A stretch of 5,687 nucleotides of DNA from a virus. Its lineage: Duplodnaviria; Heunggongvirae; Uroviricota; Caudoviricetes. Below are positions 1 to 5,687 of the stretch, piece by piece. A model generated the notes under the pieces. That model made no database searches and was not told the origin of the DNA. It was given only the letters and a program-made list of their open reading frames with translations. Where the stretch lies: the IMG/VR virus record IMGVR_UViG_2713896768_000015. One strand, given 5' to 3'. Position numbers and translations under genes: made by a program. How positions within the stretch are numbered: position 1 is the stretch's first letter; each line of letters begins with the position of its first letter.

Positions 1-1
1 G

Positions 2-946
2 GCTTACAAAAACTTCTTCCGGAAGCGGGCTGCTTTTCCCCGATTCAAAAAGCGGGGACAGAATGATGCATTCCGCTACCCGCAGGGCGTTAAGCTCGAT
101 CAGGAAAACAGCCGTATTTTTCTGCCGAAACTGGGCTGGATGCGCTACCGGAATAGCCGTCAGGTCACGGGTGTTGTGAAAAATGTCACTGTCAGCCAGT
201 CCTGCGGTAAGTGGTACATCAGTATTCAGACAGAAAGTGAAGTATCCACTCCGGTTCACCCTTCAGCATCAATGGTCGGGCTGGATGCTGGCGTGGCTAA
301 ACTCGCCACGCTGTCAGATGGCACAGTCTTTGAGCCTGTAAACAGTTTTCAGAAAAACCAGAAGACGCTGGCGAGACTTCAGCGACAGTTAAGCCGCAAG
401 GTCAAATTCAGCAACAACTGGCAGAAGCAGAAACGCAAAATACAGCGACTGCATTCCCGTATCGCAAATATCCGCAGGGACTACCTTCATAAAGTCACAA
501 CGACCGTCAGCAAAAACCACGCAATGATAGTCATTGAGGATTTGAAGGTCAGCAACATGTCAAAGTCAGCAGCGGGTACGGTCAGCCAGCCGGGGCGCAA
601 TGTCCGGGCAAAATCAGGTTTAAACCGTTCGATACTGGATCAGGGCTGGTATGAAATGCGCCGCCAGCTTGAGTACAAGCAGCTCTGGCGTGGCGGTCAG
701 GTGCTTGCTGTTCCGCCAGCGTACACAAGCCAGCGTTGCGCGTGCTGTGGTCATACAGCGAAAGAAAACCGCCTGTCACAAAGTAAATTCGTGTGTCGGG
801 CTTGTGGATATACAGCGAACGCCGATGTAAACGGCGCTCGTAACATTTTAGCGGCGGGGCACGCCGTGCTTGCCTGTGGAGGGATGGTGCAGTCAGACCG
901 CCCGTTGAAGCAGGAACCCTCCGAAATGATTCAGGCGACAGCCTGA
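2..946 (+). CDS. tnpB: IS200/IS605-family TnpB (OrfB) transposon-associated RNA-guided nuclease, 5'-truncated by the window edge (C-terminal 314 aa visible)
   Basis: The open frame runs from position 2 with no stop until TGA at 944-946 (the ORF track starts at the first Met, 140). RuvC-like motifs are present: GLDAG (Asp at 284-286), IVIEDL (Glu at 536-538) and [11 protein letters not shown] (Asp at 824-826). A C-x2-C...C-x2-C zinc finger (QRCACCGH...FVCRACG) precedes the last RuvC motif. This is the typical TnpB C-terminal architecture. Confidence 0.9.
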
Positions 947-1030
947 ACATAGCAGGAATCCACACCCCGAAGAGCGTGGAGGATGTCACGCTGCCTCTTT
1001 AATGTTGGCGGCTATCCATGCCGCCGTGTG
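800..1030 (+). ncRNA. Candidate omega-RNA (right-end RNA) locus for TnpB; boundaries approximate
   Basis: Established knowledge: TnpB guide RNAs are transcribed from the 3' end of tnpB through the IS right end, with the guide taken from the flanking DNA. Nothing in the sequence lets me place the scaffold precisely; only the hairpins at 973-992 and 1007-1025 are seen. Confidence 0.25.
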
Positions 1031-1351
1031 CTGTTTAACCTGGTCCAGGTCGATGTATGTGCCAACATATTGACTCAAGTCCTGTAACGTACCGATAAAT
1101 GCATCAGTGCTCTGATCGACGAATTTATCAGCCAGGAAATCAGCAACCAGTTTTGGCACACCATCATGTACCGAAGGTTGTTTTTCCTCGCCACTACTGC
1201 CGCCGGACGCGCCGTACCCCATCTGTTGCATGATCTGGTCAATTTCATCGCTGATATCCAGCAACTCCATGCCACTCGCGGTAGCCGCTTTGGATATCAG
1301 AGCATCCAACTTATCGCTGAGATCCATTAACTCAATAGCTGATAGTGTCAT
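986..1351 (-). CDS. ddrA: Acidic 121-aa protein, last gene of the operon; positional equivalent of P1 DdrA (assignment by position only)
   Basis: The ATG at 1351-1349 overlaps the upstream gene's TGA (ATGA at 1348-1351), indicating translational coupling. The protein is Asp/Glu-rich with a Gly/Ser linker (GYGASGGSSGEE). The name rests on operon position and my recollection of P1, not on alignment. Confidence 0.55.
   Translation of the reverse strand: MTLSAIELMDLSDKLDALISKAATASGMELLDISDEIDQIMQQMGYGASGGSSGEEKQPSVHDGVPKLVADFLADKFVDQSTDAFIGTLQDLSQYVGTYIDLDQVKQHTAAWIAANIKEAA
1007..1025. other. Perfect 6-bp GC stem (GGCGGC / GCCGCC) with 7-nt loop
   Basis: Read directly: ggcggc (1007-1012), tatccat, gccgcc (1020-1025). 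It lies inside the last codons of the convergent 121-aa gene. Possible IS subterminal hairpin, omega-RNA element or transcript-end structure. No downstream U-run, so not a classic intrinsic terminator. Confidence 0.3.
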
Positions 1352-3267
1352 GCCGCTACCCCCGCTTTCTGGATTGCTACCAGCAGATCAGCCAGGTGGC
1401 GAGCAGCGCCATTAACCAGCTCTTCGTTTTCCTCAAAACGCCCGGCAGCCTGAAGGGCTGCAATCGCTTCCCGGACATTGCCCCGGGCGTTACGGATCTC
1501 CGCCATGTCAGTGCTTTGCATATCCATCACGTTATTGAGATATTCAATGGCTTTATTAGCCTCTGCATCTGCTTCGCTAACCGTTTCATCAGGCTGTGCC
1601 GGGGCCGGTTCTGGCTGAGTAATCTCACCGACTTCGGCCTGCAATGCATTGATCATGCTCTGCACCATTTTCTCGGTGCCAGCGCCCCCCGGAAACGCAA
1701 TATTGGGGAAAGTTTTTTGAAACTGAGTCTTCAGCATTACGCGGAACTCGTCTGGTGAGCTGGTGGCCAGCTCCAGAGCTTTTTGTGCATATTTGCCAAA
1801 CGGACCATTAGTAAGTGTCTTCGCCAGGAAGTCGAAAGAATCCTCGCGAGGCAATAACTTCAGGTCGTACTCACTCATTTGCTGATCAGAAAGCGGGGTA
1901 TCGTAAGTAGCAATGCCGTAGCGTGCATATTCATAATACGGGTCACCGTCATCAGGGCGCGGCAGAATTGCTTTGTTACCTTCAGGTATCGCGCCAGGGG
2001 CCGCCGGACGCATTTGCAGGGCATATCGATATGCACCTACAGAGACTTCTGGTTCAGGCGAAGAGCTACCGGTATCCTCCGCTGGTTCAGGTTCGACGTT
2101 TTCCGGTTTATGTTCTTCTGGTTGGACCAGATATTCCGATACATTACCCGCTTTATAGGCTTTAAACAGCTTGCCGAGCGCATCCGCCATGTCCACACCC
2201 TGTATGGATTTAGCCTTGATCATGTACACGCTGCCATCCGAATCGGTTAACTGGATATACCCTTCGCCGTCCCCAATGAATTGCTTCATTGATGCACCAT
2301 TACTGAGCGTCGCTTCCCCGTCCATATGCATACGATTTTTGATACTGGCAAGGCGATCCGTCAGCGCGCGAGAGTGTCCACCAGTCATCCCCGCTGGAGC
2401 AATGGTATCGCGCCCACCAGTGCGATTGAGCTGATCAATCTCCGTCTGCAAACGCTCATTCTCTTCATAAAGAGAATCCGCTTCCGATGCAACAGCGTTA
2501 ATTTTCTGCTCCAGATCTGCCTTCTGCCCTTCTACCGCTGCCACCTGATCCGCGAGGTCGCTCATGGCATCCTCTTTCTGGTCACTGTCAGCCTGTAGTT
2601 GGGTTATTTCATCAACAAGGGCTTTTTTCTTCTTCTGCGCACGCTGGAATTTTGCCGAGTTTTTCTCTGCAAGGTTGGCAAGTTTCATGGTGACCTGCGC
2701 CAGCGTCATATCACGTCCACTCATCGGAGCAACGGTGTGAGTAACGTCTTTTTTATTCAGTAAGAACTGGAAAGCAACCAGCGTATCGCTATTGGTGATC
2801 CGGTTTTCCGCTGTCGGGCTATGAAACAGAATGCTGATAGTCTGACCATCACTGAGCGGAATAATGGCTGGCAGGACTGGCAGCCCGTTAACGTTACGTG
2901 CCCGGCCAATTTCAGCGCCGCCGATCGCGCGCGCGCCGCTCTGGGCCACATCCCCCGTTTTATCACTCCCCGCAGATATTCCGGTACCATTCAGCTTCTG
3001 GTTCAATGCCCGGACAAATGCCTGCATGGTCCGGTGTAACTGCAAACGAGTAGAACTAATCGCCTCCAGTAAATCCGTAGCACACCAGTGGATCGGCGTG
3101 TCATAGAAGAACGTAGCCTCGATTTCTTCCAGGGTGTTGGATTCCGTCATCAGATAGCGGTCCTCACCGGCCATTAATGCGCGATATTCATCATCAGTCA
3201 CCGGCGGGGGAAGCACGTCAAGCCCCGGCTTAATCGTCACCCCTTTATTGATATTGAACTGTTCCAT
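1348..3267 (-). CDS. darA: DarA-like capsid antirestriction (defence against restriction) protein, 639 aa
   Basis: Start ATG at 3267 with AGGAA 6 nt upstream, 1 nt after the upstream gene's stop. The N-terminal ~210 aa share a domain with the preceding 200-aa protein (LxDGQxIxI ... KNSAKFQ). A coiled-coil-like charged segment (~aa 205-285) and two acidic Pro/Glu-rich linkers follow. Size and context match P1 DarA as I recall it. Confidence 0.8.
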   Translation of the reverse strand: MEQFNINKGVTIKPGLDVLPPPVTDDEYRALMAGEDRYLMTESNTLEEIEATFFYDTPIHWCATDLLEAISSTRLQLHRTMQAFVRALNQKLNGTGISAGSDKTGDVAQSGARAIGGAEIGRARNVNGLPVLPAIIPLSDGQTISILFHSPTAENRITNSDTLVAFQFLLNKKDVTHTVAPMSGRDMTLAQVTMKLANLAEKNSAKFQRAQKKKKALVDEITQLQADSDQKEDAMSDLADQVAAVEGQKADLEQKINAVASEADSLYEENERLQTEIDQLNRTGGRDTIAPAGMTGGHSRALTDRLASIKNRMHMDGEATLSNGASMKQFIGDGEGYIQLTDSDGSVYMIKAKSIQGVDMADALGKLFKAYKAGNVSEYLVQPEEHKPENVEPEPAEDTGSSSPEPEVSVGAYRYALQMRPAAPGAIPEGNKAILPRPDDGDPYYEYARYGIATYDTPLSDQQMSEYDLKLLPREDSFDFLAKTLTNGPFGKYAQKALELATSSPDEFRVMLKTQFQKTFPNIAFPGGAGTEKMVQSMINALQAEVGEITQPEPAPAQPDETVSEADAEANKAIEYLNNVMDMQSTDMAEIRNARGNVREAIAALQAAGRFEENEELVNGAARHLADLLVAIQKAGVAA

Positions 3268-3268
3268 G

Positions 3269-3871
3269 TTAATTTCCTGCTTTCAGTTGCTTAAGACGGC
3301 GTTTGAGTTCGCCATTTCGGGCCTTTTCGTTATTGAGTCGGCCTGTCTCCTTATCCAGCTTCGCCCGCAAATCAGTGATCTGCTGTTGATTGAAAGACAC
3401 CGAGTTCTGAGCTGATTTATAAGCGGCAACCACCTGAGCATTCCGCTGTTTTGCCTCTTGCAGGCGCTGAAAGTTGGATTTTACTGCCGGTTTCTTGTCT
3501 ACCGGATTGGCAACACGTTTCGCTTTGGCGATCAGTGATTTCTGGAATTTTGCGGAGTTTTTGCGGGCCGCTTGCCCCATGACGGTACCAAGCGTCTTGA
3601 TATCCGGCGACTGAGCGTTAGGAATAGCTTTTCCATTCAGCCTCACAGACGATATATCGCCAGTATCGTTTACCTGTATGGCAAGAATTTGTCCGTCGTT
3701 AAGAACCAGCTTTGCGGTTTTAACTTTAACGCCATCTTTCGTTGTTGCGCGGTTGCTGGAGTCAACCTCAATTACCGTAACACCGGTTTTATTGATCGTC
3801 GCGATAAGGGATTTCAGCCCCCTTTCATTAACCTGGTCAAAATCGACCGTTGCATACTTATTTTTCGTCAT
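3269..3871 (-). CDS. hdf: Hdf-like protein (homologue of the DarA N-terminal fragment), ~200 aa
   Basis: It shares the motif block with the N-terminal region of the 639-aa protein, including a 21-nt stretch identical at 20 positions (3542-3562 versus 2644-2664, encoding KNSAKFQ). The likely start is the second ATG (3871-3869), which has AGGA 8 nt upstream. The ORF-track start at 3880 has no usable spacing. The C-terminal half is basic and coiled-coil-like. Confidence 0.75.
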   Translation of the reverse strand: MTKNKYATVDFDQVNERGLKSLIATINKTGVTVIEVDSSNRATTKDGVKVKTAKLVLNDGQILAIQVNDTGDISSVRLNGKAIPNAQSPDIKTLGTVMGQAARKNSAKFQKSLIAKAKRVANPVDKKPAVKSNFQRLQEAKQRNAQVVAAYKSAQNSVSFNQQQITDLRAKLDKETGRLNNEKARNGELKRRLKQLKAGN

Positions 3872-4301
3872 CTGACACATCCTGTGCGAGATTTATTACG
3901 TAACTTCTGCGGATTTGCTGAGTAACAGGGAAAATCCGATACAACGGGTTAATGAACGAGTCGCCATGCGTAACCATGACGTTGAAATGCCACAGTCGTT
4001 CTCCTTTACCCATATATTCAGTGGGTATGTACAACCATTCACTGTTTTCGCCCTGTTCAGCCGACGTCAGACAACGTTGTTCGCCTTCAATCACTGTCGT
4101 TGGCTTCTGAACATCGCGGATCCAATATCTGACCGTTGCGCCGCGCAAAAACGGGAATTTAGACCGGTATTTGAACGGCACCCGGATGAAGCCCTGTTTA
4201 ATTTCCACATCACCAAGTTCTAAATGCGTGATGTCCTTGCGTTTTAGCAAATAGCGATCGGCTAAGGCTAACGCAAGAGCGCATACACCCCAGCCAATCA
4301 T
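3858..4301 (-). CDS. lydB: LydB-like protein (holin antagonist in P1), 147 aa
   Basis: The ATG at 4301-4299 overlaps the upstream holin gene's TGA (ATGA at 4298-4301), with GGGAGG 6 nt upstream. Hydrophobic N-terminus (MIGWGVCALALALA). Size and position match P1 lydB as I recall it. Confidence 0.7.
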   Translation of the reverse strand: MIGWGVCALALALADRYLLKRKDITHLELGDVEIKQGFIRVPFKYRSKFPFLRGATVRYWIRDVQKPTTVIEGEQRCLTSAEQGENSEWLYIPTEYMGKGERLWHFNVMVTHGDSFINPLYRIFPVTQQIRRSYVINLAQDVSDDEK

Positions 4302-4627
4302 TTCCCACCTCCCTTTTTCACCAAACTTGTAAGAACATTCAGAATGCTATCGATATTCACTCGTTTCATCCCTGAAATCACCTCATGACCGTTATTGCTG
4401 GCTATCGTTACCATTAAGTACGTAATTGATAACTCCCAGCCTTCGTGTTGCCCCAATAGGTACGCCACCGCGCCAGCTGTCACTGCAACAAAGATCTCCG
4501 TAACCAATCCCAACAAATTGCCAGACTGGCGACCGTCTCGGACATCCATCAGGAACGTGCCTATCCCACCAATTACTGAAAGCAGGAGCGCAATAGCAAC
4601 TGGAGCTAATTCCTGTGTGTCAAGCAC
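4298..4627 (-). CDS. lydA: LydA-like holin, 109 aa, three predicted transmembrane segments and a charged C-terminus
   Basis: GTG start at 4627-4625 with AGGAGG 6 nt upstream. Hydrophobic stretches LAPVAIALLLSVIGGIGTFL, LLGLVTEIFVAVTAGAVAYLL and LSITYLMVTIA, ending in KKGGGK. First gene of the coupled operon. Confidence 0.75.
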   Translation of the reverse strand: MLDTQELAPVAIALLLSVIGGIGTFLMDVRDGRQSGNLLGLVTEIFVAVTAGAVAYLLGQHEGWELSITYLMVTIASNNGHEVISGMKRVNIDSILNVLTSLVKKGGGK

Positions 4628-4633
4628 AAGTTC

Positions 4634-4653
4634 CCTCCTACGTTGTCAGGAGG
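4634..4653 (-). promoter_or_regulatory. Hairpin pairing the lydA Shine-Dalgarno (AGGAGG) with an upstream CCUCCU anti-SD
   Basis: On the minus-strand transcript: CCUCCU (4653-4648), 8-nt loop, AGGAGG (4639-4634), then a 6-nt spacer and GUG. The six base pairs are four G-C and two A-U. Confidence 0.35.
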
Positions 4654-4694
4654 TAATGGTATGCAAAGTAACTTCTCAACCGGTCATTTGTTGC

Positions 4695-4934
4695 TTAAGA
4701 GGCATTTCTATTGAGGTACGAATCGATAAGCCTTTGTAACCTTTCAAAAATGAGCCTGTTATTGATGCTGCAAATAAGAGTCACGCAATTCTGAAGACTT
4801 TCATCCATACCCTTATATTCCGCGAAATACATGCCTATAAAGCCTGCAAGTACGGCAGCAATACACTCGGCCATCAATTGCCTGCATGACGCTTCGTAAC
4901 GTTTTTCACGAACCCCATTCAGAAACGAATGCAC
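4695..4934 (-). CDS. Hypothetical small protein (79 aa; possibly 59 aa from an internal Met at 4874) with one hydrophobic helix
   Basis: ORF in an AT-rich spacer between the invertase and the holin gene. The GTG start has GGAGG only 1 nt upstream, which is poor spacing. The internal ATG at 4874-4872 has a weak AGG 6 nt upstream. Coding status is uncertain. Confidence 0.3.
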   Translation of the reverse strand: MHSFLNGVREKRYEASCRQLMAECIAAVLAGFIGMYFAEYKGMDESLQNCVTLICSINNRLIFERLQRLIDSYLNRNAS

Positions 4935-4958
4935 GCCTCCAAGGATGGTTATAAAAAA

Positions 4959-4984
4959 TATGGTTAAATCAAGGTTTAGGATTG
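4959..4984. other. Candidate invertase crossover site (cix/gix/hix-like 12-2-12 element) overlapping the invertase stop codon
   Basis: TATGGTTAAATC-AA-GGTTTAGGATTG. The right half matches the Din-family half-site pattern (reverse complement CAATCCTAAACC; compare hix TTATCAAAAACC and gix TTATCCAAAACC). The left half is weaker (TAAATC inner core). Confidence 0.4.
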
Positions 4985-5536
4985 AAATGATGACGCCGGA
5001 AACTTCTTATAAAGCGTGGAAACAGCCACATCATAGATGATTGCAACCTGCTTACGGGGGATGCCCTTCTCGAGCAATCGCCGCATTTGCTGCCATGTTT
5101 CTTCTTGGTATTTAGGCCGACGCCCACCTATACGACCTTCTGCGCGAGCTGCATCAAGTCCAGCGCGTGTACGTTCAACGATAAGCTCACGTTCCATTTC
5201 TGCCAGCGCCCCCATTACGTGAAAGAAAAAACGCCCCATTGGTGTACTGGTGTCGATGGAGTCAGTGAGACTCCGGAAGTTAATGCCTCTGTCACGCAGC
5301 TCTTCCACCAGCACAACTAAGTGACGCATGCTGCGCCCAAGACGATCTAACTTCCATACGACTAGGGTGTCACCTCTGGAAAGCATACGGAGAACCTTTT
5401 TTAACCCAGGGCGTTCAGCCTTTTTGCCGCTCGCCTTGTCCTCAAAAATTAGCTCACATCCTGCGCTTTCAAGGGCATTTCGTTGTAAAGCAGTGTTTTG
5501 TTCATTTGTTGATACGCGTACATAGCCAATTAGCAT
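4976..5536 (-). CDS. cin: Serine DNA invertase of the Gin/Cin/Hin/Pin (Din) family, 186 aa
   Basis: N-terminal MLIGYVRVSTNEQ with the catalytic Ser at residue 9, a resolvase/invertase catalytic domain (VWKLDRLGRS, MGRFFFHVMGALAEMERELI) and a C-terminal helix-turn-helix (GIPRKQVAIIYDVAVSTLYKKF). GGTGA lies 8 nt upstream of the ATG. The symbol cin is chosen from the P1-like context; family membership is near certain, the specific orthologue is not. Confidence 0.92.
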   Translation of the reverse strand: MLIGYVRVSTNEQNTALQRNALESAGCELIFEDKASGKKAERPGLKKVLRMLSRGDTLVVWKLDRLGRSMRHLVVLVEELRDRGINFRSLTDSIDTSTPMGRFFFHVMGALAEMERELIVERTRAGLDAARAEGRIGGRRPKYQEETWQQMRRLLEKGIPRKQVAIIYDVAVSTLYKKFPASSFQS

Positions 5537-5655
5537 ATTTTCTGCTCACCATAGTTATTCATAGCAAGCTGCGGATTTTAATTAACAGAAACCAGTGTGT
5601 GTGGAAATCACAAAGTGCATACCGTGCCCCAATGATGTTTTATTGAAAAGCGGGG

Positions 5656-5681
5656 TTACTTTAATGTTTGGTTTAAGAGAA
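5656..5681. other. Candidate crossover site upstream of the invertase gene (cixL-like), at the window edge
   Basis: TTACTTTAATGT-TT-GGTTTAAGAGAA. The distal half (reverse complement TTCTCTTAAACC) is a strong Din-family half-site; the invertase-proximal half is degenerate. It sits about 120-145 bp upstream of the invertase ATG, where gix/cix sites overlap invertase promoters. Confidence 0.4.
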
Positions 5682-5687
5682 CTTGGC

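Follow-up and report, generated by a model that had tools for sequence, protein, structure and literature searches.

A tnpB-only IS609-type element at the ddrA/ddrB junction of a P1-like phage genome, with a predicted guide against the uninterrupted junction

What an insertion sequence that encodes a TnpB protein has done to the antirestriction operon it abuts, and which DNA its guide RNA would address, are the questions raised by the left end of a 5,687-nucleotide stretch of a caudoviricete genome (IMG/VR record IMGVR_UViG_2713896768_000015; the whole stretch is called the window here). To the right of the insertion sequence (IS), the window carries a P1-type block of genes, assigned from the open reading frame list and from matches to annotated phages (Table 1). 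The gene adjoining the element is, by protein similarity and synteny, a true DdrA orthologue: its 121-residue product shows 4-5 differences from the DdrA proteins of P1 and P7, and the gene order (cin-lyd-hdf-darA-ddrA) is that of P1. The cin invertase segment, from the promoter region to cixL (window 4964-5644), is 96.9% identical to P1 and inverted relative to lydC, so that cin is co-directional with the lyd and dar genes in the window; cix-like half-sites stand at its two ends, TTAAATCAAGGTTTAGGA at about 4965-4985 and GTTTGGTTTAAGAGAA at about 5668-5683. Such an arrangement points to an inversion by Cin of its own gene, or to some other native gene order. The invertase genes of SJ46 and pIso270 lie on the same strand as that of the window, but are different alleles.

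Table 1. Positions of the genes, protein motifs and predicted RNA features in the window.
Feature	Position	Strand	Basis
tnpB (insQ-type), C-terminal 314 codons and stop (944-946); N-terminal ~88 codons beyond the left window edge	2..946	+	open frame, Pfam, NCBIfam
RuvC Asp I (GAT), equivalent to ISDra2 D191	284-286	+	alignment via SJ46 protein
RuvC Glu (GAG), equivalent to ISDra2 E278	536-538	+	alignment via SJ46 protein
RuvC Asp III (GAT), equivalent to ISDra2 D361	824-826	+	alignment via SJ46 protein
Zinc-finger (TNB) region; CxxC motifs 737-748 and 794-805	737..805	+	sequence, Pfam, alignment
Predicted omega-RNA scaffold	~843-989	+	32-sequence alignment, covariation
Predicted scaffold helix	843-848/981-986	+	alignment
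Predicted scaffold helix	851-856/862-867	+	alignment
Predicted scaffold helix, RAGATH-18-like core	873-877/910-914	+	alignment
Predicted scaffold helix	881-889/897-903	+	alignment
Predicted scaffold helix	932-936/941-945	+	alignment
Predicted scaffold helix	959-967/972-980	+	alignment
IS right end (RE), with a subterminal hairpin at 959-980; the cleavage motif at the terminus is TCAC (986-989), where chromosomal copies have TCAA	950..989	+	P1/P7 homology from 990
Predicted omega-RNA guide, 16-20 nt, GCTGCCTCTTTAATGTTGGC, antisense to ddrA 3' end	990-1005/1009	+	directly 3' of RE, ISDra2 paradigm
ddrA, 121 aa; the IS contributes its TGA stop (986-988) and, at 989, the third base of its final codon	986-1351	-	ORF list, P1/P7 comparison
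darA	1348-3267	-	P1-type block
hdf	3269-3880	-	P1-type block
lydB	3858-4301	-	P1-type block
lydA	4298-4627	-	P1-type block
lydC-like gene	between cin-like invertase and lydA	-	P1-type block
cin-like invertase	4976-5536	-	P1-type block (ORF list and matches to annotated phages)

Window 1-989 holds the right three-quarters of an element of IS609 type (IS200/IS605 family) that contains tnpB only. The complete element in SJ46 and pIso270 measures 1335 bp and consists of an 83-nt left end (CCAATGTGCC…GGGGATATAAGG), a tnpB of 402 codons and a 43-nt right end (RE), without tnpA. Of 5426 complete E. coli genomes, 4868 carry the same element at 93-98% identity, as a rule at two places, one of which is the K-12 insQ adjoining ydcO, that is, IS609. 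At the chromosomal sites ydcO, yedK and yfeD the element follows a left flank ending in TTAT and itself terminates in GGAGGATGTCAA; a TTAT left flank together with a GGAGGATGTCA(A/C) end is found at about 35 further loci, the RE motif being conserved at about 40 loci altogether. At four independent sites the element lies 3' of one and the same tetranucleotide (TTAT^, the caret marking the junction here and below), and it shows neither target duplication nor terminal inverted repeats, as expected for the IS200/IS605 family. The transposase is a different matter. A tnpA gene had been expected to the left of the window in the preliminary description, but no Y1 (HUH) TnpA is present in the 1335-bp phage-plasmid element of the relatives, whose left end joins 83 nt upstream of the tnpB ATG; lacking tnpA, the phage-plasmid form is a non-autonomous, tnpB-only derivative. 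The E. coli chromosomal copies examined contain a divergent tnpA that is a pseudogene, and intact tnpA genes (138-147 aa) occur in relatives from Serratia, Morganella, Klebsiella indica and Photorhabdus. In E. coli, tnpB outlives its transposase, an intact tnpB under purifying selection standing beside a tnpA pseudogene.

The tnpB-only form with its left end was found in 75 plasmids, in all of them at the ddrB/ddrA site, and a search for this left end at other plasmid sites gave a single partial match (85%) and no sign of further movement. This confinement to one site argues for one ancestral insertion. Counted among the P1-like plasmids of PLSDB, 72-75 carry the IS and about 356 do not (about 17% IS+), and the two alleles thus co-circulate. 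Backbone identity between IS+ and IS- genomes is 98-99% throughout, a value that is uninformative on vertical inheritance versus spread by recombination. The window copy itself is identical to no searched record, its best identity being 97.6-97.8%.

The insertion point was set by a junction alignment of the IS-free P1 and P7 with the IS-bearing SJ46, pIso270 and window. In megablast searches, P1, P7 and many P1-like phages match the window solely from position 990 onward, whereas SJ46, RCS47 and about 72 plasmids match it across the whole junction, with an ORF annotated insQ/TnpB there. The empty site reads ...CAT CCC TGT TAC GCC TTAT^GCTGCCTCTTTAATG... and the filled site ...GCCTTAT^[IS]^GCTGCC..., so that alignment to an IS-free P1-like dar operon, as had been recommended, rebuilds the empty P1/P7 site exactly, with no target duplication in the P1, P7, SJ46 and window sequences. 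The cut lies after TTAT and leaves the first two bases of the final ddrA codon on the ddrA side. On the ddrA strand, P1 has GAG GCA GCA TAA and the window GAG GCA GCG TGA: read on this strand, the IS terminus is GTGA, whose G completes the final codon and whose other three bases form a new TGA stop. DdrA is therefore unchanged, ending in ...NIKEAA in every genome compared. An altered C-terminus of DdrA is thereby ruled out. The earlier surmise that the IS had re-made this terminus is true of the nucleotides (third base and stop) and wrong for the protein, which ends in ...KEAA and a stop as in P1. Among the copies compared, the terminal C of the RE at 989 occurs in the phage-plasmid ones only. 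Two points of the preliminary description were confirmed, namely a gap of 39 nt between the tnpB stop and the convergent ddrA stop, which is exact (944-946 and 986-988), and a right end and guide in or just past the 3' end of ddrA, since the RE ends at 989 inside the last ddrA codon and the predicted guide at 990-1005 is the ddrA 3' end.

The gene named there as following ddrA in P1-type operons, ddrB, does so in P1 and P7 (where it is named prt), beginning 12 bp past ddrA. It had been suspected of being interrupted or displaced by the IS, and only the second part stands: in IS-bearing relatives, ddrB is displaced by 1.3 kb and directly adjoins the IS on its left as an intact 995-aa ORF with 98.7% identity to P1 DdrB, on which ground its disruption was rejected. 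An intact gene might nonetheless be expressed less, given that P1 ddrA and ddrB belong to a single late operon with a spacing of 12 bp, that the IS now separates the two genes, and that transcription of tnpB and omega-RNA would oppose read-through; 1.3 kb of antisense, convergent DNA could in this way lower the expression of ddrB (and hxr) and alter the Dar antirestriction phenotype. We consider such polarity unlikely, because ddrB retains its own ATG and the upstream ATAAGGCGTAACAGGG, terminator-like sites in the IS are not commoner than in shuffled sequence, ddrB is constrained in IS+ genomes (98.7% identity, intact) and the IS+ allele is common. The underlying promoter and terminator scan of the SJ46 element, with counts not above those of shuffled sequence, is in itself uninformative on omega-RNA promoters or polarity.

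On the plus strand, the frame at 2..946 stays open for 315 codons and continues beyond the left window edge. Its product matches the Pfam families OrfB_IS605 (PF01385; 119.8 bits, 1e-34) and Cas12f1-like_TNB (PF07282; 86.3 bits, 2e-24), as well as the NCBIfam model NF040570, 'RNA-guided endonuclease TnpB', at 309 bits (cutoff 100). Having both the RuvC-like OrfB_IS605 domain and the zinc-ribbon TNB domain, the protein is by domain content a member of the TnpB family and is predicted to cleave DNA in an RNA-guided, TAM-dependent manner. The catalytic residues were assigned through the near-identical full-length SJ46 protein, which phmmer relates to ISDra2 TnpB (PDB 8bf8/8exa) at E 1e-50. The three acidic codons are right and align with the ISDra2 catalytic residues, and both CxxC motifs are present, in agreement with the earlier remark that RuvC triad and zinc finger are intact. 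The full-length TnpB of the relatives has 402 aa, and its N-terminal WED/REC part, with the HTH_OrfB_IS605 domain (PF12323, 58 bits), is present in SJ46 and other relatives. A nuclease-dead, TnpB-like repressor of the TldR type was ruled out, the triad and zinc finger being intact and the relatives of full length. At the nucleotide level, the window tnpB is 96-98% identical to insQ of SJ46, RCS47 and E. coli chromosomes; dN/dS is 0.2-0.3 in all pairwise comparisons, indicating that tnpB is evolving under purifying selection, and the sole private coding change of the window copy, at 801, falls on a variable residue. Over its visible part (window 2-946), TnpB thus looks catalytically intact, and we are inclined to expect that the window protein is active.

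Evidence for the cognate RNA is comparative. The single-sequence fold of 760-1010 gave z = -2.3 and an unreliable MFE structure, and a comparative analysis was used in its place, with an alignment of the terminal 200 nt of 32 elements, drawn from Enterobacterales and from one Acidobacteriota MAG. The consensus structure, obtained with RNAalifold plus one added stem, comprises six helices. Within these helices, paired cells make up 96%, versus 40-51% when the partners are slid by 1-3 columns; compensatory changes are seen in 11 pairs, versus 2-5 in the controls, and the observed covariation was reached by no shuffle. A conserved, covarying omega-RNA scaffold is thus predicted to overlap the tnpB 3' end and the RE, with a flank-derived guide after it. 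The fold and covariance scan proposed in the preliminary description therefore had a divided outcome, the comparative alignment supporting a scaffold and Rfam giving only sub-threshold matches: the scan of 1-1400 (E ≤ 10) returned no family at its gathering score, but a sub-threshold match to RAGATH-18 at 873-916 (28.1 bits, gathering score 44.9, E 0.009) and two matches at chance level. RAGATH-18-derived RNAs are known guides of IS607 TnpBs (PMC11061315). The CCUGUGGAG...GAAGCAGGAA core in the window aligns to both ends of the RAGATH-18 model (Rfam RF03064), but its internal part is much shorter and, scoring below the gathering score, it is not a member of the family as Rfam defines it.

The guide was placed directly 3' of the RE after the ISDra2 paradigm (PMC8612924). 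TTAT followed by the 20-nt guide sequence matches the P1 and P7 stretches compared exactly, once in each, at the uninterrupted ddrB-ddrA junction. Genomes with the IS have ...GTCAC where the TAM would stand, by which the IS+ allele would be immune. Directly after the 16-nt guide, a GC-rich hairpin (GGCGGC TATCCAT GCCGCC) with a weak T-containing tail lies at 1006-1026 on the plus strand. Its position is probably coincidental, as it is native P1 ddrA coding sequence, and it could influence the omega-RNA 3' end.

The window copy departs from its relatives at the right end. Subterminal hairpins are clear in the relatives (-6.4 kcal/mol in SJ46, -7.7 in K-12 and -12.1 in pIso270), with compensatory changes, whereas the window hairpin, at -2.8 kcal/mol, is the weakest among the copies compared; with 2 mismatches in 9 bp, one from the private change G973A and one of the SJ46 type, it folds no better than shuffled sequence (z -0.05). 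The weakened hairpin could impair the last stem of the predicted scaffold. It also fits the idea that the insertion is a passively inherited relic, immobile without tnpA, whose TnpB and omega-RNA no longer function in this lineage, as do the loss of tnpA from all phage-plasmid copies, the tnpA pseudogene in all E. coli chromosomal copies examined, and the occurrence of the tnpB-only form with its left end at one site alone. We nevertheless find a relic rather doubtful, inasmuch as the tnpB ORF is intact in 70+ plasmids and in thousands of chromosomes, the dN/dS values are low, the catalytic residues are preserved, the RNA structure is conserved and covarying, and the one private amino-acid change of the window protein is at a variable position.

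Site by site, the window carries chromosomal-insQ variants from 1 to about 790 and SJ46-type variants, including the terminal C, from 791 to 989. By its pattern of variants, the window copy is a mosaic of SJ46-type and chromosomal insQ-type sequence with a breakpoint near 790, and the copy in pIso270, which occupies this site too, is patched together differently. Such differing mosaics at a single ddrA site point to repeated gene conversion between phage-plasmid and chromosomal IS609 copies, and the simplest account would be a single insertion of the SJ46 type, into which chromosomal IS609 copies in E. coli hosts later introduced patches by gene conversion. The larger left part of the window copy, which is 97.7% identical to chromosomal insQ and 96.4% to SJ46, might instead reflect a separate event in which a chromosomal-type IS609 entered this TTAT site anew. 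This we judge very improbable, in view of the shared terminus and of the absence of a working tnpA from E. coli: the stretch 791-989 is of the SJ46 type down to the C at 989, which among the copies compared is a mark of the phage-plasmid ones, pIso270 with its other patchwork has an SJ46-type left end, and the E. coli chromosomal copies are without functional tnpA.

Taken as a whole, it is very likely that the locus is explained by a tnpB-only IS609 insertion at the ddrA/ddrB junction, an omega-RNA directed against the IS-free allele, and later mosaicism. In this account, a single event of 'peel and paste' transposition, which works on single strands, brought the element to the position 3' of TTAT where ddrA and ddrB met in an ancestral P1-like phage-plasmid. 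The comparison with IS-free genomes shows that ddrB was pushed 1.3 kb downstream and stayed intact, with DdrA unchanged. The tnpB 3' end and the RE would encode the omega-RNA scaffold, whose structure is shown by covariation and whose transcription we infer, and the 3' extension of the scaffold, from 990 to about 1005, would be the guide. From the established TnpB mechanism, TnpB with this omega-RNA is expected to cut DNA bearing TTAT and then GCTGCCTCTTTAATGT, a target that is the uninterrupted ddrB-ddrA junction in P1, P7 and most P1-like plasmids, the IS+ allele presumably being immune through replacement of its TAM by the RE. The outcome would be retention of the IS and gene-drive-like spread among co-resident P1-like genomes, and the copies at the ddrA site would then have exchanged patches with chromosomal E. 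coli insQ copies.

A further-reaching reading, to which we give limited credence, is that the element acts as an RNA-guided weapon and gene drive between P1-like phage-plasmids and that, independently, the RE (…GTCAA/C, complement N-TGA) has evolved as a 'stop-codon patch'. If the former were true, an IS+ prophage would cut incoming or co-resident IS-free relatives, leading to their exclusion or to conversion by recombination; if the latter, the IS would occupy TAA stops lying in the TAM complement (ATAA) without harm to the host gene. The copy number of the P1 prophage, about 1, weakens the advantage of a drive (PMC11870625).

The sites of the IS609 group bear on the stop codons. Convergent genes likewise follow the element at ydcO, yedK and yfeD, each annotated as ending in the IS-borne TGA, 39 nt past the tnpB stop. 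In the reconstructed empty sites, the TAM complement (ATAA) holds the native stop: GC^A TAA at ddrA and yfeD, TA^A at ydcO and TG^A TAA at yedK. Across the group, the RE carries an in-frame TGA that re-supplies the stop, adding 0-1 residue, at ddrA, yfeD, ydcO, yedK and four further loci; the place concerned is 986-989 in the window and, in the E. coli chromosomal stretches, at 3733-3736 or, in two of them, at 3486-3489. A convergent ORF of at least 100 codons ends at the IS-borne stop at 8 of about 34 unique sites, versus one site for each of the other two frames. Flanking DNA gives a null expectation of 2.5% for TTAT sites as a whole and of 10% for those where insertion breaks no ORF. A strong targeting preference for stop codons was set aside, since the pattern is real but, given the 10% of tolerable sites, is mostly survivorship. 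The TAM and right end of the IS609 group illustrate how an insertion on a stop codon can be harmless.

It is worth comparing the element with those already described. IS609 copies in the P1-like plasmids pJIE250-3 and pSvP1 were reported by Venturini et al. 2019 (PMC6906374). The cleavage sites given there for IS609, TTAT/TCAA, agree with the sites found here, as does the TTAT TAM used for purified IS609 TnpB (PMC12781874 supplement). For IS609, the text and supplements of PMC12781874 give the protein and a TTAT-flanked guide only and contain no statement on its activity. IS609 (K-12 insQ, pJIE250-3, pSvP1) resembles the window element in its TnpB (about 91-98% identity), its TTAT left site/TAM, its RE sequence and its habit of abutting a convergent gene at the 3' end; in phages SJ46 and RCS47 insQ is annotated at the very same site; the phage-plasmid form differs from IS609 in having no tnpA, a variant left end, and an RE ending in TCAC in place of TCAA. 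The TnpB-omega-RNA complex of ISDra2 from Deinococcus radiodurans (PDB 8exa, 8h1j; Karvelis 2021, PMC8612924) shares with the window protein the domain order and alignable catalytic residues and zinc finger, and with the predicted RNA its origin from the tnpB 3' end and the RE, a guide directly 3' of the RE, and a TAM equal to the TnpA target site. However, the sequence similarity to ISDra2 is distant, its TAM is TTGAT against TTAT here, and tnpA, divergent in the full-length IS609 relatives, is absent from the phage-plasmid form.

The relation of the element to P1 and P7 is exactly that in the plasmid TnpB gene drive of Mears et al. (2025 preprint, PMC11870625), where the guide of an IS+ plasmid matches the IS- version; here, in contrast, the carrier is a low-copy phage-plasmid, the IS is without tnpA, and the drive is a prediction. 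Existing annotation or publications already cover the element with its ends and TAM, as well as its occurrence in P1-like phage-plasmids, and the function proposed is that of the published TnpB model (PMC8612924, PMC11870625). The present additions are small, namely the exact insertion point with regeneration of the stop, the relation of guide and target to P1/P7, the mosaic copy and the weakened RE hairpin; as a discovery, an ordinary, catalogued IS609-type element with a standard TnpB mechanism carries little weight. The analysis corrects the idea of a damaged dar operon, ddrA being unchanged and ddrB intact in the relatives. With about 17% of the PLSDB P1-like plasmids counted being IS+ and the rest carrying a perfect target, it also offers a natural test case for TnpB-driven competition between close phage-plasmids.

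Sequences of the same tnpB were met in other phages under other names. Morganella phage IME1369_01 (KY653118.1; positions 1798-2946 of the stretch compared) carries it annotated as 'putative virulence protein', the filamentous phage If1 (NC_001954.1/U02303.1, 6409-7055) contains a fragment within ORF348, described as 'homologous to eryA', and a 291-bp piece is found in Aeromonas phage AP1 (MT713136.1). All three look like unrecognised IS609-type insertions or misannotations.

Follow-up and report, generated by a model that had tools for sequence, protein, structure and literature searches.

A P1-type dar operon in a Punavirus-like phage-plasmid, with a tnpB element inserted between ddrA and ddrB

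The stretch of DNA analysed here (the window; 5,687 nucleotides, IMG/VR record IMGVR_UViG_2713896768_000015) carries five minus-strand genes at 986-4627, all in one orientation and in the order lydA-lydB-hdf-darA-ddrA. Open reading frame coordinates were re-derived from the sequence, and the co-orientation of the genes and all the positions given in the original prediction proved correct. An insertion sequence lies on the ddrA side of this group, and a late promoter, a holin paralog lacking its start codon and an invertase gene lie on the lydA side. The features of the window are as follows.

1-985, plus strand: right part of a tnpB-only IS200/IS605-family element ("insQ"); tnpB frame 2-946, with Pfam OrfB_IS605 and Cas12f1-like_TNB
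986-1351, minus strand: ddrA, 121 aa; the darA stop and the ddrA start share an ATGA
1348-3267, minus strand: darA, 639 aa, internal head protein, defence against restriction
3269-3871 (200 aa) or 3269-3880 (203 aa), minus strand: hdf, capsid-internal partner of DarA
3858-4301, minus strand: lydB, antiholin of 147 aa that antagonises LydA; the lydA stop and the lydB start share an ATGA
4298-4627, minus strand: lydA, 109-aa holin, GTG start, strong Shine-Dalgarno (SD) site (AGGAGGG)
4656-4674, minus strand: late promoter LPdar, -22 box AAGTTACTT (4666-4674), -10 TACCAT (4656-4661)
4695-4973, minus strand: body of lydC (accessory holin paralog), upstream of LPdar and outside the dar operon; ATG and promoter lost
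4962-4987, no strand: hybrid recombination site, quasi-cix lydC-side half and cixL cin-side half (GGTTAAATC-AA-GGTTTAGGATTGAA), from comparison of the junction with the standard arrangement
4976-5536, minus strand: cin-type serine invertase, 186 aa, Pfam Resolvase and HTH_7
5661-5687, no strand: reciprocal hybrid site at the window end, made of the lydC ribosome-binding region with ATGTTTG and of the cixL tail-fibre half (GTTTAAGAGAACTTGGC)

The five proteins had been assigned to P1 LydA, LydB, Hdf, DarA and DdrA, and identities of 96-100% to the P1 proteins, with agreeing Pfam and PHROG families, bear this out. LydA is identical to P1 LydA at 109 of 109 residues (100%), passes the threshold for the Pfam family Phage_holin_3_3 (PF16083; 30.1 bits, cutoff 28.4) and matches the PHROG holin profile at 4e-49. 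The proposed transmembrane character of this 109-aa protein is upheld by a Kyte-Doolittle hydropathy scan, used here in place of a dedicated topology predictor, which gives two hydrophobic segments at approximately residues 8-27 and 37-58, ahead of a charged C-terminus (...LVKKGGGK). LydB (143/147 identical, 97%) is covered from position 1 to 147 of 147 by PF16084 (4.5e-102, 338 bits); no segment of it reaches the hydropathy threshold for a transmembrane helix (maximum 19-residue value 1.49 against 1.6), and the PDB holds no solved relative. The similarity of the 639-aa and 200-aa proteins to DarA and Hdf is equally clear. DarA (630/639, 99%) contains DarA_N (3.8e-42) and DarA_C (1.1e-16) and matches PDB 9ukm_I with E=0, while Hdf (198/203, 98%) contains DarA_N (3.5e-21) and matches 9ukm_H; both correspond to cryo-EM chains of PDB 9ukm/9vz0. 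DdrA shares 116 of 121 residues with its P1 counterpart (96%) and matches the PHROG "DdrA-like" family at 3.8e-57. Neither of the two results named in advance as refuting the assignment was obtained.

The P1 dar operon (AJ000741; AF234172/NC_005856 nt 27542-31230) matches the window in its five genes, their order and the geometry of their junctions, and the DNA of the window is 98% identical to P1 over 990-4948. We found no evidence contradicting the identification, and we identify the region with high confidence as the dar (darA) late operon, carried by a P1-like phage-plasmid of the genus Punavirus, from an SJ46/RCS47-like lineage. Gene order and P1 orthology likewise agree with the prediction that a holin/antiholin pair precedes three capsid antirestriction proteins.

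The biology of these proteins in P1 is well described. The content of the dar operon, its late promoter and the roles of holin and antiholin have been reported: LydA, a holin with two helices, makes the inner membrane permeable, and LydB is a soluble antagonist that delays LydA and stops premature lysis (PMC9025707). The gene order has also been reported elsewhere, together with the observation that lydB knock-down lowers plating (PMC10695390). The virion proteome includes Hdf, DarA, DdrA and DdrB (PMC9024508). Hdf and DarA are bound in pairs at the penton-hexon junctions on the inner capsid surface, with 55 DarA-Hdf pairs in the capsid interior, and the order in which the Dar proteins are incorporated has been given (PMC12810830). 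Hdf and DarA set the head size and are required for loading the other Dar proteins; DdrA, a component of the virion, is listed as antagonising EcoA; and the Dar proteins are ejected along with the DNA, which they shield from type I restriction. With 96-99% identity to P1, the corresponding proteins of the window would likewise enter the head and give protection from type I restriction.

In P1 the phage activator Lpa switches on LPdar, a phage-specific late promoter just upstream of lydA, late in infection (PMC9025707). LPdar is annotated between lydC and lydA in both P1 records, AF234172 and AJ000741, and alignment shows no difference between the window and P1 over 4600-4720, so that the promoter is the same base for base, including the -22 and -10 elements; the -22 box, upstream of lydA, is palindromic. 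Apart from one weak, chance-level hit, a scan of the coding strand within the operon gave no sigma-70-like promoter and no terminator-like site. The identical promoter and the lack of a convincing internal promoter or terminator point to a single Lpa-dependent mRNA, from which the five cistrons would be expressed in this element too. The prediction of a five-gene operon stands as far as its genes are concerned, but the unit itself is larger and extends in P1 from LPdar (4656-4674 here) into ddrB.

At all four junctions within the operon the upstream stop codon overlaps or abuts the downstream start, with spacings of -4, -14 (or -23), +1 and -4 nt. The junctions had been read correctly throughout: lydA/lydB and darA/ddrA overlap in ATGA at 4298-4301 and 1348-1351, the lydB stop (3858-3860) overlaps hdf by 14 nt from ATG-3871 (3858-3871) or by 23 nt from ATG-3880, and a single base (3268) lies between the stop of hdf and the ATG of darA. 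Four tight junctions of four are typical of phage late operons and unremarkable alone. The further claim that each start has its own SD site holds for lydA, lydB and ddrA, where the predicted pairing with the 16S 3' end is strong (-10.7, -12.6 and -9.9 kcal/mol; top 0.5% of window positions), but for hdf from ATG-3871 (-5.0 kcal/mol) and darA (-4.7 kcal/mol) the sites are marginal (top 11-13% of window positions). The alternative hdf start, ATG-3880, has no SD at all (+1.6 kcal/mol). Both hdf starts are annotated in AJ000741 and the 203-aa form is the deposited P1 version; the 200-position PHROG Hdf-like profile matches the 203-aa form over residues 4-203. The SD evidence favours ATG-3871, and with it the 200-aa form.

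The geometry of the junctions suggests that translation of the five cistrons is coupled. Ribosomes ending at lydA, lydB, hdf and darA would re-initiate at the overlapping or abutting next start, and this would count most for hdf and darA, because their own SD sites are weak. We found no experimental test of coupling in the dar operon in the literature accessible to the analysis. Coupling enforced by mRNA structure was also considered and is without support: predicted local accessibility in the window, JK004 and D6 gives no consistent sequestration at the starts, and the darA start is among the most accessible predicted mRNA stretches in both the window and JK004 (97th-99th percentile). It is quite possible, though short of an even chance, that the cistrons merely share a transcript and initiate independently, with the overlaps a product of phage genome compaction. 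The strong SD sites of lydA, lydB and ddrA would allow this, phage late operons often have overlaps of 1-4 nt, and the predicted mRNA has unusually little structure at the darA start, which is highly accessible, and therefore independent initiation there is plausible. This reading has to contend with the marginal SD sites of hdf and darA and with the retention of tight junctions at all four boundaries in three lineages, down to 32-43% protein identity; the Hdf-DarA pairs of the capsid fit coupled synthesis as well, without proving coupling. With the weak hdf and darA sites and the conserved tight junctions, coupled translation offers a testable explanation of the pairing of Hdf and DarA in the capsid.

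At each end of the operon the window departs from P1, by the insertion after ddrA and by a rearrangement upstream. In P1 and JK004 ddrB follows ddrA after a spacer of 12 nt; here a 1335-bp tnpB element, which does not belong to the operon, stands between them. The same insert is present in SJ46 and absent from P1. It was inserted at the stop codon of ddrA, with TTAT preceding it on the tnpB strand, and comparison at the insertion point indicates that its right end provides the TGA stop of ddrA; the C-terminal sequence of DdrA is unaltered and the ddrB start is intact. In the colinear sibling contig L010 ddrB (995 aa) lies directly beyond the element. A permissive Rfam scan of the whole window gave a sole, sub-threshold match, to RAGATH-18 at 873-916, within the 3' end of tnpB. 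In the SJ46/RCS47-like lineage the tnpB element now separates ddrB from the operon, and ddrB expression would require read-through across the insert. The split is a variant of the dar operon and not a different operon.

An insertion at a stop codon, together with the loss of the lydC start codon upstream, might be taken as signs of decay, with the operon mere sequence in a non-functional prophage-plasmid remnant disrupted by the IS and by inversion of the cin segment. We consider this very unlikely. All five reading frames are intact and 96-100% identical to P1, the promoter is identical, and the IS has left the DdrA C-terminus and the ddrB start untouched. Moreover, the IS-bearing arrangement recurs: it is found in SJ46 and RCS47, both deposited as phage genomes, in 17 of 86 related loci scored, and in 72 PLSDB plasmid records whose coverage of the window is 80% or more; and L010 is a full-length element of about 98 kb.

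Upstream of the operon we made a separate observation. The invertase segment at 4966-5676 has the opposite orientation to that in every related record examined except one, and cin is co-oriented with the dar operon, whereas it is divergent in P1, D6 and the other standard-arrangement records (E. coli plasmids were also compared); in P1 lydC is intact and runs divergently from cin. Through the inversion cixL has become joined to a quasi-cix site within the start codon of lydC, and lydC has lost that start, such that the lydC frame reads LDLTIFFITILGGVHSF... in place of the MFDLTIFFITILGGVHSF... of the standard allele and its longest canonical ORF starts at GTG-4934, behind a poor SD, and spans 79 aa. 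In L010 the ATG of the reciprocal hybrid site opens an in-frame 522-aa ORF running into Sv'. A 32-mer spanning the flipped lydC/cin junction is absent from IMG/VR and from the GTDB representative genomes, and no complete E. coli genome, nor any PLSDB plasmid among the matches listed, spans the junction; a junction 20-mer has a single match, in a Daejeonella MAG contig, which is taken to be chance. Elements sharing 99.3-99.7% identity over window positions 1-4972 include both orientations of the segment. One reading is that cin lies within a second Cin-invertible segment in this sub-lineage (4966-5676, bounded by cixL and the quasi-cix site at the lydC start), whose flipping acts as a lydC switch. 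The standard orientation would then allow the early accessory holin LydC to be made, and the orientation seen here would leave lydC without promoter and ATG, with that promoter and ATG-TTT-G fused in frame to Sv', the tail-fibre variable segment. We regard such a switch as unlikely; it is more likely that Cin acted aberrantly at a secondary site, as a rare event that plays no part in regulation.

Two P1-like phage-plasmids, Salmonella phage SJ46 and Escherichia phage RCS47, also carry the tnpB ("insQ") element, likewise beside ddrA and at the same position, and their DNA is 97.8-98.3% identical to the window, IS included, over 1-4971 for SJ46 and 1-4678 for RCS47. Neither matches the lydC-cin junction of the window, and the invertase region of SJ46 is different, with a pin gene and an invertase fragment; lydC is annotated there as longer, at 114 aa. 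Further afield, phage D6 and Cronobacter phage JK004 keep the order lydA-lydB-hdf-darA-ddrA-ddrB with overlapping or abutting junctions, at protein identities to the window of 32-43% and 59-78%, respectively. The junction spacings of JK004 are those of the window (-4, -14, +1, -4), and those of D6 are -1, -11, -8 and -1; in D6 cin is again adjacent to the dar operon. The order and tight junctions kept in JK004 and D6 indicate that the linkage of lysis and anti-restriction genes is ancestral. A more distant relative is found in Xanthomonas phage Rb1, where a 1221-aa "internal head protein" matches DarA residues 128-265; its annotated neighbours, most of them "hypothetical protein", include no lysis gene names.

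The original prediction had described the lysis and antirestriction genes as fused. Holin and antiholin genes do adjoin the endolysin gene in most phages (PMC9025707), which could make the present arrangement look like a novel joining of two cassettes specific to this element, but we give that reading virtually no credence: the same arrangement occurs in P1, P7, SJ46, RCS47, JK004 and D6 and is described in the literature (PMC9025707), and the proposal of an element-specific fusion is refuted. The P1 dar operon is already known from papers dated 1989 to 2026, and there is nothing new in this stretch. To have re-identified a textbook P1 operon is of little significance as a finding; it does show that the first-stage reader was able to recognise P1 gene organisation from raw sequence.

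The operon can finally be set beside the canonical lambdoid lysis cassette, in which holin/antiholin, endolysin and spanins form one operon. Both systems have a holin driven by a late promoter and an antagonist that sets the timing of lysis. In contrast to the lambdoid cassette, the endolysin gene for Lyz is unlinked here, lying about 7 kb beyond ddrA in L010; the dar antiholin is a separate soluble protein and not an N-terminally extended holin; and the genes downstream in the dar operon encode capsid-internal proteins.

The five genes at 986-4627 form the dar late operon of a P1-like phage-plasmid. The co-oriented reading frames and the junctions of the original prediction were recovered exactly among the ORFs of the window:

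4298-4627, minus strand, lydA, 109 aa, GTG start
3858-4301, minus strand, lydB, 147 aa
3269-3871 or 3269-3880, minus strand, hdf, 200 or 203 aa, two candidate starts
1348-3267, minus strand, darA, 639 aa
986-1351, minus strand, ddrA, 121 aa

The lydA/lydB and darA/ddrA junctions are both ATGA, at 4298-4301 and 1348-1351; lydB and hdf overlap by 14 nt at 3858-3871 (23 nt if hdf starts at ATG-3880), and hdf and darA are separated by the single base 3268. Each start had also been credited with its own Shine-Dalgarno (SD) site. When the 15 nt preceding each start were paired with the 3' end of 16S rRNA and ranked against all 11,308 window positions, pairing was strong for lydA (-10.7 kcal/mol), lydB (-12.6) and ddrA (-9.9), all in the top 0.5% of positions, while hdf (-5.0, from ATG-3871) and darA (-4.7) lay in the top 11-13%. 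On these ranks the claim holds for three of the genes and is marginal for the other two.

The two candidate starts of hdf are in-frame ATGs at 3871 and 3880, and by the same score SD pairing is found only at ATG-3871, which gives the 200-aa form, with none at ATG-3880. The 203-aa form is used in P1 records and in PDB 9ukm; the 200-aa form is annotated in SJ46, JK004 and RefSeq plasmids, and the PHROG family profile for Hdf begins at the Met of ATG-3871.

Megablast against phage records aligns the window with phage P1 over 990-4948 (98% identity), Salmonella phage SJ46 over 1-4971 (97.8%) and Escherichia phage RCS47 over 1-4678 (98.3%), and DarA recurs at 97-99% identity in eighty further IMG/VR loci. 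Compared with the translated products of P1 (AF234172), LydA is identical at 109/109 residues, LydB at 143/147, Hdf at 198/203, DarA at 630/639 and DdrA at 116/121. Pfam places LydA in Phage_holin_3_3 and LydB in its own family (4.5e-102), and finds DarA_N in both Hdf and DarA and DarA_C in DarA; PHROGs profiles assign Hdf-like and DdrA-like antirestriction families. In the P1 cryo-EM entries 9ukm and 9vz0, DarA matches chain I and Hdf chain H. In a Kyte-Doolittle scan LydA shows two hydrophobic segments, spanning roughly residues 8-27 and 37-58, and its C-terminus is basic, and LydB stays below the hydropathy threshold throughout, matching the published description of a LydA-type two-helix holin with a soluble antiholin (PMC9025707). 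These profile, structure and hydropathy matches bear out the assignment of the 639-aa and 200-aa proteins to DarA and Hdf and of the 109-aa protein to a holin-like function, so that neither of the two conditions named as refuting the original prediction applies. The observation is thus confirmed and its interpretation supported; the feature itself, the dar operon, is ordinary and already known.

The operon is credited in PMC9025707 to Guidolin 1989, Schmidt 1996 and Iida 1998. In P1 records the phage-specific late promoter LPdar (-22 box and -10) is annotated between lydC, an accessory holin paralog, and lydA; the corresponding segment at 4656-4674, and all of 4600-4720, is identical to P1. 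A consensus scan of the coding strand inside the operon found no sigma-70-like promoter, and only one, weak, terminator-like site lies there, with the window total below chance expectation. Virion proteomics lists Hdf, DarA, DdrA and DdrB among the head proteins (PMC9024508). By cryo-EM, 55 DarA-Hdf pairs sit on the inner surface of the capsid where pentons and hexons meet, and loading proceeds with Hdf and DarA early, followed by DdrA, DdrB, DarB and Ulx (PMC12810830). In a CRISPRi map the genes run ddrB, ddrA, darA, hdf, lydB, lydA, lydC, cin, and of their knock-downs only that of lydB reduced plating (PMC10695390).

At its downstream end the operon carries an insertion:

1-985, plus strand, right part of an IS200/IS605-family tnpB element (tnpB frame 2-946); empty site in the P1 locus at L001 2497-2504

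In the window's lineage a 1335-bp element encoding only tnpB (Pfam OrfB_IS605 and Cas12f1-like_TNB), on the strand opposite to the operon, is inserted into the P1 sequence between ...GAGGCAGC and ATAAGGCGTAACACGGATG (ddrB). The insertion point follows TTAT as read on the tnpB strand and coincides exactly with the stop codon of ddrA, and the element now lies between ddrA and ddrB; the final codon of ddrA is GCG instead of GCA, a silent change, and the TGA stop is supplied by the right end of the element. In the colinear sibling contig L010 (GCA_001039215.2), ddrB (995 aa) follows the element with its original spacer. Among 86 related loci the element is present at this site in 17 and absent from 65, and in the other 4 the flank is missing. 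The window and L010 differ by 34 substitutions, all within tnpB (window 21-751; 13 amino-acid changes), and are otherwise identical, which suggests exchange or conversion among copies of the element, or mixing of repeated copies during assembly. The DNA flanking the right end is antisense to the 3' end of ddrA. By the known mechanism of TnpB, this flank would serve as the guide; TTAT followed by GCTGCCTCTTTAATG, the element-free junction in P1 (written TTAT-GCTGCCTCTTTAATGT for the ddrA/ddrB junction), would therefore be the predicted target. A sub-threshold Rfam match to RAGATH-18 (28.1 bits, gathering cutoff 44.9; E=0.037) lies at 873-916 (+), within the 3' end of tnpB; one TnpB family has guide RNAs whose scaffolds derive from RAGATH-18 (PMC11061315), so this stretch may belong to the guide RNA of the element.

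Upstream of the operon, the segment 4966-5676 contains cin with its promoter region and has the opposite orientation to that in P1, in D6 and in several E. coli plasmids and contigs; across the operon, those E. coli sequences share 98-99.7% identity with the window. SJ46 differs in its invertase region and has no match to the window's lydC-cin junction. The junctions lie at about 4962-4987 and 5661-5687 (the inverted segment is at 7581-8310 in L010), and both are reciprocal joins of the Cin recombination site cixL (GCCAAGTTCTCTTAAACC-AA-GGTTTAGGATTGAA) and the lydC start region (TTTAATGTTTGATTTAACCATA), with the crossover within the TTG/CAA common to the two. Cin can also use secondary, quasi-cix sites, and from their sequence the junctions look like the products of Cin-mediated inversion at such a site overlapping the lydC start codon. 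Inversion leaves lydC with neither ATG nor promoter, and joins its ATG-TTT-G in frame to the tail-fibre variable segment Sv', giving a 522-aa ORF in L010. Besides the window, only L010 among 37 loci with this cin allele is in the inverted state; among complete E. coli genomes and listed plasmids none reads across the lydC-cin junction, and its 32-mer has no match in IMG/VR or in GTDB representative genomes.

The original prediction also held the cistrons to be translationally coupled. The cistrons may be coupled: in favour are the tightness of all four junctions across three lineages, the weak SD sites of hdf and darA, and the pairing of Hdf with DarA in the capsid. Against coupling, or neutral, are the strong SD sites of lydA, lydB and ddrA and the predicted accessibility of the mRNA at the darA start, which in both the window and JK004 is among the highest (97th-99th percentile). 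An experimental test of coupling in the dar operon was not found in the accessible literature.

Xanthomonas phage Rb1 encodes an 'internal head protein' of 1221 aa (L008 3179-6844) that aligns with residues 128-265 of DarA (32% identity). No annotated neighbour is named as a lysis gene, most being 'hypothetical protein', and the match may represent a DarA_N domain carried by a larger polyvalent head protein, in a setting other than the P1-like operon.

Cronobacter phage JK004 has the same genes at 59-78% protein identity; its junctions measure -4, -14, +1 and -4 nt, with +12 before ddrB. Phage D6 keeps the order at 32-43% identity, and its junctions measure -1, -11, -8 and -1, with +94 before ddrB. 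These arrangements rule out a linkage of lysis and anti-restriction genes special to the window's element; because both phages keep the gene order and tight junctions, both the linkage and the tightness of its junctions are ancestral to P1-like phages.

Follow-up and report, generated by a model that had tools for sequence, protein, structure and literature searches.

The closest described counterparts of the proteins studied here are Hdf and DarA of phage P1, for which structures of the head are available (PDB 9UKM and 9VZ0, chains H and I; Zheng et al., PLoS Pathog 2026, PMC12810830). A total of 55 DarA-Hdf heterodimers have been placed at the penton-hexon junctions of the inner capsid surface, where the C-terminal helix of Hdf, modelled as an alpha-helix domain, pairs with the helix of DarA; the DarA model covers residues 70–382, and the N-domain of Hdf is unresolved in the cryo-EM map (PMC12810830). 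The contacts with the capsid are made by the alpha-helix domains (Hdf 135–203) and by the DarA loops 102–116, 321–326, and 342–346 (PMC12810830). The pair is reported to contact DNA, to favour the large T=13 head, to recruit the other Dar proteins, and to protect the injected DNA from type I restriction. As an analogy, the same paper cites the SaPI1 proteins CpmA and CpmB of phage 80alpha, 2 small proteins inside the head whose effect on the scaffolding network changes the T number of the capsid. CpmA and CpmB have no sequence or fold relation to DarA and Hdf, and they shrink heads and leave after maturation. DarA and Hdf, by contrast, promote the larger head and remain within the virion, from which they are injected. 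The paralogy of Hdf and DarA is already known from Pfam PF18788, Iyer et al. 2017, and the P1 head structure (PDB 9UKM, 2025–26). The paper of Iyer, Burroughs, Anand, de Souza, and Aravind (2017, PMC5512222) defines the DarA-N domain, now PF18788, from DarA and Hdf. Both proteins contain the Asp (DGQ) and Asn-x-basic motifs that are conserved in this domain, and Hdf is a reduced version of it.

We analysed a stretch of 5,687 nucleotides from IMG/VR virus record IMGVR_UViG_2713896768_000015, hereafter the window, which covers the late darA operon of a P1-like phage with the minus-strand gene order lydC-lydA-lydB-hdf-darA-ddrA (Table 1). Its nucleotide identity to SJ46, RCS47, P1, and P7, in which Hdf and DarA are annotated, was 97–98.8%. 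P1 records matched positions 990–4948 at 98.1–98.6%, with the same genes annotated and the synteny lydA-lydB-hdf-darA-ddrA preserved. We take the gene name hdf to stand for 'homolog of DarA fragment'. Starting at the second ATG of hdf (3871), translation yields a protein of 200 aa, the form annotated in SJ46, and on inspection of the sequence the Shine-Dalgarno spacing of this ATG is better than that of the first (3880). All 203 residues of the longer form matched chain H of PDB 9UKM (E = 7e-121) and Hdf also matched PHROG 1620 (Hdf-like antirestriction, E = 3e-79); a DdrA-like PHROG was found in the window as well. DarA matched chain I over its full length (1387 bits) and scored 1091 bits against the NCBIfam equivalog anti_RE_DarA (cut-off 350). 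By these matches, the 2 proteins are Hdf and DarA, which are known from P1-like phages as anti-restriction proteins inside the head. They are the same genes as in P1, full-length and with few substitutions (Hdf carries N61 in the window and S61 in P1), and P1 has the same KNSAKFQ peptide with the same codons in both copies. The window differs from P1 in an IS200/IS605-family element beyond ddrA, as in SJ46 and RCS47, and in the invertase junction beyond lydC. From this near identity, head packaging, head-size control, and protection from type I restriction are assumed to hold for the proteins of the window.

Table 1. Positions of the hdf and darA features in the window.
Feature	Coordinates	Strand	Remarks
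hdf CDS	3269..3880	-	203 aa from ATG 3880; ORF list; annotated as Hdf in P1 and relatives
DarA_N of Hdf, aa 13–113	3542..3844	-	alpha+beta; last helix (aa 94–124) bears KNSAKFQ; Pfam, AlphaFold2, Foldseek
DGQ of Hdf (D62 G63 Q64)	3689..3697	-	codons GAC GGA CAA; invariant in the Hdf alignment
N-x-basic motif of Hdf (N82 G83 K84)	3629..3637	-	N82 and G83 invariant in Hdf orthologues; aligned to DarA N171–K173
KNSAKFQ codons of Hdf, aa 107–113	3542..3562	-	AAA AAC TCC GCA AAA TTC CAG
Hdf C-terminal long helix, aa 135–203	3272..3478	-	AlphaFold2 helix 136–200; aligned with DarA 219–283 by hhalign
darA CDS	1348..3267	-	639 aa; ORF list; Pfam DarA_N and DarA_C
DarA_N of DarA, aa 66–208	2644..3072	-	Pfam PF18788; 'hexon binding domain' of the cryo-EM paper
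DGQ of DarA (D140 G141 Q142)	2842..2850	-	codons GAT GGT CAG; in 99–100% of 153 representatives
N-x-basic motif of DarA (N171 K172 K173)	2749..2757	-	N171 in 100% of 153 representatives
KNSAKFQ codons of DarA, aa 202–208	2644..2664	-	AAA AAC TCG GCA AAA TTC CAG; family consensus E[KR]NSaKFq
DarA alpha-helix domain, aa 209–283	2419..2643	-	colinear with the Hdf helix; hhalign; structure paper

The Pfam DarA_N profile (gathering threshold 27 bits) was exceeded by both proteins, with 75.7 bits (E = 3.5e-21, aa 13–109) for Hdf and 143.4 bits (E = 3.8e-42, aa 66–204) for DarA. The original prediction had aligned residues ~58–113 of the small protein with ~136–208 of the large one and had proposed a pairwise alignment together with structure prediction; the alignment was run, and structures were predicted for Hdf. 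The segments that it quoted, LVLNDGQILAIQ (Hdf 58–69) and IPLSDGQTISIL (DarA 136–147), are correct in the numbering of the 203-aa Hdf. BLASTP aligned Hdf 29–115 with DarA 107–210 at 29% identity (E = 9e-4), and profile-profile comparison with hhalign extended the homology to Hdf 44–202 and DarA 122–283 (probability 98.1%, E = 6.9e-14). AlphaFold2 models of Hdf (mean pLDDT 82–84, with 82 for the N-domain) contained a helix at 23–30 or 23–31, 5 strands within 36–81, and a helix at 94–124. Searched against the PDB with Foldseek, the N-domain model matched 9ukm_I (E = 6.6e-5, TM 0.55 over 143 columns) and also 9vz0_I; these 2 DarA chains were the only PDB matches of the Hdf models at E < 1e-3, and they were likewise the top 2 matches of the full-length model. 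By these models, the alpha+beta fold of DarA_N is common to both proteins, and Hdf corresponds to this domain together with the long helix that comes after it in DarA, where coiled-coil-type Pfam noise matches cover aa 190–283. A resemblance confined to low-complexity Lys/Ala-rich sequence, named at the outset as what would undo the claim, is contradicted by Pfam, hhalign, and Foldseek alike. Altogether, Hdf and DarA are ancient paralogues, and the old duplication of a common domain proposed from the sequence is borne out.

Hdf is a divergent and reduced member of the family, because near-invariant DarA_N positions are substituted in it or fall within 2 deletions. When the hhalign alignment was read against the conservation table, Hdf was found to have lost an 11-residue and a 6-residue segment of the domain, and the near-invariant residues F148/H149/P151 (FHSP), D161, D174, T176, V179, and G184, all present in DarA, are lost in Hdf. 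Recognisable identity between the 2 proteins is left only at the signature residues of DarA_N, which are DGQ, N-x-K/R, and, as a turn of the last helix, N-S-x-K-F. D62/D140 and the N-x-basic sites probably correspond to the conserved Asp and NX+ motif of Iyer et al. (PMC5512222); position 173 of DarA, a Lys here, is R in 82% of the 153 family representatives. The available text of the same paper does not single out the N-S-x-K-F signature at the end of DarA_N.

The DarA domain was matched by 870 representative clusters at E ≤ 0.001, many of them within very large multidomain proteins of 900–1800 aa, and 3 representatives carry 2 DarA_N domains in one chain. Among 153 aligned representatives, N203 and F207 are conserved in 99%, S204 in 84%, and K206 in 76%, and a K or R occupies position 202 in 92%, which gives the consensus E-[KR]-N-S-a-K-F-q. 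These column counts exclude Hdf, whose position was taken from hhalign, because the HMM built from DarA aligned Hdf over aa 26–72 only. Both Hdf and DarA carry [KR]-N-S-x-K-F, a signature whose conservation in DarA equals that of the DGQ and N-x-R motifs. Purifying selection on the core of the motif is therefore supported by its conservation across the family. The strong constraint that had been claimed for the whole motif was nevertheless overstated: Hdf orthologues read NNSVKFR, RNTAKFS, SNSLKFQ, or DNSKRFT, so that only N..KF is retained, and in a 36%-identical Hdf the motif has become TGATAFE, with N and K lost in that lineage. A further 47%-identical 'Hdf' (P0044) was excluded as a frameshift-ridden plasmid assembly with fragmented genes. 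Hdf keeps only signature islands of DarA_N, which one lineage has begun to lose. Hdf of the P1 clade equals DarA at each of the 4 positions (K, S, A, and Q) where Hdf orthologues differ from one another, and this agreement reflects either a retained ancestral consensus or coincidence.

At the nucleotide level, the 21-mers CTGGAATTTTGCCGAGTTTTT (2644–2664) and CTGGAATTTTGCGGAGTTTTT (3542–3562) are identical at 20 of 21 bases, exactly as originally reported. None of 200 dinucleotide-preserving shuffles yielded such a pair, and a repeat search recovered the same one (family D2). Read on the minus strand, both 21-mers give AAA AAC TCS GCA AAA TTC CAG, that is KNSAKFQ, and the boundaries of the match are exactly those of these 7 codons. 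The divergence of the flanking sequence described in the original prediction was also confirmed: neighbouring codons have 0–2 of 3 bases in common, and those directly adjoining the motif on either side have none. Aligned codons of Hdf and DarA are 37% identical in nucleotides, synonymous sites between the 2 genes are saturated, and the DGQ codons differ at the third base in all 3 cases. On the plus strand, antisense ORFs run over both 21-mers (2564–2740, 2599–2763, 3451–3582, and 3474–3614); we regard these as mechanical ORFs within well-supported genes.

Since this stretch of Hdf and DarA belongs to a catalogued domain, the 21-base match amounts to 7 conserved codons and is an ordinary finding. 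The 20/21 match reflects 7 identical residues, most of which (Lys as AAA, Asn, Phe, and Gln) allow only one- or two-codon choices, and modest luck in codon choice, confined to the P1 clade, comes on top. The same codon is used at 12 of 29 identical residues outside the motif and at 6 of 7 within it, and for this reason a small codon excess stays unexplained under a purely neutral reading. The excess is marginal (p about 0.017–0.044): at least 6 of 7 matching codons are expected with a probability of 0.032 from the codon usage of the operon, 20/21 was reached in 1.7% of synonymous shuffles, and a Fisher test of motif versus elsewhere gave p = 0.044, all of these being post hoc values for a feature that was chosen by eye. 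We put at roughly 85% the probability of the whole explanation, in which the window carries a P1-like darA operon, Hdf and DarA are ancient paralogues, and KNSAKFQ is the N-S-x-K-F signature of DarA_N in its consensus form, with modest codon luck added.

In the predicted, amphipathic helix, N and F of the motif lie on one i/i+4 face and belong, in Hdf, to the stripe L97, M101, A104/105, N108, F112, L116, and A120. From this periodicity and the conservation of both residues, N and F most likely hold the helix against the beta-sheet and set its junction with the coiled-coil helix, and the lysines flanking them would face solvent or DNA. A different role, which we consider unlikely, is that DarA_N domains always work in pairs, their functional or pairing surface being formed by the N-S-x-K-F helix and the DGQ/N-x-K/Asp cluster; the second copy would be supplied in trans in P1, by the partly degenerate Hdf, and in cis in some large phage proteins, such as the 3 representatives with 2 DarA_N domains. 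As an addition to this obligatory pairing, there is a small possibility that the codon identity of the P1 clade is a record of micro-conversion that keeps the paired halves matched.

The motif had also been put forward as a candidate capsid-targeting or interaction determinant. A docking peptide of this kind, common to Hdf and DarA and directed to the capsid or to a partner, would fit with the early, mutually dependent packaging of the 2 proteins, and with the description of the N-terminal and helical domains of the pair, which 'together form a complex' facing DNA and at whose junction the motif sits with its 2 lysines. The published capsid contacts fall elsewhere, however, in the alpha-helix domains and in the 3 DarA loops named above, and K, A, and Q vary freely among the Hdf orthologues, one lineage of which has done without N and K altogether. 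Moreover, the motif is kept in the DarA_N of hundreds of unrelated phage proteins across the 870 clusters and is therefore a feature of the domain, not of the P1 capsid. The proposed determinant is thus improbable.

Local gene conversion was the other explanation offered originally. In this scenario, a stretch of ~21 bases copied from darA replaced its homologous counterpart in hdf in the P1 lineage, which would account at once for a perfect heptapeptide, its near-identical codons, and the codon excess given above. Consistent with it, P1 Hdf departs from other Hdf orthologues exactly where it equals DarA, and by hand count P1 hdf is nearer to the darA of JK004 (16/21) than to the hdf of JK004 (14/21). 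However, KNSAKFQ is the family consensus, so that retention would explain the peptide, and the p-values that favour conversion are post hoc. The tract would also measure at most about 21–23 bases and, with 0/3 bases common in the codon on each side, would have no anchor for strand invasion. RecA-type exchange usually requires longer homology than a tract of this size offers. We then compared the paralogous copies in 87 loci, plus the window, in which both motifs were readable. Outside the P1 clade, the copies matched at 13/21 (JK004), 10/21 (L005), and 11/21 bases (L008). In all 84 scoreable loci of the P1 clade the synonymous TCC/TCG difference was kept, and a 21/21 match was never seen. SNPs in single copies (darA TTC>TTT in 5 loci, hdf CAG>CAA in 3, and hdf GCA>GCG in 1) were never mirrored in the other copy. 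Because the flanking codons are unrelated and the SNPs are never mirrored, gene conversion is not supported; flanks, shuffles, and codon and paralogue comparisons leave only a marginal excess, and we reject conversion as the main explanation, considering it very doubtful. Least probable is a nucleotide-level element present twice (a protein-binding site, RNA motif, or regulatory signal under non-coding conservation), which the above-chance occurrence of the exact 21-mer pair could suggest but which we rejected: the match coincides codon by codon with 7 identical residues, the copies are only 10–13/21 alike in other lineages, an Rfam scan of the window gave no match, and darA of P1 and JK004 differ here at 6 of 21 bases (~71% identity by hand count), equal to the 71.4% over the whole match.

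As a discovery, the relation between Hdf and DarA carries little weight, being a curated Pfam family described in 2017. What is of use here is descriptive. KNSAKFQ represents, in its consensus form, the near-invariant N-S-x-K-F signature that closes DarA_N, and it points to N203 and F207 of DarA and N108 and F112 of Hdf as residues with which this biochemically obscure domain may be probed.

P1-like phages matched the 5687-base window at 97% to 98.8% nucleotide identity; SJ46 and RCS47 covered more than 80% of it, and P1, P7, and phi456 covered it from 990 to approximately 4948. Gene names were transferred from the P1 and SJ46 annotations and combined with an ORF list.

Genes of the window, each placed by annotation transfer and the ORF list
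Gene	Position	Strand
DNA invertase gene	4976-5536	minus
lydC-like ORF	4695-4934	minus
lydA	4298-4627	minus
lydB	3858-4301	minus
hdf	3269-3880	minus
darA	1348-3267	minus
ddrA	986-1351	minus
IS200/IS605-family tnpB/insQ gene, 3' part	140-946	plus

The 639-aa protein is DarA (NCBIfam equivalog anti_RE_DarA, 1091 bits; full-length alignment with PDB 9UKM chain I) and the 200-aa protein is Hdf (PHROG 1620, E 3e-79; PDB 9UKM chain H, E 7e-121). The hdf start is ambiguous (3858-3895, minus strand). P1 and PDB 9UKM use the 203-aa form, which starts at the first ATG (3880). The 200-aa form, annotated in SJ46 and matching the length of most Hdf orthologues in the database, starts at the ATG at 3871, which is preceded by AGGA at a spacing of 8 bases. 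Both ATGs lie inside the final part of lydB, whose stop is at 3858. Four-base overlaps join lydA to lydB (4298-4301) and darA to ddrA (1348-1351, ATGA), and a single base separates the hdf stop from the darA start (3267-3269), a tight spacing that fits translational coupling between hdf and darA. At one end of the window, the 3' part of tnpB/insQ (1-946, plus strand) adjoins ddrA. This IS200/IS605-family insertion is shared with SJ46, RCS47, and vB_EcoM-813R1 and absent from P1, P7, and phi456, whose similarity begins at 990; a 96.8% identical element occurs in Morganella phage IME1369_01 and the filamentous phage If1. At the other end (approximately 4940-5687) there is a mosaic junction, where similarity to P1 and SJ46 stops at 4948-4971 and a phage D6-like invertase gene (96%) follows on the same strand as darA, whereas P1 cin lies on the strand opposite darA. 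The lydC-like ORF therefore begins differently at its 5' end, with a GTG start and 79 aa, versus a 282-base gene in P1. This invertase/lydC arrangement is common among E. coli P1-like plasmids.

Hdf and DarA are true homologues with a shared fold. BLASTP aligned Hdf 29-115 with DarA 107-210 (29% identity, E 9e-4), and the Pfam DarA_N domain (PF18788) was detected far over threshold in both, spanning residues 13-109 of Hdf (E 3.5e-21) and 66-204 of DarA (E 3.8e-42). When a 22-orthologue Hdf profile was compared by hhalign with a profile of 142 DarA-type domains, Hdf 44-202 aligned with DarA 122-283 (probability 98.1%, E 6.9e-14), showing that the paralogy extends beyond residues 58-113 to the whole of Hdf, including its long C-terminal helix. 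The AlphaFold2 models of Hdf (pLDDT 84 for the full length, 82 for the N-domain) contain a helix at 23-30, strands between 36 and 81, and helices at 94-124 and 136-200. In a PDB search with these models, the only hits below E 1e-3 were the experimental DarA chains 9ukm_I and 9vz0_I, the N-domain model matching DarA with E 6.6e-5, probability 1.00, and TM 0.55 over 143 columns. The Pfam, hhalign, and fold matches speak against a low-complexity similarity lacking a common fold, and with them the old duplication put forward in the original prediction proved right.

The 21-mers at 2644-2664 and 3542-3562 were indeed identical at 20 of 21 bases, with no comparable pair in 200 shuffles, and the DGQ-containing segments quoted for both proteins were also correct. 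On the minus (coding) strand both 21-mers read AAA AAC TCS GCA AAA TTC CAG, encoding KNSAKFQ (Hdf 107-113 and DarA 202-208), and the match ends exactly at these seven codons (CGC versus GAG before, AAA versus CGT after). Outside the motif, the aligned codons were 37% identical at nucleotide level, only 12 of 29 identical residues used the same codon, and the DGQ codons differed at all 3 third bases, so that synonymous sites are saturated. Inside it, 6 of 7 codons agreed. The probability of at least 6 of 7 was 0.032 under operon codon usage, when both genes were shuffled synonymously 20/21 was reached anywhere in 1.7% of cases, and Fisher's test against the remaining alignment gave p 0.044; for a feature picked by eye, these values are marginal. 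The two 21-mers matched at only 13, 10, and 11 of 21 bases in the diverged lineages JK004, L005, and L008, respectively. Among the 84 P1-clade loci in which both motifs were readable, 12 carried a SNP in one copy that was not mirrored in the other, and the TCC/TCG difference was never erased. There is also no flanking homology from which a conversion tract could start. Local gene conversion, proposed to explain the match, is therefore unsupported and very improbable.

DarA 60-215, used as the query against 1.84 billion representative proteins, returned 870 clusters at E <= 0.001. Over 153 aligned domains the motif columns gave the consensus E-[KR]-N-S-a-K-F-q, with K or R at 202 (92%), N203 (99%), S204 (84%), most often A at 205 (37%), K206 (76%), F207 (99%), and most often Q at 208 (48%), so that the DarA heptapeptide is the family consensus. 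N203 and F207 rank among the most conserved family positions, alongside D140, G141, Q142, P151, D161, N171, and D174. Comparison of the hhalign alignment with the family conservation table showed that Hdf retains DGQ, L-N-x-K, one Pro, and N..F, and lacks FHSP, D161, D174, T176, V179, and G184, with two deletions. The islands of similarity are thus family signatures surviving in a reduced paralogue.

The strong constraint claimed for the motif held for its core only. In Hdf orthologues with identities as low as 44%, N108 and F112 were the only invariant motif positions, and position 111 was K in all except one, which had R. The variants NNSVKFR, NNAVKFR, NNSQKFI, SNSLKFQ, RNTAKFS/T, and DNSKRFT show that K107, A110, and Q113 are unconstrained in Hdf; perfect heptapeptide identity is peculiar to the P1 clade. 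On a Rosenbergiella metrosideri contig (L009, 2983-6220), a 36% identical Hdf has TGATAFE, losing the motif N and K, and DEQ in place of DGQ, and the adjacent 873-aa DarA retains KNSGKFK, DGQ, and LINKRD; the two paralogues have decayed unequally there. P0044, the 'Hdf' of E. coli plasmid CP029117.1 (L004), was unfit for alignments: the lydB-hdf-darA region of this P1-like plasmid assembly consists of many short frameshifted ORFs, apparently through poor sequencing quality and not for a biological reason.

In both AlphaFold2 models KNSAKFQ lies mid-helix in the last DarA_N helix (Hdf 94-124), where the 3-4 spacing of the conserved or hydrophobic L97, M101, A104/105, N108, F112, L116, and A120 defines one face. 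The motif N and F would anchor this helix on the beta-sheet and set its junction with the coiled-coil helix, and K107 and K111 would occupy an adjacent exposed face, called basic and DNA-facing in the cryo-EM work. A capsid-targeting role for the motif is without support because the reported capsid contacts lie elsewhere, in residues 135-203 of Hdf and, in DarA, in the helix and the loops 102-116, 321-326, and 342-346 (PMC12810830).

The Hdf-DarA relationship was already known from Iyer et al. (PMC5512222), from UniRef, where 'defense against restriction DarA-related protein' is the name given to Hdf orthologues, and from cryo-EM; our analysis confirms the observation, but its interest is accordingly low. 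The 2026 cryo-EM study places 55 DarA-Hdf pairs at penton-hexon junctions on the inner capsid surface, their long helices forming a parallel, capsid-bound bundle and their N-terminal domains a positively charged, DNA-facing complex (PMC12810830), and a bioRxiv study agrees. As cited in PMC12810830, deleting either gene yields virions without any Dar proteins and lowers normal-size heads from ~80% to ~15%. Three large proteins of 1042-1708 aa (P0086, P0087, and P0108) carry two DarA_N domains per chain, at 64-203 and 741-861 in P0086. This hints that DarA_N may often act in pairs, the P1 equivalent being the separate Hdf and DarA.

Follow-up and report, generated by a model that had tools for sequence, protein, structure and literature searches.

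Reciprocal hybrid crossover sites flank an inverted 699-bp cin cassette in one lineage of P1-like phage-plasmids

A 5,687-bp piece of a P1-like (Punavirus) phage-plasmid, referred to here as the window, carries a crossover-like element that overlaps the stop codon of a serine invertase gene, and a second element lies upstream of the same gene. From the sequence of the window, an initial annotation proposed that the two elements bracket the invertase gene as an invertible cassette, in the manner of hin, or that the element at the stop codon is a quasi-site able to mediate rare deletions or inversions that extend into the neighbouring operon; the suggestion was added that both elements are hybrid products of past recombination. 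The question raised by this locus is whether the paired elements form an evolved switch or are the traces of a single exchange. The features on which the answer depends are listed below.

1-946, plus strand: 3' part of tnpB of the IS200/IS605 type (OrfB_IS605 and Cas12f1-like TNB)
986-1351, minus strand: ddrA
1348-3267, minus strand: darA (Pfam DarA_N and DarA_C)
3269-3880, minus strand: gene for a DarA_N protein
3858-4301, minus strand: lydB (Pfam LydB)
4298-4627, minus strand: lydA, holin (Pfam LydA holin)
4695-4972, minus strand: lydC remnant, with the ATG and first two codons lost
4959-4984, plus strand: hybrid site A (left half 4959-4970, core AA 4971-4972, right half 4973-4984)
4971-5669: inverted cassette, 699 bp from core to core, containing cin, the enhancer, the promoter region and the lydC-cin spacer
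4976-5536, minus strand: cin, serine DNA invertase of 186 aa (Pfam Resolvase and HTH_7)
5447-5518, minus strand: recombinational enhancer (sis) in the 5' coding part of cin, assigned by identity to the P1 annotation
5582-5607, plus strand: pseudo-site in the cin promoter
5656-5681, plus strand: hybrid site B, the reciprocal junction (left half 5656-5667, core TT 5668-5669, right half 5670-5681)
5670-5687, plus strand: outer end of the C-segment inverted repeat, which is also the outer end of the Sv/Sv' frame (GLRELG...)

The invertase encoded in the window is 100% identical to P1 Cin, and its gene is reversed relative to P1 and all other relatives, lying on the same strand as lydC. The annotated order in P1 is lydB(-), lydA(-), lydC(-), the cin promoters, cin(+), cixL and the C segment. 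The enhancer at 5447-5518 shares 70 of 72 positions with the enhancer annotated in P1 (P1 31678-31749), with Fis binding as a prediction, and cin, the enhancer and the P1cin promoter have moved together and remain intact. At the opposite end of the window, the location of tnpB between ddrA and ddrB is a layout common to 72 plasmids.

The element at the end of cin, site A, has the 12-2-12 layout and the sequence TATGGTTAAATC AA GGTTTAGGATTG, and the TAA stop codon of cin (4976-4978, minus strand) is located inside its right half. The published cixL is TTCTCTTAAACC AA GGTTTAGGATTG (PMC3241671, Table 3). In the P1 record cixL occupies 32212-32237, and the core and right half of site A (AAGGTTTAGGATTG, 4971-4984) match those of cixL at 14 of 14 bases. 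The window has a single exact copy of this 14-mer, where 0.03 occurrences are expected even at two or fewer mismatches. The element first noticed over the invertase stop, with one strong half and an AA core, is thus real, its right half and core being those of cixL; the initial annotation had missed that all P1-like phages normally have cixL in just this place, overlapping the cin stop, and that this has long been known. On a half-site weight matrix built from 13 Din-family sites, the right half of site A scores 11.2 bits, as a perfect cixL half; TATGGTTAAATC, the left half, is a poor match at -4.06 bits, with 7 of 12 identities to a cix half. The total for site A is 7.1 bits, below all 13 natural Din sites scored (16.2-30.5 bits; mix1, 17.0). 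An intact cixL was not found in the window, even at three or fewer mismatches; site A as a whole is therefore not a canonical cixL, of which 14 contiguous bases at 4971-4984 are left, bordered by lydC instead of the C segment.

The upstream element with a TT core is also real and has the sequence TTACTTTAATGT TT GGTTTAAGAGAA at 5656-5681. The initial annotation had missed that it is not the normal site but the reciprocal hybrid: its left half is the cin-side half of a weak site found in relatives and holds the former lydC ATG at 5664-5666, while the core and the right half correspond to the remainder of cixL, on the C-segment side. On the Din matrix site B reaches 13.8 bits; the natural one-good-half sites hixR and mix1 have 16.2 and 17.0 bits. 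Read on the same strand, the core of site A is AA and that of site B is TT, which are matched dinucleotides in inverted orientation. The cognate serine invertase (Resolvase and HTH_7) lies in cis with site A, as does the putative enhancer assigned by identity.

A third element, the pseudo-site TTAACAGAAACC AG TGTGTGTGGAAA at 5582-5607, is a conserved feature shared with P1 and SJ46. It combines one good half (9.0 bits) with an AG/CT core and overlaps the position of the P1cin -35 (5602-5607). It is presumably the cixPp of the older literature and may be an autoregulatory Cin binding site. As an exchange partner it was ruled out on two grounds, its location within the inverted segment and its non-matching core.

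Database matches to 4300-5687 of the window all break at 4964-4971 and from there switch strand. Plasmid p15648-1 (NZ_CP009051.1, locus L003; 99.4%) is the closest relative; in it an intact cixL is present at 5996-6021 and an intact weak site, TTACTTTAATGT TT GATTTAACCATA, at 6693-6718, between cin and lydC. On the opposite strand the weak site reads TATGGTTAAATC AA ACATTAAAGTAA and overlaps the lydC ATG. The left half of site A is the lydC-side half of this weak site, and its right half is the cin-side half of cixL. When the p15648-1 locus was inverted in silico between the two 2-bp cores and compared with 4897-5687 of the window, the predicted product differed at 2 of 791 positions, both of them silent changes in cin, versus 533 mismatches for the parental order. 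The nearest informative bases limit the exchange to the 3 bp C-A-A, core included, and no base was gained or lost. Conversely, re-inversion between the two cores of the window gives back cixL and the weak site, each in the intact form that the relatives have. The suggestion that the two good half-sites are parts of one site, and the elements hybrid recombination products, is accordingly borne out base for base. At the level of sequence comparison, an inversion with exact end points, conservative and reciprocal, is thereby demonstrated, and comparison with the parental-state relatives places the strand exchange within the 3 bp that include the core. The configuration is that of a quasi-site product of a Din-family invertase, with one genuine and one weak parental site, matched cores and two reciprocal hybrids. 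Site A is half a classical cixL and half a weak look-alike, the scar of a one-time flip of the 699-bp cin block. The same p15648-1 locus carries an unusual cargo, a CDS annotated as serine O-acetyltransferase (3155-3727) within the C segment, between tail-fibre genes.

The reading that we favour, at a probability of about 85%, is that these reciprocal hybrid junctions arose by a conservative inversion of the 699-bp cassette in which Cin paired cixL with a quasi-site. In the parental layout, lydC(-) would have been followed by the quasi-site TATGGTTAAATC AA ACATTAAAGTAA over the lydC ATG, the cin promoter, cin(+), cixL (read as CAATCCTAAACC TT GGTTTAAGAGAA) and the C segment. Cin would pair the genuine cixL with the nearby inverted quasi-site, which has the same central dinucleotide (AA/TT), while the enhancer lies between both partners, and would cut both sites at the 2-bp core and swap the halves. 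One product, site A, would combine a quasi-site half with the cin-side half of cixL, and the other, site B, a quasi-site half with the C-segment half of cixL.

Position and the chemistry-like precision of the exchange point to Cin as the probable catalyst: Cin's own site is one of the two partners, and the halves were exchanged at the dinucleotide where that site is cleaved. Serine invertases need the same core dinucleotide in both sites for religation. At the quasi-site position the core is GT in P1 and CT in SJ46, and TT is present only in the lineage of the window, where codon 2 of lydC is TTT. The enhancer lies within the cassette, approximately 150 bp from one partner site, and an enhancer between inverted partners is a geometry like that of the Hin segment. 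Inversion by Cin on a quasi-site is the best explanation because the exchange is conservative and confined to 3 bp that include the core, and because the core match is limited to this lineage.

The quasi-site itself scores -5.2 bits, with 13 of 24 identities to cix halves. Among inversion-competent AA-core 26-mers it nevertheless takes rank 21 of the 1,736 found in 21.9 kb, and rank 3 of the 265 that lie no more than 1.5 kb from cixL. A weak score yet a high rank make it a plausible stochastic choice rather than an evolved site; since about 20 AA-core sites in the 21.9 kb are equal or better, sequence alone does not predict which quasi-site is chosen.

The distribution of the arrangement bears directly on the proposal of a hin-like cassette, in which cin would be a programmed, regularly reversible switch that toggles lydC, Sv' expression and the inversion competence of the C segment. 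The structure lends itself to this reading, because an invertase gene and an enhancer lie between two inverted, core-matched sites, site B approaches hixR and mix1 in score, and the flip exchanges a start codon between lydC and Sv' in frame. Both orientations would then be expected to recur among relatives, but as one collinear place the window arrangement was found in 0 of 21 matching phage records, 0 of 562 matching plasmid records and 0 of 1,031 matching complete E. coli genomes. Exact scans for junction A in GTDB genomes, IMG/VR and JGI metagenomes, and for junction B in IMG/VR, were negative as well, and the gene-position index holds the flipped state in a single contig. The weak site is intact in 28 plasmids with the same spacer and in 7 contigs that encode exactly the DarA of the window, all of which are in the parental state; these 7 contigs, like p15648-1, have both parental sites intact. 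Moreover, the parental partner site is of background grade, each hybrid site has a single good half, and the quasi-site is not conserved, since the matching core is missing in P1 and SJ46. A regular switch is therefore improbable. Of the earlier proposal, the bracketing by sites with opposite cores is structurally right and the cassette has been inverted at least once, but the single flipped lineage speaks against routine switching.

In P1, and likewise in all related records examined from the annotated phage and plasmid collections and the complete E. coli genomes, cin is divergent from lydC and has an intact cixL at its end. The flipped state is derived, because an intact cixL over the cin stop is universal in the P1, P7 and D6 records, the weak site is intact elsewhere, and the lydC ATG, whose position is the same in P1 and SJ46, is removed by the flip. 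Comparison with these relatives thus establishes, from sequence, a derived and rare arrangement.

The one other flipped record is contig LDXD02000015.1 of NCBI assembly GCA_001039215.2 (locus L004), which is collinear with the whole window and identical over 752-5687. Both hybrid 26-mers are present in it and neither parental site is. The window and this contig also share a derived SNP at 3799, an allele missing from all parental-state contigs. Independent recurrence in the two records was rejected, because their differences (34 of 34) lie only in tnpB and the SNP at 3799 is shared; on these sequences the two are one lineage carrying one event, and both may come from one strain or assembly project. 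The 34 differences all fall at 21-751 of the window, a pattern that points to heterogeneity among IS copies, gene conversion or an assembly-consensus effect. In the gene-position index, a junction-specific 95-aa ORF is on record in this single contig, and the 79-aa GTG-start lydC remnant was found nowhere.

A second alternative, less probable still, is an inversion without Cin, by template switching or RecA-independent recombination at the inverted microhomology TTAAA(T/C)CAA. An imperfect 9-bp inverted match does surround the exchange point in both parental sites, but the microhomology is interrupted, the exchange coincides with the dinucleotide at which Cin is known to cleave its own site and is reciprocal and conservative, and intact Cin and its enhancer are present in cis. 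The least likely possibility is an assembly artefact or chimera that corresponds to no real molecule: invertible regions are often mis-oriented in short-read assemblies and the second record is a scaffold with an N gap, but mis-orientation requires long inverted repeats at both ends, whereas these ends share less than 10 bp, and the same junctions occur in both records, with both unique hybrid 26-mers present and both parental 26-mers absent.

The inversion would also affect the C segment. In the second flipped record, the C segment comprises 5,441 bp with perfect inverted repeats of 579 bp and is flanked by an intact cixR and the hybrid site B; a 249-N scaffold gap at 4085-4333 in the tail-fibre assembly gene U leaves the C-segment interior of GCA_001039215.2 incompletely resolved. 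The core of cixR is compatible with site B, relative to which cixR is inverted. Judged by the sites, inversion of the C segment is probably reduced, not abolished: switching would be less efficient because the intact cixR now pairs with site B. As a control for whether database assemblies capture both orientations of the genuine C-segment switch, collinearity with the P1 reference orientation was counted and seen in 114 of 382 records; C-segment sequence diversity confounds this count, and no weight is placed on it. Back-inversion between sites A and B would be possible because they are inverted and have matched cores, and it would presumably be slow, with one good half per site. Site A and cixR are in direct orientation, and deletion between direct sites is disfavoured for enhancer-dependent invertases. 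The proposal of a native quasi-site that mediates deletions into the neighbouring operon found no support.

The flip also alters two neighbouring reading frames. With its ATG gone, lydC has its next possible start at the GTG at 4934, which gives 79 aa versus 93 aa, and LydC is likely to be inactivated or shortened. The former lydC ATG (5664-5666) now stands in frame ahead of the Sv/Sv' frame (MFGLRELG...), and an upstream GTG at 5595 is also in frame with the silent tail-fibre cassette Sv' (5595-5687, plus strand), which is normally startless. The Sv/Sv' frame is open for 551 codons in p15648-1 and is part of a 545-aa ORF in LDXD02000015.1 (6036-7673, minus strand). At the nucleotide level, lydC and Sv' have in effect swapped 5' ends and start codons, and the lydC start codon could drive translation of an anchorless Sv' fragment. 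A scan of 4600-5687 for consensus promoters and terminators gave no more sites than shuffled sequence and is uninformative on read-through from cin into lydC-lydA or on a lydC promoter.

Taken together as a function, these changes would make the cin cassette a slowly reversible second-order switch that lowers C switching, silences LydC and gives the lydC start to Sv', an idea that we regard as doubtful at best. If it were true, host-range switching by the C segment would be down-tuned through a one-good-half site in place of cixL, the accessory holin-like LydC would be silenced, and a free receptor-binding tail-fibre fragment (MF-GLRELG..., approximately 520-550 aa) would be made in lysogens, where it might serve, for example, in receptor masking or exclusion.

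The mechanism is already known as textbook behaviour of serine invertases, so that the conceptual gain is small; the arrangement is rare and belongs to one lineage across all collections searched. It provides a clean natural case in which a DNA invertase has probably acted on a secondary site beside its own gene, fixed in a circulating P1-like plasmid and mapped to within 3 bp. A silent-looking codon polymorphism (TTT at codon 2 of lydC) can create a core-matched quasi-site and with it a risk of self-rearrangement, and a single event can rewire three things together, namely the direction of the invertase gene, how good the host-range switch site is, and the start codons of two neighbours. For annotation, caution is warranted: the bracketing sites of this lineage, which resemble those of hin, are recombination scars and not an evolved switch.

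Among known systems, the P1 cixL system is the closest. Cin is the same protein in both, with the enhancer placed in the 5' part of its gene, and site A shares with cixL the core and cin-side half (14 of 14 bases) and the same overlap with the cin TAA stop. Unlike cixL, site A has the weak half-site from the lydC start in place of the C-segment half and abuts lydC instead of the C segment, with cin reversed. Recombination by Cin of cix with quasi-cix or pseudo-cix sites (cixQ, cixPp) was reportedly described by Iida and Hiestand-Nauer (1983-1987). In that work, too, a genuine site is said to have recombined with a site of limited homology that had identical central dinucleotides, and conservative exchange at the core is said to have given two hybrid sites. 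However, those events were reportedly selected on test plasmids, whereas the event in the window is fixed in a natural plasmid, and cixL was joined there to a site specific to the lineage, over the lydC ATG, rather than to the promoter-proximal pseudo-site at 5582-5607, with its non-matching AG/CT core.

The Min/mix system of the p15B type and the pin-like modules, represented by L012 and SJ46, resemble the window in two respects: the invertase gene runs in the same direction as the lyd genes, and there is a crossover site upstream of the 5' end of that gene. In L012, a mix-type site, TTCCCCTAAACC AA CGTTTTAGTCTT, is located upstream of a 190-aa invertase gene (21-46 and 91-663), and in SJ46 (L002 3305-3529, 3661-4242 and approximately 4306-4331) a pin-like gene naturally runs the same way as the lyd genes, with a site at its 5' end; a persisting 5' remnant of cin shows that the invertase module of SJ46 has been replaced. 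These modules, however, are other invertase genes (190-193 aa) with full sites of their own, whereas the layout of the window results from a flip of cin. With Hin/hix of Salmonella, the window shares an invertase gene and enhancer inside an invertible segment, and site B resembles hixR in having one poor half and a similar score. The hix sites have evolved, and the Hin switch flips routinely and controls fljBA; the sites in the window, in contrast, are accidental hybrids that document one change of state.

Follow-up and report, generated by a model that had tools for sequence, protein, structure and literature searches.

The window, by which we mean the whole stretch of 5,687 nt analysed here (IMG/VR record IMGVR_UViG_2713896768_000015), is part of a P1-like E. 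coli phage-plasmid, and in megablast searches it groups with the phage-plasmids P1, SJ46, and RCS47. Its genes, assigned from open reading frames (ORFs) and Pfam matches, are as follows.

140-946, plus strand: insQ, a truncated IS200/IS605-type tnpB
986-1351, minus strand: ddrA
1348-3267, minus strand: darA
3269-3880, minus strand: hdf
3858-4301, minus strand: lydB
4298-4627, minus strand: lydA
4695-4934, minus strand: lydC (putative holin), as the ORF that starts at a GTG
4976-5536, minus strand: cin, serine DNA invertase of 186 aa

The window Cin is identical to P1 Cin at 186 of 186 residues and contains an N-terminal resolvase catalytic domain (PF00239, 4.6e-51) and a C-terminal HTH_7 domain (PF02796, 1.9e-18). 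By this domain make-up the invertase is a small serine recombinase, as in the Din-family Cin/cix system of P1. At the other end of the window, positions 1-989 (insQ, an IS200/IS605-type tnpB, next to ddrA) are extra relative to P1, and the same is seen in SJ46 and RCS47. Between relatives that elsewhere differ by 0-2 nt over 4 kb, the insQ allele varies by 13-34 nt per kb, which suggests exchange between IS copies or a collapsed multi-copy assembly. The window starts inside the insQ IS and stops 19 nt into the repeat of the C segment (see below), and in this it resembles a repeat-bounded short-read contig.

A lopsided crossover site upstream of cin

The preliminary description of this DNA had placed a candidate Din-type crossover site between the 5' end of cin and the right edge of the window, with a strong half-site facing away from the invertase and a degenerate half-site facing it.

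5656-5681: right hybrid crossover site, with the weak half at 5656-5667, the core TT at 5668-5669, and the strong half at 5670-5681

The plus strand of this element reads TTACTTTAATGT TT GGTTTAAGAGAA. We scored it with a 12-bp half-site matrix built from 16 non-cix Din-family half-sites (hix, gix, pix, mix, and bix; table 3 of PMC3241671). The cin-distal half, taken as the reverse complement of 5670-5681 (TTCTCTTAAACC), scores 13.55 bits, as good as any known site, and is the best 12-mer on both strands of the whole window. The cin-proximal half at 5656-5667 (TTACTTTAATGT), at -1.2 bits, is at the level of chance: 4.8% of the 12-mers in the window score as high. The complete element is the highest-scoring 26-mer of the window, and its spacing and core (TT/AA) are those of a 26-bp Din site. 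The lopsided pattern is not a chance match. The described polarity of the halves is borne out by these scores, and the element is in all likelihood a genuine Din-type site. The explanation offered for the degenerate half, that it lies at a border with unique DNA, fails, since natural cix border halves score 9.1 bits (cin-3' half) and 13.0 bits (Sc-side half) in comparison with -1.2 bits at 5656-5667. The half is weak because it is derived from a secondary site (site B) at the lydC start, as described in the next section. A lopsided Din-type site can be the scar of a past secondary-site event and not a native site.

Two regulatory features of cin were located by comparison with the P1 record AF234172.

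5447-5518: recombinational enhancer (sis), inside the cin coding region, by homology to the P1 enhancer
5575-5607, minus strand: counterpart of the predicted P1 promoter P1cin, with -35 TTTCCA at 5602-5607 and -10 TAAAAT at 5575-5580, inside the inverted cassette

The enhancer had been expected at 5380-5536, and the counterpart of the P1 enhancer (AF234172 31678-31749) falls within these limits, with 70 of 72 bases identical. A cis enhancer with putative Fis sites is thus assigned by homology to the annotated P1 element. Upstream of cin, a scan for consensus promoters gave none on the minus strand, and the promoters predicted in the P1 record were therefore mapped instead. The predicted cin promoter lies ~50 bp from 5656-5681, so it does not overlap the crossover site.

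The promoter region also contains a conserved element with a Din-like half-site at 5582-5607 (TTAACAGAAACC AG TGTGTGTGGAAA, 9.2 bits), which is inside the inverted cassette, overlaps the -35 hexamer, and ends 2 bp short of the -10 hexamer. Its P1 version (record positions 31589-31614, TTAACAAAAACC) scores 13.5 bits. As a crossover point the element was rejected: it is intact, and its core is AG. It is present in all but two (L019 and L021) of 29 P1-like loci, and it may serve in Cin autoregulation or be a pseudo-cix site. It may be the pseudo-site 'cixPp' of the older literature. No relevant paper on cixPp, cixQ, or quasi-cix sites was found in the literature searched.

Orientation of cin in relatives and the reciprocal junctions

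In the P1 record AF234172, lydC (minus strand) and cin (plus strand) are divergent. The cin gene occupies 31660-32220 with the enhancer inside it, cixL (32215-32234, crossover at 32224/32225) lies over the cin stop codon, the C segment extends from 32225 to 36480, and cixR is found at 36471-36490. P1 cin is transcribed towards the C segment, with cixL at its 3' end. By this annotation the P1 site beside the invertase is therefore at the 3' end of the gene and not at its promoter; the earlier statement that the P1 invertase promoter overlaps the crossover site has to be withdrawn, cixL overlapping the cin stop codon instead.

The window differs from this arrangement. Positions 4964 to 5644 or 5676 match P1, SJ46, and all well-matching plasmids and complete E. 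coli genomes on the strand opposite to that of the dar/lyd block, and the plasmids in which the cin block is opposite in strand to the dar/lyd block number in the hundreds. Among the relatives examined, only L013 has cin in the orientation of the window; P1 and all the others carry it the other way round. L013 is a 97.7-kb E. coli contig (GCA_001039215.2) that was found only by exact look-up of DarA. The P1-type arrangement is present in the closest plasmid, p15648-1 (L002), and in the DarA-identical contigs L014-L018, L020, and L022.

In the relatives the parental cixL reads TTCTCTTAAACC AA GGTTTAGGATTG, and a second sequence, the parental site B, reads TTACTTTAATGT TT GATTTAACCATA. Intact copies of both are found in L002, L007, L008, L014-L018, L020, and L022. 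Site B covers the lydC start codon, with the ATG in its left half and the core TT in codon 2. Its half-sites are very poor (-1.2 and -4.2 bits in the matrix); it could not have been predicted from its sequence and is a putative Cin-bound site. The canonical cixL is absent from the window: the cin-stop half at 4973-4984 joins lydC-side sequence, and the C-segment half at 5670-5681 joins sequence upstream of cin.

4959-4984: left hybrid crossover site, made of TATGGTTAAATC (site B, lydC side), core AA at 4971-4972, and GGTTTAGGATTG (cin-stop half of cixL)

The right junction at 5656-5681 consists in turn of the promoter-side half of site B and the C-segment half of cixL, and the two elements are exact reciprocal hybrids of cixL and site B. 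When L014, L015, L020, and L022 were inverted in silico at the core dinucleotides, the product matched window 4700-5687 with 0 mismatches in 988 positions; the same operation on L002 left 6 mismatches. The exchange point is limited to the 3 shared bases CAA, core included. Read on one strand, the cores are AA in cixL and TT in site B, that is, in the inverted orientation that inversion needs. The segment between them, a cassette of 697 bp, holds cin, its promoter, and its enhancer. Relatives with 0-2 differences from the window over 4 kb (one of them with 0 differences) are parental, and the inversion is therefore recent. We concluded that 5656-5681 is one joint of an inversion of the cin cassette and that it now bounds the C segment on the left; its position upstream of cin is due to the inverted state of the cassette.

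One could instead read 5656-5681 as a native site upstream of the invertase, overlapping its promoter as in Mu, with an inner half that is degenerate because it lies in unique DNA. In Mu-type arrangements the 5' end of the invertase gene adjoins the invertible segment, and here too the site bounds the C segment, towards which its strong half points. However, the half of cixL that natively lies on the cin side (CAATCCTAAACC) and overlaps the stop codon of that gene sits at 4973-4984, where it is joined to lydC-side sequence. In every parental relative, among them the one that shows 0 differences over 4 kb, cixL is at the cin 3' end, and the predicted promoter at 5575-5607 is ~50 bp away. The reciprocal-hybrid structure contradicts a native site, and the database searches argue against an inverted form that is ancestral and widespread. 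We regard this reading as extremely unlikely.

The exact exchange at the Cin cleavage dinucleotide, together with an intact Cin and an enhancer in cis, points to secondary-site recombination by the invertase. We put at roughly 0.85 the probability that the cassette was flipped, almost certainly by Cin itself, through recombination of cixL with site B, and that the lopsided site is the resulting hybrid joint. The parental order would have been lydC, site B, cin promoter, cin with its enhancer, cixL, C segment, and cixR. The inverted sites cixL and B, which share the core AA/TT, would have been paired by a Din-family invertase that was almost certainly Cin; both sites would then have been cut at the core and the strands exchanged, leaving the 697-bp cassette inverted. 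The joint at 5656-5681 would still bound the C segment of ~5.4 kb, with cixR ~5.4 kb past the right edge of the window. The hybrid site would probably still be able to support inversion of the C segment and re-inversion of the cassette; the outer half of the natural hixR scores 0.4 bits in the same matrix and provides a precedent for the function of such a lopsided site. In the window the enhancer is ~150 bp from the C-segment boundary site, versus ~475 bp in the parental arrangement.

An inversion of this kind might also arise without a site-specific recombinase, by microhomology or template switching between the inverted TTAAA(C/T)CAA matches, and the parental sites do match at 9 of 10 positions around the exchange point. 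RecA-dependent recombination needs far more than an imperfect match of 10 bp. Neither joint has gained or lost a base, the exchange being precise and conservative at both; its position in cixL is the dinucleotide annotated as the Cin cleavage point, and Cin and its enhancer are fully intact in cis, which makes such an origin highly improbable. Secondary-site recombination could also have been carried out in trans by another enzyme, for example Pin of e14 or a prophage invertase, supplied by the host or a co-resident element. Din-family invertases may cross-complement one another. For a prophage with a truncated invertase gene of its own, PMC4134206 argues that an invertase acted on it in trans. 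Here, however, Cin is encoded in cis, intact and identical to the functional P1 Cin, and nothing points to any other invertase, so that a different catalyst appears very unlikely; Cin is the probable catalyst of the inversion.

The C segment beyond the right edge and the genes at the junctions

What lies to the right of the window was examined in L013. This contig has both hybrid sites and matches window 752-5687, as its reverse complement, without a difference; the 34 differences between the two records are all in insQ. Two inverted repeats of 592 nt (2157-2748 and 7009-7600) are 99% complementary in this contig. A perfect cixR (TTATCCAATACC TT GGTTTAAGAGAA) is found at 2145-2170, inside the S tail-fibre gene (Phage_fiber_2). 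It shares its core with the hybrid site at 7587-7612, relative to which it is inverted and from which it is 5,442 bp away. Between the two sites are Sv/U/U'/Sv', both strands carrying Caudo_TAP genes for tail-fibre assembly, and an ORF of the Sv' type; this C segment is found flipped in L002 and L006.

5669-5687: beginning of the inverted repeat of the C segment (first 19 nt), the same sequence as the reverse complement of L013 7581-7599

The strong half and the 7 bases that follow it (5669-5687) are also the first 19 nt of the C-segment repeat in the relatives. The window itself includes 19 nt of the repeat, and its right flank would by the L013 sequence be a C segment of ~5.4 kb ending at cixR. 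The preliminary description had predicted an invertible tail-fibre segment just beyond the right edge and, within ~5 kb, a second site in inverted orientation, whose absence would have spoken against the idea. With the inverted cixR and the tail-fibre segment of L013 that prediction came true, and the objection of a missing partner falls away.

Assemblies often break in regions like this one, which adjoins an invertible segment and an inverted repeat of 592 nt, and the cassette might have been misoriented by the assembler; the contigs of many relatives stop at cixL, as the window stops 19 nt into the repeat. But the parental sites share ~9 bp, which is too little for such an error, the misjoin would be needed twice and reciprocally, and the junction is exactly at the cix core. 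The arrangement is, in addition, present in two records, the window and L013, with different insQ alleles. An assembly artefact is on this evidence exceedingly improbable.

The inversion changed the reading frames at both junctions.

4695-4958, minus strand: lydC body, severed from its ATG by the inversion, with the first remaining in-frame start (GTG 4932-4934) 15 codons in
5664-5687, plus strand: lydC ATG and codon 2 (ATG TTT, 5664-5669), fused in frame to a tail-fibre exon

lydC has lost its ATG and first codon, and no in-frame ATG, GTG, or TTG precedes the GTG at 4932-4934. The fusion ORF runs off the window and continues in L013 (7604-6036, minus strand) as a frame of 522 aa (MFGLRELGTSGEK...), in which the lydC start is followed by the Sv'-type variable exon of the tail fibre. 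This lydC-start/fibre fusion is a predicted ORF, and an in-frame join would occur by accident with a one-in-three chance. In its inverted orientation cin faces into lydC, lydA, lydB, hdf, and darA. The recombinase would thereby have flipped its own gene, decapitated a holin-like neighbour, and fused the start of that neighbour to a tail-fibre exon. In the public annotation of L013 the decapitated lydC (8286-8573) is entered as a protein of 95 aa (PBN76449.1) with a non-canonical ATC start inside the hybrid site. This call is an annotation artefact of the inversion, and annotation pipelines will mis-call lydC and the fibre exon in cin-inverted variants.

Distribution of the inverted form and comparison with known systems

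In INPHARED phages, PLSDB, and 5,426 complete E. coli genomes, no record is collinear with the window across the left junction. Exact-string scans of genome_contigs, viral_contigs, and metagenome_contigs gave 0 hits for each of the two hybrid junctions. The 79-aa GTG-started LydC, a 59-aa form, the I-started 95-aa form, and the 522-aa fusion are not on record; the only hybrid LydC on record is the M-started 95-aa PBN76449.1, from the single contig L013. LydC in its parental forms is recorded for thousands of contigs, site B in the parental arrangement is spanned in ~29 PLSDB plasmids (at least 90% identity), and the exact site B is found in 7 IMG/VR contigs. The inverted arrangement is seen in two records, the window and L013, which may come from one strain, and what is documented is therefore a single historical event. 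P1 itself was rejected as a reference for the junctions, its sequence at the position of site B being different and its core AC. That sequence reads TATTGTGAAATC AC ACATAACTATTT (L001 716-741, P1 record 31515-31540), and both halves are worse than those of site B. With this core and these halves, reference P1 is unlikely to undergo the inversion of the cin cassette. Among the P1-like lineages, only the sub-lineage of the window offers a site B core that is, by its sequence, predicted to be compatible with cixL.

The inversion of the cin cassette is a rare but otherwise ordinary by-product of the textbook P1 Cin/cix system. The system itself is known, and the window adds a natural case of secondary-site recombination, probably by Cin. 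Cin is known to use secondary crossover sites on rare occasions (Arber, PMC4270481), which is the subject given for two further papers (Iida and Hiestand-Nauer, 1986, 1987) where PMC4134206 cites them. The window provides a natural, base-pair-exact example of the laboratory finding of the Arber group that the invertase occasionally uses a weak secondary site. As in the quasi-site recombination studied by Iida and co-workers in the 1980s (PMC4270481), a true cix recombined with a poor site sharing the core dinucleotide and gave precise hybrid products, and such events can fuse genes (Arber, PMC4270481). The present case is from a natural P1-like plasmid, whereas those were selected in the laboratory; and since the secondary site is 697 bp from cixL, the recombinase gene itself was inverted, unlike in the laboratory cases.

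With P1 Cin/cix the locus shares an identical Cin, 70 of 72 enhancer bases, an identical cixR, an identical C-segment half of cixL, inverted repeats of ~0.6 kb, alternative Sv/U and Sv'/U' tail-fibre modules, and the neighbourhood of darA, hdf, lydB, lydA, and lydC. It differs from P1 in that the C segment borders on the 5' end of cin and not on the stop codon, one half of the left boundary site is non-cix, lydC is severed from its ATG, the C segment of ~5.4 kb has partly different content, and insQ (TnpB) is inserted beside ddrA. In the Hin/hix system of Salmonella the invertase gene and enhancer are likewise within the inverted segment, and hixR is lopsided yet works. Hin, however, is an evolved and regulated switch, whereas the inversion of the cin cassette looks like a rare by-product and the C segment is the switch in use. 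Min of p15B is similar in having more than two Din-type sites per invertase, so that several inversions are possible, but there six good mix sites shuffle tail-fibre exons, whereas at the present locus sites three and four, being weak or hybrid, shuffle no fibre exons.

We consider it very unlikely that the cin cassette is a genuine, reversible second switch in which Cin turns its own gene back and forth by way of site B and the hybrid sites. If it were, the flipped state would silence the putative holin gene lydC and provide a start codon for a tail-fibre tip that stands by itself, namely the 522-aa ORF. Transcription of cin would be led into the lyd/dar operon, and inversion of the C segment would be weakened or locked. 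The locus would then show phase variation of a recombinase locus, confined to the sub-lineage with an AA-core site B.

Two relatives show other changes at this locus. L005 (GCA_041118595.1, at ~10553) encodes an identical Cin, but cixL cannot be recognised at the stop codon of its cin gene, and the segment that precedes cixR is much shorter; it may represent a deletion or a variant site. In L021 (1-1100, Logan SRR30349326_136) a Min/p15B-type invertase of 190 aa replaces most of cin, with a mix-like site before the invertase (TTCCCCTAAACC AA CGTTTTAGTCTT) and a cin 5' remnant that matches window 5360-5639 at 88% identity. The replacement resembles the case of pJIE250-3 described in PMC6906374.
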